Positions 1 through 64,000 of a DNA stretch of 64,000 nucleotides are shown here, one piece after another; the stretch's first letter is position 1; each line of letters starts with the position of its first letter. The stretch is from Promethearchaeota archaeon Loki_b32 (lineage in GTDB: Archaea > Asgardarchaeota > Lokiarchaeia > Sigyniarchaeales > SOKP01), in contig NJBH01000016.1 in NCBI GenBank assembly GCA_005223125.1, positions 24,022 to 88,021 of the forward strand, written 5' to 3'. The notes under the pieces are model-generated. The model was given only the letters and a program-made list of their open reading frames with translations, did not search any database and was not told where the DNA came from. A program made the translations under genes and the position numbers.

Positions 1-2324
1 GGGTTAATTTCTTTTGCTTTTAATGCATTTTTAATAGCTTCACTACAACACATTCTACTACAATAAGGATTCTCTTCATTTCTTGAACCAACACACTGGA
101 TCATTACAACTGATTTTAGATCATTAATTTTTTCTTCTTCAGTAAAAAGAATTTTCTCAAATTCTGATTGCAAAATAACTCGTTTATCTTTGCTAAACAA
201 AAATTCACTATTTTTAGGTTGATATTCATGAGCTCCCGTAGCAACTATAATAATACCGTGCTGGAATTCTTTCTCTTGTTTCTCTTTACCATAAGTAATT
301 TTAGTAGTAAAGTTGCAAACATAGCCACCTATTGAGCTAATTCTAGCGTTTAGAAATATGTTAATAAGTTTATGTTCATTAACTTTATTAATTAAATCTT
401 TAAGAAATTCTTGAACGTTATAATTTTCTATAGTTTGATAAATATTATTAGAAAAACCCCCTAAATTTTCACTTTTCTCTACCAGGAACACTTCAAATCC
501 TTGATTTGCCAGATTCAAAGCTGCTGTCATTCCTGCAACACCTCCGCCAACTATCATTCCCTTGTGAATTACTTCTACTTGTTGTTCTTGAAGAGGAACT
601 AATTTTCGAGCTTTTGCAACAGCCATTCTCACTAAATCCTTCGCTTTTTCTGTAGCTTCCTCGGGTTCATGCATATGTACCCATGAGCATTGATCCCGTA
701 TATTTGCTAAATCGAAGAGATATTTGTTCAAACCTGCCTCTCTAATGGTCGCTTGAAACAATGGTTCATGAGTTCTTGGTGTACATGAAGCAACTATTAC
801 TCTATTTAAATTAAACTCTTTGATTTTTTCTTTAATATTAGTTTGGGTATCAGCAGAGCATGTATACAAATTTCTTTCTGAATATATTACATCTGGTAAT
901 TGATTTGCATATTCGACAACTTCAGGAACATCTACAACGCCTCCAATATTAATACCACAATGACATATGAAAACACCGATGCGAGGTGGTTCTCCACTTA
1001 TATCAATTTCTTTTGGTAATTCTTTTTCCGTGATTAAAGTGTTCCTAACATCAGATAAAAGAATATTGACAGCACCTGCGGCAGCACTCGCCTCTACAAC
1101 TGTTTCTGGAATATCTTTAGGTTCTGAAATCATACCACATACATAAATTCCTTCTCTTGACGATTCTACAGGGGAGAATGGTTTTGTCTTACAAAAATCA
1201 TAACCATTCAATTCAATGTTTAATTTTTTTGCCAACTCTTTTGTACTATGATTTGGTAAAGCTCCTACCGCTAAAACAACTAGATTAAAAATTTCACTAA
1301 CTATCTTTCCTTCTTCATTTTCAAAATGAAGAATTAGATCTTTCGTCTCTGATATTTCCTTAATATCAGATATTCTGCTTCTAATATATCTTATACCATA
1401 CTCATCTTGAGCACGTTCAATATATTTATCAAAATCTTTTCCAACAGCTCTCACATCCATTGAGAAAATCGTGGGATCAATGATTTCCATATGTTCTTTC
1501 GCAATTACAGCTTCTTTAGCGGTATACATACAACAAACTGAAGAACAATATTCTGCACCACGCTTTTTGTCTCTTGAACCAACACATTGCAAAAATGCTA
1601 TTTTTCTTGGGATAATTCCATCTGAAGGCCGAAGAATAATTCCCGAATGTGGACCACTTGCACTTAATATTCGCTCAAATTCAATACTAGTAACAACATT
1701 CAAATATTTACTATACCCATATTGCTGGATAATACTAGGGTCATATTCATCAAAACCTATTGCTAAAATAATAGCTCCAACATTTAGAGTAGTGAATTTA
1801 TCCTCAAGAGTATAATCAATGGCTTTAGCTTTACAGACACCTTTACAAAAACCACATCCGATGCATATATCCTGATCAATTGAAAAAACTAAAGGAACTG
1901 CTTGTGGGAATTTAACTGATATAGCGGCTCTATTTGAAAGCCCCTCATTAAAAAAATCGATAGCCTCTACAGGACATTCTTGGGCACATACTCCACAGCC
2001 AGTACATTTTTCTTGATCCAATAATAAAGAATTTTGTTTCAACTCAACAGTAAAATTACCGGGATTTCCATCAATTTTTTCTAAATTTGTATTAATCAAA
2101 AGTGTAATATTTTCATGACGTCCAGCAGCAACCAATTTAGGAGCGAGAATACATATAGAACAATCATTCGTAGGAAAAGTTTTATCTAATTGAGACATAA
2201 CACCTCCTATACTCATTGATGATTCAACTAAATAAACTTTATAGCCAGAATCTGCTAAATCCATTGAAGCTTGGATACCTGCTATTCCTCCACCTATTAC
2301 TAGAACTGAACCAATTTTTTCCAT
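1..2324 (-). CDS. hdrA: Large fused HdrA-like FAD/Fe-S protein, 3' end runs off the window
   Basis: Not in the ORF track because it has no stop in the window. Read manually from ATG at 2324: MEKIGSVLVIGGGIAGIQASMDLADSG, later GAEYCSSVCCMYTAKEA, then in the same frame PPRIGVFICHCG and a second GGGVAG FAD motif. Confidence 0.9.
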   Translation of the reverse strand, partial: MEKIGSVLVIGGGIAGIQASMDLADSGYKVYLVESSMSIGGVMSQLDKTFPTNDCSICILAPKLVAAGRHENITLLINTNLEKIDGNPGNFTVELKQNSLLLDQEKCTGCGVCAQECPVEAIDFFNEGLSNRAAISVKFPQAVPLVFSIDQDICIGCGFCKGVCKAKAIDYTLEDKFTTLNVGAIILAIGFDEYDPSIIQQYGYSKYLNVVTSIEFERILSASGPHSGIILRPSDGIIPRKIAFLQCVGSRDKKRGAEYCSSVCCMYTAKEAVIAKEHMEIIDPTIFSMDVRAVGKDFDKYIERAQDEYGIRYIRSRISDIKEISETKDLILHFENEEGKIVSEIFNLVVLAVGALPNHSTKELAKKLNIELNGYDFCKTKPFSPVESSREGIYVCGMISEPKDIPETVVEASAAAGAVNILLSDVRNTLITEKELPKEIDISGEPPRIGVFICHCGINIGGVVDVPEVVEYANQLPDVIYSERNLYTCSADTQTNIKEKIKEFNLNRVIVASCTPRTHEPLFQATIREAGLNKYLFDLANIRDQCSWVHMHEPEEATEKAKDLVRMAVAKARKLVPLQEQQVEVIHKGMIVGGGVAGMTAALNLANQGFEVFLVEKSENLGGFSNNIYQTIENYNVQEFLKDLINKVNEHKLINIFLNARISSIGGYVCNFTTKITYGKEKQEKEFQHGIIIVATGAHEYQPKNSEFLFSKDKRVILQSEFEKILFTEEEKINDLKSVVMIQCVGSRNEENPYCSRMCCSEAIKNALKAKEIN

Positions 2325-2326
2325 CT

Positions 2327-3097
2327 TTAAACCTCTTTAATCGATTTAAAAGTGGGAATTTCTTCATTTATTTGATCAACATCAACTAAACCTCGAGCTC
2401 GAAGAGTAACAATATGATGCAATACCTTATGAGGTTCAACCTCAATTTCCTTTGCAATATCAGGAACAGATTTACCCTCTTTTTTAATTTTTTCTATAAT
2501 TTTATGTCGAATGATTTCATTTTCAATAGCATTATCAAGTATTTCCTCAAATTCTTCTGTTGGAATTATTTCGCCATATACATTCCCCTCTGTTGTTAAT
2601 TCTCTTTGCCTAGCAACTAAAGCTCTTAACCTTGTATCACATAGAGCAAATTTGACAGCATTTAGATTGTCAATTATTTCTTTTTTTATCTTTTTATTTT
2701 TAACAGGAGATGGTCCCAATTTACGAATATGCTCAGTAAAATCACGGACTATTTGAGCGAATCTATTTCCTTCTGCAGCAGAAACCCAATCAAGTCGTAC
2801 TCGATCAGAGAAGCTTATCATAGATAAAGTTTTACTTAACATTTTCATTTTTAATTCTGCTTCATAATTACCACTTATATAATGGCAATCTCCTAAATGG
2901 CATCCTAAAACAAGTACTCCATCAATACCATTCATAAATGCTTCAGCGATAAATACAGGATCAACTCTTCCCGAACACATAACACGAATAACTCTGACAT
3001 TCGTTGGATATTGGATTCGACTAACACCTGCTAAGTCTGCTCCTGCATAAGAGCACCAATTACATAAAAATCCCAAAATTTTTGGTTCAAATACCAT
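2327..3097 (-). CDS. mvhD: MvhD/FlpD [2Fe-2S] subunit with C-terminal winged-helix-like extension
   Basis: GFLCNWCSYAGAD, RVMCSGRVD and GCHLGDCHY motifs; extra ~120 aa ending in an HTH-like segment (KSVPDIAKEIEVEPHKVLHHIVTLRARGLV). Confidence 0.9.
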   Translation of the reverse strand: MVFEPKILGFLCNWCSYAGADLAGVSRIQYPTNVRVIRVMCSGRVDPVFIAEAFMNGIDGVLVLGCHLGDCHYISGNYEAELKMKMLSKTLSMISFSDRVRLDWVSAAEGNRFAQIVRDFTEHIRKLGPSPVKNKKIKKEIIDNLNAVKFALCDTRLRALVARQRELTTEGNVYGEIIPTEEFEEILDNAIENEIIRHKIIEKIKKEGKSVPDIAKEIEVEPHKVLHHIVTLRARGLVDVDQINEEIPTFKSIKEV

Positions 3098-3100
3098 TTA

Positions 3101-4765
3101 TTATCCACCTCCATAAGTTACAATTTCAGCAGTTATTTGATCACTAGTAAAGTGGTGTATGGTTATTGCATTTTGCGGACAACTAGCGCCACATACTCCA
3201 CACCCTTTACAAACAACCTTATTAACTACTACAGTATCTGTTTCTTCATCTCTAGATATTGCACTATAGGGACAAATCTTAATACATGCTTCACATCCCA
3301 CACATAAATCTGTATTAATTTCGGCTGTAGAACCTTCTACTTCTAGCATTTCTTTCGAGATTATTGTACTTGCTCTAGAAGCTGCCGCATTTGATTGTGA
3401 TATAGATTCTGATATATCTGCGGGCCAATGAGCTGAACCACATACAAATATACCATCAGTAGCAAAATCAACGGGTCTCAATTTCACATGAGCTTCTAAA
3501 AAGAAGTTATTCTCCTCTAACGGAACTTTTAACATTTTAGCTAATTGCTCTGAATCTTCATTTGCAATAAGTGGCATTGATAATACCAATAGATCATATG
3601 GAACTCCAATACCTTGATTCATAAATTCATTATAAACTTCAATATGATCTTTCTTAATAATTGGAGGTTTTTCTGGCAAATAATTTATAAATAATATTCC
3701 CATCTCTCTTGCTCTTCTATAATATTCCTCATAGGCAACACCCTGAGTTTGTAAATCTCTAAATATTATAGTAACATTAGCATCTGGATTTTGCTCTTTG
3801 AGTAAGATTGCATTTTTAAGAGCAGTCATACAACAAATATTCGAACAATATTTTCGTTCTTCATTTCTACAACCAACACATTGAATCATAGTTATGTTGT
3901 TGGTGTTGATTGAATTCTCTTTTAATAGTCCCTCTAATTCTAATTGACTTATTATATTTTTTCCATTATAATTATAATAACCTTCTGGTGATAAAGCTTT
4001 CGCCCCTGTAGCAACAATAATTGCACCTGCTTCAATTTCAATTATTTTTTTATTTTGGAGAATAATTACTTTAAAATTTCCTACATATCCTTCAATTTTT
4101 TCTATTACAGCAGATTTATATACATCTATTTTTTTATGGTTCTCTACTAAATTTCTTGTTTCTAATAAATTTGAAGCATCTTCATTAGTAGGATATACCT
4201 TATTCAGATATCTGAGTAATCCTCCTAATTCAGAGTCCTTTTCTATTAAACTTACTTTAAAGTTTTGGTTTGCTAGATTTAAAGCAGCGTTCATTCCTGC
4301 GATCCCTCCACCTATTACTATAGCAGAAGGTATCACACTAACTTGCATTTTTTCTAATGATTCTAATAGGGCAGCCTTATAAACTCCCATTCTAATGAGA
4401 TCTTTGGCTTTTTCGGTGCCTTTTTCTGGTTCTTTCATATGAACCCAAGAATCTTGATCTCGAATATTTACCATTTCAAATAAATAAGGATTTAAACCAG
4501 CTTCTTGACAAGTTGATCTAAATAAAGGTTCATGGGTTCGAGGAGAACATGATGCTACAATAACACGATTTAAATTATGTTCTTTTATATTTTCTCTGAT
4601 CTCACTTAATCCCACTTCTGAACATGTATAAAGGTTAGCAGCACTATACACTACATTTGGTAAAGTCTTGGTATATTCTGTTAACTCAGGAATATCTAAA
4701 ACACCGCCTATATTAGTACCACAATGACAAATAAAAACTCCAATTCTAATAGCTTCATCCGACAT
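3101..4765 (-). CDS. hdrA: HdrA-like subunit (corresponds to the C-terminal half of the fused HdrA)
   Basis: IGVFICHCGTNIGG, GGGIAG FAD motif, YCSNICCM, two C-terminal CxxCxxCxxxCP ferredoxin motifs. Confidence 0.9.
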   Translation of the reverse strand: MSDEAIRIGVFICHCGTNIGGVLDIPELTEYTKTLPNVVYSAANLYTCSEVGLSEIRENIKEHNLNRVIVASCSPRTHEPLFRSTCQEAGLNPYLFEMVNIRDQDSWVHMKEPEKGTEKAKDLIRMGVYKAALLESLEKMQVSVIPSAIVIGGGIAGMNAALNLANQNFKVSLIEKDSELGGLLRYLNKVYPTNEDASNLLETRNLVENHKKIDVYKSAVIEKIEGYVGNFKVIILQNKKIIEIEAGAIIVATGAKALSPEGYYNYNGKNIISQLELEGLLKENSINTNNITMIQCVGCRNEERKYCSNICCMTALKNAILLKEQNPDANVTIIFRDLQTQGVAYEEYYRRAREMGILFINYLPEKPPIIKKDHIEVYNEFMNQGIGVPYDLLVLSMPLIANEDSEQLAKMLKVPLEENNFFLEAHVKLRPVDFATDGIFVCGSAHWPADISESISQSNAAASRASTIISKEMLEVEGSTAEINTDLCVGCEACIKICPYSAISRDEETDTVVVNKVVCKGCGVCGASCPQNAITIHHFTSDQITAEIVTYGGG

Positions 4766-4770
4766 TTTTT

Positions 4771-6066
4771 TTATCCCCTCATTACTATTTCAGCAGCTTT
4801 AGCGGCTGCTCCACTTGCATCAACAACTGAACTTGGAATATCCATTGGTTCTCTACAAGCACCGCAGAGAAATATTCCTTCTTTAGAGGATATTTGTGGT
4901 TGGTAACTATTTGCTTTGAAAAAGTTAAAATCATTTATTTTAATTCCAAGAATTTTAGCTAAATTTCCGGCATCTTTTTTAGGTATCATACTAGTAGCTA
5001 AAATTACTAAGTCAAATTTAAGTTGTTTAACTTGTGAAGTAGTAATATCTTCATAAACAATAAGAGGATTTTTCTGGTCATCTTCTAATATCTTCGCTAC
5101 CTTTCCTTTAATGTATTTAATAGCATAATCATCGCATCCCCTTTGAATATATTCTCGAAAACCTTTGCCAGCGGCTCTAAGATCAATATAGAATATTGAA
5201 GTATCTATTTCATTGTCATGCTCATAGGCGATCATTGCTTCTTTAGTGGTATACATACAACAACAAGATGAACAATATGGATTGTTTTTTATATCCCTTG
5301 AACCTACACAATTAATAAAAGCAAGTTTTTTAGGGTCATTTTTATCTGAGGGTCTCTTCAAATGACCATCTAAAGGTCCAGAAGCACAAATTAATCTTTC
5401 AAATTCTAAAGCAGTAACAACATTGGGATATCGTCCATATCCTAAAGATCCAAGAGTTTTTGGATCAAATATATCATAACCTGTTGCCACGATGATTGAA
5501 CCTACGTTTAATTCTAATTCTTCATCCTTTTGGTCGAAATCGATTGCTTCTCTCTCACATACTTTTTCACAAATCCTACAAGCATCTTTTGTGAAAAGTA
5601 AGCAGTTTTTTCTATCTATTCTCATTATTGATGGAACTCCCTGAACATAATCGATATATATTGCTCTACGCTTCCTTAATTTCATATCAAATTCATCATC
5701 TACCCTCATTGGGCATTTTTCTATACATAGTCCACAATTTATGCATTCATCTTCTTTTACATATCTTGCTTTCTTGAATATTTTCACATTGAAATTCCTT
5801 GGTTGGCCTGACAAGTTCTTTACTTCTGAAAGAGTATGTAAAGTAATATTTGGATGTCGAGAACACTCTGCAAGCTTAGGAGCTAAAATACAGATAGAAC
5901 AGTCATTAGTAGGGAATGTTTTATCAAGCTGAGCCATCCTTCCACCAATGCAGGCATTTTTCTCAATTAATTCGACTTTTATACCTCTTTCCGCCAAATC
6001 TAAGGATGCTTGAATCCCTGCGATTCCTCCCCCAATAACCATTACTCTTTTTAAATTTTTACTCAA
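4771..6066 (-). CDS. hdrA: HdrA-like subunit (corresponds to the N-terminal half of the fused HdrA)
   Basis: VIGGGIAG, LDKTFPTNDCSICI, ferredoxin insert, YCSSCCCMY. Confidence 0.9.
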   Translation of the reverse strand: MSKNLKRVMVIGGGIAGIQASLDLAERGIKVELIEKNACIGGRMAQLDKTFPTNDCSICILAPKLAECSRHPNITLHTLSEVKNLSGQPRNFNVKIFKKARYVKEDECINCGLCIEKCPMRVDDEFDMKLRKRRAIYIDYVQGVPSIMRIDRKNCLLFTKDACRICEKVCEREAIDFDQKDEELELNVGSIIVATGYDIFDPKTLGSLGYGRYPNVVTALEFERLICASGPLDGHLKRPSDKNDPKKLAFINCVGSRDIKNNPYCSSCCCMYTTKEAMIAYEHDNEIDTSIFYIDLRAAGKGFREYIQRGCDDYAIKYIKGKVAKILEDDQKNPLIVYEDITTSQVKQLKFDLVILATSMIPKKDAGNLAKILGIKINDFNFFKANSYQPQISSKEGIFLCGACREPMDIPSSVVDASGAAAKAAEIVMRG

Positions 6067-6086
6067 ATTAGATCATCCTCCATATC

Positions 6087-6956
6087 TTAAGGAATTTTTT
6101 GTAGGATCTCATTCACTTTGATCCTATGGAAATTTAATCCAAGGTCCTCTGTTTTTATTCCTAAAGCTAAAGCAATTAACTCGGTTATGTAAAAAACAGG
6201 AAAATTATAGTCAGTATTTTTATTTTTATTTATTTCTCTCTGATTAAAATCAAATTGCTGATAACAAGCGGGACAGACACAGACAATACAATCTGCTCCT
6301 GCTTCTTTCATGCTTTTAAGTTTGCTCTCTAACATACTTAGGGAGATCTCTTTATCAGATTTTTCTACTGGATTTCCACAGCAATCGTTCTTCATATCAT
6401 ACTCAATAGGATCTGCTCCAATTGCTTCTATTAATTCATCTAAAGTTTTAGGATTAAGTGGATCATCCCAATTAATTATTTCAGATGGACGTAAATAATG
6501 ACAACCTGGGTGACCAGCGACTTTTAGATCTTTTAATGGTTTTTCAACCTTTTCTTTAATTTTTTCCATATTTTCATGTAATACTTCAGCAAAATGTTTA
6601 ATATAAATATCTCCTTTATAAGTTTTTCCTATTACTTTTAATTTCAAATTAATTTCATTTTTCTTCTCATCATCATTATCTAAAATATGTTTAACCATTT
6701 TGAGAGACTCTGTACATCCAGAACAGAGGCTTAATATATTGTTGTTACTTTCTTCAAAAAGACATAAATTCCTTGCTCCTAAGGCTAAGAATGTTTCATG
6801 ATCCAATTGAGCTGCTCCAGTAGGATCTGGACAACACGAACATTTAGCTTGATCTCCGACTTTTATACCAATTTTTTCAAATGTTCTGCGCGCTGATGCT
6901 TCCAAAAATGGAAGCCTACCGGGAATAACACAACCTAAAAAGTAGTTATAAGACAT
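6087..6956 (-). CDS. hdrB: Heterodisulfide reductase subunit B
   Basis: Two CCG-type domains (FLGC..CSCCP..CSGC and HPGCHY..DCCG..CPACYQQFD). Confidence 0.93.
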   Translation of the reverse strand: MSYNYFLGCVIPGRLPFLEASARRTFEKIGIKVGDQAKCSCCPDPTGAAQLDHETFLALGARNLCLFEESNNNILSLCSGCTESLKMVKHILDNDDEKKNEINLKLKVIGKTYKGDIYIKHFAEVLHENMEKIKEKVEKPLKDLKVAGHPGCHYLRPSEIINWDDPLNPKTLDELIEAIGADPIEYDMKNDCCGNPVEKSDKEISLSMLESKLKSMKEAGADCIVCVCPACYQQFDFNQREINKNKNTDYNFPVFYITELIALALGIKTEDLGLNFHRIKVNEILQKIP

Positions 6957-6957
6957 T

Positions 6958-7464
6958 TTATTTACTTTCCTCTAATATTTTTATTTTTTTTTCAAAATCA
7001 GTAGCATCTAACAATTTTTTTAACTCACTAATATCAGCAGATTCTACATTCGGAAGTCCCAATTGATCTCTTCTACGAATGATTGGTTGTGTTAGTGGAA
7101 TTGCTAACCCATTTTCTATTATACTTTTTGCTTGCATTTTAAAAGTCTCAGGATAAGGTTCTCCTAATAAAACAATCTTATTTTTAATTCTCTCAAAAAT
7201 TTCTGTTAAAAAAACGTTTTGGGGGCATTCTTCTACACACATCTGACAAGTACAACATAACCATACATTAGGTTTTTGATCTTTTAATAGCAAGTCTTTA
7301 AGCCCTAAAAGCGATTGTTCGATAATTTTTCGAGGATTATATTCACCATTAGTGATAAAAGCGACAGGACATGAGCTAGAACAAGTTCCACATTGATAAC
7401 AATAATTTAATGAAAAATCGTCCTTTATAAGCTCTTTTCGAAATTCAAAATCAACCATTTGCAT
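6958..7464 (-). CDS. hdrC: Heterodisulfide reductase subunit C
   Basis: CYQCGTCSSSCP and WLCCTCQMCVEECPQ; adjacent to hdrB. Confidence 0.92.
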   Translation of the reverse strand: MQMVDFEFRKELIKDDFSLNYCYQCGTCSSSCPVAFITNGEYNPRKIIEQSLLGLKDLLLKDQKPNVWLCCTCQMCVEECPQNVFLTEIFERIKNKIVLLGEPYPETFKMQAKSIIENGLAIPLTQPIIRRRDQLGLPNVESADISELKKLLDATDFEKKIKILEESK

Positions 7465-7651
7465 AATTTTTTAGCCCATACGCGATATGTTTTAGATTGT
7501 AATTTTCTATTTTATAAATATTGATATTTTTAATAATATATTCATTATATTTTTAAGGATTACATTAATTTTTTCCAATATTATAATTATTATTAGAAAA
7601 TATTATAAAATTATTAATTAACTTTTGAAAAAATAGCAATGGTAAATTTGT

Positions 7652-8782
7652 ATGGCTGAAGATCCTACAGCAAAAATAAGTGATATCAAGCCTAAATCTT
7701 TTGAAGATCTCATTAAAAATGTTCATGAAAAAGATATATGTGGAGAATGCGGGGGCTGTGTAAGCTTTTGCACCGCAGCAGATATAGGAGCAATCGAAAT
7801 GACTGAAGATGGACCACCTCATTATTCTAATGAAGAAAATTGTTTACATTGTGGAATTTGCTATTTAATTTGTCCTGAAACTTTTGAATTGGATAATGAA
7901 TTAAATATTAAATATGATTTTAAACCTCCAATTGGAAATTGGCTTAAAATTGTAACAGCTCAAGCGAAAGATCCAAAAATTCGAGAAATAGCTACTGATG
8001 GGGGCGTTGTTACAGCTATTTTAATTGCTCTTTTTGAAAATAATTTAATAAATGGCGCACTTATTTCAAAACGAGTTAGCTCTTTTCAGAGAATATCTTT
8101 TTTTGCTAAAAGTAGGGAAGAAATTCTTGAAGCAGCAGGAACTTATTATGATTTAAAAGGACCCGTTCCGGAATTAGGGAACTATAATACTTTTGTTTCC
8201 ACTATTTCTGAATTAAAAAAAATTAATTATTCCGATTATATGAAAATTGCTGTTGTTGGAGTTCCCTGCCAGATTCACTCCATTAGAAAAATGCAAGAAC
8301 TAAATATTATTCCTGCTCATATTGTGAAGTATACTTTAGGTTTATTTTGCTATGAGAATTTTAAATTTGATGATGTTGCTAGAGCGAAAATAGAGGAGAG
8401 GTTCAACTTTTCTTTTAAGGACATTGAGAAGATAAATATAAAAGACAATTTGATAATTAATTTAAGAAATAAAGATACTCCCTTAAAAATACAATTTTCT
8501 GAACTTAGAGATATTATGAGACATGCATGTAGAGTATGTGAAAATTTTTCAAATTATTTTGCGGATATTTCTTTCGGAGGGTTGGGCTCTCAAACTGGTT
8601 ATACCACTGTTATGGTTAGGACAAAAACAGGAGAAAGAATTTATAATCTCGCTCAAAATAAAGGATATATTATTGAACCAAAGGATTTAAATAGTTCTGT
8701 AGAAAAATCAAAAATACTAGCACAAATTATTAGTTTTAGTAAAAAAAAGTTAAAAAGAACTGAAGAATTTGAAGTAAGATAA
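7652..8782 (+). CDS. FrhB/FdhB-family coenzyme F420-binding subunit with N-terminal ferredoxin
   Basis: CGECGGCVSFC and CLHCGICYLICP ferredoxin motifs; DGGVVTAIL, VGVPCQI, GLFCYENF, CRVC..ADISFG. Confidence 0.88.
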   Translation: MAEDPTAKISDIKPKSFEDLIKNVHEKDICGECGGCVSFCTAADIGAIEMTEDGPPHYSNEENCLHCGICYLICPETFELDNELNIKYDFKPPIGNWLKIVTAQAKDPKIREIATDGGVVTAILIALFENNLINGALISKRVSSFQRISFFAKSREEILEAAGTYYDLKGPVPELGNYNTFVSTISELKKINYSDYMKIAVVGVPCQIHSIRKMQELNIIPAHIVKYTLGLFCYENFKFDDVARAKIEERFNFSFKDIEKINIKDNLIINLRNKDTPLKIQFSELRDIMRHACRVCENFSNYFADISFGGLGSQTGYTTVMVRTKTGERIYNLAQNKGYIIEPKDLNSSVEKSKILAQIISFSKKKLKRTEEFEVR

Positions 8783-9104
8783 GTAATTTGAAACAATTAA
8801 AAGCTCAGTTCATAATAAGAAATACAAATATTTCAAATATTATTAGAAAGAAAATTTAGAAAATCTGATTTAAAACTTAAAGAATCAAGTGAAGACTAGC
8901 TAATTTAATTATAAATTATTATTCTCTAGTGTTTACGAAAAATTGAAATGAAAATAATTATTTTATTATATTTAAAGCATGAATTAACTATTAAAAATAT
9001 TAAAAAATAATAATAAATATAATATCCAAGTATATTATCCTTTAATTAAATAAAAAAGTAAAATCTAGTTAAACTCGCATTACTAAAAAATTGGTGAAAC
9101 AACA

Positions 9105-9785
9105 ATAAAGATACTGGTGTCTGGTCCATTACAATCGGGTAAATCGAGTTACATAAAAGCCTTAGATCCAAATGCTTTAAACGTTGAAGCGAAAGGAAAA
9201 GATGAGAAATTTTATACAGTTGGGATGGATCTTGGGAGTATAAAGCTAAACGGATTTGATTGTTATTTATTTGGTACTCCAGGGCTTTTAAGATTCTCTA
9301 TAATGCGTCGTATCGTCTCTACTGGTTCCGATGGATTAATATTTATTTTTGATGCTGCGGCTCCTGAAAAGGATGATAGTGCAATTGTAATATTAAATTC
9401 TATTAGAAAGATATTACCCCCTAATATTCCAACAGTTTTTATAGCAAATAAACAGGATATTGACGACGCTCGATCTCCAGATGTGATCCGTTCCCAAAAT
9501 TATTTACATAAAGATAATAAAATCTTCCCTACAAGCACTCAAACTGGATTAAATATAAAAGAATCTATTACTTATTTAGTAAATCATATATATGAAGAAT
9601 ATTCATCATTACTTAAAACTCTTCGAGTGTATGAGAATGATATTGAAGGATTAGCACAAGAACTAAAAAAAGATAAGATGCAAATGCGAGATTTATTAAA
9701 TAATTTAGAAATTAAACGATTTGTTGAATTAGATAGGATAAATAAGACTTATAAAGTAAGATCTGGCTTAAAATATTTAGTTTAA
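9105..9785 (+). CDS. Small GTPase (MglA/Arf-like) with C-terminal winged-helix-like tail; start probably upstream of the annotated GTG at 9117
   Basis: GPLQSGKSS (G1), TVGMD (G2), GTPG (G3), NKQD (G4). In-frame upstream codons supply the beta1 strand IKILVSG. Confidence 0.8.
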   Translation: MKILVSGPLQSGKSSYIKALDPNALNVEAKGKDEKFYTVGMDLGSIKLNGFDCYLFGTPGLLRFSIMRRIVSTGSDGLIFIFDAAAPEKDDSAIVILNSIRKILPPNIPTVFIANKQDIDDARSPDVIRSQNYLHKDNKIFPTSTQTGLNIKESITYLVNHIYEEYSSLLKTLRVYENDIEGLAQELKKDKMQMRDLLNNLEIKRFVELDRINKTYKVRSGLKYLV

Positions 9786-9810
9786 TTGCTTTTTTTAAGT
9801 TAAATACTTT

Positions 9811-11694
9811 TTAAAATAATAAGGGAGAGATTTCTTCAGAATTTGACTTATTTTTTAAATTTATTACAAGTTTTCTTTGATTATTAAGTATATTCCAGAA
9901 AAATTCTGGAACCCCCTTTTCTTTTTTATACATAGCTTCAATACGATCTAATTTTTCTAATATTTTTTTAGGTCTTATAGAAAATTGTTCAATGTAATGC
10001 TCTTCTTTATAATTTTTTTCAAGGTATTGTTTAAACAGTGTTTTTAAATCTAAATATTTAGGTATATAGCCAATGGGCGTTTTTATAGCATTAAAGTCAT
10101 TATGAACTCGACCTTCTGCCCAGATTACCCAACATAATTTATCTAAAATACCATTTAAATATTTTCCTTCTTTATTTTTAAGAAAATAATTAGTAGCAAA
10201 TACTTTTGGACAATGTTCTAACCTGTTGCCAAAGACTCGGTGATTTTTGATATATTTTCCCAAACTAACAACCATAAAGTCTAGATTGGCCATAGGCTGC
10301 TTCATCCTTACTCCCTCCGCACCTAACGTAGCAGAAGTAGTTTCTGATTCGATTGAGGCACCCAAGAAAACTCCATGTTCCCAATCAAGACTTTCAATTA
10401 CTGGGGGCATTGTATCACTATCGCGCCCTCCATAAAAAATGCCATGTACTGGTACTCCATCTGGTTTATGGAGATTAGGATCAGCATTATTCAATTCTTC
10501 AATACGAATTGTATAGCGAGCATTTGGATGTGCTTGAGGTATTTCTCTCCCATTTTTATCTTTCTTTCCTTTACTCCAATTACCCGAAAAATTTAATCCC
10601 TCATCTGGGGTTGCTCTTCCATCTCCAATCCAATAAGGATTTCCATCTTTAACTAGCACATTAGAAAAAATAGTTTCACGAGGAGTTGTGAGGGCATCAA
10701 ATATAACAGGGTCATCTTTAGCATTTACATCCTTAATTATTCCGAAAATACCTCTCTCAATGTTTACCGAATGAGCATATCCATCCTCCCACTCCCGAAG
10801 ATAAGCGATATCATCTCCAACTACAGTTTGTCCGGGTAACATAGCAGTGCTGGTTTTACCGCACGCAGAGGGAAAGGCACCACAAAAAAATGAAGTTCTT
10901 TTTTTCCCTTTTGGATGAACACCCATTATAAAATAATGCTCTGTTAACCAATCTTCATTATTAGCTTTATAAATTGCTAATCTTAACGCAAGTTTTTTTA
11001 ATCCAAGTGAATTTCCTGCATATTGATTATTTACTGAGAGTACACGTCCTTCTTTTAAGTCAATATAGATTCTCCTTTTATCGAGATTTTTTGTAACTGG
11101 TGGCATACCAGTTAATTCTCCAGAAGAATGTATAAAATAGAAGAAATCATCGGATCCGTTGAGTTTCTTGAATTCTTCATAGCCTGCTCTATAAAGAAGA
11201 TCTTCTGAATGGGCAACGTAAAAAGAATCTGTTAATTGAAGTGCAAGAATTGAAAATTTGGAGTTTTTTGGGCCTAAGCAAAAAAACCTTATTACACATT
11301 CATGGCCTTTCATACATCCCTCCATAATGTGCATTATTTCTTTTAAGCCCTTTTCTCTTTCCATTGTGTTTATCCAAGGATAAGAATCTTCTTCTCCTTT
11401 AGTGACTAGCACTTGAGTATTTCCTTTATCCCTTGCTTGATCATGATTATTCATTGTGAAGAACCCATCATAATGTACAGTATGCCCTTTTAGATTTAGT
11501 TTTATTTCTTCACCAAGCCCAATAGCTCTGTTTCTTACGTAATCGATATCTTCTTTTGAATCTGTTATAACTATGACCTTAGAAGGTTTACATAAGGTAA
11601 CAAACTCATTTACAATTTTTAAGACTTGTTTGTTACTTAGAGCTTCTAATTTTTCAAGATTAACTTTATCGATAATAACGTCCAATTTAATCAA
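9811..11694 (-). CDS. pckG: GTP-dependent phosphoenolpyruvate carboxykinase
   Basis: YAGNSLGLKK, WLTEH, AFPSACGKT, VGDDIAY, AHPNARY motifs. Confidence 0.95.
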   Translation of the reverse strand: MIKLDVIIDKVNLEKLEALSNKQVLKIVNEFVTLCKPSKVIVITDSKEDIDYVRNRAIGLGEEIKLNLKGHTVHYDGFFTMNNHDQARDKGNTQVLVTKGEEDSYPWINTMEREKGLKEIMHIMEGCMKGHECVIRFFCLGPKNSKFSILALQLTDSFYVAHSEDLLYRAGYEEFKKLNGSDDFFYFIHSSGELTGMPPVTKNLDKRRIYIDLKEGRVLSVNNQYAGNSLGLKKLALRLAIYKANNEDWLTEHYFIMGVHPKGKKRTSFFCGAFPSACGKTSTAMLPGQTVVGDDIAYLREWEDGYAHSVNIERGIFGIIKDVNAKDDPVIFDALTTPRETIFSNVLVKDGNPYWIGDGRATPDEGLNFSGNWSKGKKDKNGREIPQAHPNARYTIRIEELNNADPNLHKPDGVPVHGIFYGGRDSDTMPPVIESLDWEHGVFLGASIESETTSATLGAEGVRMKQPMANLDFMVVSLGKYIKNHRVFGNRLEHCPKVFATNYFLKNKEGKYLNGILDKLCWVIWAEGRVHNDFNAIKTPIGYIPKYLDLKTLFKQYLEKNYKEEHYIEQFSIRPKKILEKLDRIEAMYKKEKGVPEFFWNILNNQRKLVINLKNKSNSEEISPLLF

Positions 11695-11922
11695 TTTTTA
11701 TTATAGAATCATTTAATAATGATATTAAGGGTGTTACAAGAAAATTTTTGAACTTTTTTAATTTTACTTTTTTTATTCTTTCAGATCTTTAAGTCGATAT
11801 TACCAAGTTGAGAAGAATTAAGCATGGGATCTTCATAAAACATGAATAAAACTCATTAAAATATATTAAAAAAAAGAAATAAAAAAGAATTGTATTTAAC
11901 TATTATAATCAGTAGCTAAGGA

Positions 11923-13500
11923 TTATCTACTACCTTTCGCGCTTATGATTCTATCTACTCTTAGGATAAGATTAGCTAATTCACTTCCAGATTTTATGAT
12001 GTGATTGATTAATTCGGCAGGTTCAACGATTCCCTTTTTAAAATTATCCCCAATTGCATTTGTTATAGTGTCTATTCCAATCCATTTATCATCAGCAGTT
12101 TTATGTGCTGCCCTCAATTCAGTTAACATTTCGATTTCTTCTAATCCTGCATTCCTTATTAAAGTTTTAGGGATCTCTTCAAGTGCTAAGGCGAATGCGT
12201 TTACAGCAAGTTGTTCTTTTCCACCAATTTCATTTGCATATGCACGAATTCTTTTAGCAAGTTCAATGTAAATTGCTCCTCCTCCAGCAACAACAGTTTT
12301 AGTATCTATTACTTTAGCAATCACAGATAATACATCATTTAAAGAGACTTCAGCAGTACTAAGAATTTTATCAAGACCACCTTTGAGTAAAATAGAAACA
12401 GATTTAGGATTTTTACATCCTGAAAATAACGTATATTCATCGTCACCCAGTTTTTCAAAATGTACTTTTTCAGCAAAACCTAAATCTTCCTCTGAAAGTG
12501 ATTTTAAATCATCTACAAGATTAGCACTTACAGCTTTTAAAATTGATTTATAATCGCTCTCACCTACATTTTTAATACCTGCTATTCCTTCTTTTGCTAA
12601 GTAACCACCAAATTTATCAGAGATATCACTACTGTTTACAATAACATTTACTCCCAAATCTTTAAAAATTTTCAAGTAATCCCGCAGAATTTTCTCTTCT
12701 TGATCTAAGAATTTCTGGATTTCAGATGGGCTAGAAATTCGAACTTGAGCGTCAAATTCAGTTTTCTTTACATCTAATTTTCTTCTAATAACTGCGATTT
12801 TTGCGTCTTTTATTAATTCAGGCATCATTGCATTAACTTTATCTTTTTGTGTATATACTCCATTGATTAATTCTGAATCTTTAAGTGATTTCCCTGGAGA
12901 CTTGACAATCTTCACATTACTAACTCTAGCAAATGTTTTTCCATCTTCTTCTGCTATTTGTTTGATAGCATTAAGAGCTAAATTTGAGAAAAAATCCTTT
13001 AATGGAGCAATGTCTTTAGCATTCATTGCGGTTTTAGCCACGTTTTTTAGAATCTCATCATCTTCACTTGAAATTTTTGCTGCAATTTCTTTTATAATTT
13101 CAAGAGCTTTATCTGCTGCTAATTTGTATCCATGCATTACAGGTTTGGGATGGATACTTTGCTCAATTAATTCTAAAGCGTTATTTAATAAAGCAGCTGA
13201 AAAAATTACTGCAGAAGTTGTTCCATCACCAATATCTTCATCAATAGATTTAGCTACATTTACCATCATGTTTGCAGCAATATTTTCAATGTCCAAATTA
13301 TTGAGGATCTCTGCTCCATCATTGGTAATAGTAACATCTCCTAATGAATCAACAAGCATTTTAGACATTCCTTTAGGACCCAGAGTGGAACGAACAGTTT
13401 CAGCAATAGCGACCATTGCTGTAATATTCTGCTTTCGCGCTTCTCTTTCCCTAACTTCCTCTGTTCCTTCTTTAAGTATTATAATCGGTACATTTGACAT
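11923..13500 (-). CDS. Group II chaperonin (thermosome/CCT-like) subunit
   Basis: TLGPKGMSKMLVD, ITNDGA, GDGTTS, AGGGA, LILRVD. Confidence 0.95.
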   Translation of the reverse strand: MSNVPIIILKEGTEEVREREARKQNITAMVAIAETVRSTLGPKGMSKMLVDSLGDVTITNDGAEILNNLDIENIAANMMVNVAKSIDEDIGDGTTSAVIFSAALLNNALELIEQSIHPKPVMHGYKLAADKALEIIKEIAAKISSEDDEILKNVAKTAMNAKDIAPLKDFFSNLALNAIKQIAEEDGKTFARVSNVKIVKSPGKSLKDSELINGVYTQKDKVNAMMPELIKDAKIAVIRRKLDVKKTEFDAQVRISSPSEIQKFLDQEEKILRDYLKIFKDLGVNVIVNSSDISDKFGGYLAKEGIAGIKNVGESDYKSILKAVSANLVDDLKSLSEEDLGFAEKVHFEKLGDDEYTLFSGCKNPKSVSILLKGGLDKILSTAEVSLNDVLSVIAKVIDTKTVVAGGGAIYIELAKRIRAYANEIGGKEQLAVNAFALALEEIPKTLIRNAGLEEIEMLTELRAAHKTADDKWIGIDTITNAIGDNFKKGIVEPAELINHIIKSGSELANLILRVDRIISAKGSR

Positions 13501-13608
13501 AGTATGACACTTTTTTTTGAAAATTTATTTATATAGATCTCTAAATCATAATTTCCTAAAAAATTTTCCGATAAACAGTTATACCAAATTATTAAAAAAT
13601 TAAACTTT

Positions 13609-14070
13609 TTAAATTTCTACAAAAGAAGAGTTTTTGTATTCCTTTAGAATCATATTAGAATTAGTTCTTGTAATATACTCTTTCTGATTTAAATATCGGA
13701 TGAATTTATGGACATCCTCACTCTCTTTAAAACGACAAATTAATGCTGCCGATTGATCACCCGTTGTATGGAAAACGGAGCACACTTCTGGGATATCTTT
13801 GATATCATTAAGGATCTCTTCAGTAAATTTACCATCGCAATTGATCCGTATAAGAAATGTCAATTTATATCCTAATTTCTCATTGTTTAGCTTCAATGTA
13901 TAGCCCTCAATGACCCCATTCTTTTTTAACTTTGAAATCCTATTATGAATTGTCCCAATTGAGATTCCTAATTTATTCTGGATCTCTCTATATGATTTTC
14001 TCGCATCAACTTGCAATATTCTAAGGATATTTCGATCGATTTCATCGAGGACTTTCTCTTTCTTCATCAA
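13609..14070 (-). CDS. Lrp/AsnC family transcriptional regulator
   Basis: LDEIDRNILRILQVDARKSYREI HTH plus AsnC-type C-terminal domain. Confidence 0.92.
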   Translation of the reverse strand: MMKKEKVLDEIDRNILRILQVDARKSYREIQNKLGISIGTIHNRISKLKKNGVIEGYTLKLNNEKLGYKLTFLIRINCDGKFTEEILNDIKDIPEVCSVFHTTGDQSAALICRFKESEDVHKFIRYLNQKEYITRTNSNMILKEYKNSSFVEI

Positions 14071-14240
14071 GAATCAACCTAAATATAATTATGATTAGAA
14101 TGATCAATATATTTTATTGTGAGAAATATATAAAAGTTTAGAAAAATCTGATTTTCATTGAAAATTTTTTAATAATAATTTTTAAAACTTTTAAAACATT
14201 ATTTTTAAGATCAATAGATATGAAGTGAGTAAAGAAAAGC

Positions 14241-15344
14241 ATGGTTGACAACGACTTTAAAATAGACCCTTGGGGTGGCTCAGCTCTTCAAGATGAAGAT
14301 TATACTAGGTTAATTAGAAAATTTGGAATCGAGGAAATAACAGACACATTGCGCCTTAAAATGGAGGAGAATCGTTTTATTCGGAGGAAAATTATTTTTG
14401 GGCATCGAGATTTAGGTCTTATTTTCAAAGCTATAGAAAAAGGTCAACCATGGGCAGTGATGAGTGGAATTAAGCCTTCTGGACCATTTCACTTAGGAAC
14501 ATCAACTACAGCCTTAGAGATTGTGGAATTTCAAAAAATGGGCGGAAAGGCATATTATGGAATAGCAGATATTGAAAGTTGGGAAGATAATGGCATTCCA
14601 TGGGAGGAAGCAGAAGAAACCTCCGTTGATAATCTGGCAGATATACTAACACTCGGTTTGGATCCCTCTCCAGAAAAGGCCTATATTTGGAGGCAATCAA
14701 AAGAACCTCATGTTAAGGATATTTGTTTTAAGGTGAGTAGATTAGTTACGCAGAATATGCTTAACGCTATTTATGGTGAGCGAACATTCGGACTTTATAT
14801 CTCATCATTAATTCAAATTGGTGATATTATTTTACCCCAAGTGCTAGAAGGCCCACAACCAACCCTTGTACCAGTAGGAATTGATCAAGATCCTCATTTA
14901 CGTCTTACTAGAGATTTAACTCGTAGGAATTATAAGAATTTTTTCTTACCAGGTGCTACTTATCATTATTTATTAGCGGGAATTGATGGTTCAGAAAAAA
15001 TGGCTAAAAGGCATCCAAACAGTTACTTTACATTTAATGAATCGCTAGAATCAATTGAAAAGAAGGTTAAAGGAGCACTTACAGGTGGCAGAAAAAATCT
15101 AAAGGAACAGAAGGAATTAGGTGGTGAGCCACAGAAGTGTATGATTTATAAAATGCTTATGTATCATTTTGAAGAAGATGATGAAAAATTAGCGAAAGAT
15201 TTTGAGATGTGTATTAAAGGAGAATTAATGTGCGGAGATCATAAGCGTGAGTGTGTTGAGAAAGTGTTAAGATTCATAAAAGACCATCAAGAGAAAAAAG
15301 AGAAACTAATAGACAAAGCTCGAAGTCTTCTCAATATAGATTAA
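14241..15344 (+). CDS. trpS: Tryptophanyl-tRNA synthetase (archaeal type)
   Basis: IDPW, GHRD, PSGPFHLG (HIGH-like), PVGIDQDPH, KMAKR (KMSKS-like), TGGR, CGDHK. Confidence 0.92.
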   Translation: MVDNDFKIDPWGGSALQDEDYTRLIRKFGIEEITDTLRLKMEENRFIRRKIIFGHRDLGLIFKAIEKGQPWAVMSGIKPSGPFHLGTSTTALEIVEFQKMGGKAYYGIADIESWEDNGIPWEEAEETSVDNLADILTLGLDPSPEKAYIWRQSKEPHVKDICFKVSRLVTQNMLNAIYGERTFGLYISSLIQIGDIILPQVLEGPQPTLVPVGIDQDPHLRLTRDLTRRNYKNFFLPGATYHYLLAGIDGSEKMAKRHPNSYFTFNESLESIEKKVKGALTGGRKNLKEQKELGGEPQKCMIYKMLMYHFEEDDEKLAKDFEMCIKGELMCGDHKRECVEKVLRFIKDHQEKKEKLIDKARSLLNID

Positions 15345-15369
15345 AACTATTTATTCCCTTTAACTTGGT

Positions 15370-16302
15370 TTAAATTATTTGTTCTAAAATCTTTAATAAA
15401 TCATCAAGAAATTCAGGAAATCTTTCAAAGAAAATGATTTTTTGTTCGTCCTTAAGTACTGCTGATACGAAAAACATATCAGTCTTTACTTTTATTCTAA
15501 GTAAGTAAGAAAAAAGTATACCTTCAGTTGAAGTAAAATCAAAATTCCCTTCAATCTTTTCTTCATCCATCCTTTTAAGTAAAAAGAGATGTTCTTTCAT
15601 TGATTCTATCAACGCAACATACACCTCTGGCTCGATATCGCTGTAATATTCAGAAATAATTATCCCATTACGATCAAATACGATTAGAGCTTGACAATTA
15701 AAAATTTCTAAATAGTATTCTAATAATTCTGAAAGTTCAAAAAATTTCTTATCAAACACAGAAAGACCGTATGAAACTAACTGGATGATTGAAATGATGT
15801 CATAAATTGAGGTTTGTTGAAATAAAATATTGAAGTCAGGATATTTATTTAAAATCTTTTCTCTTAATGATTCTATATTTTCTAAAATTACATTATCATT
15901 CCTTAAATCAGGGTCGTATTTATGAAAAGTTATTATTATCGGAACTGCCATTTCACTTTCCGAGAAAAATGTTAAAATCGCATTCAAGTATTCCAGTGAG
16001 GTATTAAATCTTTCTGGATCTTGAATATCTATTACATAGATAAGTAAATCAGTAGAATCAAAATATACATCCTGATAATTAACGTAAACCTCTCGATATG
16101 TTTCCTGACCACCCATATCCCAGAATATAGTGTTACTTCTTAGAAAGTTCATCTTATGATATTCTACTCTAATGGTTGGTTTTAGTTGGACAACATCTTT
16201 TTCAAAATCATATTTCTTGTCTAAAGCTGTTAAGATCGAGGTTTTGCCCGCTGCATCTAATCCGGAAATTATAATTTTTAGAAAATTCTCCATTAAATTC
16301 AA
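15370..16302 (-). CDS. Rag/Arf-like small GTPase with C-terminal roadblock/longin-like domain
   Basis: GLDAAGKTS, PT (G2), WDMGGQ, HKYD, TSIYD; C-terminal ALIVFDRNGIIISEY is roadblock/longin-like. Confidence 0.85.
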   Translation of the reverse strand: MNLMENFLKIIISGLDAAGKTSILTALDKKYDFEKDVVQLKPTIRVEYHKMNFLRSNTIFWDMGGQETYREVYVNYQDVYFDSTDLLIYVIDIQDPERFNTSLEYLNAILTFFSESEMAVPIIITFHKYDPDLRNDNVILENIESLREKILNKYPDFNILFQQTSIYDIISIIQLVSYGLSVFDKKFFELSELLEYYLEIFNCQALIVFDRNGIIISEYYSDIEPEVYVALIESMKEHLFLLKRMDEEKIEGNFDFTSTEGILFSYLLRIKVKTDMFFVSAVLKDEQKIIFFERFPEFLDDLLKILEQII

Positions 16303-16602
16303 CTCACACTTGTTAAAGGTATTTTTAAGAGTTTAATAAAATAATAGATTCATATCAATTTAAATTTCTGTGAAAGCACAATGGAGTTTTTTAATCTTAA
16401 CCTTGAAGTCCTATGGTATTTTGTTTGTTATAATATCGAGAAAATATCTAAATAATATTCTTATGTTTATAATTTGAAATTCTTAAGAGAAACTACTAAA
16501 AGAATAGTGATATTAGAGTAATTTCGATGACATATATATGATATTTATATTATTAAAAGCGGTTAATCTGATTTTACTCAATGATTTAATTTATAAAAGA
16601 GG

Positions 16603-16842
16603 ATGATGTATTTGACAGAAGTAGAAAATAATTTTTTAGAAAATTTAGAATACCAAATTAGTCTAAAAGTAGAAAGTTATAAAACATTCAAAAGGATTCC
16701 CGTATTTACTGACCAAGTTATGCAATTCGATAAATCAGTGGTAAATCTTACAGAAAAATTTGAGAAAATTCGTTTGCGAGATAAATATCATATTATAATT
16801 ACAGAATTGGATAATTTGATAAAAAATTCGAAATCAAAATAA
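16603..16842 (+). CDS. Hypothetical protein
   Basis: 79-aa ORF in an intergenic gap with AGAGG upstream; no recognised motif. Confidence 0.55.
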   Translation: MMYLTEVENNFLENLEYQISLKVESYKTFKRIPVFTDQVMQFDKSVVNLTEKFEKIRLRDKYHIIITELDNLIKNSKSK

Positions 16843-16879
16843 AATTCCATTTATTTTTTTTTTAAAACACGGATATTAT

Positions 16880-17308
16880 TCAATCGCCTACTATCATACA
16901 ATATATTTTTCTGGATCTCCCTTTTTCGTCACTTTCGACAAAGATAATTTGCTGCCAGGTTCCCAAAATCAATTTTTGATTTTTAAATGGAAATACTTGA
17001 GATGTTTTAATTAAAAAACTCCTTAAATGTCCTGCTCCGTTATAATCATGCCAAGTTTTATGATGAGCATAATTCTGATCATAGGGTATCAATTTTTCCA
17101 ATAATTCTAAGATATCTTTTTTCACTAAGCCTGGTTCATATTCAACAGTAGATATTGCACCCGTAGATCCAGCTACATGGACATTTACAATTCCATCGTT
17201 TATACCACTACTGTTAATGCATTGCTGAACTTGTTCAGTAATATTAATAACATCACAATAGGCTTTTGTTCTTAGTTCAAATGTTTTTAATACAGTGGTC
17301 ATTTTCAC
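16880..17308 (-). CDS. YjbQ/UPF0047 family protein
   Basis: INITEQV, GSTGAISTVE, HH..NGAGHLRS, LILGTWQQI. Confidence 0.9.
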   Translation of the reverse strand: MKMTTVLKTFELRTKAYCDVINITEQVQQCINSSGINDGIVNVHVAGSTGAISTVEYEPGLVKKDILELLEKLIPYDQNYAHHKTWHDYNGAGHLRSFLIKTSQVFPFKNQKLILGTWQQIIFVESDEKGRSRKIYCMIVGD

Positions 17309-18348
17309 TTTTTAATTTTTTCACACATATTAATATTTTTTATTTGTTTTAACACAGATTTTGGGAGATTATTCTCATTACCTTGTTTTAAGGCAAGTAT
17401 TTTGGTTAAAATAAGAAGTTCAATTTGATCAAATCCATTGATATTAGTCCATCCAGTTGATTCTCCTGCTTCAATACATAGGAAAAAAGGTGCTTTCTTC
17501 ACTTTCAAACATTTTTCGTCCTTGCATTTTTCACATATTTTGGGAAAATAATATACATTACCATTTTTTAGATATATTGAAAATGTTCCAAAATTTTTAT
17601 TTTTAATTTTAAGCCAATTAGCAGATTCAAAATGAACATCTAATTTTAAATTCAAAATGTAATCTACGAGAAGTTCGGTATTTATTTGCTGAATAATTTT
17701 AGTATTACGAGTTTCGGGTTCATAATAATCGTTACAATCATCAGAAACATCAGAATGAACGAATAAAAAATTTAAAGGAATGAAATCAATGATATAAGAA
17801 TTATCTAATTCTTTGTATTTATCTTTTTTTAGGAAAGTTGAACAGATTTGATCTAATATATCTGTAGGTTCAAATATTTCATTAATTTGAATATTGTTTG
17901 ATTTAATTATTGAATTAAAATCTTCATTTTTAAAATGTCTATATATAATTTCCTCTTTAGTAAATTGCTCAAGGATGATGCAGAATACTAGAGCAACGGA
18001 GGGCAACCGCGCTTGGATTTCATTAAAATAATGAATAATTTGATCTACTTTTGTTTCGGATATAAGTATTATTATCGCTTCAGCTCCATTGTAGAAAATC
18101 GTGCGTAAATAAGCTCTTTGTTGCCTACAATCAATATTCCATAAAAGAAATTCAAATTTTTCATTTTTTTTAAATGAAAAATCAATTTTACTTATATTAA
18201 CACCTATATTTCGCTTGTTCTCGATAGGTAAGGCATTTGAACTCAATTCTTTTTGAAACTCGTCTTTATAGTCTTCAACTCCACCTAAAACACAAATTTT
18301 TTTTTTTAACACATAATTTTCTTGAAGAGGAGATTCTAAAGAGCTCAT
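17305..18348 (-). CDS. Degenerate Rab/Roc-like GTPase-fold protein with Cys-rich C-terminal domain
   Basis: KKICVLGG, IGVNISKIDF, FLLWNIDC..LRTIFYNGAEAIII follow the Rab layout, but GKT and DxxG are absent; CEKCKDEKC in the tail. Confidence 0.65.
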   Translation of the reverse strand: MSSLESPLQENYVLKKKICVLGGVEDYKDEFQKELSSNALPIENKRNIGVNISKIDFSFKKNEKFEFLLWNIDCRQQRAYLRTIFYNGAEAIIILISETKVDQIIHYFNEIQARLPSVALVFCIILEQFTKEEIIYRHFKNEDFNSIIKSNNIQINEIFEPTDILDQICSTFLKKDKYKELDNSYIIDFIPLNFLFVHSDVSDDCNDYYEPETRNTKIIQQINTELLVDYILNLKLDVHFESANWLKIKNKNFGTFSIYLKNGNVYYFPKICEKCKDEKCLKVKKAPFFLCIEAGESTGWTNINGFDQIELLILTKILALKQGNENNLPKSVLKQIKNINMCEKIKK

Positions 18349-18494
18349 TTTGCCATCCTTTAAATTTTAAAGAATATAGGCTAATTCTATTTAATAATAA
18401 ATTTATTTATGAATTTTAATTTAACTATCTAGATCTTAACTATATGAACTTTTTGAAATATTACTTTTAATAATTAAAAATTAATGAATCAACC

Positions 18495-18920
18495 ATGAGT
18501 GCTAAAAGAATCGATGAGTTCTTGAAGAAAATCCATAATCCAAAAAATAAAATTCCAGAGTATGCAACAATAATCGTTCGTCCTGGCAGAAAACTTCTTG
18601 ACTTCAAGATAAAAAAGGAAAATGCAAATATTCTGAAAGTAATTGCTCATGAAGAAAAGACTTCTGGATGGTTCCTACATTCTGTTCATATTCCTTTAAA
18701 GAATTTGGGATTATCGTATAATTCCAAAGACAAGGAAATATTAGAGATTCTATCTGAACCAAACAAGATCACAGGTAGTAAACCTACTAAAGAGTATATT
18801 GAGGATATTTTAAGAAAATACCTAGATATTTTGCCCGAAAAGAAGAAACATTTTTTTAAAACTGAAAGATATAAGAAAAAGAAAGAATATAGAACTGGGG
18901 CTCAATTGAAAGGGTTTTAA
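18495..18920 (+). CDS. Hypothetical basic protein
   Basis: 141-aa ORF that fills the gap; no recognised motif. Confidence 0.7.
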   Translation: MSAKRIDEFLKKIHNPKNKIPEYATIIVRPGRKLLDFKIKKENANILKVIAHEEKTSGWFLHSVHIPLKNLGLSYNSKDKEILEILSEPNKITGSKPTKEYIEDILRKYLDILPEKKKHFFKTERYKKKKEYRTGAQLKGF

Positions 18921-19253
18921 TTATTTTATTTTTGATCCAGGGGGAATTGGCTTTTTCTCATCAATTTTTAATAAATATGGTTCATTATTGAGATCGGCAG
19001 CAAGAAGCATACCCTGACTTTCAATTCCCATAAATTTACGTGGTTTTAAGTTAGTTAAGACAATGATCTTCTCATTAATCAATTCTTCTGGTGAGTAAAA
19101 GTGAGCTATTCCTGTAACAATTTGTCTTAAGTTTTTTTCTCCACAATCCACCATTAATTTATAGAGATTCTTTGATTTAGGTATTTTATAACAACTTTTT
19201 ACTAACCCAACACGTATGTCTAATTTTAAAAAATCTTTATAGTTAATCTCCAA
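18921..19253 (-). CDS. tRNA-binding OB-fold protein (Trbp111/CsaA/MetRS C-terminal-like)
   Basis: DFLKLDIRVG, RQIVTGI, NLKPRKFMGIESQGMLLAA. Confidence 0.92.
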   Translation of the reverse strand: MEINYKDFLKLDIRVGLVKSCYKIPKSKNLYKLMVDCGEKNLRQIVTGIAHFYSPEELINEKIIVLTNLKPRKFMGIESQGMLLAADLNNEPYLLKIDEKKPIPPGSKIK

Positions 19254-19260
19254 AAATCCT

Positions 19261-20127
19261 TCACCCTCTCAATGGCATGTTATCTAAACTGATAAATTCA
19301 TTTACTTTAGGTTTTCTTTCACGATATGGATTTTCAATATTATCCAATTTTCTACCAAAAGTTAGATACCCCGTGTGTCCAATCATTCTTACTTCTGGAC
19401 GTGTAGCATTTTCTTTTACTTGTATTCTTCTTTTTATTAACTCATATGTATTAACCTCTATAAATCCGTTGATTTTCATTGCTGAAACTGTTTTTTTAAC
19501 TTGCTCAATAGTAGGGGAAAAGGATCCAAGTGTACCACTGAATTTTAAATAGTTTAATACTTTTTTAATAGCATTCCAGGGAGTCGCCATATCTAAAACA
19601 ACCGCATCTACATTTTCTAGCTTAAGATCATCATTTAAAATATCTCCATATTGAATTGAAACAAAATCATCTAATTTTGCTCTTTTAACATTTAATTTGG
19701 CTCTTTTAAGCGATTTTTCCCGAATATCATATGAGTAAATGTGCCCCTTTGGGCGTACAAAATTTCCTAAAATGCATGTTAAAGCCCCAGAACCACATCC
19801 TGCTTCAATAACTATGCTGCCTGGTCCAATCCCAGTATAAAGTAAAATTAATCCCGCATCTTCGGGATATATGATTTGAGTTTTTCGTGTCATATGAAGA
19901 ATGTAATCAGATGGTAAAGGTTTTAATACATAAAATTTATACCCTTGAGTTTCAAAAGGTCTTGAAAATAAAACTGAGCCAAATTTCTTTCCAATTACAT
20001 CATCAAACTCAATAATTCCTTTATGGGTATGAAAATTACCACCGGATTTCACTTGAACGAGCCACCTTCTCTTTTCATCAAGAATCAAAAAGATTAAATC
20101 ATTTTCTTTAATTATATGAGTGCTCAT
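19261..20127 (-). CDS. trmI: tRNA m1A57/58 methyltransferase
   Basis: FHTHKG, RKTQIIYPED, EAGCGSGALT, LDMATPW, FSPTIEQV, MIGHTGYL. Confidence 0.93.
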   Translation of the reverse strand: MSTHIIKENDLIFLILDEKRRWLVQVKSGGNFHTHKGIIEFDDVIGKKFGSVLFSRPFETQGYKFYVLKPLPSDYILHMTRKTQIIYPEDAGLILLYTGIGPGSIVIEAGCGSGALTCILGNFVRPKGHIYSYDIREKSLKRAKLNVKRAKLDDFVSIQYGDILNDDLKLENVDAVVLDMATPWNAIKKVLNYLKFSGTLGSFSPTIEQVKKTVSAMKINGFIEVNTYELIKRRIQVKENATRPEVRMIGHTGYLTFGRKLDNIENPYRERKPKVNEFISLDNMPLRG

Positions 20128-20299
20128 TTTAACTGTTATCTTTTTTAATATCTGAAGTATCTAAATCTTTAATTCTTTATAAGAAAACTTCCTTTTATTA
20201 TTCATTTATTTACAAAAAATATATAAAAAATCTATAACTCCCAAATATATTAAACTTATAAAAACGCTTTTTTATAAAGACTCTTTAATGAAATAATTT

Positions 20300-21217
20300 A
20301 TGAGTAGAGAGAAACCCCATAACGCTCGAACATCACGAACTTCTTTTAGAGATCTTCAGTTACAAATTGAAGATTTACGACAAAGGAGAGATGAATTAAA
20401 TAAGAAAACAAAAGAATACATTAATAGGCTTCAAGAAAATGAAATAGAAATTACAAATTCTCTGAAAATTGCTAAGCAAAAATACAAAAAGAAAAGAGAT
20501 TACTGGAATAATAAAGTGAAACAACTAAAAGAGAAAAAAATTGAATATAAAACTCTTTTCGACAATTTTATTGAAGAGAAAAAAAGTCTTCAAAAATCCC
20601 AAAAAAACACAATAGATAACAAACAATTTCTCTCAATAAAACAAATTGAACGCAAAATTGACAACCTAGAGAGGATAATTGAAACCGAAAAACTCGATAT
20701 TGCTGAAGAAAATGCTATAATTGACAAAATAAGGGAATTGGCGGCTATGAAACATGAATTTTTATCTGAAGAAAAAAACAATGACCTTTTCAAGATTGAG
20801 AGAAAAATCGAAATAGTAAAAATTAATTTGAATAAGATATATGAGCAATTGAATAAATGGTCCGATAAATCTCAAGAAAATCATACAAAAATGCTTGAAG
20901 AGTTTCAAAATGTTGATAAATTAAAAGAAGATAAGAAAAAGCTTGAAGAAGAATTAATTGAGAATAAAAAAACAGCTGATCGCTATCACAAGCAATATTT
21001 AAAGGTAATGAATCAAAGAAAGAAGAATTATAAAGGCAAAAAACCTTACAGCCATAGTAAAAAACCTACCAGAAATTTCAATCAATCTAATAAAAAATAT
21101 GAAATGATGGAAAAACTTAGACAAGATAAATTGGCTACAGCACTTGAAAAGCAAAAAGCTGGAAAAAAACTTAATTTATTTGAAGCTAGACTAATTCTTG
21201 AGAAATCTAGAGAATAG
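20300..21217 (+). CDS. Archaeal coiled-coil protein (COG1340-like)
   Basis: Long heptad-rich K/E sequence ending in KAGKKLNLFE, as in this family. Confidence 0.75.
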   Translation: MSREKPHNARTSRTSFRDLQLQIEDLRQRRDELNKKTKEYINRLQENEIEITNSLKIAKQKYKKKRDYWNNKVKQLKEKKIEYKTLFDNFIEEKKSLQKSQKNTIDNKQFLSIKQIERKIDNLERIIETEKLDIAEENAIIDKIRELAAMKHEFLSEEKNNDLFKIERKIEIVKINLNKIYEQLNKWSDKSQENHTKMLEEFQNVDKLKEDKKKLEEELIENKKTADRYHKQYLKVMNQRKKNYKGKKPYSHSKKPTRNFNQSNKKYEMMEKLRQDKLATALEKQKAGKKLNLFEARLILEKSRE

Positions 21218-21391
21218 TTACACCTTGTTAATTTAAAATTTTTTAGATTTGTTTAACTAAGTCAGTTCTCGTTAATTTTCGAATTTAATTTGAGAATTTT
21301 TATTAAAAATAAAGAGATCTGAATAAGGTTTAAAAAAATTGTAGATTTATTATTTAAATAATGCTTAAAAATAATAGAAGGGATTATAAAT

Positions 21392-22720
21392 TTGAATAAA
21401 AAATTAGCTGAAATTCGAAGTATCTTATTAGAACATCACGATTGGTTCCAACAATCAATACCCCTAATTGCTTCTGAAAATATCACTAGCCCTGCTGTGG
21501 ATGAAGCTTGTGCTTCTGATTTTTCTCATCGATATGCAGAAGGATGGAGCGGCCAGAGAGTCTATGCAGGATGCAGATATATAGATCAGATCGAAGATAT
21601 TTGTATGGAACTTACTAAAGAATATTTTAAATGTATCCATGCCGATGTACGACCTATATCTGGAGTTGTAGCGAATTTAGTCATGTATAACGCATTTACT
21701 TCGGATAATAATGGTAAAATGTGCTGTATGTCTATTGTCCGGGGAGGACATATTTCACATGGTCCAAGATTTGCAAAAAGTGGTAGAGAAATTTTTGGGA
21801 CGGCTGGAACAACAAGAGGTATCAATATTGAATATTTAGCATTTGATAATGATGAAATGAATCTTGATATTGATGCATCCGCTAAAATCATTAGAGAATT
21901 TGAACCTGAATTAGTTCTATTTGGTGGCTCAGTATTTTTATTCCCACACCCTGTTAAAGAACTTGGTGAGGTCGCAAAAGAGGTTGGAGCATATGTCGGG
22001 TACGATGCTGCCCATGTCTCAGGTTTGATTGGTTCTGGATATTTCCAGGATCCTTTAAGAGATGGAGCAGACGTTATGACTATGAGCACGCATAAAACAC
22101 TTCCAGGGCCGCAACATGGTGCTTTAGTATCAAATAGGGAGGATTTAATTGAAACTCTTAGATCTTGCGCTTTTCCAGCTTTATTATCCAATCATCATCT
22201 TCATAATGTTGCCGGTTTGGCAATAGCTCTAGCAGAAATGATAGAATTTGGAAAAGAATACCACAAGAACGTTATAGAAAATGCAAAAGCACTAGGACAA
22301 GCCTTATCAGATCAAGGAATAAAAATATTGATGGAACATAAAGGTTTTACTGAATCTCATCAAATAGTAGCGGACATTACAGAATTTGAGAAGACTATTG
22401 GATTGGGTGGAGACATAGAAAAATTATTGGAAGAAGCAAATATTATTCTTAATCGTAATCTTTTACCATATGATATCGCAGAGGGTAGACATTATCAAAA
22501 TCCTGGAGGTTTAAGAATGGGGACTTCTGAAGTCACCCGGCTTGGAATGGGAAAAAGTGAAATGGTTGATATTGCTGAATTCTTTAAAAAACTAATAATT
22601 GATAAGAAAGGCCCTAAAAAAGTAAAAAATGAAGTAATAGAATTTCGAAAAGATTTCCAAGAAATAAAGTATTGCTTTCAATCTCCAAGTAAAGCTTATG
22701 AATATTTAAAGTTTTATTAA
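21392..22720 (+). CDS. glyA: Serine hydroxymethyltransferase
   Basis: LIASEN, RYAEG, GGHISH, YDAAHVSGL, STHKTLPGPQ. Confidence 0.96.
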   Translation: MNKKLAEIRSILLEHHDWFQQSIPLIASENITSPAVDEACASDFSHRYAEGWSGQRVYAGCRYIDQIEDICMELTKEYFKCIHADVRPISGVVANLVMYNAFTSDNNGKMCCMSIVRGGHISHGPRFAKSGREIFGTAGTTRGINIEYLAFDNDEMNLDIDASAKIIREFEPELVLFGGSVFLFPHPVKELGEVAKEVGAYVGYDAAHVSGLIGSGYFQDPLRDGADVMTMSTHKTLPGPQHGALVSNREDLIETLRSCAFPALLSNHHLHNVAGLAIALAEMIEFGKEYHKNVIENAKALGQALSDQGIKILMEHKGFTESHQIVADITEFEKTIGLGGDIEKLLEEANIILNRNLLPYDIAEGRHYQNPGGLRMGTSEVTRLGMGKSEMVDIAEFFKKLIIDKKGPKKVKNEVIEFRKDFQEIKYCFQSPSKAYEYLKFY

Positions 22721-22809
22721 TATATTTTATTCTTATTTTTTCAGTAGAATAATAAAACTTATCTTAAACGATTCATTTAAGACTTATTATAATTTTAAAT
22801 TAATGATTA

Positions 22810-23652
22810 ATGAAAGTCATGAGTCTCGAAGTTCTTGAAAAAAACGACAGGAACCTTATTTTTATAGTAGAAGGGATTTCTATTGAAATGGCAAATGCTA
22901 TTCGCAGAATTATTATTTCTGAGATACCTGTAATGGCAGTAGATGAAGTTATCATATTAAAGAATGACTCCCCTCTCTATGATGAGATTATATCTCACAG
23001 ATTAGGCTTAATTCCTTTAACTACAGATTTAGATGTATATAAGCTTCCACGAGAGTGCTCTTGTGAGGGTTACGGGTGTGCTCTTTGCCAAGTCTCTTTA
23101 ACATGTGAGGTTACTAACACATCAAATAATCCAATGGAACTTTATTCAGGTGATTTAAATTCTAATGATCCAAAAATAATCCCTGTTAATCCAAATATAC
23201 CAATAGTAAAAATTGATAAAAATGACAAAGTGATAATCGAAGCTTATGCAATTTTAGGAGTAGCAAAAGATCATGTCAAATGGCAAGCAGTTTCAAATAT
23301 CTTCTATAGATTTTATCCTCAGATTGATTTCGATGATAGTAAATGTGCTAAATGTCCAGAGAAATGTGTAGTGTCTCGTTTATGTCCTGAAAAACTATAT
23401 GATTTTTCAAATAAAAAAACTCCAAGATTGATGGATGAATACTGGAAAACATGTACTTTATGTAATTCTTGTCAGAATGATTGTCCAGAGGAGGCTATAA
23501 AAGTAGGTTGGAAAGACGATACTTACATTTTTTCAATTGAGAGTGATGGTGTTCTCGAATTCGATGTTGTCCTGAAGAAAACATTTGAGGTTTTCTTAGA
23601 AAAAATTGATGAATTTGTTGAAAAACTCGAAGAAGTAGAGATAGAATCGTGA
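22810..23652 (+). CDS. rpo3: RNA polymerase subunit Rpo3 (D) with ferredoxin-like insert
   Basis: ANAIRRIIISEIP, NDSPLYDEIISHRLGLIPL, HVKWQ; CTLCNSCQNDCP. Confidence 0.95.
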   Translation: MKVMSLEVLEKNDRNLIFIVEGISIEMANAIRRIIISEIPVMAVDEVIILKNDSPLYDEIISHRLGLIPLTTDLDVYKLPRECSCEGYGCALCQVSLTCEVTNTSNNPMELYSGDLNSNDPKIIPVNPNIPIVKIDKNDKVIIEAYAILGVAKDHVKWQAVSNIFYRFYPQIDFDDSKCAKCPEKCVVSRLCPEKLYDFSNKKTPRLMDEYWKTCTLCNSCQNDCPEEAIKVGWKDDTYIFSIESDGVLEFDVVLKKTFEVFLEKIDEFVEKLEEVEIES

Positions 23653-23716
23653 ATTATCAAAAAATTATTAAAATATTATAAATTTAAGATATCAGATTTA
23701 TTGGTGGTTGTAAGTC

Positions 23717-24073
23717 ATGTCCCATAAAATTACTGGTCCAAGCAACTATTATATCAGAAAATTAATAAGAGATTTATGGAAAACGAAGATTAAAATCTGG
23801 AAAACAGTTTCAACAAAGCTAAGTGGTCCAAGAAGGAATAAAGTTAAAGCAAATTTATACCGTATTAACAAGAAAACAAGTAAAAATGAAGTAATCGTCA
23901 TTCCCGGAAAGGTTTTAGGGATGGGGGAATTAGATCATGCTCTTACAATAGCTTGCTTAGAATATTCAAAATCAGCAAAAAAAAAAATTGAATCATCTGG
24001 TAGTAAACTAATAACAATTGAAGAGTTATTAGAGCAAAACCCTAAGGGTAGTGGAGTTAAGGTTTTTTATTGA
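23717..24073 (+). CDS. rpl18e: 50S ribosomal protein eL18
   Basis: VIPGKVLGMG, SKSAKKKI, NPKGSGV; follows rpo3 as in the archaeal cluster. Confidence 0.93.
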   Translation: MSHKITGPSNYYIRKLIRDLWKTKIKIWKTVSTKLSGPRRNKVKANLYRINKKTSKNEVIVIPGKVLGMGELDHALTIACLEYSKSAKKKIESSGSKLITIEELLEQNPKGSGVKVFY

Positions 24074-24106
24074 AATATCAAATATCTTATTGAGTGTCAA
24101 AAAAAT

Positions 24107-24580
24107 ATGTTAATCGAATATCAATTATATGATGCATCAAATAAAATTTTAGGACGATTCTGTAGTCAAATTGCGAAAAGAGCTATATTAGGCGAGTATA
24201 TAGTAATAATTAATGCGAAAGATGCAATTATAAGTGGAACAAAAAGAGATATTCATGAAAATTATTTAGCAAAATTAAATATTTCAACAGCAACTAATCC
24301 ACGTAGAGGACCATTTCATGAGAGAAGACCAGATACTTTTATGAGAAGAGTTATAAAGCAAATGTTACCAAGAAAGAAATTACGAGGAAAAGAGGCTCTT
24401 AAAAGAGTTCATATCTATATAACGGATATTCCTGAACGATTTAAGAGCAGGTATCAAAAATTAGTGCCTACTGAAATTAATAATGCAGATAAAAAGCGTC
24501 TTTCATATTATAACAAGTTTATCACTTTAGATAATTTATGTCAACGAATAGGGTGGAAAAAAACCGAGATAGAGGCTTAA
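24107..24580 (+). CDS. rpl13: 50S ribosomal protein uL13
   Basis: DASNKILGR, NPRRGPFHERRPD, MLPRKK. Confidence 0.94.
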   Translation: MLIEYQLYDASNKILGRFCSQIAKRAILGEYIVIINAKDAIISGTKRDIHENYLAKLNISTATNPRRGPFHERRPDTFMRRVIKQMLPRKKLRGKEALKRVHIYITDIPERFKSRYQKLVPTEINNADKKRLSYYNKFITLDNLCQRIGWKKTEIEA

Positions 24581-24584
24581 AAAA

Positions 24585-24995
24585 ATGTCAATGAAAGTAA
24601 TTCAAGCATCAGGAAAAAGAAAAATGGCAATAGCACGAGCAGTGTTGAGACATCCCGCCAAAGGCCAAATAAAGATAAATAATATACCCTTAAGATTATA
24701 TGAACCAGAAATCGCTCGATTGAGAATTCAAGAAGTATTTGAGATAATAAATCACCCAAAACTTGAAAAATGCGATATCAATGTCAGAGTTCATGGTGGT
24801 GGCATAATGGGTAGAACGGATGCGGTTCGAATAGCAATTGCAAAATCTATTAATAAATTTATAGGAACAAAAACTATTGAGAAATCTTTTAGGGAGTATG
24901 ATGATTCTCTATTATCTGGAGACTCGAGACGAACCGAGCCGAAACATTTTGGGGGGAAGAAGGCCAGATCTCGAAGACAAAAGAGTTTTAGATAA
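24585..24995 (+). CDS. rps9: 30S ribosomal protein uS9
   Basis: GKRKMAIARA, VHGGGIMG, DSRRTEPKHFGG..RQKSFR. Confidence 0.95.
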   Translation: MSMKVIQASGKRKMAIARAVLRHPAKGQIKINNIPLRLYEPEIARLRIQEVFEIINHPKLEKCDINVRVHGGGIMGRTDAVRIAIAKSINKFIGTKTIEKSFREYDDSLLSGDSRRTEPKHFGGKKARSRRQKSFR

Positions 24996-25009
24996 TTTTA
25001 TTAATTAAA

Positions 25010-26326
25010 TTAAACTTGTTCAATTTGGGCCCCTAATTCTTTTAAATCTCCAAAAAAGGAAGGATAAGAATCTTTTATAATTTCACTATTTTGAATATAC
25101 GAGCTGGAATCAGCATATAATGCAGCAATACTACAAGCCATTGCAATTCTATGATCATTATTATGATTAATTGTAGTACCTTTAATTTTATCGCAATGAA
25201 ATATTGTTAATTTATCATCTTCTTCAATGATTTTAATGCCCATATTACTTAATTCTCGAGCTATAGTAGAAATTCTATCAGTTTCTTTTAATCTTAGGTT
25301 AGATGCATTATAGAGAACTGTTTTTCCCTCCGCAAAAGCTCCGATAACAGATAAAATTGGAAATAAATCAGGAATGTCTTTGCAATTAATCTCAATTCCT
25401 TTTAAAGGATATTTTTTAATATCTCCATTTAAAATTATTTGATTTTTATCCTCATCCATATTGATATTAGCACCCATTTCCCTTAAAATCTCGATAATTT
25501 TTTTATCTCCTTGAGAATTCTTAATGCTTAAATTATTGATAATTATAGAAGATGGTTTTTTAGATAATACTGCAGCTGCTATAATAAACGCTGCGGAAGA
25601 AAAATCTCCTGGAATAGTATAAGACTGAGATCTATAGGTTTGATCGTTTGTTATATAGAATTTACCGATTTCAAAATTAGCTTGGATATTAATTCCAAAT
25701 GTTTCTAAAACATCTAATGTGATTTCGATAAAAGGTTTGGAAACTAATGGGGTTGTGAGTTCGATTTCAAAGAAATCTTTGTTCTCACATTGTAATTGGG
25801 GACATAACATTAATAAGGCAGTTATAAATTGTGAACTTTTATTACCCTGAATCTTAATTTTATTACACAGAATTTTTTTACGTTTAATTTTAAGTTTACC
25901 ACCTGATAATTTAAAAACGGCACCAATCTGTTCAAGTGATTTGAGGAGGGGAAGAATTGGTCTATTAAGTTTAAAGAATTCTCCTGATAATGAAAGTCCA
26001 TCTTTAAATAATAAACTTAAGGCACTAAAAATTCTTATGGTTGTTCCAGAGTTTCCACAATCCAGAGTTTTTTTATAAGATCTAAAAGATTCTTTACCAC
26101 TTTTAATGATATACGTATTATCCGATTTTTCTAAGATTTTAACTCCTAAAGTTTTTAATACATTCATTGTAACTTCAACATCTCCACTTTTTAGAGGATT
26201 TTTAATTATTGAAATACCATCAGCAAGACTCGCAGCTATAAAAGCTCTATGCGAATAACTTTTGGATCCTGGTGCTATGATTTCACCATTCAAACTGCTT
26301 GTAATTGGATTAATTTTAAGATTCAT
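25010..26326 (-). CDS. aroA: 3-phosphoshikimate 1-carboxyvinyltransferase (EPSP synthase)
   Basis: PGSKSYSHRA, CGNSGTTIR, SSQFITALL, LRLKETDRI, DHRIAM. Confidence 0.95.
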   Translation of the reverse strand: MNLKINPITSSLNGEIIAPGSKSYSHRAFIAASLADGISIIKNPLKSGDVEVTMNVLKTLGVKILEKSDNTYIIKSGKESFRSYKKTLDCGNSGTTIRIFSALSLLFKDGLSLSGEFFKLNRPILPLLKSLEQIGAVFKLSGGKLKIKRKKILCNKIKIQGNKSSQFITALLMLCPQLQCENKDFFEIELTTPLVSKPFIEITLDVLETFGINIQANFEIGKFYITNDQTYRSQSYTIPGDFSSAAFIIAAAVLSKKPSSIIINNLSIKNSQGDKKIIEILREMGANINMDEDKNQIILNGDIKKYPLKGIEINCKDIPDLFPILSVIGAFAEGKTVLYNASNLRLKETDRISTIARELSNMGIKIIEEDDKLTIFHCDKIKGTTINHNNDHRIAMACSIAALYADSSSYIQNSEIIKDSYPSFFGDLKELGAQIEQV

Positions 26327-26412
26327 TAATTACTAAATAGAAAGTTATAGATATAATATTAATTAAATAATCTAGTAAGACTAATGTTTTATTAATCCTC
26401 GAAATCGTGTAA

Positions 26413-27525
26413 GTGATGGATAACTCATTTGGTACTATCTATAGAATAACATCATTTGGAGAAAGTCATGGAGCTTTAGGAGGAATCATATTAGACGGTG
26501 TACCGGCAGGACTAGAATTTGATTTAGAATTTATCCAAAATGAACTTGATAGAAGAAGACCAGGTCAATCAAATTTGACAACGACTCGTGTTGAGGAGGA
26601 TCAAGTAAAGGTATTATCTGGCATTTTCAACAATAAAACATCAGGAGCACCAATTTGTTTGATAATTGAAAATAATGATATTAATTCATTAATTTATGAA
26701 AATTATAAGCAATTCTTACGACCCTCCCATGTAGATTATTCTGCATTAAAAAAATATGGGGGATATTCTGATTATCGAGGATCAGGGAGATTTTCTGGCA
26801 GAATTACGGCTGGCTTTGTCATGGCTGGAGCTATTGCAAAACAAATATTAAAAAAATATAATATCGTGATATTTGCTTATACTAAAAGTATTGGAAAGGT
26901 TATCGACGACGATGAGAGGCCTTCTTTAAATGAATTAGAAAAATTGTTCGAAATAAGAAACAAGTCTCTTGTTAGGGCTATAAATCATGAGAAATCGAAA
27001 TTAATGGAGCAGTTAATTGAAAATGTTAAAAATCAAAAGGATTCTATCGGAGGGACTATAAAATGCATTGTTTCAAATTTTCCTGCTGGGAAGGGAGGGC
27101 CGATTTTCAATAGTATTGAGGCAAACATAAGCAAGGCAATTTTTGCGATTCCTGCCATAAAGGGCATTGAGTTTGGAGCTGGTTTTAAAGCATCCAAAAT
27201 GAAAGGTTCAGAACATAATGATCCATGGATTTTAAAGGATGGAAAAATCCAAACAATTAAAAATGATGCTGGTGGAATAATTGGGGGAATTTCAACTGGT
27301 ATGCCGATTGAATTTACTATAGCAGTAAAACCACCATCTTCTATAGGGGTTCCACAGAAAACTGTTAATATTGAGATGATGGAAAATGTAGAAATTGAAT
27401 TTAGTGGTCGTCATGATCCGTGTATAGTACCAAGGGTAGTCCCCGTTGTAGAAGCTATGACAGCAAACGTTTTACTAGATTTTTTACTTATAGAAGGTTA
27501 TATTCCTAGGATTTTTAAACAATAA
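26413..27525 (+). CDS. aroC: Chorismate synthase
   Basis: FGESHG, RRRPGQS, RPSHVD, GGISTGMP, GRHDPC. Confidence 0.96.
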   Translation: MMDNSFGTIYRITSFGESHGALGGIILDGVPAGLEFDLEFIQNELDRRRPGQSNLTTTRVEEDQVKVLSGIFNNKTSGAPICLIIENNDINSLIYENYKQFLRPSHVDYSALKKYGGYSDYRGSGRFSGRITAGFVMAGAIAKQILKKYNIVIFAYTKSIGKVIDDDERPSLNELEKLFEIRNKSLVRAINHEKSKLMEQLIENVKNQKDSIGGTIKCIVSNFPAGKGGPIFNSIEANISKAIFAIPAIKGIEFGAGFKASKMKGSEHNDPWILKDGKIQTIKNDAGGIIGGISTGMPIEFTIAVKPPSSIGVPQKTVNIEMMENVEIEFSGRHDPCIVPRVVPVVEAMTANVLLDFLLIEGYIPRIFKQ

Positions 27526-27628
27526 ATGAAGGCTATAAGTTTATTAATAAAAATTAAATTATCTTTATGTTCATAATAAAAAATAATAATTATTGATAAT
27601 GATTTGAGTATTATAAAAAGGAATTATC

Positions 27629-27865
27629 ATGCCCCTTTCAGTTCAAGAAAAGCTTATCGAAGATGTTATGAAATTAATAGATAGATGGTCTTTTGAACAG
27701 TGTGCTTATTGCGATGATGGAACACTGGTTTCAATTGAAGGAATGCTTGATTTCAGGTGTAGTAAATGCGGAAAGTCAATGAATCCTTTAGAATATTTAG
27801 GGGAAATCGGCAAAATTGTTTTTCATTATAGAGAAAATCAAAATAATCTCAAAATTAAGCATTAG
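27629..27865 (+). CDS. Small zinc-ribbon protein
   Basis: CAYC...CSKCG pair in 78 aa. Confidence 0.75.
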   Translation: MPLSVQEKLIEDVMKLIDRWSFEQCAYCDDGTLVSIEGMLDFRCSKCGKSMNPLEYLGEIGKIVFHYRENQNNLKIKH

Positions 27866-27962
27866 AGATATTAATAACTTATAAAATAAAGAATATATTG
27901 ATAAAATTAGCAACCATTAATTTTCAAGCTCAATTCTTCTCAATATAAAGCCAAGGTTTTAG

Positions 27963-29399
27963 GTGTTTATAATGAATTCACCAATTACAGCCGTTTTATT
28001 GGGGGCAGGAAGACGAGGATTTCACGTTTATGGAAATTATGCTCTTAAAGAAAAAAAAAAACTAAAATTTATTGCTGTAGCTGAACCCATTAAAGCAAGA
28101 CGTGAAAAATTCGCTAATTTACACAGAATTCCTTCAAATAGATGTTATGAAAGTTGGGAGGATTTACTTTCACAGGATAAATTAGCAAATATAGCTTTTA
28201 TTTGTACTCAAGATCAGATGCACACAGAACCTACTTTATTAGCTTTAGAAAAAGGATATCATGTACTTTTAGAGAAACCTATGGCCCAAACTCTAGAAAA
28301 TTGTATTAAAATAGTGAAAAAAGTAGAAGAAACGGGAAGAATTTTGGGTGTGGGTCATGTTTTAAGATATACTAGTTTTTTCTCAACTATATATAAAATA
28401 ATCCAAAAAGGTCTACTTGGAGATATTGTTAATATTTCTCATAGAGAAAATGTTATGTGGTATCATTACGCCCACAGTTTTATAAGAGGTCCATGGTCAA
28501 ATGTAGAAAAATCTTCTCCAATGATTTTAGCAAAATGTTGTCATGATCTTGATTTACTTTTTCATATGACAGGCTCACTTCCAAAGAAAATAAGTTCTTT
28601 TGGAAACTTGTACCATTTCAAGCCAGAAAATGCACCAAAGGGAGCACCAGAATATTGTTTAGATGGATGTCCAGCTAAAGCAAAATGCTTATATTATGCT
28701 CCAAGAATATATATTGATATTATCCCCCAAATTCAATTTATGGAAAAAAGTGATAATAAGTTTTTGAAGATATTAGGGAAGTTAAGAAAGAACCATGTGA
28801 ATTTCTTAACATATCTCTCAAAGTTGGTACCTCTATTAAAAGAATTAAGGTATTATAAAGATTTTCCAATTTATTATTTATATACAGGTCAAAAAGAAGA
28901 TTATTCTGACGAGGCAAAAGCTAGAATTTTGAAAAAGAGTCCCTATGGTAGATGTGTATATCACTGTGATAATGATGTAGTTGACCATCAAATAGTAAAT
29001 ATTGAATTTGAAAATGGAGTTACAGCTAATTTAACGATGCATGGTTTCAGTGAGCGTGAAGGTCGGACATTAAGAATTGATGGAACAAAAGCAACATTGA
29101 TAGGAGAGTTTCATATTAGTGGGGAGAAAATCATATTTTATGATCACTTTTCTGGAAAAGAAACACTGATTTATGCGAAAAAATTAACACGTGAGTCCGG
29201 TGAGCATGGTGTTGGAGATTTTGAACTAGTAGATGACTATATTGAATCACTCATTAGTAAAGAAAAAACTCAACCTTTAACAAATGCACAGGAGACTGTT
29301 GAGAGCCACTTAATGGCTTTTGCTGCTAATGAATCGCGCTTAAAAGGAATTGTGGTTGATATGAATAAATTTCGTAAAAAAGTATACAAATTAGGATGA
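27963..29399 (+). CDS. Gfo/Idh/MocA family oxidoreductase
   Basis: LLGAGRRG Rossmann motif, LEKPMA, HVLRY, AKCCHDLD. Confidence 0.92.
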   Translation: MFIMNSPITAVLLGAGRRGFHVYGNYALKEKKKLKFIAVAEPIKARREKFANLHRIPSNRCYESWEDLLSQDKLANIAFICTQDQMHTEPTLLALEKGYHVLLEKPMAQTLENCIKIVKKVEETGRILGVGHVLRYTSFFSTIYKIIQKGLLGDIVNISHRENVMWYHYAHSFIRGPWSNVEKSSPMILAKCCHDLDLLFHMTGSLPKKISSFGNLYHFKPENAPKGAPEYCLDGCPAKAKCLYYAPRIYIDIIPQIQFMEKSDNKFLKILGKLRKNHVNFLTYLSKLVPLLKELRYYKDFPIYYLYTGQKEDYSDEAKARILKKSPYGRCVYHCDNDVVDHQIVNIEFENGVTANLTMHGFSEREGRTLRIDGTKATLIGEFHISGEKIIFYDHFSGKETLIYAKKLTRESGEHGVGDFELVDDYIESLISKEKTQPLTNAQETVESHLMAFAANESRLKGIVVDMNKFRKKVYKLG

Positions 29400-29492
29400 T
29401 TTTATCAAAAAGAAATAATGTTTGAATAGAAAAATTTTAGTTAATTTTATTATAATTGATATCATAAAGTATCTTAAAGTTAAAACTAAAAT

Positions 29493-29738
29493 TTGGGAAG
29501 TTTAAATAGAATGGATAGAAAGATTGACACTTCTGCCCAATTTATAGAATTTTATAAGAAAAAGGGAGATTATTTGGTATCTCTTTCAGAAAATCATTTT
29601 AAAAATATAGAATATCGTAAATGTCTTGAATTATTGAACCAAGCTTATGGAATGTATATGAAAGGGAATTATACTGAACTTTCTGAAAAAACAAAACAGA
29701 GATTCTTAGAAATTAAAGAAAAATATTTTCAAAAGTGA
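29493..29738 (+). CDS. Hypothetical helical protein (TPR/MIT-like)
   Basis: 81-aa helical ORF with YRKCLELLNQAY; the family call is weak. Confidence 0.55.
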   Translation: MGSLNRMDRKIDTSAQFIEFYKKKGDYLVSLSENHFKNIEYRKCLELLNQAYGMYMKGNYTELSEKTKQRFLEIKEKYFQK

Positions 29739-29743
29739 AATCT

Positions 29744-30238
29744 CTAATCAAATTCTAAAGCTTTGTCCAATCTATCTTCAATATCTTCAATATGAGAGCC
29801 TTGCCAATATACTTTTTTACATTGAAGATTTGAGCACTGATAAAACTCGTTGTAATTATTATATGTATCTTTTAAAACAAGATCTTTTATTGAATTTTTA
29901 GACGGAACTTTATTTAAGTATGAATTGCAAATAGAACATCTGGCTTGAGTTATATTAAATTTAAAATTCAAACCAAATGTCTTATTGAGTTGATGAAGGT
30001 AATTATATATTCCTTTTCCTCTCAAATAAACACTTTTTTCTTTATAGTTCTTATACAAGGGATAGTCTTTAGTAATAATAATCCTATCATCTTTATTTGC
30101 ATATTCTATTAATTTTTCATCTGGTACAGGATCCATCTTAAAATAGTCTATTAAATCATTTGCATAGATAGTATCAAATCCAAAAATTCTTAGGAATCGC
30201 GCTAATTTGCCTAACATTGAATCAGCTAAAAATTTCAT
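29744..30238 (-). CDS. Mut7-C RNase (PIN-like) domain protein with Zn ribbon
   Basis: FLADSMLGKLARFLRIFGFDT, RCSICN, C..CKKVYWQGSH. Confidence 0.92.
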   Translation of the reverse strand: MKFLADSMLGKLARFLRIFGFDTIYANDLIDYFKMDPVPDEKLIEYANKDDRIIITKDYPLYKNYKEKSVYLRGKGIYNYLHQLNKTFGLNFKFNITQARCSICNSYLNKVPSKNSIKDLVLKDTYNNYNEFYQCSNLQCKKVYWQGSHIEDIEDRLDKALEFD

Positions 30239-30342
30239 CTTCAGGAAGTCAAGCTTTTATAAAGTATTTCTAGATTAAATAAATTAAAATTTAATTTTAA
30301 ATTATATAACTGAAATTCAATCAAAAAAAAAAAAGATTTTAG

Positions 30343-30870
30343 ATGGAAGCTAAAGAATTAATGGAAAAAGCAGTTAGATTTCATGGACATATCTGTCCTG
30401 GTTTGACAATTGGTGTGCTAGCTGCTAAATATGTTTTAGAGCATGGATATGAATATTCTCCAAATGAAGAGTTAGTAGCGGTTGTTGAAAATGATAACTG
30501 TAGTGTTGATGCTCTCCAAGTGTTATTAGGTACAACTTTTGGGAAGGGAAATCTTGTACATCAGGATTATGGTAAAATTAATTATATATTTTATGATAGA
30601 AGAACAAAGAAGGGTGTAAGATTATCTATAAAAAGTAAAGAATTTGGTGATAAAAAGCTAACAAGAGATGAAAAAATCCAATTATTACTAAATTCAAAAC
30701 CAGAAGATATATTTAATATATATGAAATTGATTACAATCCTCCCGGATTAGCTGAAATTGAAGAATCTGTACCCTGTGAGATATGTGGAGAACTTATTAT
30801 GAATAGTCGACTTATGACATATAATGATTCTGAAATGTGTATTCCTTGTTATAAAAAAATGAGGAAATAG
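30343..30870 (+). CDS. FmdE/FwdE family protein with C-terminal Zn finger
   Basis: FHGHICPGL, ENDNCSVDALQ, CEICGE..CIPC. Confidence 0.9.
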   Translation: MEAKELMEKAVRFHGHICPGLTIGVLAAKYVLEHGYEYSPNEELVAVVENDNCSVDALQVLLGTTFGKGNLVHQDYGKINYIFYDRRTKKGVRLSIKSKEFGDKKLTRDEKIQLLLNSKPEDIFNIYEIDYNPPGLAEIEESVPCEICGELIMNSRLMTYNDSEMCIPCYKKMRK

Positions 30871-30978
30871 TAGGAGAATAAAATTAATTCTTTAGGTTTA
30901 TTTCTTTGAATTGTACTCCATAATACTTTTTTACTTCTTGGTTTGTAAATCTTAATATTGTGATGTTTGTGAGATATA

Positions 30979-31743
30979 ATGGTCGATAATAATATTAAAA
31001 TTATGGAGGGTGCTGGTCCCTTTTATTTTGAAGGAAGTAGAGTGGGAATTATAATGATACATGGGGGTGGAGGAGGTACGTGTGCTGACTTGAAACCACT
31101 TGCAGAAGATTTGCATAAGAAAGGAGGATATACAATTTCTGTTCCTTTACTCCCCGGATTTGGTACTACACCTAAAGATTTAAAAAATACTCATATTGAA
31201 GAATGGAAATCTGCTTTAAATAAGGAATTGGGTATGTTAATGGAAAAATGTGATAAAATTTTTATGGGTGGTCATTCTATGGGAGGTGTTTTAACACTGA
31301 TATTAGCAGCTAATAAGAATTTGGATGGAATTTTTACCATTAGCGCTCCTATAGGCGTGCGGAAATTTTTATTTCATCTAGTACCATTCTTCCAACTTTT
31401 TGTAAAATATCATTCTGTTAATTCAGAACAATTCAAAAAAGATACAAATGGAAAGTGGATTGGATATAATAAGATTCCCTTAAATATCGCGATAAAAATA
31501 AAGAAATTGATGAAAGAAATGAAGAAATCCTTATCCAATGTAAATGCTCCAGCTTTATTATTTCAAGGATGTTTAGATTCAGACATAAAAAAAAGCAGCA
31601 TTGATTATATTTTCATTAATATCAGTACAAAGAATAGGAAAAAAGTTTGGCTAACACAAAATAGCCATCCTATATTAGAAAGTCCAGATCATCATCAAAT
31701 CGTTTCAGAACTTTTTAATTTCATTAATAAAATTTGTCCTTAA
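30979..31743 (+). CDS. Alpha/beta hydrolase (carboxylesterase-like)
   Basis: GHSMGG nucleophile elbow with downstream Asp and His positions. Confidence 0.88.
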   Translation: MVDNNIKIMEGAGPFYFEGSRVGIIMIHGGGGGTCADLKPLAEDLHKKGGYTISVPLLPGFGTTPKDLKNTHIEEWKSALNKELGMLMEKCDKIFMGGHSMGGVLTLILAANKNLDGIFTISAPIGVRKFLFHLVPFFQLFVKYHSVNSEQFKKDTNGKWIGYNKIPLNIAIKIKKLMKEMKKSLSNVNAPALLFQGCLDSDIKKSSIDYIFINISTKNRKKVWLTQNSHPILESPDHHQIVSELFNFINKICP

Positions 31744-31946
31744 ATTATTTATTTATAATTAAATTACTAAGAATATCAAAGAGTAGACTTTTGAAATTTT
31801 TAAAAATTTTAATAATAATTGAATATTATTTATTTGGTAGAGTTTTATGAGATCAATTCTTAATTACTATAGAGGTAACAGAAATTCCATTAAATTTGTT
31901 AAAGGGTATCCTAATTAAATTATTTTAAAGATGAGAGAAATATCTT

Positions 31947-33176
31947 ATGATTAAGAATATAAATAAAGGACATACTTTACTTGTAAAGGGTCCAGCAAGA
32001 ATAACAATATTGGAGGGAAAAATTGATGTTTTTGGCAAGATATATCTCCCTGAAAAAGAAAAAGAAGAATCATCCTCATCAATAGAGAAGGAAAATGTTT
32101 TAATAGTCCCTAGTGCCCAATGTTATCCTCTATTTACAGTAGACAATTCAAAATTAGAAATATATAGTAATGTTGAAGATAATATTATAGAAGTCGAAGA
32201 AAATTCAATCTCTCCTAAGTGGATTGAAATTAAAGATTCAATTATAACAGAGATGACCCAAAATGTTAGTAAACCTTTAAAGATCATGGTTTTAGGAATA
32301 AGTAGTGGAAAAACAACTTTTATAAAATATCTAGCTAATAATTTCCTGAAAGAAGGACTAAAAGGTGGTTATCTTGATTCTGATTTAGGGCAACAAATTA
32401 TATACATTCCTACTACAATTAATATTGGGACAATTAAAGATTATATCGTTTCAAGCGAAAATATTAATTCTGAAAAAACTGTGTTTATTGGCGCAACTTT
32501 TCCTAAAGGAAGTAATAAATATATCGTCTCTCTCTCGTCTAGTGATCTAATTAAGGATTATTTGACTAAAAATAAAGAAACTAATTTTGTATTAATTGAT
32601 ACAGATGGTTGGATAAAAAACGAAGCGGGGATATTATACAAAAATTTTTTCATTAAAACAGTAGATCCAGATATTTTAATTGTATTCCATGATGAAACAA
32701 TTGAAGAACTAGAAGTTATAGAAAAAACATCCTCAAGTTCAAGAAAGGATAGAAAAACATACTTAATTAAAGAGGAAAATAAATATTTTTATGAAAAAGA
32801 CAAAGAAGAGAGAAGGTTTTTACGTCAAAGTCAATTTTCTAAAAAGTTTGAAGAGTTTAGAAAAATTTCAATTCCTTTAGATAATATGAAATTTATAAAG
32901 GCGGATTATAATAAAGAAGAAGACCAAATTATCGAAATGGAGATTAGCGTTAATGATCTTGTCAATCTTCCTTATCATTATGTAATAATAGGTTTAATGA
33001 CTGAAAAATCAGAATTGATAGAAATAGGTCTTCTGTTTATAGTAAATATTGATAAGAATTATATCTTACTATATTCAAACTTAACCTATAAAGAACAACT
33101 CAAAATAAAGAAAATCCTGCTTGGTAGTCTCAGATTATCAACAAAAGGAAATCATCAAGGGTACCTATATCTCTAA
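31947..33176 (+). CDS. Clp1/Nol9-like polynucleotide 5'-kinase
   Basis: LLVKGPA N-terminal domain, SGKTT, LDSDLGQ, IDTDGWI, RRFLR lid. Confidence 0.85.
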   Translation: MIKNINKGHTLLVKGPARITILEGKIDVFGKIYLPEKEKEESSSSIEKENVLIVPSAQCYPLFTVDNSKLEIYSNVEDNIIEVEENSISPKWIEIKDSIITEMTQNVSKPLKIMVLGISSGKTTFIKYLANNFLKEGLKGGYLDSDLGQQIIYIPTTINIGTIKDYIVSSENINSEKTVFIGATFPKGSNKYIVSLSSSDLIKDYLTKNKETNFVLIDTDGWIKNEAGILYKNFFIKTVDPDILIVFHDETIEELEVIEKTSSSSRKDRKTYLIKEENKYFYEKDKEERRFLRQSQFSKKFEEFRKISIPLDNMKFIKADYNKEEDQIIEMEISVNDLVNLPYHYVIIGLMTEKSELIEIGLLFIVNIDKNYILLYSNLTYKEQLKIKKILLGSLRLSTKGNHQGYLYL

Positions 33177-33242
33177 TTTTTAATTTTTATCAGATTATAT
33201 TAAGACCAATTTATTTAAATTGTGTTGTAATTATAATAATTT

Positions 33243-34688
33243 ATGGATGATGATCTTCTTACTAAGTTTCTAAAATTGATGAACTCAAAAATTACAGATT
33301 CAGATTTAGAATTAACCGCCCTAGGAAAATCTTTAGGGTTAGATTTAATATCTTTTGCGGATTTAAGAGCTTCTCAAGAAGATACTTTTGCCGATGAAGT
33401 GAGGAATAGGGCTATAGAGAAGATGGAAAAGGAGAAAGATAATTTTTTAAAAAATACTCACTCATTTTATGCAGGTAGTATTGACTTCATGGTATCTGAT
33501 GATCTTGAGGGGAAAAAGTTTTTCCTATTAGAAATTAATGGAGGATCTCATAGAGGTCTTTCAATTATAACCAAAAAACAACAATCTCTTTTATATGATG
33601 GTTATTTTGAAGCTATTATGCAAGCTTCTAGGAAAAAAACGAATAAGGATAATAAAATCTTTATTTTAATCGGTGTACCAGTTAACGATGGTCTAATTCA
33701 TGAAAAAGTAATAATGATTGAATATTTTAGAAAAAAACTTAAAAATAACGGTTATACAGTGAAGATTTTTAATACTGACAATTATGATAAACATTTTAAA
33801 GCAGAATTTGTATTTCTAATAGCAGATTATCGACAACTATCCACATCAATTACATTTTCAAATAATTGGATTAAGTTTAATGAAGAAGAAATTAATGTTT
33901 TAATAGGAGACGGTATTCCAAGGCGCTTAGAAGATGAAAATTTCTTAAAATTTATTAAAGAAGATTTCCGTAAAATTAATTCGATTATTGTTAATCCTAT
34001 TTTTAGAATAACTGATGATAAATCTTTAACATATTTAGCAAGCTATTTCAGTAAAGAGGTGTTAATGAAATACAATTTGCGATATCTCTTATTTACTAAA
34101 GCTTATACAGAAGAGGAATTAATTAACAAATTAGAATATCTCATAAATACATACCAAAGATCTTTTATTATTAAACCACGTGGAGGATCAGGAGGTGCTG
34201 GAGTTATGCCGGTTTCTAAAGACGAAGATTTTCTCAGTATAAAAAAGATTTTAGAAGAAAGTAAAAAAGAATTTTATACTAAATTTATGGAAAATCGTGA
34301 GCCTTATCCGTATACTATTCAAGAAATGGCAGAGTTCTCATTAATTAATTGGAAGGAAGGAAATCATACATTTGATTTACGGATTTATTTATCTCAAAGA
34401 GAAGGTAAAGTTATACCTGTAGGAGGTTTAGCTAGGATAGCTCGAAATGAATATAGTGGGCGTGGGAGTTTAAATAAACAAGAATTTGTAGTAAATTTAT
34501 CTGGGTATAATGGTCAAATTGAAGTTGAAAGAGGAATTGGGTTTTCTGAAAAAAATTGTAAGTTATTAAATTTGACCAAAGATGATTTTGTAAATATGTT
34601 TTGCATAGGTTGTGTATTATTTGCAAGTATTGTTGAGAATTATGAAACAATCATTAATTTCTCAGATTGGGGTAAAATAGTAGATTGA
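33243..34688 (+). CDS. Circularly permuted ATP-grasp ligase
   Basis: GSIDFM..FLLEINGG near the N-terminus; DKSLTY, IIKPRGGSGGAGV, IQEM, FDLRIY, VVNLS in the C-terminal half. Confidence 0.75.
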   Translation: MDDDLLTKFLKLMNSKITDSDLELTALGKSLGLDLISFADLRASQEDTFADEVRNRAIEKMEKEKDNFLKNTHSFYAGSIDFMVSDDLEGKKFFLLEINGGSHRGLSIITKKQQSLLYDGYFEAIMQASRKKTNKDNKIFILIGVPVNDGLIHEKVIMIEYFRKKLKNNGYTVKIFNTDNYDKHFKAEFVFLIADYRQLSTSITFSNNWIKFNEEEINVLIGDGIPRRLEDENFLKFIKEDFRKINSIIVNPIFRITDDKSLTYLASYFSKEVLMKYNLRYLLFTKAYTEEELINKLEYLINTYQRSFIIKPRGGSGGAGVMPVSKDEDFLSIKKILEESKKEFYTKFMENREPYPYTIQEMAEFSLINWKEGNHTFDLRIYLSQREGKVIPVGGLARIARNEYSGRGSLNKQEFVVNLSGYNGQIEVERGIGFSEKNCKLLNLTKDDFVNMFCIGCVLFASIVENYETIINFSDWGKIVD

Positions 34689-34689
34689 A

Positions 34690-34884
34690 ATGAATCTTGA
34701 AACATTAAACTCACTGTTAAATATATCAAATCGGACTACATTATATAGCAAAATATTAATTGAATTAGAAAAAGTTAAAAATTTAGATTATATTATTTAT
34801 CAACCTTATGAAACTGCTGAAGAAATTATGCCGCTCATAAAAATTTCTAAAAATTCTAATTTTAATGAAATTAAGCATGTTTAA
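34690..34884 (+). CDS. Short hypothetical ORF or gene fragment
   Basis: 64-aa ORF starting 1 nt after the ATP-grasp stop codon. Confidence 0.35.
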   Translation: MNLETLNSLLNISNRTTLYSKILIELEKVKNLDYIIYQPYETAEEIMPLIKISKNSNFNEIKHV

Positions 34885-34946
34885 ATCTTTATGGAGCACA
34901 ACATAATGAATATAATGGTCTTTTTAGTATATTAGAGTTCACACAG

Positions 34947-35945
34947 TCATGAATTTAGAAAATTGAGAGTAGCACCAACTAATGCACACTCGTTTTTCTT
35001 TTGTGAATGTCCTCCTTTCTTTAATATAAGCAAATTTTTCTCTGGAGATTCTAAAATCATTTTATTTTCTTTAAAATTCTTGAATTTTATTACTCTGTCA
35101 TTTATACAATGAATTAACATAACTTTCTTAGAGTAAATCTTCCAATCTTCTAATGTTAGTTCTTTTTTTGCAGTTTGTATCAATGAGTAAGGAGATAACA
35201 TTTTATTTTCCTCATCATTAGGGAACAATTTTACTCCTTTCATTAAGTAACTTAGCATTATAATAGGATTGTATTTCGGTATATTTTGCTTGTAATGTGA
35301 CATTGAAGAAATTGCAACAATTTTTTCAATATTTCTATCTAAAAAACCTCCAGATAAAACTGTTATAGCACCTATGCTAAAACCAACACAAGAGATTTTC
35401 ATATTTGAAAATTCTTCTTGATTTTTAACCCACTCAATTATTTTTTTAAAATCCTCAATTCTTTCTATAAAGTCACTTCTCTTTCCTGCTTTTTTAGATT
35501 TTCCCGTACCTCTAGCATCATAAGCTAAAACAACATAACCTTGATAAGCAAGCGGATAATAGAAATACTCAAGTGTTTCTTTCGTGTCAGAAAATCCATG
35601 ACAGACTATAACTAGAGTATTTTTTAATTTAATTTTTGCTTGATTCTGATTCTTTACCAAATTTGCTGATAAGAGTCCATTAGAAACATTTATTTTTGTG
35701 TTTGATACTTTTAAATCTTTTAAATAAAGTTTTGGCCAACGATCGAACCAGAGATCTCTAAAGGACCAGTAAATCTCAAAAGGAGTATAAACAATTAAGA
35801 AGGTGGTTAATGATAATAAAAAACAACTTGAAAAAGCAGTTGTATAACATGGATTTCCTAACGAAATATTTACTTCCCAGATGTACCAGCTAAATAATAC
35901 ATCAATAATGATTAATATAATGCGTTTATATGTATTTGAAAGCAA
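34947..35945 (-). CDS. Membrane-anchored alpha/beta hydrolase
   Basis: Two N-terminal hydrophobic helices; HGF, YDARGTGKS, GFSIGA, D and GGH. Confidence 0.88.
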   Translation of the reverse strand: MLSNTYKRIILIIIDVLFSWYIWEVNISLGNPCYTTAFSSCFLLSLTTFLIVYTPFEIYWSFRDLWFDRWPKLYLKDLKVSNTKINVSNGLLSANLVKNQNQAKIKLKNTLVIVCHGFSDTKETLEYFYYPLAYQGYVVLAYDARGTGKSKKAGKRSDFIERIEDFKKIIEWVKNQEEFSNMKISCVGFSIGAITVLSGGFLDRNIEKIVAISSMSHYKQNIPKYNPIIMLSYLMKGVKLFPNDEENKMLSPYSLIQTAKKELTLEDWKIYSKKVMLIHCINDRVIKFKNFKENKMILESPEKNLLILKKGGHSQKKNECALVGATLNFLNS

Positions 35946-36016
35946 AATTTTCCACTAAAAAATATATTCAAGAATAACTTAAGCAATTAAATAATAAAAA
36001 AAATAAAATGTTATTT

Positions 36017-36334
36017 TTATGGCTTTTTTGGTTTTGGACACCCATGATCATGGGCAATTTTACAATCTGGTTTACTTTTTAAACCCGGGCAAGGTTTACA
36101 TTTGACATCTCGTAACATTTTAACAACATCATCGACTTCCATACCTAATTCCTCATCTTCATCTTCGTCTTGCAACATATCATCTTTGATTTTACTAAGA
36201 TCATAATCTAAATCTTCTTCCAAATTATCATTCCAATCATCTAGATCTATCACTTCATCTCCATCTTCATCCTTTTTTCCATCAGGAATTTCATAATCTT
36301 CATCTTCACTTGGAACTCTCTTTTTTTTCGCCAT
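36017..36334 (-). CDS. Small acidic low-complexity protein with C-terminal Cys/His motif
   Basis: Basic N-terminus, D/E-rich core, CKPC..C..H.HGC tail. Confidence 0.75.
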   Translation of the reverse strand: MAKKKRVPSEDEDYEIPDGKKDEDGDEVIDLDDWNDNLEEDLDYDLSKIKDDMLQDEDEDEELGMEVDDVVKMLRDVKCKPCPGLKSKPDCKIAHDHGCPKPKKP

Positions 36335-36452
36335 AGTTCTTACTCACAATTTTAATTGATTTTTACTTGGTAATTTTTTAAATATATAATCTTTGTTAAA
36401 ATTTAATTTTATTTCGATTTTACAATAAGAAAAATTAAATTAAAATTGCCTT

Positions 36453-38549
36453 TTAACTGAAATCGTTTTTTAGTATATCATCTAATTGATTTATTAAACC
36501 TATATTATTGTGTAATCGGTTATATAATTTTTTTATTTTGGTTAAAATAGAATCTAATTCATTTAATGAATAGACTTTATAATTACCTATATCAAATCGA
36601 GGAATTAAAAATTTAAATGGAATTTTTTGTGGTTCTATATTTAAATCTAATAAATCTCTTAATAAATAATAATCTAAATTAGACTCTAAGAAAAATTCAT
36701 CTAAAAACAATAATTTCACTAAGGAATTGCTTAATCTTTTAAAAAATTTAAGATAAATTTGTATTTGATTATAGTATTTATTGTTAAATCTCTCTAATTC
36801 AGGATTTTTTACAATTTCAGACTCTTTTGAGTCAAGATCATATATTAATTGTGAAAGCAGTTGTAGGATTTTTCCCAATTGTGATAAAAACAAAGGAAAT
36901 TTACTTGGTAATGGTAATCTTTTAATAAAGCTACCATTGAATCTTAGATAACCTCCAGCCATATGTAATGTACTAAACAGTGTTTTAAACACCAAGTCTA
37001 ATAAGTTTGAATTTAGAATGGTTAAAAGCCCGAATAATTGATCAGTATTAAACGAATCAATCTTTATAAAATAAAGACCTGTTATATTGGTAAATATCCC
37101 CGGATCGTAACAGCATGTTAAACATTTCGCGATTTCCCTAAAGATTAGTTTTTCGCAACTAAGAGCGCTCCAAATATGTTCAAAACTAGTATTATAATTA
37201 AAAAATGAAATTTCAATATCTTTCCCCGCAATTTTTATTCTTTTGTTAAATTTGACATGATATTTTTCAATATTTCCTGTTCCAATTAATAACAAATCAT
37301 TATCAGATTGGCGTTCATCACTTACATTATCAAAGTGTTTTCTATATTTTAAAAAACCAAATGGTCGATATATGATTTTTAAATCTTTAACAGTTTCAGC
37401 AAAGGTTTTAAAGTTTTTAAATAGATATGTGATTAATTTAATATTTCCTGAGATTGGAATTACATTAGAAGGAAATTTATGAATTACGTTTTGATGGAAT
37501 TTTATAGTTCTAATATTACTATTTTCAAGTAATTCATCCATACCATTGAAGATTCTAACATTTACCTCTTGTTCCTCACTTTGTTTACCTTTTTTTAAAG
37601 TTAGGATAATAGGATATGTAGCTGTATTTTGAAATATTGGTATTGACGAGATATTTACGATTTCTTTAATTTCTGATTCATTTAATAATAGTTTTCTGAT
37701 TTTAATACCATAATCTGCAGATAAGAATTTATTAGGTAAAATAAATGAGAGATATCCATTATTTTTTAATAATTCTAAAGATCTCTCAATAAATATTATT
37801 GAAAGGTCAAATAAACGAAACGCTGTTTTAAATCTTTTAGTTATTTTTTTCTTAAATTCTATATCTTTAATCTTTTTATTTTCTACATAAGGAGGATTTC
37901 CAATTATTATATCGAATTTGTCAGACCTAAATTCTAAGAGAAAATCAAAGTTGAAAATATTAAATTTTAAATCGAATTTATCAATAATTTGGTTAAAATT
38001 TGTAAGGTTTAGACTCTTTAAGTCTATATTATGAAGGATAGATAGGTCCACATTAGTAGATATAAGCCATTTTATTAACCTCAATTTTGAGATAATATAA
38101 GCAGAGTTATCAATTTCAATTCCATAAAGATTTTTCTGAATTATTGCTTTTTTTATATCATAATCAGATAATTCTGGGTTTAAAATTCGATATAATTGAT
38201 ATAATTTTTCAGCTATAGTTATCAAAAATCTCCCAGAACCACAGGAGGGGTCCAAAATCCTTATATTTTTAATTTTTTTAATTAAATTCTCTTTCACTTT
38301 CTGATTTTTTATTTTTAAAGGAATTATTCCGTCTAAATTCTTTAAGTTTTTATTTAGATTTTGAAAATCTATGATTTTTTCATAGTAAATTCTGAAAATA
38401 TTAGAGACAATATAATCTACAAGTTCTTTTGGAGTATAAATTATCCCTAGACTGCGACTAACTTCTTTTTCAAGAAATTTTTTATTTTCAAAATTTTCAA
38501 TATGCTTCTCAATATAGGTTAATAACTTATGAGTCAGTGATTCTTCCAT
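36453..38549 (-). CDS. N6-adenine DNA methyltransferase (TaqI/Eco57I-like)
   Basis: IYTPKELV, ILDPSCGSGRF, YGIEID, IIGNPPYV; TaqI-like C-terminal target-recognition region. Confidence 0.9.
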   Translation of the reverse strand: MEESLTHKLLTYIEKHIENFENKKFLEKEVSRSLGIIYTPKELVDYIVSNIFRIYYEKIIDFQNLNKNLKNLDGIIPLKIKNQKVKENLIKKIKNIRILDPSCGSGRFLITIAEKLYQLYRILNPELSDYDIKKAIIQKNLYGIEIDNSAYIISKLRLIKWLISTNVDLSILHNIDLKSLNLTNFNQIIDKFDLKFNIFNFDFLLEFRSDKFDIIIGNPPYVENKKIKDIEFKKKITKRFKTAFRLFDLSIIFIERSLELLKNNGYLSFILPNKFLSADYGIKIRKLLLNESEIKEIVNISSIPIFQNTATYPIILTLKKGKQSEEQEVNVRIFNGMDELLENSNIRTIKFHQNVIHKFPSNVIPISGNIKLITYLFKNFKTFAETVKDLKIIYRPFGFLKYRKHFDNVSDERQSDNDLLLIGTGNIEKYHVKFNKRIKIAGKDIEISFFNYNTSFEHIWSALSCEKLIFREIAKCLTCCYDPGIFTNITGLYFIKIDSFNTDQLFGLLTILNSNLLDLVFKTLFSTLHMAGGYLRFNGSFIKRLPLPSKFPLFLSQLGKILQLLSQLIYDLDSKESEIVKNPELERFNNKYYNQIQIYLKFFKRLSNSLVKLLFLDEFFLESNLDYYLLRDLLDLNIEPQKIPFKFLIPRFDIGNYKVYSLNELDSILTKIKKLYNRLHNNIGLINQLDDILKNDFS

Positions 38550-38652
38550 CTAAATATAACTTTTAATCTTAATTTCCTTTATTTATAAAAACATTAGAAA
38601 CTATAATAAAAATAATTGACCTAATATAATAAAGTTAAAACATACTATTATC

Positions 38653-39561
38653 TTGAACTTTGATTTGAATGAAATCTCACTTTTACCAAATTTAATAAAC
38701 AAACCAGAAAACATCTCAAAATTGAAGATTGATGAAATCTCAAAAATATTAAAGACAGTTAAAAATATTTTGGAAGAGGAAAATTTACTCATAAAATTCA
38801 GTATTAAAGAAAAAGCTGAGGAAGTTTATGTGATAGGTGATATCCATGGAAACTTAGAAACACTAATGAAATTAGTCGAAATCATTAATAAAAATAACCC
38901 TAAAATCATCATTTTTTTAGGAGATATCGTTGATCGAGGACCAAAACAATTTGAGTGTTTATTAATTGTTTTAGCTTTAAAGATTCTTTATCCATCCAGA
39001 TATTATTTTTTAAGAGGAAATCATGAAACCGTAGAAATGAATCAAATTTATGGTTTTTTTCAAGATTTTATTCATAGATTCAATGATAAAATTAATTTCA
39101 ATGAGATTTTAAACATTTACAATGTACTTCCATTATGCGCGTTAATTAATGAAACAATTCTATGTCTACATGGAGGAATTCCGCAAGATATTGATATCTT
39201 AAAGAGACTAGAGGATCTTAAAGGAAAAGATTTCAATAGAGTATTTAAATCAATAGAACAAGGAATAGTTCAAATTATGTGGAATGATCCCAAAGATGGA
39301 TTAACAGGTTTTTCAAATAGTTTTAGAGGTCCAGGAATTAAATTCTATGGAATCGAAGCTTTTGGGAATTTTATGAAAGCAAATAACCTTAAATATCTTA
39401 TAAGAGCACATGAATGTTTTCCTGAAGGATATAGATGGTTCTTTAATAAAAGATTATTATCGATATTTACTTCTGCGAATTATAGAGGATTTTATGCTCC
39501 AAACCCAGCATCTTATGCTGTTATCAAAAATAATGAAATAATTCCAAAATTTATAGAATAG
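38653..39561 (+). CDS. PPP-family Ser/Thr protein phosphatase
   Basis: GDIHG, GDIVDRG, RGNHE, HGGI, WNDP, RAHE, SANY. Confidence 0.94.
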   Translation: MNFDLNEISLLPNLINKPENISKLKIDEISKILKTVKNILEEENLLIKFSIKEKAEEVYVIGDIHGNLETLMKLVEIINKNNPKIIIFLGDIVDRGPKQFECLLIVLALKILYPSRYYFLRGNHETVEMNQIYGFFQDFIHRFNDKINFNEILNIYNVLPLCALINETILCLHGGIPQDIDILKRLEDLKGKDFNRVFKSIEQGIVQIMWNDPKDGLTGFSNSFRGPGIKFYGIEAFGNFMKANNLKYLIRAHECFPEGYRWFFNKRLLSIFTSANYRGFYAPNPASYAVIKNNEIIPKFIE

Positions 39562-39644
39562 TCAATTAATTTCTGAATGAAGATTTCTCTATTTTAAGAA
39601 ATATAGTCTAAATGAAGATTAAATTAATACGAAAATTTCTTTAT

Positions 39645-39908
39645 TTATGTGATTTGAGTGGCATCTGGTTTTATGAAGAGAAGATTATTCCCACGGATGA
39701 AAATTTCATTATATTTAGCCACAGGCGTGCCTTCTAACAATTCAGTGCAATCTTCTAAGATGAGATTCATGTATGCGTCGATTTCCTTTAATAATCCCCT
39801 ATATTCCGTTCCATCTTTTAATCTGAGTAAAATTATTGAGCTTTGAGCTGCTTGAAGGATAGATAAAGGGTTTTTTGACCTTTGTTGATTATTGTTTCGA
39901 CTTGACAT
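39645..39908 (-). CDS. Sm/Lsm protein (SmAP)
   Basis: Sm1 LKDGTEYRGLL..DAYMNLIL and Sm2 IFIRGNNL. Confidence 0.93.
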   Translation of the reverse strand: MSSRNNNQQRSKNPLSILQAAQSSIILLRLKDGTEYRGLLKEIDAYMNLILEDCTELLEGTPVAKYNEIFIRGNNLLFIKPDATQIT

Positions 39909-40011
39909 TTTAAATTAACAAAATTATTATTATATTTATTGAAAAGATAATTTAAAGATAGAATTATTTAAATTAAAACCTTACGACATTAAAAGTCAAG
40001 ATAAAATTCGT

Positions 40012-40635
40012 TTGGTTATTATCTTGGAAGAACATTCTAAAAATCATGATAAAAAGAAAAAGATAATCGATAAATACAATTCATCATCATTTTTCTATGA
40101 TAAAAGGTACAGAGCAATACAAGAAGAAAAATATGAAATTGTCTTGAATAATTACATAGGAAATGAGAAACTCATATTAGATATGGGTTGCGGTACAGGT
40201 TTGCTTTTTGAACATATCATAAAGTTGATATTAGAGAGAGAAGTAATAAGAATTAACTATGTAGCATTAGATATTTCTTGGAACATGCTTTTAGAATTTA
40301 AATCGAAAATTTTTAATTTGAAAAAGAGAAGATTTTCTCCAAATTTAATTTTAGCCGATATAGAATGCCTACCTTTTAGAGAAAATATCTTTTTTTCAAT
40401 TTTTTCACTTACATCTTTCCAAAATTTACCCCATATCCACAAGGGTCTTCTTGAGTTGTTCAGAGTAAGTAAGAACAAAGCTGATTTCAAATTTTCAATA
40501 TTAAAGAAGAATTTAGAATTAGAATTACTGTTAGAAATATTAAGACCAATTATTAAAGATTTGAAAGTTATAAAAAAAGAAAACTTAGAAGATATTATAG
40601 TTCAGGGAAGATTGTTAAAAAATCGAGTATCTTAA
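40012..40635 (+). CDS. Class I SAM-dependent methyltransferase
   Basis: ILDMGCGTG, ALDISWNML, ADIECLPF. Confidence 0.88.
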   Translation: MVIILEEHSKNHDKKKKIIDKYNSSSFFYDKRYRAIQEEKYEIVLNNYIGNEKLILDMGCGTGLLFEHIIKLILEREVIRINYVALDISWNMLLEFKSKIFNLKKRRFSPNLILADIECLPFRENIFFSIFSLTSFQNLPHIHKGLLELFRVSKNKADFKFSILKKNLELELLLEILRPIIKDLKVIKKENLEDIIVQGRLLKNRVS

Positions 40636-40637
40636 AT

Positions 40638-41516
40638 TCATTTTTTATAAAATGAATTAAGAATCTCATCTACATTACTTTCAATTTTAAATTTTTTAGT
40701 AAAATAGTTACAGATATTACCTATATCTCTTTCTAAAAGTGAATTGGCATTAGGATGATCAATTGGAACCCATTGCAACCAATCAATTATAAGAAAATTA
40801 CCTTTGTTATCTAAAACGATGTTAAATTCCCCCAAGTCTCCATGTATCATTTTCCCCTTTTTATAGATTATTCTCAGTTGTTTAATGATTTTATTAAAGA
40901 TTTTCATGGGACTTTTTATAGTTTTAAAATAAACCAACTCTTTTCCTCTCAAATATGACATTATAATTATATGTCTGTTATACGAAATTGGCTTTGGGGT
41001 GTTTAATTTAAATTTATAGATTTTTTCAAGAGCTTCGTATTCCTTTTTGGCCGCAAGTCTATTTATATAGAGCCAAGAGAGATGACCGCGATTACCAATA
41101 AGATCTCGTAGCTTTTTAACATTTTTAAAACTGGTTCTCCCTATTCGATATATCTTAGCTGCATAAATATCTCCATCATCATTCATACAGCTGTATACAT
41201 CTGATTCTTTGCCTTTACCTATTAGAGGTCCCAATTGGCTAATGATGTTTTGTTCTACTAATGTATGCAAAGCAAGTAGATCATAAGCTTTAGAATTAAG
41301 AGTGTATGCAATTTCATGTTTAGAAGCATCTCTAAATATTAAATCGAGTTTATGAACCTTTTTTAGACGAAAGAGCGTTTCTTCCATCTTATATCTCGAA
41401 TAGAATTTTATATTACTCACGGTAACATACTCTGATCTTTTCATCCCAATTTCAATTGCCATTAGTATTCTAAGATCTTCTTTTTCCAGTTTAGTAAGCA
41501 GATTTGCTACTTCCAC
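40638..41516 (-). CDS. rio2: RIO2 kinase
   Basis: N-terminal wHTH, GKGKESDVY, RIGRTSF, HGDLGEFNI, IIDWLQ. Confidence 0.94.
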   Translation of the reverse strand: MEVANLLTKLEKEDLRILMAIEIGMKRSEYVTVSNIKFYSRYKMEETLFRLKKVHKLDLIFRDASKHEIAYTLNSKAYDLLALHTLVEQNIISQLGPLIGKGKESDVYSCMNDDGDIYAAKIYRIGRTSFKNVKKLRDLIGNRGHLSWLYINRLAAKKEYEALEKIYKFKLNTPKPISYNRHIIIMSYLRGKELVYFKTIKSPMKIFNKIIKQLRIIYKKGKMIHGDLGEFNIVLDNKGNFLIIDWLQWVPIDHPNANSLLERDIGNICNYFTKKFKIESNVDEILNSFYKK

Positions 41517-41523
41517 ACTTATT

Positions 41524-42309
41524 TCAGCTAATAAATTTTCGATATGTTTTGAAAAATGATATCAATTTATATAAATTTGGTACTTCAAAAATCAGCATTG
41601 CAATTAAAATCACCAATAAGAAGATGAAAATATCTGTCTGTAATATAAAGTAACTAGTTAAAGTTGAACCTTCTTGAAATAGAAATAAAAAAATTCCTTG
41701 GTTTAAATACAATATTAATCCAATGGTGATAATTAACCCATTTACTGAAAAGATTATAACTTGATTTTCATTCTCAATTATTCCAATCACTATATTTATG
41801 GAAAATAAGATTAACGTTATAAATATGAGAAATTTTGAATTTTCAATCCAAGAATTGTACGTTGTACTATTTACTTGATAAATCCCATTAGATATTTGCC
41901 AAGCTAAAGATGAGCTTAAATACAAAAACGAGAGAATTGGTAATAAAATTGCAATTAGTATTGAAATACTGTAAATCCGTATTGTTGTAAATCTACTAAA
42001 TTTCAATACTTTTTTCTTTCCTATTTTCATAGATTCCACCAAAGAATCAATCTTTTCTTGAATTTCATTAGGGAAATTTTTTTTTACCATGACGATTTGG
42101 ATGCTTAAATCTGAAAAGTTAGCGATTAATTCTTTTATTTGTTTATATCCTTTCCTAAATTTATCTTTACTGCTTTTTGAACCGCTCCATAGATAGATAG
42201 TCTCTTTATCTTCATCTAAAATTGCACAAATATCATGTGATAAAAAGCGGTGTTCTTCTTCTAACCAATGAGATTTATTTTCATCAAATATGAAGGTTTT
42301 TATCATCAA
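41524..42309 (-). CDS. Gelsolin-like domain fused to about four transmembrane helices
   Basis: FLSHDICAILDEDKETIYLWSGSKSS fits the gelsolin core pattern; four hydrophobic segments follow. Confidence 0.65.
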   Translation of the reverse strand: MMIKTFIFDENKSHWLEEEHRFLSHDICAILDEDKETIYLWSGSKSSKDKFRKGYKQIKELIANFSDLSIQIVMVKKNFPNEIQEKIDSLVESMKIGKKKVLKFSRFTTIRIYSISILIAILLPILSFLYLSSSLAWQISNGIYQVNSTTYNSWIENSKFLIFITLILFSINIVIGIIENENQVIIFSVNGLIITIGLILYLNQGIFLFLFQEGSTLTSYFILQTDIFIFLLVILIAMLIFEVPNLYKLISFFKTYRKFIS

Positions 42310-42421
42310 ATCTCTACTTATTTTAACTATAATTCACTTTTATTTTTTTCTATAACTTATTGGCACTCTAAAATTAGATAAAAAAATAAGAGAATTTTAA
42401 ATTATCCTTTAATTTGGTGGA

Positions 42422-43321
42422 CTAATGATTTTCAAGCCTGCTTTTTATTTCTTTCCACACGTTCTTAATATTTTCTTCATAAATTTTAGTTGTTGTATCA
42501 TCAATGGATTTGAATCTTTTTTGAGCACTCAAATAATCTATAATTGGTTTTCTTTTAGATGATTCTAAATATCTCTTACTTGGTTTTGATAGTTCAAATT
42601 TACCATTTATAACTTCATAAAGAGGCCAAAATCCTGTTTCATTTGCTAGTCTACCAATAATCATTGTATTCTTTGGTTCGTAGCCCCATCCAGGGGGACA
42701 AGGGGATAGAATATGGAAATATTTTGTACCTTTTATATTCTTGACCCTTTTAAATTTTTCAAATAAATCAAGAGGGTAAGCAGCATTAGCTGTAGCTATA
42801 TATGGGATGCCGTGTGCTTCTAATATTTTAGGCATATTTTTTTTTCTAACTTTTTTTCCCTCAGGTGTTGTAGTTGTTCGAACACCAAGTGGGGTTGAAC
42901 CACTCCTCTGAACACCTGTATTCATATACGCTTCATTATCATAACATGCATAAATAAAGTTTGTTCCCCTTTCTGCTGCACCACTAAGAGCTTGTATTCC
43001 TATATCTGTCGTTCCACCATCTCCTGCAAAAGCAAGAACAGTGATTTCATCTGCCAAACCTTTATCTTCCAATGAAGCTAAAATTCCAGACGCTGAAGCT
43101 CCTGTTGTCGCAAAAGGTGTATGATAAACCGATATTTTCGTTGAGCAAAATCCCTGCATGCCATGTAACACGGTTAAACAAGATGCTGGTACCGTTGTTA
43201 TTGTTTTAGCTCCTAAAGCTTTCAGTGCAATTCTATAGATCAACGCCATTCCGCATCCCGCGCAAGCACGAGTGCCTGGATAGATAAATTCCTCTTCTGG
43301 AAGATCCATAACATTAACCAT
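42422..43321 (-). CDS. porB: Pyruvate/2-oxoacid:ferredoxin oxidoreductase beta subunit
   Basis: ACAGCG, GDGGTTDIG, YDNEAYMNTG, SPCPPGW. Confidence 0.93.
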   Translation of the reverse strand: MVNVMDLPEEEFIYPGTRACAGCGMALIYRIALKALGAKTITTVPASCLTVLHGMQGFCSTKISVYHTPFATTGASASGILASLEDKGLADEITVLAFAGDGGTTDIGIQALSGAAERGTNFIYACYDNEAYMNTGVQRSGSTPLGVRTTTTPEGKKVRKKNMPKILEAHGIPYIATANAAYPLDLFEKFKRVKNIKGTKYFHILSPCPPGWGYEPKNTMIIGRLANETGFWPLYEVINGKFELSKPSKRYLESSKRKPIIDYLSAQKRFKSIDDTTTKIYEENIKNVWKEIKSRLENH

Positions 43322-43327
43322 TATTTC

Positions 43328-44620
43328 TCACCCACTTTTAAAATAAGTCGATTCATCATAATCACTCAATTCATCTAATCGTAAACCTAAAAATTCAGTT
43401 TTATTAGTAAATATTCCTTGTTTAAATTCATTTAACGCATTATGAACACCAGTAATGATATGTTCAGTTTTTACATCTCTACCACCTAAGCCAACAATAA
43501 AACCCTTAATATTCGGTCTATTTTTTAATCCATAAAGTGCAGCTTTTAATTCATATGATAGGACGCCTTCATATCCATATCCAATATCTTTATCAAACAC
43601 TATAATATTTTCTATATCTTTGAAAAATTGCCTTAATTCCTCTGCTGGGAACGGCCTAAATAGTTTCAGAATTATTAACCCAATTTTAAGCCCTTCAGAT
43701 CTAAGTTTATTAATTGCAACTCTTGATTGAGACGCTACTGACCCCATTGCAAATATTATTATATTTGCATCATCAGTTTTAATTGTTTTTAATACTCCAT
43801 TTCCATAGGATCGACCGAATCTTTTAGCAAATTCATCATGCACCTCTTTAATTATATTAATTGAATTTTCTAAAGATCTTTGAAGAGCATATCTGTATTC
43901 ATAATAACCGGGAGCTGTTCCTTCTACTCGTTTTACAATGTGTGGTGTGGTTACTGGATCGATCCCTTTTACCTGGGAAATGTCAGAGAGATTTATATGG
44001 TGATTAAGAGGTGGTATAAAATTATCGATTTTTTCCTGATTCTCTAATTTAACTGGTTGGGCAGTGTGTGAAGTAATATATCCGTCATATCCACATACAA
44101 CGGGCAAAAATAATCGAGGATCTTCAGCAATCTTGAATGCTTGGAGATTTGTATCATAAACTTCTTGGTTATTTTCACACATGAATTGTATCCACCCAAC
44201 ATCCCGAATAGTTATAAAATCTTGATGATCTGTCCAGACACTCCAAGGCGCTCCAAGACTTCTTGTTGCTAGATTAAGAACAATAGGTAGTCTATTCCCT
44301 GAAGCCCAAGGTAACATTTCATACATCAACTCGAGACCATGGGCAGATGTTGCTGTAGCTACTCTAGATCCTGTTGCAGAAGCCGCACATAAAACAGCCA
44401 TCGCGCTATGTTCAGACTCGACTTTTACAAATCTTGCTTTTAATTTTCCTTCTGAAATAAATTCAGCGATTTTTTCAACAACAGGACTTTGAGGTGTTAT
44501 TGGGTAGGCGGAAACAACCCCAACCCTTGCTTGTCGAATTGCATGTGCTGCAGCATGATTTCCAGTTAACATAATTATGTTTTCTTTAATTTCAGTCTTT
44601 TCTTGTTCACTAACATTCAC
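43328..44620 (-). CDS. porA: Pyruvate/2-oxoacid:ferredoxin oxidoreductase alpha subunit
   Basis: AYPITPQS, VESEHSAM, ATSAHGL, FRPFP, GLGGRD. Confidence 0.93.
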   Translation of the reverse strand: MNVSEQEKTEIKENIIMLTGNHAAAHAIRQARVGVVSAYPITPQSPVVEKIAEFISEGKLKARFVKVESEHSAMAVLCAASATGSRVATATSAHGLELMYEMLPWASGNRLPIVLNLATRSLGAPWSVWTDHQDFITIRDVGWIQFMCENNQEVYDTNLQAFKIAEDPRLFLPVVCGYDGYITSHTAQPVKLENQEKIDNFIPPLNHHINLSDISQVKGIDPVTTPHIVKRVEGTAPGYYEYRYALQRSLENSINIIKEVHDEFAKRFGRSYGNGVLKTIKTDDANIIIFAMGSVASQSRVAINKLRSEGLKIGLIILKLFRPFPAEELRQFFKDIENIIVFDKDIGYGYEGVLSYELKAALYGLKNRPNIKGFIVGLGGRDVKTEHIITGVHNALNEFKQGIFTNKTEFLGLRLDELSDYDESTYFKSG

Positions 44621-44916
44621 TCAGGGTTCACCTCTTCCATTTTTATAGCTTTAACAGGACATTCTTCCATACAAATTCCACATCCTTTACAATATACTAA
44701 GTCGATTTCTGGAGGAATGGTTCTCGTCACTACAGCCTCGGGACAATAAAGCCAACAATTAAAGCAACTAGGTTTTCCAGATTTTACTGGGATACATTTG
44801 TTTAAATCTATAATTGGTTTTTTTGAACTCCAAGTTCCAGTTTTACCTGCTTCACCAATTACAGGTTTTTGAACTGAACCTAATATTTTTTGATAATCTT
44901 TTTTTGAATCAGTCAT
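44617..44916 (-). CDS. porD: Pyruvate/2-oxoacid:ferredoxin oxidoreductase delta subunit
   Basis: KTGTW, CWLYCPE, YCKGCGICMEECP. Confidence 0.92.
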   Translation of the reverse strand: MTDSKKDYQKILGSVQKPVIGEAGKTGTWSSKKPIIDLNKCIPVKSGKPSCFNCWLYCPEAVVTRTIPPEIDLVYCKGCGICMEECPVKAIKMEEVNPE

Positions 44917-45228
44917 CTATACATCAGAAATAGTTATAATTAGATTCTGTATGAAATCAAACGTAGATAAATTTTTAATTCTTACCATTTATAAAAATAA
45001 AAGTCTAGCCAAATTTCACTTATTTCATTAAGAATTGCATTAATAACATTAACACAATTAAGGAATATTGAGCATAAGATAATACTTAATTTTATATAAA
45101 AAATAAATACTTGATACTTCATTAAATTCATAGGAAAAAGTTACAATTTTTGAGATTCTTAAGTTATCATTTGGAGTATTGTGTTTTTTATTTAAAACTT
45201 ATAGTAAACTAGCAGGTTATGGAAAAAA

Positions 45229-47136
45229 GTGGATTTTTCTCAAAATAAATTTTTACAGATAATTGAGAGCATTAAAGAATGCTACTTTGAAGTCGATTTA
45301 AAAGGTAATTTTACTTATTTTAACAATTCAATGTGCGAGCTTACTGGATATTCAAGAGAAGAATTATTTGGGTTAAATTACAAAAATGTTGCAGATGAAG
45401 AAAACCAAAAAAAAGTGTTTAAAGGTTTTAATTCTGTCTATAGAACTGGCGAACCTTTAACTGATTTTGAATATCAATTTAAAAAGAAAAATGAAGAGAA
45501 ACTGATTGGGGAAACTTCTGTATATCTAAAGTGCGATTCTAAAGGTAATAAAATTGGTTTTTACGGGTTATTCCGAGATGTTACTAAAAGAAAGGAAGAA
45601 GAAGAAAGATTTAAAGAAGAATTAGAACAGTTAGTGAGTATTAAGACAAAAGAATTAAGAGAATCTGAAGAAAAATACAGAAATATGATAAATCATTTAG
45701 ATTTAGGATTTTACCAGCTAAACTGGGATGGTATGTTAATAAATCATAATCCTAGATTTTGTGAGATATTAGGATATAATCCGTCTGAAAATTTAAAAAG
45801 TAGGAATGTGCACAATTTTTGGCAAAGACCTGAAGATCGGAAAATATATTTAAAAGAATTAGAAGAAAAAAGTTTTGTAAAGAATTATTTAGTTCATGCA
45901 AAAAAGAAAAATGGTGAAAAAATAGTAGTACAATTAAATTCTCATGTTATTAAAGGAATTAAAGAAAAGTCAAGAATAATTCAGGGAATAATATCTGATA
46001 TTACTGAGAAATTTGAATTGGAACAAAAATTAAAAGAATCTGAAGAGAGATATCGGAATTTGATTGAATCTGTCCCTTTCTCAATAGCCTTAATTGATCA
46101 ACAGGGAATAATTACATATTGCAATCCTGCGATTGAAAAATTATTAGGGTATAAACGAGATGAATTAATAGGTTATGAATTTAAAAAACTTCCAGCGCTT
46201 CATCCAAAATATTTATCAATAATGCTTAAACGATTCCAAAAAGTTCTAAAAGGTGATATATTACCTCCCTTAGATATAGAAATATACAAAAAAAATGGAA
46301 GCTTGATTTGGATAAGATATCAATCGACTTTACTTAAATTAGGTGATGAAATTCTATTACAAACAATTATAAATGATGTTACAGAACAAAAAAAAGCAGA
46401 TCTTCTAATAGAAGAAGAAATCATAAAATTAAAAGAATTAGATCAGATTAGAAAGGATTTAATATCTAGAGTTTCACATGAACTTAAAACCCCCCTAGTT
46501 TCTGTTTTGGGAGGTGCTGAACTACTTTTAGATTTATACATAGATGAGTTTAAAGACGATGTAAAAGAGTTAATTGAAATGATTGAAAAAGGAGGTAAGA
46601 GATTAAAATACTTGGTAGATAATTTGGTTGATATTACACGAATAGAATATAAAAAATTTGAACTAGAGAAAGATTCATACAACATCAGTGAATTAATTAG
46701 AGATTGTTTAAGTGAAATGATGTATATTATTAAAAAACGAAAATTAAATCTAAAGATTGACCTTCTGAAAAATATGTTTATAGAAATTGATAAAATAAGA
46801 ATTGAACAAGTAATCTTAAACCTTTTATCCAATGCAATAAAAAATACTCCTCCCAATGGATTAATCACAATAAAATCTTTAAAAAAGGATAATAACTTAG
46901 AAATTTCAATAACAGACACGGGAATTGGCATTATTAAAGAAGAGATATATAAACTCTTCACTAGGTTTGGTAAAATAGAAAGATATGGAGATGGTCTTGA
47001 ATATATTGATATTCAAGGTTCTGGGCTTGGATTATTCATATCAAAAGAAATAGTAGATTTACATGGAGGAAATATTAGAGCAGAATCAGAAGGTAGAAAT
47101 AAAGGAAGTACATTTATAGTAAAACTGCCAATTTAA
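45229..47136 (+). CDS. Cytoplasmic sensor histidine kinase with three PAS domains
   Basis: Three PAS repeats; SHELKTPL (H box), NLLSNAIK (N), DTGIG (G1), GSGLGL (G2). Confidence 0.94.
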   Translation: MDFSQNKFLQIIESIKECYFEVDLKGNFTYFNNSMCELTGYSREELFGLNYKNVADEENQKKVFKGFNSVYRTGEPLTDFEYQFKKKNEEKLIGETSVYLKCDSKGNKIGFYGLFRDVTKRKEEEERFKEELEQLVSIKTKELRESEEKYRNMINHLDLGFYQLNWDGMLINHNPRFCEILGYNPSENLKSRNVHNFWQRPEDRKIYLKELEEKSFVKNYLVHAKKKNGEKIVVQLNSHVIKGIKEKSRIIQGIISDITEKFELEQKLKESEERYRNLIESVPFSIALIDQQGIITYCNPAIEKLLGYKRDELIGYEFKKLPALHPKYLSIMLKRFQKVLKGDILPPLDIEIYKKNGSLIWIRYQSTLLKLGDEILLQTIINDVTEQKKADLLIEEEIIKLKELDQIRKDLISRVSHELKTPLVSVLGGAELLLDLYIDEFKDDVKELIEMIEKGGKRLKYLVDNLVDITRIEYKKFELEKDSYNISELIRDCLSEMMYIIKKRKLNLKIDLLKNMFIEIDKIRIEQVILNLLSNAIKNTPPNGLITIKSLKKDNNLEISITDTGIGIIKEEIYKLFTRFGKIERYGDGLEYIDIQGSGLGLFISKEIVDLHGGNIRAESEGRNKGSTFIVKLPI

Positions 47137-47159
47137 TTATTACATATTAAATATGACAA

Positions 47160-47750
47160 TCACAGGATTTTTGCTAAATTATATCCCTGCTCAATTAAAT
47201 CATAGTTGAGGGTTCCTAATTTTTCACCCATTCGTTTAAGTACAACTGTTTTTAAATTATCTAAATTTAAATCTGGTAAGGCTTTCGAGAGCAACCCTAA
47301 AATTGGAGTATTAATTACTGGATTTCCATCAATAGTTAGATTTTTCTCTATTGCTAGTTTACTAATATCTGCTACAACTATTTTAGTGTCACTACTTAAG
47401 TTAAATTCATTCACAAAAAATTCAGGATCCTTTTCGGAATTGATAATAAATAATCCCCCTTGTGCGAGAGAAGAAACTATTTCTTGATTTAATACGGTCT
47501 CATCAAAAACTATTAAAATATTAGGATTTTCTATTTGTGCTCTATCCCATATAGTATCTGTTCGAGAAAGTTTAGCATATGCTTGAACGGGAGCGCCTCT
47601 TCTTTCTGCTCCAAATGAAGGATATGCATGCACATCAATGAATTTGCCACTTAAATATGCTGCTTCAGCAATAATTTCCGTACATGTAACTACTCCCATT
47701 CCCCCTCTACCATGGATAGTGATGTCAATTCTATTATCTAATTCGTTCAT
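47160..47750 (-). CDS. porG: Pyruvate/2-oxoacid:ferredoxin oxidoreductase gamma subunit
   Basis: HGRGGMGVV, PSFGAERRGAPV, NTPILG. Confidence 0.92.
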   Translation of the reverse strand: MNELDNRIDITIHGRGGMGVVTCTEIIAEAAYLSGKFIDVHAYPSFGAERRGAPVQAYAKLSRTDTIWDRAQIENPNILIVFDETVLNQEIVSSLAQGGLFIINSEKDPEFFVNEFNLSSDTKIVVADISKLAIEKNLTIDGNPVINTPILGLLSKALPDLNLDNLKTVVLKRMGEKLGTLNYDLIEQGYNLAKIL

Positions 47751-47930
47751 ATAAAAACCAATAAAATTTGGATAAATGTTATTTATTATGAAGTTTACCG
47801 AATAATATAAAATTTTTTTAAATTTCCTAAATTGCTATATCTTTAAAGAAAACAATATTAAGCAGATTAAGATATAATAAATTATCATTAACCTAATAAT
47901 TAACGATTTTAAAATCTATGTGATTTAAAC

Positions 47931-48776
47931 ATGAAAAATGAAACGGGATTTTTTGAAGGAAGGGAATTGAAAAAACTATTCTATCAGTTTTGGCAACCTG
48001 ATTCTGGAGAAATTAAGGCATATATCATAGCACTTCATGGATGGGGGACTCATTCTGATAGATTGATACTCCCTGCTGAATATCTTACAGAAAAGGGTTA
48101 TGCAGTTTATTCATTTGATTTTCGAGGTCATTGGAGAAATGCTGGTGATATACCAGGCCATATAGATAGTATGGATCATCTTCAAAAAGATACCCTTCTT
48201 TTTATGGATGTTATCCGCGAAATTTCTCAAGATAAAAAAATATTTTTGATGGGACATTCATTTGGTGGTTTAATAAGTTTAATATTTGCTATAAACCACC
48301 CCAAATTAGCAGGAGTTTTAATTTCTTCACCATTATTAGGTATGTTTCTAAAATTATCAATGGGTAAAAAGGTTATAAAATCATTATCTAAAACTCTCGC
48401 TAAAGTATCACCTAATAAAATTTTAGATTATTTGATTGATCAGAATCAATTAACAAGTGATTTAAAAATATTAAGAAAACATATAGCGGATAAAAATAAA
48501 ACTGAGGTTATGACGGCTAAAGCTGCTACTGAAATTGACAAATTCTCAAAATGGGCAATGGAAAATGCATCAAAATTACATTGCCCCGTTCTAATTATGC
48601 AGTCTGGCGATGATAAAATTGTAGATAAAGAAAAGACAAAACAGTTTTTCGAACTAGTAAATAGTAAGGATAAAACCTATCGAGAATATGATGGTTTTCT
48701 ACATGAACTGTGGAGTGAAAAGGGGAGAGCTCAAGTTTATCAAGATATGTATGTATGGTTTGAAAAACATTTGTAA
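47931..48776 (+). CDS. Lysophospholipase/monoacylglycerol lipase
   Basis: LHGWGTHS, DFRGH, GHSFGG, DKIV, HEL. Confidence 0.9.
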   Translation: MKNETGFFEGRELKKLFYQFWQPDSGEIKAYIIALHGWGTHSDRLILPAEYLTEKGYAVYSFDFRGHWRNAGDIPGHIDSMDHLQKDTLLFMDVIREISQDKKIFLMGHSFGGLISLIFAINHPKLAGVLISSPLLGMFLKLSMGKKVIKSLSKTLAKVSPNKILDYLIDQNQLTSDLKILRKHIADKNKTEVMTAKAATEIDKFSKWAMENASKLHCPVLIMQSGDDKIVDKEKTKQFFELVNSKDKTYREYDGFLHELWSEKGRAQVYQDMYVWFEKHL

Positions 48777-48789
48777 GAGATCTCGTTAT

Positions 48790-48920
48790 GAGAATACTCA
48801 TAAATTAACTGGTTGTTTAGAAGCAATCGCAGAAATTCAAAAATTTTATCCAGAATTAATTGACTTACCTGACCATGGATAGAAACTTTGGATATAATTC
48901 CTTGGATTTAAACTAAGGCA
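48790..48920 (+). pseudogene. Possible decayed fragment of a galactose-mutarotase-like gene
   Basis: YPELIDLPDHG-stop-KLW then IPW in a shifted frame resembles the LPDHGELW..PW motif; very short. Confidence 0.2.
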
Positions 48921-49108
48921 CATAATTGTTAAAATCATAATATTTGATAATTTCTTAATATTTTAGAACACTCCTAAGAATAATAAAAAGCCAAACTATC
49001 TTCATTATTATTGTTATTAAAAAATTAACAAATACAGTTAATATAGACATACTGTTATATTTGATTATATTTATTAACAATTTCATTTAACTCTCATATC
49101 AGGTCATT

Positions 49109-51967
49109 ATGAAAGAAATAGAAGAAAGGAAATTAACACCTATGTTAAAGCATTGGTATTCTATTCGTAAAAGATTTCCTTCTGATTATCTCATCGCTTA
49201 CCGCATGGGAGATTTTTATGAGTTTTTTTATAATGATGCTGAAAGAATTTCAAAACTTTTGGGTATAACCTTAACAAAAAGAGGAAATATTCCCTTAGCA
49301 GGGATTCCACATCATTCTGGTCATAATTATTTTAATAACCTTATGAATCTTGGTGAGACATTAGTTATAGTAGAGCAATTAGAAGATCCTGCAACCGTAA
49401 AGGGAAGAATTGTGAAACGAGGAGTTACCCGAATAATCTCACCAGGAACAATTATAGAACCAAACCTGTTAAAATCGAATGAGAATAATTATATAGCATC
49501 TATGGTAAAAGAGAGAAATGGATTTGGAGTTGCTTTTACTGATATATCTACTGGAGAGTTTGTTGCGACTGAATTATCAAATAAGCATCAAGACTCACAA
49601 GAAAAATTACTAAGCTTATTTTCTCAATATGATCCTGTAGAATTAATCATACCTCCTGATCTGAAAAATGATGAGAGACTATTTATAATATTAACGGATT
49701 TAACTAAAGCGATCATTAAATCATATGAAGAGCATGTTTTTTTATACGAGGAGGCTCATGTGTTAATTTCCCGACATTTTAAAATTTCAAATTTAGAAAG
49801 TTTTGGTTTAGAAGATAAAACAATGGCGATTCAAGCAGCTGGAGGCCTTTTAGCATTTTTAAAAGACACACAACGTGATGTGATTCCAAATATTTTTAAA
49901 ATTAATGTTATCCAAGAAGAAAATGTACTCCACTTGGATTACATTACACAAAGGAATTTAGAATTAATTAATTCACTTTGGGAGAGAGGAAAAGATGCTA
50001 CACTCTATTCTATTTTTAACCACACCCAAACACCTATGGGAGCTCGTTTAATAAAAAAATTTATTCTCCAACCACTAATAGAAATTGAAGAAATTAATCA
50101 AAGATTAAAAATAGTCCAAAAGTTTAAAGATGATATCTTTTTAAGATCTGATCTAAGAGAAGAGTTAGGTGTTATTGGCGATCTGGAAAGATTCATTAAT
50201 AGAATCAATTTCGCGGGTCGTACTAATGCACGCGATCTAATAAATATCAAAAATTCTTTAGAAAAAGTTCCAATAATCAAAGAATCATTAGAGAAGGCAG
50301 ATATTCCCGAAATTTCAAATTTTCTTGAAAAAATTAATACTTTTAATGAAATTAAAGACTTAATTACTATTTCAATTAAGGATAATCCCCCTATTACCAT
50401 TAGAGAAGGCAATATTATTAATGATGGTTTTAATAATGATGTAGATGAGCTTAGAGACATAATTCATAATGGAAAGAAATATGTATTGGATTACGAGCGA
50501 GAGCAGAAGAAAAAGTGGAATTTAACTACAGGATTAAAGGTTGGGTTTAATAACATCCTTGGTTATTATATAGAAATAACATTGAGAACTCTTAATAATA
50601 TAAAGACGATTCCTGAGGATTATATTGAAAGAGCAACTCTTAAGAATGCTAAAAGATACACTACAAAACGATTGAAAGAATTTGAAGAGAAAATAGTGAA
50701 TGCTGAAGAAAAAATTAACAATTTAGAATATGAGATTTTTAACACTATTCGTGAAAAAGTTGAAAAAGAAACTAAAAATATCCTTGAAACTGCGAGAAAT
50801 ATTGCTATTGTTGATGTTCTAGCTTGTTTTGCTGAAATTGCAGAACAATATAATTATTGTAGACCAATTATCAATAAAGAAAACAAAATCATAATTAAAG
50901 ATGGTAGGCATCCCGTAGTCGAACAAATAAATTTGGATGAGCAATTTATTCCTAATGATTGTTATTTAGATAATGAAAATGACCAATTATTAATTATTAC
51001 TGGCCCTAATATGGCTGGAAAATCTACCTATTTACGGCAAGTAGCTTTAATATGCATTATTGCTCAAATGGGATGTTTTGTTCCAGCTAAATCTGCCACA
51101 ATAGGAATTATTGATCAAATTTTTACACGAATAGGAGCTTCAGATGACCTTGCGAGAAAATTAAGCACTTTTATGATTGAGATGACTGAAACAGCTAAAA
51201 TTCTAAATTATGCTACACCAAAAAGCCTAGTAATAATAGATGAATTAGGAAGAGGAACAAGCACTAGTGATGGTCAGAGTATAGCAATGGCTACTCTTGA
51301 AAAACTACATGAGTTAAAAATCAAGACTTTATTTAGTACCCATTATCATCAACTAACAGAAATTAATTTGCCAGGAGTAAAAAATTATCACTTAGATATT
51401 ATTGAAAATGATGATGGGAGTATAAATTTTGTTAGAACATTAAATCCCGGAAGTACAGATAAATCCTATGGCATTCATGTTGCAAAATTAGCAGGGATTC
51501 CTGATAATGTAATAATAAGAGCTTTTGAAATTCTTGAACAAATAGAAGAAAAAGATCCTTTTAGAACTACAGTTAGAGAAAATGGGGAATCAGCTTCATC
51601 AAGTAAATATTATGATAAAATTATCGATGAAAAAAAAGTTGAACTTGATAAACTTAACAGAGAACTTAAATCTATGAAGGAATCCTTAAGTGGTTGCATT
51701 ATAGATTTAAGCAAAAATCAAAAAGATTTAGAAAGAGTACAGAATGAAATTAATGAGCTAGAATCTAAAAGGGCTAAAATTTCTGAAACTAAAATTCCAA
51801 AAAAGAAGAAGTACGTACAAACAAGTTTATTTGAACCTTTAAGTTCTAAGGAAAATCTTAAGGATTTACTTCATTTTATTAAAGAAATTGATATAAATTC
51901 CGACACTCCAGAAAAAATAAAAGAGCAATTGAAAGAACTTACAACAAAAATAGAAAAACTTAGCTAG
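49109..51967 (+). CDS. mutS: DNA mismatch repair protein MutS1
   Basis: TPM, RMGDFYEFF, GPNMAGKSTY, STFMIEM, DELGRGTST, SYGIHVA. Confidence 0.96.
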   Translation: MKEIEERKLTPMLKHWYSIRKRFPSDYLIAYRMGDFYEFFYNDAERISKLLGITLTKRGNIPLAGIPHHSGHNYFNNLMNLGETLVIVEQLEDPATVKGRIVKRGVTRIISPGTIIEPNLLKSNENNYIASMVKERNGFGVAFTDISTGEFVATELSNKHQDSQEKLLSLFSQYDPVELIIPPDLKNDERLFIILTDLTKAIIKSYEEHVFLYEEAHVLISRHFKISNLESFGLEDKTMAIQAAGGLLAFLKDTQRDVIPNIFKINVIQEENVLHLDYITQRNLELINSLWERGKDATLYSIFNHTQTPMGARLIKKFILQPLIEIEEINQRLKIVQKFKDDIFLRSDLREELGVIGDLERFINRINFAGRTNARDLINIKNSLEKVPIIKESLEKADIPEISNFLEKINTFNEIKDLITISIKDNPPITIREGNIINDGFNNDVDELRDIIHNGKKYVLDYEREQKKKWNLTTGLKVGFNNILGYYIEITLRTLNNIKTIPEDYIERATLKNAKRYTTKRLKEFEEKIVNAEEKINNLEYEIFNTIREKVEKETKNILETARNIAIVDVLACFAEIAEQYNYCRPIINKENKIIIKDGRHPVVEQINLDEQFIPNDCYLDNENDQLLIITGPNMAGKSTYLRQVALICIIAQMGCFVPAKSATIGIIDQIFTRIGASDDLARKLSTFMIEMTETAKILNYATPKSLVIIDELGRGTSTSDGQSIAMATLEKLHELKIKTLFSTHYHQLTEINLPGVKNYHLDIIENDDGSINFVRTLNPGSTDKSYGIHVAKLAGIPDNVIIRAFEILEQIEEKDPFRTTVRENGESASSSKYYDKIIDEKKVELDKLNRELKSMKESLSGCIIDLSKNQKDLERVQNEINELESKRAKISETKIPKKKKYVQTSLFEPLSSKENLKDLLHFIKEIDINSDTPEKIKEQLKELTTKIEKLS

Positions 51968-52899
51968 CCAAATACAACAGGAATTATGAAAACTATTGTG
52001 GTTAAATAAACATAATATACTGCTATTATAGAGACCAAGATAATTCTGTATAAATTTTTCCGATCCTCATTTGTTAGATTTTCTAAAAATATTATTAATA
52101 ATAAGCCAATGAACATTAAATGTGAAGGCTGTAAAGCTTTCCACATGATTGAATCGAAGATCAAAATCCCATGAATTTCCTTATCACTGTAAAACCAATT
52201 ATTAAACATTTGAGAGAAATAGTTAGGGAAAATTATGTAGGGAACACAAATTAATAAAAAAGGAACCAAATAATAGATTAGATCTTTCCATTTTATTTTT
52301 CTAACTAGTAATAAAACTGGTAGAAATAACAGGGCAGTAATCTTAAACGTAGCAAGGGTGAATAATATGCCAGCAATCCATTTTTTATCTTTTTCCAAAA
52401 ATACGTAAGAATAAAACAAAAAGAATGAAATTAAAAAATTAACATTATTATAATATCCATCTATGCTAAACCCGACTATACTTAACATGTAAAAAATGAG
52501 TAAATCTTTCTTTTCCTTAAATACTCTTGGTGCTTCCCTAACAATTATAATTGTTAATACTAATCGTAGTATATCCCAAATGTAAACCCCTATTATTAAA
52601 TTATTAGGATTTAAATAAATTGGAAAATAGATTGGAAAGAATAGAAAATACCAAAAATAAAGATAATAAGGTGGCCAATCTGATATTGCTACAGGATCAT
52701 AGAAATTAACTAAACCATTATTCATCCCTTCCATTAGAATCTTAAAATCAATATCTTTTGTTTCCTGAATCCATTCTGATAAATCCTGGAAAAAAATTCT
52801 TAAAATTATAAGAATTATTGTGATAATTGTAAAAAAACAGATAAAATACAAAGGAATTGAAGATTTTTCCTTAACTTTGTCTACAGTTTGTATACTCAT
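51964..52899 (-). CDS. Polytopic membrane glycosyltransferase-like protein (GT87/DUF2029-like)
   Basis: Multiple TM helices, DF early motif, PPYYLY, N..FL and AGILFTLATFKI pattern. Confidence 0.65.
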   Translation of the reverse strand: MSIQTVDKVKEKSSIPLYFICFFTIITIILIILRIFFQDLSEWIQETKDIDFKILMEGMNNGLVNFYDPVAISDWPPYYLYFWYFLFFPIYFPIYLNPNNLIIGVYIWDILRLVLTIIIVREAPRVFKEKKDLLIFYMLSIVGFSIDGYYNNVNFLISFFLFYSYVFLEKDKKWIAGILFTLATFKITALLFLPVLLLVRKIKWKDLIYYLVPFLLICVPYIIFPNYFSQMFNNWFYSDKEIHGILIFDSIMWKALQPSHLMFIGLLLIIFLENLTNEDRKNLYRIILVSIIAVYYVYLTTIVFIIPVVFG

Positions 52900-53078
52900 A
52901 ATAGAAATCTAATATAATTATTATAGTGTATTAATAGAGATTTAAAAGACTTACTTTCAATGAATATTTATTTAAACTTTAATAGTGTATTATTTTAAAT
53001 TTGATTGTAATGAGTAATATATTATTCATAAAACATTATCTTATCACTACATAAATATCGAAAAGATATAGAAAGACT

Positions 53079-54929
53079 GTGACAGTTAGTAAAATTAAAA
53101 AAATAATTGATGCGGCGAAAATAGCTGCTGGAGAGGTTGTAGACAGACCTGTAAATGTAGTAAAGGAACTTATTGAGAATAGTATCGATGCAAAGGCATC
53201 AGAAATAAGAGTTATCGTAAGAAGAGCCGGAAAATCCTTAATTCACGTAATTGATAATGGTATCGGCATTCCTTCTGAAGATGTAGAAATTGCTTTTGAG
53301 AGACATACTAGTAGCAAAATCAGAAGCATTAATGATTTAGAAAACCTCTCTACGTTAGGATTTAGAGGAGAGGCACTGGCTAGCATTGCCGCTGTAAGTA
53401 AAGTTGAAATAATTTCTAGAGTTGAAGATCAAGAAAAGGGAGTACATCTCTATATTGAAGGAGGAAAAATTATAAACAGAAAGAAAATTTCCTGTCCTGT
53501 GGGAACTAATATTCAGGTTAAAAACGTATTCTATAACTTGCCAGCAAGACAGAAATTTCTTAAAACAGATGCTACAGAATTAGGTCATATTACAGATATT
53601 GTCCAGAGATATTCTTTAGCATACCCAGAAGTCCATTTCATATATCGTCATAATGAGCTAGATATACTCAATTGTCCTGCTTCAAATGATTTAAAAACAA
53701 TTGTATTCCACGTTTATGGAAAACAAATTGCGAAATTCTCTGAACTTATTGATTTCGAAGATCATAACCCTTATTTTAAAGTAAATGGATTACTAGGCCA
53801 CCCAGAAATTTCTAAGAAAAACCGATCATATTCAAGTCTATTCATTAATCATCGCTATGTGATAAGTGATTTGTTATCAAGAGCAATTCAAGAATCTTAT
53901 AAAGGAACACTCATGGTGGGTAAATACCCATTTTATATACTTAATATTAATTTAGATCCTTCTGTAATTGATTTCAATGTTCATCCAAAAAAACTTCACG
54001 TAAGATTCGAACGAGAAGAATTTGTCTATAATAAAGTATATAATGTAATTAGAAGTTTTGTTGAAGATTTGTTTATAGTAAAGGAATCAAAGTATATTTC
54101 AACTGAATTACATGATTTTGTATCTAAGGAAGAGAAAGTATTAAAACCAATAGAAGAAATCTCAAAGGATGAAATTAAAGAAGAACAATTACAGAAACAA
54201 TTTTTAAAACTTGAAGAAAGTATACAATTAAGTTTAGAGGATCAGATTATTTCAGAAAAATCAATTGAAAAACTTCCACCTGAGGCTCTACTAAGGGAAA
54301 AATATATAATTTCTAAGAATTTTCCCAAATTACGATTAATTTCCCACACTGGTCAATTAAGCAATAAAATATATATAGTTTTAGAAGGAATTAATGAGAA
54401 TAACGAGGAAGGACTCTTTATCCTCGATCAACATGCAGCTTCTGAGAGAATTAATAAAGAAAAATTCTTGAAAGCTTTTGAAACCTCAAAAATGAGTAAG
54501 CAACAACTAATTTCTCCTTTAAAAATTGAGATCTCACCTAGTGAAAAGTACTTTTTACAAGATAATCTCAATGAAATTAAGAAACTTGGTTTTAATTTCG
54601 AATATTTTGGTGGGAATGCATTTCTTTTAAGAGATATTCCAACAATTATCGAAAAAATTCCGAAAATAGAAATTATTAAAGAAATAATCAGTGATATAAC
54701 TGAAATTGGAAAAGATAGGAGTTTTTCAGAGGTTAAAGAAGATATTATAAACTATTTATCTTGTCATAGAAGTATTCGGGGTGGTGATGATTTATCCTTA
54801 AAAGATATAAGAAATATACTAATTGAACTAGGAAAATGTGAAAATCCCTTTCATTGTGCTCATGGCAGACCTACTATAAGATTTTTTTCCTATAAAGAAT
54901 TAGATAAACTATTTAAAAGAAAATTATAA
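53079..54929 (+). CDS. mutL: DNA mismatch repair endonuclease MutL
   Basis: KIAAGEVV, KELIENSIDA, GFRGEALASI, DFNVHP, DQHAASER, SCH, CAHGRP. Confidence 0.96.
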   Translation: MTVSKIKKIIDAAKIAAGEVVDRPVNVVKELIENSIDAKASEIRVIVRRAGKSLIHVIDNGIGIPSEDVEIAFERHTSSKIRSINDLENLSTLGFRGEALASIAAVSKVEIISRVEDQEKGVHLYIEGGKIINRKKISCPVGTNIQVKNVFYNLPARQKFLKTDATELGHITDIVQRYSLAYPEVHFIYRHNELDILNCPASNDLKTIVFHVYGKQIAKFSELIDFEDHNPYFKVNGLLGHPEISKKNRSYSSLFINHRYVISDLLSRAIQESYKGTLMVGKYPFYILNINLDPSVIDFNVHPKKLHVRFEREEFVYNKVYNVIRSFVEDLFIVKESKYISTELHDFVSKEEKVLKPIEEISKDEIKEEQLQKQFLKLEESIQLSLEDQIISEKSIEKLPPEALLREKYIISKNFPKLRLISHTGQLSNKIYIVLEGINENNEEGLFILDQHAASERINKEKFLKAFETSKMSKQQLISPLKIEISPSEKYFLQDNLNEIKKLGFNFEYFGGNAFLLRDIPTIIEKIPKIEIIKEIISDITEIGKDRSFSEVKEDIINYLSCHRSIRGGDDLSLKDIRNILIELGKCENPFHCAHGRPTIRFFSYKELDKLFKRKL

Positions 54930-54960
54930 CGATTGGAGGTATTGGTTTATAAAGCATAAA

Positions 54961-57333
54961 TTAAAATATGTTTATCCCAGTCTTGGCTTGAAATGTCTTA
55001 ATTATATAATCTTGAATTACTTGAGGATTATTCATTCTATGATCGATCCAAAATGGAAATTCAATTAAAATAATATCGTGTTTGCTACAAAAATATTTTC
55101 TAAATAAATCAATACAACGCCCATTAATAAAACGCATAAAAGTCGCAAAATCTTTGCGAACATTATTATATATTCTATGGAAAGGATTAGGAAAATAGTA
55201 ATGCTGTGGACCATTGTATTCAGAAGCAATTTTTAATCCATTTAAACTTAGATTTATACTATTGGCTACTCTCTTCAAAACTTTGCTTTTTAATGTAATT
55301 ACTTTATCAATAAACTCAAATTCAAGGTAACCATAAGGAAATTCAATTAAAACAGTATCCCCCTCATTGATAAAAATCCTATTAGATAAAAAATCATTAG
55401 TTATATTTTTTAATACTCGTTTACGATTATTAAAATCATTAATGAAATATGTTTTATGATGTTGTTGATAGAGTAATTTTTGTTCGTTTGCATTTAATAA
55501 TATCAACAATCCTTCATTTAAAATCAATTTTACTTTATTATTTCCTAATATTAATTCATTCTTTATAAATGATATTTTAGAATAACAATCGAAATGAATC
55601 CTCTTATCTGACACAGTCCCTAAAGTATGTAACTGTACCTTTGAAAAAGGACTATTAAAGACAGCTTCAATATTTTCACGATATAGAGATTCATACTTAC
55701 CCTCAGAGCAATATGGACACCAAGTACCTTGTACTATACTATTAGGAATAGCATCCCAAGGTCTATGTTTCTTGGTATTACAAATCCATGTTAATATTAC
55801 TTTAGATGGAGGCGAATGTTTTTCATTAATCATTTCATTGAACTCTTCTCTGGTTGTTACTAAAGATCCTGGTACATTATTTTCTTCTATACCTCTTCTT
55901 CTAGCAAGTTCTACAAAATCATCATAACTCTGACCCACTCGTTCTCCAAAACATTTTGGACACCAACTATGTTGGGAATTAATTGTATCAATTCTTGCAT
56001 CCCAATATGGATGACCTTCTATATTACAACTCCAAGTTAATAAAATTCTAGAAGGAGATTCATTTTTAATTAATTCATTGAATTCCTCTCTTGTTGTTAT
56101 TAATGATCCCGGCACATTGTTCTCTTCTATACCTCTTTTTCTTGCAAGTTCTGCAGCATCATCATAAGTATATTTGGAAGCTTTACTCCACATCAAATCA
56201 TAATAATTTATTATTTCACCAGTTTCAACATCTCTAATTTTTGCTGAATCCCTTGCGAATGTTCGAACCGAATCAACAGAAATATAATCTTTTGGAAATT
56301 CTTTTAATATTGTTTCTTGAATTTTCTGAACAGACATATATGATTCTCCTCTCTTAAATTTATCAACTTCAGTTCTTACTAACATGAATATTCTTTTTTT
56401 TAAGTATTCTGGGATTTTATGTCGTATGATCCCACGAGAATCTTCACCAAGTGAATCTCTACAATTAGAGCAAGGTATTATGTATTGCTGTAAGTTCGCA
56501 AGCGATTCTGAAAATGAATAATAGCATTTAAGACACATCCATTGTAAGATCGAATTTTGATTCTTGTATTCTTTTTCATAATTAGATAATAACTTCAAGT
56601 TCATTTCACGAGCCCTTTCTTTTATTGTTTTTTCACTGAGTGGTCTTTCTGTCTTCTTTGCAAATCGAGGATTTAAATAAGGTAAAATATATTTAATTAT
56701 GGGAAAATCAGAATCAATCCCAGTTTTTCTTGCAACTTCAGCCTTATTTTTTGATATATTATCGGAAATTAATATTGGAGCAAATTTAATTATTTTTTTA
56801 TAAAATTCTGCTGTTGGATTTTTAAGAATACCGAAATTTTTAAGGAGTTCTTTAATTTTCTCTTCTGGAATATTTAATGTCCATTTTTCATTTAAATACC
56901 TAGTCTTAATATAGTCAAGGAATTTCTTATGCCTTCCAATAATTATAATACTTTTTTTTGAATTCCGATTTCCTATACTTTCCATTTCATTATTCATAAA
57001 AACATCTACTTCTTTTGGGATTATATTTTCATTACTACTTATTAACTCCTTGTTTTCTATTTTAGTTGTTCTTCTTATCAGTTCCTTAGACTCTTTTTTA
57101 TTTTTTCTAATTAAATTACCTTCTAATCCAATATATTCACTCAAATTCAATTTTTCTGAATTAATTTTGAATTCAAACCTTTCTAATCCATCATATTTGC
57201 TTAAATCTAGCTTTTTTCGATTATTTTGGAATTCAAAGCTTTCTAATCCATCGTATTCACTCAAATCTGGTTTTTCTGAGGTCACAAAGACAAATTCTTC
57301 ATCATCTTCAGAGTGTCTATCAACATCGTTCAT
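54961..57333 (-). CDS. Multi-zinc-ribbon protein with C-terminal Vsr/DUF559-like PD-(D/E)XK endonuclease domain
   Basis: WMCLKC..CSNC, WSC..H..WCPKC, WIC..H..WCPYC; FDCY...EYNGPQHY...C.KHDIILIEFPFW. Confidence 0.75.
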   Translation of the reverse strand: MNDVDRHSEDDEEFVFVTSEKPDLSEYDGLESFEFQNNRKKLDLSKYDGLERFEFKINSEKLNLSEYIGLEGNLIRKNKKESKELIRRTTKIENKELISSNENIIPKEVDVFMNNEMESIGNRNSKKSIIIIGRHKKFLDYIKTRYLNEKWTLNIPEEKIKELLKNFGILKNPTAEFYKKIIKFAPILISDNISKNKAEVARKTGIDSDFPIIKYILPYLNPRFAKKTERPLSEKTIKERAREMNLKLLSNYEKEYKNQNSILQWMCLKCYYSFSESLANLQQYIIPCSNCRDSLGEDSRGIIRHKIPEYLKKRIFMLVRTEVDKFKRGESYMSVQKIQETILKEFPKDYISVDSVRTFARDSAKIRDVETGEIINYYDLMWSKASKYTYDDAAELARKRGIEENNVPGSLITTREEFNELIKNESPSRILLTWSCNIEGHPYWDARIDTINSQHSWCPKCFGERVGQSYDDFVELARRRGIEENNVPGSLVTTREEFNEMINEKHSPPSKVILTWICNTKKHRPWDAIPNSIVQGTWCPYCSEGKYESLYRENIEAVFNSPFSKVQLHTLGTVSDKRIHFDCYSKISFIKNELILGNNKVKLILNEGLLILLNANEQKLLYQQHHKTYFINDFNNRKRVLKNITNDFLSNRIFINEGDTVLIEFPYGYLEFEFIDKVITLKSKVLKRVANSINLSLNGLKIASEYNGPQHYYFPNPFHRIYNNVRKDFATFMRFINGRCIDLFRKYFCSKHDIILIEFPFWIDHRMNNPQVIQDYIIKTFQAKTGINIF
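55710..56170 (-). repeat. Intragenic duplication, two ~240-bp (80-aa) units
   Basis: YDD..ELAR.RGIEENNVPGSL.TTREEFNE..P...LTW.CN..H..WDA....WCP.C occurs twice; visible at DNA level with a 240-bp offset. Boundaries are approximate. Confidence 0.9.
57121..57280 (-). repeat. 60-bp tandem repeat, about 2.7 copies (20-aa unit)
   Basis: TTCTAATCCA starts at 57121, 57181 and 57241; peptide unit K.[DN]LS[EK]Y.GLE.FEF. Confidence 0.92.
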
Positions 57334-57695
57334 TCGATATTTTCCTCTGGTTCATTAGTACATCCGAGAATATTGTTTTTTCTATAAGGTCTTTGCCCTG
57401 TATAGCATTTTGGTGTTATCTTTATATCTCCTTTTACTTCTATATATCCTTCTATTTTTTCTTTACTGTTTAATTTAATTTCTGTTTCACCCTGTATAAA
57501 ACTCTTTGGCAAGTATATTTTTTTAGGATTTGTTAAATCCTCTATAAAAACTTCTTCGTCTTTATTAGCTATAGCTTTAAATACATCTCTGAGAGTTGTA
57601 CCGTTTTTTATTTCTTCAACAGCAAAAGTCAAATATTGTTCCCATCCACGCTTTTTTAATTCAACTACTAATTTCTTACGGGATATTGTTACCAT
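57330..57695 (-). CDS. Hypothetical protein, translationally coupled to the downstream nuclease
   Basis: SD-like AGGAGTGAT upstream (reverse complement of 57702-57710); ATGA stop/start overlap at 57330-57333. Confidence 0.75.
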   Translation of the reverse strand: MVTISRKKLVVELKKRGWEQYLTFAVEEIKNGTTLRDVFKAIANKDEEVFIEDLTNPKKIYLPKSFIQGETEIKLNSKEKIEGYIEVKGDIKITPKCYTGQRPYRKNNILGCTNEPEENIE

Positions 57696-57908
57696 TTTTT
57701 TATCACTCCTGTGTATTTTATTTTCTTAAATTATCAATTTAAAATTTTTATCTAAATAGTTGGTGGACATAAATTTTTTAATGATAGATTTTCATTCCTA
57801 TTCATGTACACAATACTTTAATTTTACTTTTTTATTGATCTAATATATTAAATTAATACAAATCCAATTTTCATCAAATATTAAGACGAAATTGAACTTA
57901 TACATGTC

Positions 57909-57961
57909 AGTAATAACCTTTAAATTGAGAGGGTAATTTACCTAATTACCCTGTTATTACT
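57909..57961. repeat. Nested inverted repeats in the AT-rich spacer
   Basis: AGGGTAATT (57930-57938) / AATTACCCT (57944-57952) nested inside AGTAATAAC (57909-57917) / GTTATTACT (57953-57961). Confidence 0.6.
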
Positions 57962-58471
57962 CTATATATAATTAATACCTTTATCTTTTTAAATTTTAAA
58001 TTTTTTTTGCAAAATGTAGATTTTGAGATGACTTTTTATTAAAATAATTCAATTTTTTTACTGAATTATTTCCTTTTTTCAAATATAAATAAGAAATTAT
58101 TTTTAATATTAGATAATTAAAAAATTATTATTTTATGCAAACTGCATTAAACGTTATCTACACGATTATTCCTCTCATAATTTATTAATCATATTTTTTT
58201 AAAATTGTCTTTATAAATTTAAAACTAATTTTTTTATATAAGAATTAAATAAATTATAGTTATTAAAAATCGAGAATTTAACATTTGTCAATTAAAGATT
58301 TAGATTTTAAACATTAATTAAACTGATTATAATGCAAATTATTAGATAAGAAAAGTTAAGATTGTCATAAAGTTTTTTATATCTTCAAAAAATAATTTTT
58401 ATATAGAATTTACCAATTTTCTATTTAAACCTATTTAAATGAAATATCGTATTGTAACAATAAATGGTACT

Positions 58472-58499
58472 AATTTACATTTATAAATTTACATTTATA
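58472..58499 (+). repeat. Perfect 14-bp tandem direct repeat
   Basis: AATTTACATTTATA twice, just upstream of the putative promoter. Confidence 0.7.
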
Positions 58500-58514
58500 T
58501 TTCTTTATCTCTCT

Positions 58515-58530
58515 GATAAAAACTTAAATA
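58515..58530 (+). promoter_or_regulatory. Putative BRE/TATA promoter for the structured RNA and nuclease gene
   Basis: GATAAAAAC-TTAAATA would place the start near 58550. AT-rich context makes chance matches common. Confidence 0.35.
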
Positions 58531-58552
58531 TCTAACTTTTCTTTTATTTTAT

Positions 58553-58570
58553 AACAAACGGATGTTTGTT
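58553..58570. promoter_or_regulatory. Palindrome (operator or 5' hairpin)
   Basis: AACAAAC-GGAT-GTTTGTT, a perfect 7-bp inverted repeat. Confidence 0.5.
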
Positions 58571-58580
58571 TAAAAAGAAC

Positions 58581-58858
58581 AAGACTGATTTTGGAGGATC
58601 CATTAACCGAGGGGGGAGATCCGCTGGTCTATATGTCTTTTCCGTCTATATTCTTTTGGCCGAGAATATAGCTGGAGACGCCATATAGAGGGGCGGATGA
58701 CCCCTTTCAGATAGTGGATCCTCCAATTAAGATGTTATATTCCTCTAGCGGGCACCGTTGAAGCACGCATGTTTCAATAATATGGCTAAATCAATGCGCC
58801 CTGCTTGCTTTGACAGTATCCGCTGGAGGAGTACCACCTCTTAATTATCTCCGGTCTT
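58581..58858 (+). ncRNA. Unknown structured RNA or 5' leader with two long rod hairpins
   Basis: 46% GC by hand count (129/280 over 58581-58860) against very AT-rich flanks. Hairpin 1 is 58591-58726, hairpin 2 is 58727-58844, closing stem 58581-58587/58852-58858. G-U bias indicates the + strand. Confidence 0.75.
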
Positions 58859-58878
58859 ATTATCAAAAATTACAAAAT

Positions 58879-58884
58879 GGAGGT
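58879..58884 (+). promoter_or_regulatory. Shine-Dalgarno site GGAGGT
   Basis: 8 nt upstream of the GTG at 58893. Confidence 0.75.
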
Positions 58885-58892
58885 AGATAAGA

Positions 58893-59375
58893 GTGGTAGA
58901 TATTGATAATATCAAGCTAAAAGACAAAAGGTTAAGAGATTATATTTTATCAGTTGATAGGAATATAGCATGGCACTTAAATGGTGATTTTACTTTAGTT
59001 CAATCAATCATTAAACAGCAAACGATACTTTTAGAAAACTCAAGCAAAAACTCGAATAGGATGGATGAAGTTTTAATCAAATATTGCTATATATTCGATT
59101 ATGAATGGGATGTTGTTTCAGGAATGAGTCAATATGGTGTTGGAGATCTTGTTTTCACTGACGGCAATGAGAATTACTTAGTAATAGAAGTCAAACAACT
59201 TTCTTACGGCTCAGGGAGAAATCAATGCGTAGCACGTAGAAAAGCAAGAAGAAGAGTCGAAGAGCAGGCAATTAAATATATGAATGCATTTCGTAAGAAA
59301 CACCCAGAAGCTAAATCTATAATCGGCGTGGCAGTTGCCAGTTCTGAATGGACTTTTTATGCTTTTAAGGGTTAA
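58893..59375 (+). CDS. Small stand-alone PD-(D/E)XK nuclease (RecB/NucS-like motifs)
   Basis: E..GVGDLVFTD..YLVIEVK..EQAIKY gives the D, ExK and QxxxY motifs; strong SD. Confidence 0.78.
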   Translation: MVDIDNIKLKDKRLRDYILSVDRNIAWHLNGDFTLVQSIIKQQTILLENSSKNSNRMDEVLIKYCYIFDYEWDVVSGMSQYGVGDLVFTDGNENYLVIEVKQLSYGSGRNQCVARRKARRRVEEQAIKYMNAFRKKHPEAKSIIGVAVASSEWTFYAFKG

Positions 59376-59410
59376 AAATAAAATCTAAGGAAAATTAAAG
59401 AACTAATAAA

Positions 59411-59439
59411 ATGTCTATACTAATAGACATCCTTTTTTT
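59411..59439 (+). terminator. Hairpin plus poly-T terminator
   Basis: ATGTCTAT-ACTA-ATAGACAT followed by CC and T7, between convergent genes. Confidence 0.6.
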
Positions 59440-59463
59440 ATTCATTAAAAACCACTAAAAATT

Positions 59464-60507
59464 TTAAGTAAAGATATATAACCTTTTTTCTTTATGATAA
59501 TGCACTCCTAAAAAATCGTTTAAATCAGTCAAACTTCTAGGTATCTTAATTAAACCTGGATTTTTAAAAATTTTAACTTTTGAAATAATATAATTCTTAT
59601 TGGAAATATCTATTCCTAGATTCTCTAAAATATTCATGTCTGTATTAAATTTTTCAGTCTTCTTCAAATTAATCTTTGTTACATCTTCATCTTTCAAACT
59701 ATTAAGCTTATTTAATTCATTCATGAAATTTATGTTATTTTTTAGCGAATTAATAATCTTAGATTCTATTAAAATTTTTGAAAGATTTTTAATTCTACTT
59801 ATGTATTTCATCATCAAATACTCAATAAATTGATTCTTTATTGAGTATACATAATTCTGATATATAATTCTTTTCAGTTTCCAAAAATTTAAAATCTCTT
59901 TATAAAAAGTATTGTTTATATGCCATATCTTTGTATTTTCAGAGTAATGCATATTCATAATTAGTTTTTCTAAATCTATTTTTTTTATCTTTAATAATTT
60001 TGCAGTCTTTGTTATTCCTTGAAGTGTATCTAAATCAATATGCGAGTTTAATAGAATTTTATACTGATTTGGAATTTCTTTAATTAGTGGAAGGTGGATA
60101 TTATGTATTTTAAAGACGGAATAAAAATTTTCATTTATAATAATATCACCATACTCTTCATGATTAAAATTTTCACTTTTTCTCAATATTCTTTCTCCAA
60201 TGTGTGAAAAGAAAATATGGCCAATATCATGCAATAAACCTTGTAAAATTACTTTTATTCCAATTTCTTCTTCAATGTGATTTTCAATCATAAGTCTTGA
60301 CAAATAATAAGCTGTTTTAATTGAGTGTTGATATCTTGTAAATTCTACTGAATTATCAAAAGCGAACCTAAAAGTTGCAAGATAAGAAATATCCTTTAGT
60401 CTCTTAAACCAAGGATTTGGGATAATTTCACTTACTAAAAGAGCAGTCTTAACATAACCATTAGATTCAAGGTATGAAGTTAATTTACTCAAATTTGCAT
60501 TAATCAC
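59464..60507 (-). CDS. HD-domain phosphohydrolase (SAMHD1/dNTPase-like, divergent)
   Basis: FKRLKDISYL, TRYQHS, LLHDIGHIFFSHIGE, HE, IDLD. Confidence 0.82.
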   Translation of the reverse strand: MINANLSKLTSYLESNGYVKTALLVSEIIPNPWFKRLKDISYLATFRFAFDNSVEFTRYQHSIKTAYYLSRLMIENHIEEEIGIKVILQGLLHDIGHIFFSHIGERILRKSENFNHEEYGDIIINENFYSVFKIHNIHLPLIKEIPNQYKILLNSHIDLDTLQGITKTAKLLKIKKIDLEKLIMNMHYSENTKIWHINNTFYKEILNFWKLKRIIYQNYVYSIKNQFIEYLMMKYISRIKNLSKILIESKIINSLKNNINFMNELNKLNSLKDEDVTKINLKKTEKFNTDMNILENLGIDISNKNYIISKVKIFKNPGLIKIPRSLTDLNDFLGVHYHKEKRLYIFT

Positions 60508-60589
60508 CTTTCCTAAGTATAATAATATTTAACTGATTAATATTACACAATTAAATTGTTCTATTATTTAATTATTATTTTATATAATC

Positions 60590-63472
60590 ATGAATTCCAA
60601 GGATAACCCGCTAAATTCAATTAAAAAGCATAGGGAGATTTATTTATATAAAGAGGAAGTTGAATTTCTTGAAGAGTTGGAGGATAAATTAGGAAAACAA
60701 ATAAAGTGTTTAAATACTGATAGTCCAGAAATATTGAAGAAACTTGAACAAATCTATAATGATGATACTAAGTATGAGTATTTAGCTGACCATGTTCCAG
60801 AAGTACCTGAAATGGTTTTAGATCCAATTAAAGCAGCTTTGAAAAATGCTGAGATGAAAAAACAGATGGATAATTGTTTCTTAGCAAAAGATAATCATAT
60901 AATATCTTTTAATGTCTCAAATCATAGGGAATATGAAAAAAAAGAATTGATTAATCTCCCAGATTCAATAAAAAATCTTACAGAGCTTGTCGAATTACGT
61001 CTATATGGTTTTAATTCTTTACCAAACAGCATTAAAGAATTAAGAAGATTGAGAATCTTATCCATAGTTTCTTATTTACAAGAAGAAATTTCAGATATTA
61101 TTTGTGAAATTCCAAATTTAGAAGAGTTAGAAGTTCTAGCAAAGTTTAGAAATTTGCCTGAGAGAATAGGAGATTTAAGGAAACTGAAATCTCTCCAATT
61201 ACATTATAATAGATTGAAAAAATTACCAGAGTCTATTGGGAATCTAAAAAATCTAGAAGTGTTAGAATTACGAGGAAACCTACTTCTGACTCTTCCGGAA
61301 ACTATAGGAAATCTTGAACAACTTAAAAAGATAGATATTTCAGAAAATCCCATTAAAACCCTACCAGAATCTTTTGGAAACCTTAAAAAAGTCAAGGAAT
61401 TGATACTATCTTCAAAGAAATTAAAAACTTTACCTGAATCTTTTTGTAGATTGGAAAATTTAGAAAAATTAGAAATAGATTATCATCTAGGTAGATTACC
61501 AGAAAGTTTTGGAGAATTAAATAGCCTTAAATATTTAAAACTCCATTGCGGAGGATTGGAATATTTATCAAACTCGTTTGGTAATTTGAAATCATTAATT
61601 GACCTTGATATTAGATGCCATGAACTAAAAGATCTTCCTATATCATTTGGGAATTTGAAAAAGTTAGAAAAATTAAATCTTGTATGTGCTGAATTAAGAT
61701 CTTTACCAGAGTCATTTAGTCAATTAAAGGAATTGAGAGAATTTAATCTTTCAACTGTTGATTTTCCATTGCTACCAGTTTCCTTTGGGGATCTAAAACA
61801 ATTAAAAATACTAAATTTGAATAGAATAGATTTAGAAAAATTACCAGATTCTTTTGGGAATCTAAAAAATTTAGAAATCTTAAAAATAAGCGGAAATAAT
61901 CTATATGATCTTCCCAATTCTTTTAAAGATTTACAGAAATTAAAAACACTTGAAATTGACCGAAATCCATTTGAAATACTGCCTTCACCAATAGGATTTT
62001 TAAAGAACATAGTGAATCTTAAAATTTGGTCTCAACATCTAAGTGTTTTGCCTGATAGTATAGGTAACATGGAAAACTTAGAGACACTTGAAATAGATGG
62101 AAAACTAAAAACGCTTCCAGAATCTTTTGGAAACTTACGAAAATTAAAATTATTAAAATTAAATAGGAATTATTTGAGAAGTCTGCCAGAATCCTTTGGA
62201 TGCTTAGATTCATTAGATGAATTGGATCTATCCTTTAATAAAATTACGAAATTGCCCATAAGCTTTAGTGAGCTCAAGAATCTTCAGGTCGTAAATTTGG
62301 AAAATAATGAGTTATTAGAACTCCCTCTAAATATAGGAAAACTCAAATCTCTCAAAATATTAAAATTGAGGCAGAATCAGCTAAATTTTCTTCCAGATAC
62401 TCTGAAAGAATTGGTAAATCTCGAGATTTTAGAATTAAATAGCAATAAGATTGAAAAATTACCTGAAGATTTATCAGGGCTAAATAATTTAAAGAAGATC
62501 GGATTATCTAACAATAATATCAAGTCAATCCCAGAATCAATTGGAATACTTAACAAATTAATTGACTTAAATCTTGATAACAACTATATAGTATATATAC
62601 CCGATTCTTTGAAGAATTTAGAAAACTTGGAGTGGTTAAACTTACAAAAAAATGATTTAAAAGAATTTCCCGATATTGTAGTACAATTGAGAAAATTAAA
62701 GAGAATTGAATTGAATGAAAATCCTTCTCTTGCTATGAATAAAGCAATATTTAACCTATATGATATTGATGACTTAAACTTTTCATTTTGGTCTGAGAAG
62801 CAGACATCCAAAAAGATCTCACCTGATTTTTTTGAAATTAACAATCCAAAAATGAAAAGGGAGATCAAAGAGATATTCCTCAATTCATTAAATATTATAA
62901 ATAATATTGATGACTTTCTTATTGGTTACATTAATGGTAAATTATATCTACGCGAATATATTCTTCGATTTGGACAAAGAGCGCAAAATGATATTAATAC
63001 ACTCACGGAAAGAGTTTATGATAAAGATCAAATACATTTATTAAAACAATTGAAAGAGGATTTAAACGAGCAAGAAGCAAAGAATAACCTTAAGATCCAA
63101 TTCATAAAATTATGTGACTATATAGGAACTTTAACTTATCCAATGGGGATTCTTTATCTCAGTGCGATGCTAAAAAAAAATCTATTTAAAAATATTGAAT
63201 ATTATGAGCTTTTTTGGTTTAATAAAATTAAAAAGGAACAACAAGAATTTAGAGAAAATGGAGTTTCAGCTTTCGAAACTTCTTTCAGAGTTTTTATTTC
63301 TGATGAGGAACTTAATAAGTATGCCGAGACTGTAGCTCAGCTTGAAAAAGAAAACCAAGCTGCCAAGCAAAGTACTGCTAATGATGGAGCACTGCATAAC
63401 CCTGTTCGTCAGTTAGAGGATATGGAGATAAGCAGGGTTAGGAATAAGTATCACTTCGTTCACATGAATTAA
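60590..63472 (+). CDS. Large leucine-rich-repeat protein; extreme C-terminus possibly chimeric
   Basis: About 25 tandem ~23-aa repeats of type LPESFGNLKxLxxLxLxxN; composition changes near 63360. Confidence 0.88.
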   Translation: MNSKDNPLNSIKKHREIYLYKEEVEFLEELEDKLGKQIKCLNTDSPEILKKLEQIYNDDTKYEYLADHVPEVPEMVLDPIKAALKNAEMKKQMDNCFLAKDNHIISFNVSNHREYEKKELINLPDSIKNLTELVELRLYGFNSLPNSIKELRRLRILSIVSYLQEEISDIICEIPNLEELEVLAKFRNLPERIGDLRKLKSLQLHYNRLKKLPESIGNLKNLEVLELRGNLLLTLPETIGNLEQLKKIDISENPIKTLPESFGNLKKVKELILSSKKLKTLPESFCRLENLEKLEIDYHLGRLPESFGELNSLKYLKLHCGGLEYLSNSFGNLKSLIDLDIRCHELKDLPISFGNLKKLEKLNLVCAELRSLPESFSQLKELREFNLSTVDFPLLPVSFGDLKQLKILNLNRIDLEKLPDSFGNLKNLEILKISGNNLYDLPNSFKDLQKLKTLEIDRNPFEILPSPIGFLKNIVNLKIWSQHLSVLPDSIGNMENLETLEIDGKLKTLPESFGNLRKLKLLKLNRNYLRSLPESFGCLDSLDELDLSFNKITKLPISFSELKNLQVVNLENNELLELPLNIGKLKSLKILKLRQNQLNFLPDTLKELVNLEILELNSNKIEKLPEDLSGLNNLKKIGLSNNNIKSIPESIGILNKLIDLNLDNNYIVYIPDSLKNLENLEWLNLQKNDLKEFPDIVVQLRKLKRIELNENPSLAMNKAIFNLYDIDDLNFSFWSEKQTSKKISPDFFEINNPKMKREIKEIFLNSLNIINNIDDFLIGYINGKLYLREYILRFGQRAQNDINTLTERVYDKDQIHLLKQLKEDLNEQEAKNNLKIQFIKLCDYIGTLTYPMGILYLSAMLKKNLFKNIEYYELFWFNKIKKEQQEFRENGVSAFETSFRVFISDEELNKYAETVAQLEKENQAAKQSTANDGALHNPVRQLEDMEISRVRNKYHFVHMN

Positions 63473-64000
63473 TACATCATATTTACATGTCAAGGGTCAA
63501 AGATCAAAGTCACACTGAAACATAAGGCAGTGATAAAAGGTTTTGATTGCAAAAAGTTCTTGATCCTTATTAAATGGTTTAATTGTAATTAGAACAGATG
63601 TTTATCACTACCTACTGAAGAACCAAATTAATTCTGGATCCAAGGACACGGTCTCTGTTAGATGTTGTAACAATGTTCTTTCACCATGACAACTAAAGTG
63701 CCAGTTGAAAGATTTTGACTGGACATTTACTCACTTCTTATTGTTGACCTGATTAAATATCTGTGCCAAGGGGTCAAGGTCAAGATCACTGAGACACAGT
63801 AAGAAATTACCCAATAACTCAATGATCAATTAAGGGGATTTGTTGTGACTAGACAGGCATACAATTTCATTATCCAGCACATGAACCGATTAGATTTACA
63901 AACTGATAGGGCAAAGGTCAAGGTCAACACAGGAGAGAAAATTTCATGGCTGCAAAAATGGCCTTCATTCTTACTTGAATGTGAAATGGGACAGATCGGA
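63360..64000. other. Compositionally foreign non-coding sequence with GGTCAAGGTCA-type repeats
   Basis: Motif variants at 63491-63513, 63767-63789 and 63909-63930; higher GC; no ORF after 63472. Left boundary is approximate. Confidence 0.55.

Follow-up and report, generated by a model that had tools for sequence, protein, structure and literature searches.

In the hok and tisB mRNAs and in the leaders of T4 homing endonucleases, a long leader buries the ribosome site of a toxic or selfish gene. Purine and lysine riboswitches combine a three-way junction, a loop-loop kiss, and a switching 3' strand. Cis-acting RNA switches are, to our knowledge, barely documented in Archaea, and we found none reported from Asgard archaea in the literature searched. 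Two further leaders are relevant here. The first, rncO, is the autoregulatory leader of E. coli RNase III itself (PMC3867540). The second is that of type VI retrons, in which the ribosome site of the effector is buried and is freed on infection (10.1101/2025.10.22.683967).

Here, we describe, from a genome of the Lokiarchaeia (Promethearchaeota), a double-rod RNA that appears to be the 5' leader of a gene for a 160-amino acid PD-(D/E)xK nuclease. The locus lies within a 64,000-nucleotide stretch of DNA, hereafter the window, whose numbering is used for its features (Table 1). Sequence comparison supports a covarying RNA, complementary loops, and two mutually exclusive helices at the ribosome site. 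We tentatively read the element as a cis-acting, two-state translational switch in the nuclease mRNA, linked to double-stranded RNA (dsRNA).

Table 1. Features of the leader-nuclease cassette, in window coordinates.
Feature	Position	Strand	Evidence or remark
TATA-box-like archaeal promoter	58523..58532	+	core invariant in alignment
P0, 7-bp hairpin at inferred 5' end	58553..58570	+	100% of cells paired, 2 two-sided pairs
P1 5' strand	58581..58587	+	partner 58852-58858; closes three-way junction in open state
P2, ~65-bp rod	58591..58726	+	identity to window 40-94%
P2 loop kissing strand	58657..58661 (extends 58656-58662)	+	helix 96.4% paired, 3/5 pairs with two-sided change (11 aligned loci)
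P3-base junction strand	58725..58732	+	partner of anti-SD strand in open state
P3, ~54-bp rod	58727..58844	+	fold and alignment
P3 loop kissing strand	58784..58788 (extends 58783-58789)	+	alignment
Anti-Shine-Dalgarno (anti-SD) strand, two alternative partners	58839..58852	+	alignment, folding
Shine-Dalgarno (SD) GGAGG plus spacer to start codon	58879..58892	+	sequestered in locked state; 14 pairs
160-aa PD-(D/E)xK nuclease, Arg-rich helix	58893..59375	+	D85, E99, K101, Q125xxxY129
Terminator-like hairpin then T-tract, cassette 3' end	59411..59440	+	similar in L027, L029, L041, L043, L044

The original prediction, made from the letters alone, described two long hairpins, and its pair counts are reproduced exactly. 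Hairpin 1 has 65 gapless positions, with 49 Watson-Crick pairs, 7 G-U pairs, and 9 mismatches (1 A-C); hairpin 2 has 39 positions, with 29 Watson-Crick pairs, 5 G-U pairs, and 5 mismatches (3 A-C). The excess of G-U over A-C that was also reported stands for hairpin 1 (7:1) and is weak in hairpin 2 alone (5:3). GC content is 46% in the element and 15% in the flank, the same contrast with AT-rich surroundings that was first remarked upon. The minimum free energy (MFE) fold contains both rods and the closing helix that had been suggested to form a three-way junction (-134.8 kcal/mol; z = -11.6), and none of 200 shuffles folds equally well. The minus strand folds more weakly (-119.8 kcal/mol), and the plus strand gives the better fold in 13 of 13 homologues tested. 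A gapless hairpin scan with 50-bp arms, covering both strands of the 4.1-Mb genome, ranks the two rods first and second genome-wide, on the plus strand only. Two details were misplaced at first. The element does not start at 58581, as the conserved P0 hairpin lies further 5'; standard archaeal promoter spacing puts the 5' end of the RNA at ~58552, ~30 nt before that position. Nor do CGCAT and ATGCG cap hairpin 2: the stem instead continues and ends in a 10-nt loop.

We find that the structure is tied to the nuclease across homologues. The protein has 14 close homologues, and upstream DNA is available for 15 distinct loci of the clade, the window included. The double rod is present at 14 of the 15 (L045 is cut at its 5' end), and the exception, L029, retains the last helix only. 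Among the more distant homologues with upstream DNA, the leader accompanies none of nine. Pairing is maintained even where rod identity falls to 40%. In 11 aligned loci, whose relatedness inflates the shuffle test and means that counts are not independent events, the 110 pairs are 92.8% paired, 51 of them show two-sided, compensatory change, and 0 of 500 shuffles reach the observed covariation (slid controls are ~40% paired). Rod identities as low as 40% nevertheless make chance implausible. This covariation and the better plus-strand folds bear out the suggestion that selection acts on a plus-strand RNA structure. That the structure is functional is virtually certain.

Conservation is distributed unevenly over the leader. 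The junction and P0 sequences are strongly conserved, with the junction deviating in L031 and L053; in the same two loci P1, which is 90.9% paired in the alignment with no two-sided change, has shrunk to ~3 bp. The distance from loop to junction is 65-68 nt in P2 and 58-59 nt in P3 in 13 of 13 loci, L031 among them. Arm lengths are thus fixed while sequence is free, which suggests that the leader may be read by its shape rather than its sequence. In L027 (L027:4480-4630), P2 is 47% identical to that of the window and P3 84%, at a dS of 0.39. This suggests exchange or rapid turnover of P2, with its loop and length retained. A covariance model built on the half comprising P3 and the switch recovered L053, which was outside the training set (36 bits, E 3e-5). 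The L053 nuclease is 43% identical, yet both alternative helices are kept there with other sequence.

The RNA matches no described family. Rfam covariance models, those for SRP RNA, RNase P, and riboswitches included, gave no match in the window at gathering threshold, as had been expected, and at a relaxed E-value the best local matches were far below threshold (E 0.19 or worse). ARAGORN called no tRNA or tmRNA. This agrees with the first reading of the sequence, which saw no hallmarks of tRNA, SRP RNA, or RNase P. No description of the RNA and protein family was found in the literature searched.

The P2 and P3 loops are complementary over 5-7 bp, a potential kiss that the original prediction overlooked. 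Core variants are UGGCC/GGCUA, UGGCC/GGCCG, UAGCC/GGCUG, and CGGCA/UGCCG, and the core of L031 is the mirror image, UGCCG/CGGCA. All five pairs are present in 11 of 13 loci, against a chance of ~4% per single locus. The two exceptions are L034, where the kiss is broken, and L045, which has one mismatch. No kiss is seen in L053. The predicted kiss energy (-7 to -10.5 kcal/mol) is similar in size to the gap between the locked and open states described below. The matched arm lengths may reflect the requirement of a side-by-side intramolecular kiss. Since P2 and P3 join without a linker, end-to-end stacking would normally be expected in the junction form. The kiss may then belong to the locked state, which releases seven nucleotides as a linker, or it may act between molecules. 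It could stabilize either state.

At the 3' end of the leader, the anti-SD strand can pair with either of two partners, the P3-base strand or the ribosome site. In the first case, the junction form, P1 closes beside the base of P3 and the ribosome site is free. The second case, the locked form, is the one chosen by RNAalifold. Every locus has an anti-SD strand that complements the ribosome site of its nuclease gene, and both alternative helices are retained in all full loci. The locking helix has 99.3% of cells paired over its 14 pairs with no two-sided change in 11 sequences, so that its support consists of invariance and L053. The P3-base strand forms 8 of 8 pairs with the anti-SD strand in the nine core loci tabulated, and in L053 it has a different sequence with pairing kept. 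Such mutually exclusive helices are what defines a riboswitch-type expression platform. Sequestration of the ribosome site, as in type I toxin-antitoxin systems, is both predicted and conserved.

The interval between the RNA and the gene contains no terminator, and its sole hairpin is the SD helix, without a T-tract after it. Together with the anti-SD complementarity, this makes the element look like an mRNA 5' leader and not a free-standing noncoding RNA. Of the noncoding RNA-nuclease module first envisaged, the undescribed structured RNA tied to a nuclease therefore survives, while its free-standing nature is not supported. Among the roles first suggested for the RNA, that of a dsRNA sensor gains some indirect backing. 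A promoter scan for an antisense RNA returned chance-level matches, using a sigma-70 model unsuited to Archaea. We consider it likely that the leader controls translation of the nuclease in cis.

Predicted energies constrain how such a switch could operate. Without the kiss, the locked form has an advantage of 3.5-11.7 kcal/mol in core loci, which rises to 16 kcal/mol in L031 and L029. The junction form is the predicted MFE structure for 3' ends up to 58884. Nearest-neighbor energies never favor the open state in the full transcript, and a kinetic window or a ligand must therefore be assumed. When a cut in P3 is simulated, the SD becomes costlier to open, at 13-20 instead of 5-12 kcal/mol. Because any cut in a rod leaves the anti-SD strand on the message, cleavage can only lock it. 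In L029, the rods are lost, the locking helix is kept, and the nuclease gene is intact. A radical SAM gene (L029:4017-5486) stands in place of the rods there, its stop codon 4 nt before the anti-SD strand. We infer that it would couple translation of the nuclease to its own.

We propose the following scheme. The nascent RNA is predicted to fold first as a three-way junction with the ribosome site free. After transcription of the SD, the free junction strand would seed the 14-bp helix that buries it, so that the predicted default state is off. The long dsRNA arms would serve as the sensor. A dsRNA-cutting enzyme, either host RNase III or the nuclease itself, would cut the arms, above all P3; the open state could then no longer form, and the message would be locked or degraded. 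Were the dsRNase titrated or blocked, or were a dsRNA-binding factor to sit on the junction, the open state would last and more nuclease would be made. The cassette would then work by negative feedback or as a guard, much as rncO does for RNase III. That dsRNA or the state of a dsRNase is the trigger has, in our judgment, slightly less than an even chance of being correct. The cassette probably serves antiviral defense or self-limits a toxic accessory gene. A more specific version is an Asgard innate-immune guard, in which the mRNA carries its own dsRNA decoy, the twin rods signal whether dsRNA cleavage functions in the cell, and an invader that saturates or inhibits the dsRNase unlocks a dsRNA-recognizing nuclease. 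We regard this version as rather unlikely.

The AlphaFold model of the nuclease (pLDDT 85.7) has EndoMS/NucS, Hjc, and ACE1 as its best fold neighbors (Foldseek E 0.003 or worse, Z <= 7.5), and the top fold matches all belong to the PD-(D/E)xK superfamily. Across 136 homologues, out of 473 clusters, D85, E99, and K101 do not vary. With a catalytic D...ExK on a restriction-endonuclease fold, the protein is a member of that superfamily. It has no match in Pfam (over cut-off), NCBIfam, or PADLOC, and a PDB sequence search with the nuclease profile found none. Leader-linked nucleases form one clade (support 93/90, not starred; 99/95 for a core of 11) and are under purifying selection (dN/dS 0.12-0.34). 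One of the nucleases (L040:2475-2894) ends at 139 aa with its last strands missing; this and the broken kiss of L034 are possible cases of decay. Upstream of a distant nuclease homologue, L018 carries ~eight tandem 21-nt repeats (~910-1080; G006 C1). A 671-aa protein with three copies of the nuclease domain (P0016) comes from the transcriptome of a eukaryote, Stygiella incarcerata; it could be from a co-cultured prokaryote or a true eukaryotic homologue.

The nuclease family is linked to dsRNA in three ways: the dsRNA leader, fusions to a dsRNA-binding domain (dsRBD), and an RNase III-viperin neighborhood. The fusions make up a sister clade in Lokiarchaeia (support 100/98, ~24 clusters) that lacks the leader and has a C-terminal dsRBD (Pfam 23.5 bits, cut-off 23; Foldseek to the Loquacious dsRBD, E 5.6e-4). 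Since they are a separate clade, their specificity need not apply to the leader-linked nuclease. The closest solved folds of the nuclease act on DNA. These PD-(D/E)xK-dsRBD fusions are undescribed (L061:7669-8499 (-), L014:1507-2316, L064:1834-2493, and P0185-P0207), and the one in L061 lies directly behind a type I R-M operon and an M48-type gene. A gene run in L060 (L060:1857-8249) comprises RNase III, viperin (NF038283 over cut-off), a nuclease homologue, and a RavA-like AAA ATPase with its partner, and is a candidate antiviral cluster. The nuclease homologue in this run is leaderless and directly follows the RNase III and viperin genes. RNase III, generally rare in Archaea (PMC3867540), is encoded by 142 of the 161 genomes in the class, among them that of the window (G000 C67:35549-36280). 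It is thus near-universal there, and its co-occurrence with the cassette is not selective.

The main rival to a dsRNA-linked switch, although not mutually exclusive with it, is an RNA that serves as a type III-like antitoxin or as a scaffold. In this view, the junction form (~58552-58860) would accumulate, bind the Arg-rich helix of the nuclease, and inhibit it; the SD helix would merely limit synthesis, and the kiss could build rings or filaments. The cassette order of promoter, RNA, nuclease, and terminator, with no protein antitoxin, fits such a system, as does the high conservation of the junction and P0. The Arg-rich helix is found in leader-linked proteins and not in dsRBD-fused ones, but the family consensus has it too, as do leaderless members. 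The nuclease of L029 is intact without rods, and there is neither a set of repeats nor a terminator between RNA and gene; a repeat scan gave only AT-rich chance pairs and no repeat array. The matched arm lengths would also better suit an intramolecular kiss. On balance, we think an antitoxin unlikely.

A riboswitch or thermosensor, in which a small molecule, an ion, or temperature is sensed at the junction and the rods and kiss are scaffold, is improbable. Its topology would be that of a purine riboswitch, with P1 as switch helix, kissing P2 and P3 loops, an invariant junction, and an anti-SD platform. However, the rods are ~eight times longer than such a scaffold needs, the regulated gene encodes a nuclease and is not metabolic, and in L031 and L053 P1 is weak and the junction sequence different.

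Still less probable is a precursor resembling a pre-miRNA, whose rods RNase III would dice into guides for the nuclease or an Argonaute. The rods are of pre-miRNA size, RNase III is present, a short-pAgo-like gene exists elsewhere in the genome, and the divergent P2 of L027 is what a specificity module might show. Yet the rods have no match of at least 15 nt elsewhere in the genome, and 13-mers occur at chance level (38 versus 31 +/- 7). Viral contigs and phages contain no match, Asgard viruses being poorly sampled. The guide role initially suggested is thus left without targets in the host genome or viral contigs. Furthermore, both arms change together by compensatory steps, and the kiss and SD helix would go unexplained.

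The short-pAgo-like gene and its partner (L057/L058, G000 C21:128000-149600) lie beside a HerA/NurA/Mre11/Rad50-like operon, and 12 kb away a gene joins a HerA-like ATPase to a strong dsRBD. Seven nuclease-less genomes contain P2 fragments made up of the 5' arm and tip (L020-L026, ~1486-1578; 47-78 nt, 77-90% identical). In six of the genomes the fragment lies 5' of a gene for a 409-aa glycosidase-like protein, and in one 5' of a Phd/RelE-like pair. We do not take these fragments for targets or donors of guides, because they extend through the loop and 14 nt into the second arm, are sense-identical, and differ by G>A and C>T drift. We read them as relics.

The genome of the window has 29% GC, and genes in the window include those for MutS, MutL, and LRR proteins, a content compatible with Lokiarchaeia. 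One homologue of the nuclease family is likewise annotated as coming from a Promethearchaeota archaeon. In nine congeners, mutL is directly followed by EF-1-beta. In the window, mutL is succeeded by a Zn-finger protein gene, then by an AT-rich spacer and the cassette, and beyond these by genes for an HD and an LRR protein; this change of neighbors places the element in an accessory block. The same block encodes a 790-aa protein in which treble-clef Zn fingers recur (DUF4379; window 54961-57333 (-)). A second, partial mutL, 71% identical, stands beside EF-1-beta as in congeners (G000 C38:11734-13264). It represents either duplication or bin contamination and slightly complicates the accessory-block picture.

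Neighboring genes vary between loci, and homology starts ~12 nt before the TATA box and ends at the terminator hairpin. The unit is thus a self-contained mobile cassette, probably a defensive one. Downstream of the nuclease, L036 and L038 share a convergent cluster that comprises a radical SAM gene, DUF2997, and a protein of 750-770 aa. Upstream in L031 lies a gene for a DEAD helicase-caspase, which PADLOC matches to PDC-S28. The flanks of the 12 loci compared show neither terminal inverted repeats nor target-site duplications, and no reverse transcriptase is encoded by the neighboring genes of any locus. The exact junction pattern found nothing convincing in 399 other representative genomes of the phylum, nor did the covariance model over 134 genomes of the family. 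Protein-level scans of genome contigs and viral contigs gave no match, and neither did phage and plasmid collections. Searched against the class, the L027 leader gave short, chance-level matches or none; the L049 leader gave short or no matches, as an insensitive query that did not recover the window's genome (G000) either. A search for extra copies found the element only once in this 95.5% complete genome, and it is hence not a MITE.

That the element acts at the DNA level, as a MITE, a transposon end, an ssDNA origin, or the Frpo-type promoter of a selfish nuclease cassette, is barely credible, as its patchy distribution, changing neighbors, and decayed P2 fragments in nuclease-less genomes are set against a single copy, flanks in which no terminal inverted repeats or target duplications were seen, a TATA box outside the hairpins, and G-U-type one-sided changes, loop-loop pairing, and an SD helix that point to action at the RNA level.

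Since the leader shows strong covariation together with a tertiary contact and an evident expression platform, the proposed switch lends itself to tests with RNA made in vitro and with purified proteins, for which host culture is unneeded. It further draws attention to a nuclease family that lacks annotation and has links to dsRNA. If the dsRNA-sensing trigger is true, the system would be categorically new. If the guard reading is true, archaeal relatives of eukaryotes would possess an RNA-level dsRNA sensor, with a PD-(D/E)xK-dsRBD family beside it. How Archaea recognize and process dsRNA is an open question (PMC3867540), and our finding bears on the proposed Asgard origin of dsRNA-based silencing (10.1101/2023.12.14.571608).

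Each of the known systems shares part of this design. Like rncO, the cassette places a double-stranded 5' leader before a nuclease gene; cutting of the leader would reduce expression, and competing dsRNA substrates would lift this effect. It differs in its PD-(D/E)xK enzyme, a rod pair of fixed length, the kiss, and an SD-sequestering switch, and cleavage here is predicted. As in the hybrid RNA of Retron-Vpa2, a three-armed RNA would keep the effector's ribosome site buried until a trigger arrives. Unlike a type VI retron, the cassette is archaeal, has a nuclease effector, and lacks reverse transcriptase, msDNA, and an HTH partner. Type III toxin-antitoxin systems (ToxIN, CptIN, TenpIN) and AbiF similarly consist of a promoter, a pseudoknotted RNA, and a nuclease without protein antitoxin. 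The present cassette departs from type III systems in that it lacks tandem repeats as well as a terminator separating the RNA from the gene, and in its unrelated toxin fold and predicted SD control; Pfam, NCBIfam, and PADLOC gave no match to the ToxN/CptN/TenpN or AbiF toxin families.

The junction, kissing loops, and switching 3' strand of purine and lysine riboswitches recur here, with arms of 54-65 bp instead of 6-7, no Rfam match, and a nuclease under regulation. The hok, tisB, and T4 leaders share the long leader burying a ribosome site, here predicted, and differ in that no antisense RNA gene was identified, the product is an enzyme and not a membrane peptide, and there is no homing site. 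The nuclease shares a PD-(D/E)xK core with a QxxxY motif with EndoMS/NucS, Hjc, and ACE1, its best structural neighbors, although scores are weak and it is a stand-alone protein of 160 aa with an Arg-rich insert. The leader falls outside every family against which it was compared. Its architecture is new, while its kind, a leader that locks translation of a nuclease, is known.

Follow-up and report, generated by a model that had tools for sequence, protein, structure and literature searches.

A candidate fail-safe translational switch in the leader of a portable nuclease-fold gene from an Asgard archaeon

Results

A self-contained unit and its surroundings

We have analysed a window of 64,000 nucleotides from the genome (G000; 4.1 Mb, 29.9% G+C) of Promethearchaeota archaeon Loki_b32. 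The TATA boxes, the composition of the genome, and the genes nearby also suggest an Asgard archaeon of the Lokiarchaeia type. On the plus strand of the window lies a self-contained unit of ~930 bp, in which an archaeal TATA box (58523–58531, the predicted promoter, with a predicted transcript start at ~58551–58553) is followed by a leader of ~340 nt, a gene for a 160-aa protein of the PD-(D/E)xK fold (58893–59375), and a terminator-like 8-bp hairpin with a T7 tract (59411–59439). Homology among the loci begins at ~58513, just before the TATA box, and stops at 59438–59446, where the terminator-like element closes the shared unit. The TATA motif is found 27 nt 5' of the first leader hairpin in all of the eight aligned leaders where it is readable, and the terminator hairpin with its T tract recurs in L026, L028, and L030, with a variant in L019 and T tracts at the other loci.

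The stretch 58550–58900 has a G+C content of 42%, compared with 17% for the surrounding spacer. The folding z of the leader is −10.4, and its plus strand folds better than the minus strand, as is the case in 12 of 12 leaders. Rfam gives nothing at gathering level in the window, where the best hit (E 0.076; 18.8 of 97 bits) lies on the wrong strand, and our literature and Rfam searches for the leader RNA have found no paper or family that describes it. Leader peptides were rejected, since the frames reach 23–40 codons only, and so was a minus-strand ORF, a 30-codon frame that is absent from L008, L010, and L024.

The unit is present in one of the 135 family genomes, and its neighbours differ at nearly every locus. 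Neither terminal repeats nor a transposase are seen at its boundaries, and G000 and the other 134 family genomes hold no further copy of the leader, nor a leader before any other gene. In the window, an HD-domain protein (59464–60507, minus strand; Pfam HD, E 3e-8) converges on the nuclease terminator and is not a constant neighbour. Also nearby are a 790-aa protein with DUF4379-like zinc-ribbon modules, directly 3' of mutL (54961–57333, minus strand), and a 960-aa leucine-rich-repeat protein (60590–63472, plus strand); leucine-rich-repeat and UvrD-helicase genes flank the nuclease in L008 and L019 as well. L021 (2753–6470) and L024 (1450–5110, minus strand) have a common downstream block, which consists of a 194-aa gene, a radical SAM gene, a DUF2997-like gene, and a gene of 750–770 aa. 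In L021, an AAA ATPase lies upstream of this block, and the region resembles an accessory island without a PHROGs match. A PHROGs search has returned no match for the nuclease or five neighbours.

The encoded protein

The putative nuclease carries an Arg-rich helix, and its residues D85, E99, K101, and Q125 are conserved across 144 homologues. The structure model (pLDDT 84) displays the alpha/beta core with D and (D/E)xK by which the PD-(D/E)xK superfamily is recognised, and its best structural matches are all enzymes of this superfamily (NucS, ACE1, Hjc), at weak scores (Z 5–7). The fold and the D...ExK core are thus held in common with NucS/EndoMS, Hjc, the Cas4-like ACE1, and UPF0102, but the protein stays below every curated cut-off and has N-terminal helices and an Arg-rich insert of its own. 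It reaches 14.5 of 21.1 bits for Hjc in Pfam and 17.1 of 70 in NCBIfam, and 13.6 of 216 for NucS; the curated cut-off of HsdR_N is likewise not reached. PADLOC 2023 gives a weak generic PD_DExK match (E 0.0045), and no constant partner gene is found at the loci. The dN/dS values of 0.12–0.35 indicate that the protein is made and is under purifying selection.

The family is unnamed, with cyanobacterial, archaeal, and some protist members. Two distant homologues from related genomes (L003:1048–1884, minus strand; L005:1456–2316, plus strand) are fused to a C-terminal dsRNA-binding domain, with domain scores of 23.4 bits (cut-off 23) and 19.1 bits, and both are without the Arg-rich insert and without the leader. 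These fusions hint at double-stranded RNA as a substrate or ligand. P0016 (671 aa), a eukaryotic protein from a protist transcriptome record, contains three tandem copies of the nuclease domain, and P0017 contains two.

Anatomy of the leader

The leader starts with H0, a small 5'-terminal hairpin of 7 bp (58553–58570), which shows two compensatory A-U/G-C pairs (alignment A3). It continues with two long irregular hairpins, HP1 (arm 1, 58591–58726; inverted repeat I1) with its apical loop at 58656–58661, and HP2 (arm 2, 58725–58846; inverted repeat I2) with its apex at 58784–58789; both show compensatory pairs, many of them in HP1. In the fold that leaves the Shine-Dalgarno (SD) sequence free, a three-way junction is closed by the helix P0, whose 5' strand (58581–58587) pairs with 58852–58858; the first base of the latter is common with the anti-SD strand described below. 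P0 appears in the pre-SD fold of all 10 aligned leaders, with 91% of cells paired, and these 10 leaders show one-sided changes only (U-A/U-G), without true covariation of P0.

Over the 10 alignable leaders, both-sided changes occur in 49 of the 108 consensus pairs; as the leaders are related and not independent, this figure and those for the loops below are counts, not probabilities. The distance from junction to apex is kept at 63–68 nt for HP1 and 59–61 nt for HP2 in 13 leaders (60 by geometry for HP2 in the window), even in L013 and L040 with their unalignable arms. HP1 is variable in sequence and constant in length. HP1 of L008 is just 45% identical to that of the window, while its other parts are 82–100% identical, and both loop and length are kept.

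The two apical loops are complementary to each other. In the window, 58656–58661 (strand 1) can form six of six pairs with 58784–58789 (strand 2) at −8.7 kcal/mol, a result reached by 0.25% of shuffles. The complementarity is found in 10 of 13 leaders, in distinct versions (shuffle fraction ≤0.014), and three of the six loop-loop pairs show both-sided change (alignment A3). In L013, the roles of the two kissing loops are swapped; L039 has a weak kiss, and L010 and L040 a broken one. The loop duplexes have energies of −7 to −14 kcal/mol, which is similar in size to the gap between the two folds described below. HP1 and HP2 abut without a linker in the SD-free (ON) fold, an arrangement that may favour end-to-end stacking. 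For this reason, the kiss could instead belong to the SD-buried (OFF) fold and lock it, or join two molecules, and the side on which it acts, ON or OFF, is something that we infer.

A strong helix over the start codon

The gene opens with the SD sequence GGAGGT, a spacer, and a GTG start (58879–58895). SD-led initiation is used in G000, whose 16S rRNA bears the anti-SD at its 3' end and whose SD-like words peak at −16 to −10 from the start codons; the GGAGGT lies at −14, within this peak. The initial annotation had proposed that the SD and the start codon can be sequestered by a helix between 58832–58852 and 58879–58898. Our recount agrees with it in full: the duplex has 17 Watson-Crick and two G-U pairs, one A.A mismatch, and one bulged C, covers both GGAGGT (58879–58884) and GTG (58893–58895), and has an energy of −22.2 kcal/mol. 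In a genome-wide test, where it scores −24.1, none of the 2,609 other (crudely called) gene starts of G000 is stronger (median −6.7; next best −20.0), and one of 2,000 shuffles reaches its strength. The predicted TATA box places the transcript start ~300 nt upstream of the anti-SD.

It was also claimed correctly that this helix and the full hairpin 2 are mutually exclusive, as the anti-SD strand overlaps the 3' base of HP2, which spans 58832–58846, two letters more than first given (I2). On the other hand, an exchange of arms between the hairpins had been suggested from two doubled words, ATCCGCTGG at 58619 and 58818, and TGGAGGA at 58592 and 58824. The letters are indeed present, but they are doubled in this window only, and in none of nine aligned homologues. 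We therefore regard the repeats as chance and reject the arm swapping.

Three competing strands

Sequence comparison reveals that three strands compete. The anti-SD strand (58832–58852) has a conserved core at 58839–58852, with a toehold at 58847–58851 that is free in the ON fold; it can pair with the SD/start region (58879–58895) or with a decoy, i.e., an anti-anti-SD strand (58725–58732), which lengthens HP2 and keeps hold of the anti-SD while the leader is in the ON fold. The decoy copies the spacer between SD and start, so the anti-SD can pair either upstream or downstream, and all eight decoy positions pair with 58839–58846 in 10 of 10 aligned leaders. The core forms 14 bp with the SD region in nine of the 10 aligned leaders (13 of 14 in the window), and it is also present in L013, L019, L039, and L040.

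The switch strands are nearly invariant among the 10 alignable leaders, as expected when the ribosome fixes one strand and all three must pair. Covariation of the switch comes from two divergent loci, aligned by eye. In L040, whose protein is 44% identical, all three strands have changed together with both helices kept (13 bp in ON, 13–14 bp in OFF). In L013, decoy and spacer have changed together, giving 11 bp with one mismatch in ON and 16 bp in OFF.

The homologue set consists of 13 close homologues (44–87% identity) and two loci from a DNA pattern scan, and upstream DNA was read for 13 distinct loci. The anti-SD pairing, whose conservation had been named as a check, is kept in all 13 other close homologues examined, and the leader in 12 of 13 (partly assembled in L039). 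By comparison, 12 distant homologues have no such leader upstream (z −1.6 to +1.0). The exception among the close ones is L019, where the gene is conserved and a bare anti-SD hairpin alone starts 4 nt after the upstream stop codon; this hairpin could be opened by translational coupling. At this locus (P0009; L019:3935–4000), a natural variant without the leader domain, the nuclease follows a radical SAM gene.

Order of folding

In our folding computations, a kind of check that had also been proposed initially, an SD-free fold comes first and an SD-buried fold follows in the full-length RNA. Before the SD is transcribed, the anti-SD is paired upstream in 12 of 12 leaders, with the P0-closed three-way junction in the 10 aligned ones. 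In a length scan of the window, the decoy helix has a probability of 1.0 and P0 of 0.99 up to 58878; P0 yields as the SD appears (58884–58886), the SD helix attains 0.9 at 58886, and the decoy helix is lost at 58895, when the start codon is out. The full-length RNA favours the SD-buried fold by 4.6–12.8 kcal/mol in one computation and by 4.2–15.0 kcal/mol in another, in energies that include neither pseudoknot nor ribosome. The probability that the SD is paired is then 0.80–1.0 in 11 of 12 leaders, and 0.45 for L030 in one run; the lowest-energy fold of L040 buries the SD core alone.

The SD stays buried after each simulated 5' truncation and each blocking of an arm, and in most cases it becomes costlier to free. 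When the decoy is lost by truncation, the cost of freeing the SD rises from 9 to 13–17 kcal/mol in the window and up to 20 kcal/mol in homologues, and with the decoy or P0 lost it is 11–20 kcal/mol in most leaders. This indicates that the upstream domain favours ON, and that the bare hairpin is a fail-safe OFF state. Overall, the computed behaviour is ON first, OFF at equilibrium, and OFF after damage.

Several other ways of activation were rejected. Neither 5' processing nor the opening of either arm gains access to the SD in the folding models. The decoy GGAG that 10 of 12 leaders carry within the 3' arm of HP1 does not improve SD access, and for an RNA thermometer the cost of freeing the SD is still 5.9 kcal/mol at 60 °C. 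Of the two routes by which translation of the nuclease was initially thought to be gated, RNA refolding is supported by the conserved, exclusive anti-SD switch, and processing is not supported by the simulated 5' truncations, which leave the SD buried. From sequence comparison and folding together, we infer that the anti-SD switch controls how the nuclease is translated.

Lone copies of arm 1

A segment of HP1, comprising the 5' arm, the loop, and 12 nt of the 3' arm (58598–58675), recurs alone in seven related genomes of two other genera, with one copy each (L057:1486–1563 and L058–L063, in G126, G119, G106, G139, G039, G141, and G138). The matches extend over 47–78 nt at 77–90% identity, with E values from 1e-8 to 1e-23, and those in G141 and G138 have four letters in common with the leader type of L029. 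Six copies lie beside a GH130 gene, where a GH130-glycosyltransferase island that follows thymidylate synthase has its edge; the seventh precedes a phd/relE-like pair. The six are in fact one locus in near-identical islands (GH130 98% identical). Each of the two loci sits at the 5' edge of an accessory insertion and weakly resembles the 5' part of the leader.

No nuclease, HP2, or switch is found in the seven genomes. G000 (95.5% complete), the one genome in which co-occurrence of leader and antisense copy was tested, holds no second copy of arm 1, and its orthologous GH130 locus is also without one. On the antisense strand, a TATA-like element precedes the match by 34 nt in six genomes and by 27 nt in G039. 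The predicted duplex of a lone copy with the window leader has −76 to −128 kcal/mol, against −28 to −47 kcal/mol with unrelated leader types. Faster evolution of the lone copies was considered and rejected: they show 13% divergence, compared with 3% for the third positions of GH130, but the flanking non-coding DNA has diverged just as much. The lone copies may be antisense RNAs (an orphan antitoxin, an anti-defence RNA, or a sensed RNA) or relics of deleted units, and we place the relic reading slightly ahead.

Pattern matches in a Dehalococcoidia genome and two metagenome contigs were attributed to chance, with two of them falling within a coding frame. The viral contigs scanned contain neither the switch nor the arm-1 pattern, and a phage match to another arm type is a chance match of 21–23 nt.

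Discussion

Proposed mechanism and alternatives

The reading that we prefer is a fail-safe switch acting on the translation of a nuclease that is toxic or serves in defence. We consider it rather probable that the helix over the start codon forms the output half of such a switch, conserved and acting in cis, and that this switch sits in the 5' leader of a mobile unit with a single nuclease gene. During transcription, P0 and the two ~60-bp arms would form the three-way junction, in which decoy and P0 hold the anti-SD, and the SD would emerge free (ON). As soon as the SD and the start codon have been transcribed, the toehold of the anti-SD would displace P0 and then the decoy, to yield the more stable SD-buried helix (OFF). 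If any upstream part were lost or opened, the bare anti-SD hairpin would remain, and damage would default to OFF. The nuclease would be potentially harmful, a defence or addiction effector, and would probably act on double-stranded RNA or DNA. The leader might confine it to a co-transcriptional burst, or to an intact tertiary fold that is stabilised or released; candidates for the stabiliser are the kissing loops or a protein on the long arms, possibly the nuclease itself. As for the trigger, a macromolecule or the kinetics of folding would be likelier than a metabolite.

A different arrangement, to which we assign a low but appreciable probability, resembles type I toxin-antitoxin systems: a trans-acting antisense RNA of ~80 nt would bind the loop and 5' arm of HP1, break the kiss, and fix the OFF state. 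The seven genomes hold exactly the HP1 segment and no other part of the unit, at two different loci with TATA-like elements 27–34 nt ahead on the antisense strand; the predicted duplex is strong with the matching leader type; HP1 of L008 has been replaced wholesale with loop and length kept; and antitoxins of the TimR type do break an activating pseudoknot (PMC11295053). Yet G000 lacks a copy, the seven carriers lack a nuclease match, six of the seven copies count as one locus, both loci look like deletion relics, and a search with three other HP1 types has found no partner. A simple toehold trigger is not supported either, because blocking the 5' arm of HP1 does not free the SD. In a variant of this idea, the ~80-nt RNA is what the leader senses. 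HP1 would then be the specificity element, and the antisense arrangement can be added to our best explanation. More speculatively, and at rather small odds in our judgement, the whole may be an RNA-sensing module, in which a dsRNA-directed nuclease that stands alone is governed by its own mRNA leader, a programmable sensor in which one arm of ~60 bp can be exchanged. If true, it would be of a new kind in archaea: the arm would pair with a specific RNA encoded elsewhere, seen here as the lone copies of arm 1 that other Lokiarchaeia-like genomes carry, and the kissing-loop junction would convert this pairing into translation ON or OFF.

It is improbable, in our view, that the long arms are mainly a separate functional RNA (a nuclease substrate, a decoy, or an RNA antitoxin to which the nuclease protein binds, in the manner of type III systems) beside an anti-SD hairpin that merely dampens translation in a static way until ribosome standby or coupling relieves it. 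Arms of fixed length and free sequence, the Arg-rich helix, the dsRNA-binding-domain fusions of relatives, and the hairpin-only L019 would all suit it, but it leaves the invariant decoy and its concerted replacement in L040 and L013 unexplained, and between RNA and gene there is neither a terminator nor a repeat array. A metabolite or ion riboswitch, in which a small ligand holds the ON fold of the kissing-loop three-way junction with P0 as switch helix, is unlikely, with little probability left to it. The topology and the energy gap of 4–15 kcal/mol befit a translational ON switch, and the letters next to the junction hardly vary across the 10 aligned leaders; however, the need of three strands to pair accounts for this near-invariance, L029 has a different 5' junction strand, no P0 can be recognised in L040, Rfam gives no match, 60-bp arms of free sequence are unlike aptamers, and the same non-metabolic gene always follows, never another. 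The initial label of riboswitch-like is apt for the output half only, as there is no Rfam aptamer and the arms vary down to 41–45% identity. Finally, it is extremely improbable that the element works at the DNA level, as inverted repeats or the ends of a mobile element with a chance complement to the SD. The unit is mobile in its distribution and the protein weakly resembles junction resolvases, but the folding is strand-asymmetric with G-U pairs, the loops covary, the copy in G000 is single, and the boundaries run from promoter to terminator without terminal repeats or a transposase.

Relation to known systems

In purine-class translational riboswitches, a switch helix closes a three-way junction with two kissing hairpins, and the output is an anti-SD/anti-anti-SD pair. 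The leader is alike in all these respects, and a mutually exclusive expression platform is found in it both by computation and by comparison, but its arms are ~10 times longer and free in sequence, and it has no Rfam aptamer and no metabolic gene. In type III toxin-antitoxin systems (ToxIN, AbiF-like), a structured RNA and the nuclease gene that follows it share a transcription unit, as is seen here, whereas the nuclease fold is unrelated, an explicit SD switch is present, and no repeat array or T-tract terminator occurs between leader and gene. Where it could be checked, membership of the riboswitch and type III classes was not borne out; in its mode of action, the leader would resemble that of a type I toxin, combined with an output platform in the style of riboswitches.

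Type I toxin mRNAs (timP/TimR, tisB/IstR, zorO, hok; PMC11295053) likewise have a long structured leader, an SD masked by default (in our folding models, it is sequestered in the full-length mRNA), a loop-type tertiary pairing, a possible antisense partner, and a single small accessory gene. Theirs encodes a small membrane peptide, whereas the product here is archaeal and a 160-aa nuclease fold; their first fold masks the SD, whereas here it is SD-free; no antitoxin is found in the same genome, and the leader has two arms of ~60 bp whose lengths are fixed. Simulated 5' truncation does not free the SD, the reverse of the processing-activated toxin mRNAs and closer to timP, in which a pseudoknot in the unprocessed leader activates (PMC11295053). 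In T4-type homing endonucleases (I-TevI/II/III, segB, mobE), a stable hairpin buries the SD of the nuclease, with relief by a late promoter that omits its 5' strand (PMC2988022). They are a simpler precedent for a buried SD in a mobile nuclease gene, but those enzymes are GIY-YIG or HNH, not of the PD-(D/E)xK fold, and in our case a 300-nt upstream domain supplies the competing decoy and no inner promoter is conserved.

To our knowledge, the cis-acting RNA switches established in archaea are very few, and no RNA-antitoxin system has been established there. The present unit is compact and portable, both of its alternative folds have comparative support, and it bears on the ways in which Asgard archaea keep dangerous enzymes under control and deal with double-stranded RNA. 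Natural control variants are already at hand in the bare hairpin of L019, the exchanged arm of L008, the swapped loops of L013, the broken kiss of L010, and the recoded switch of L040.
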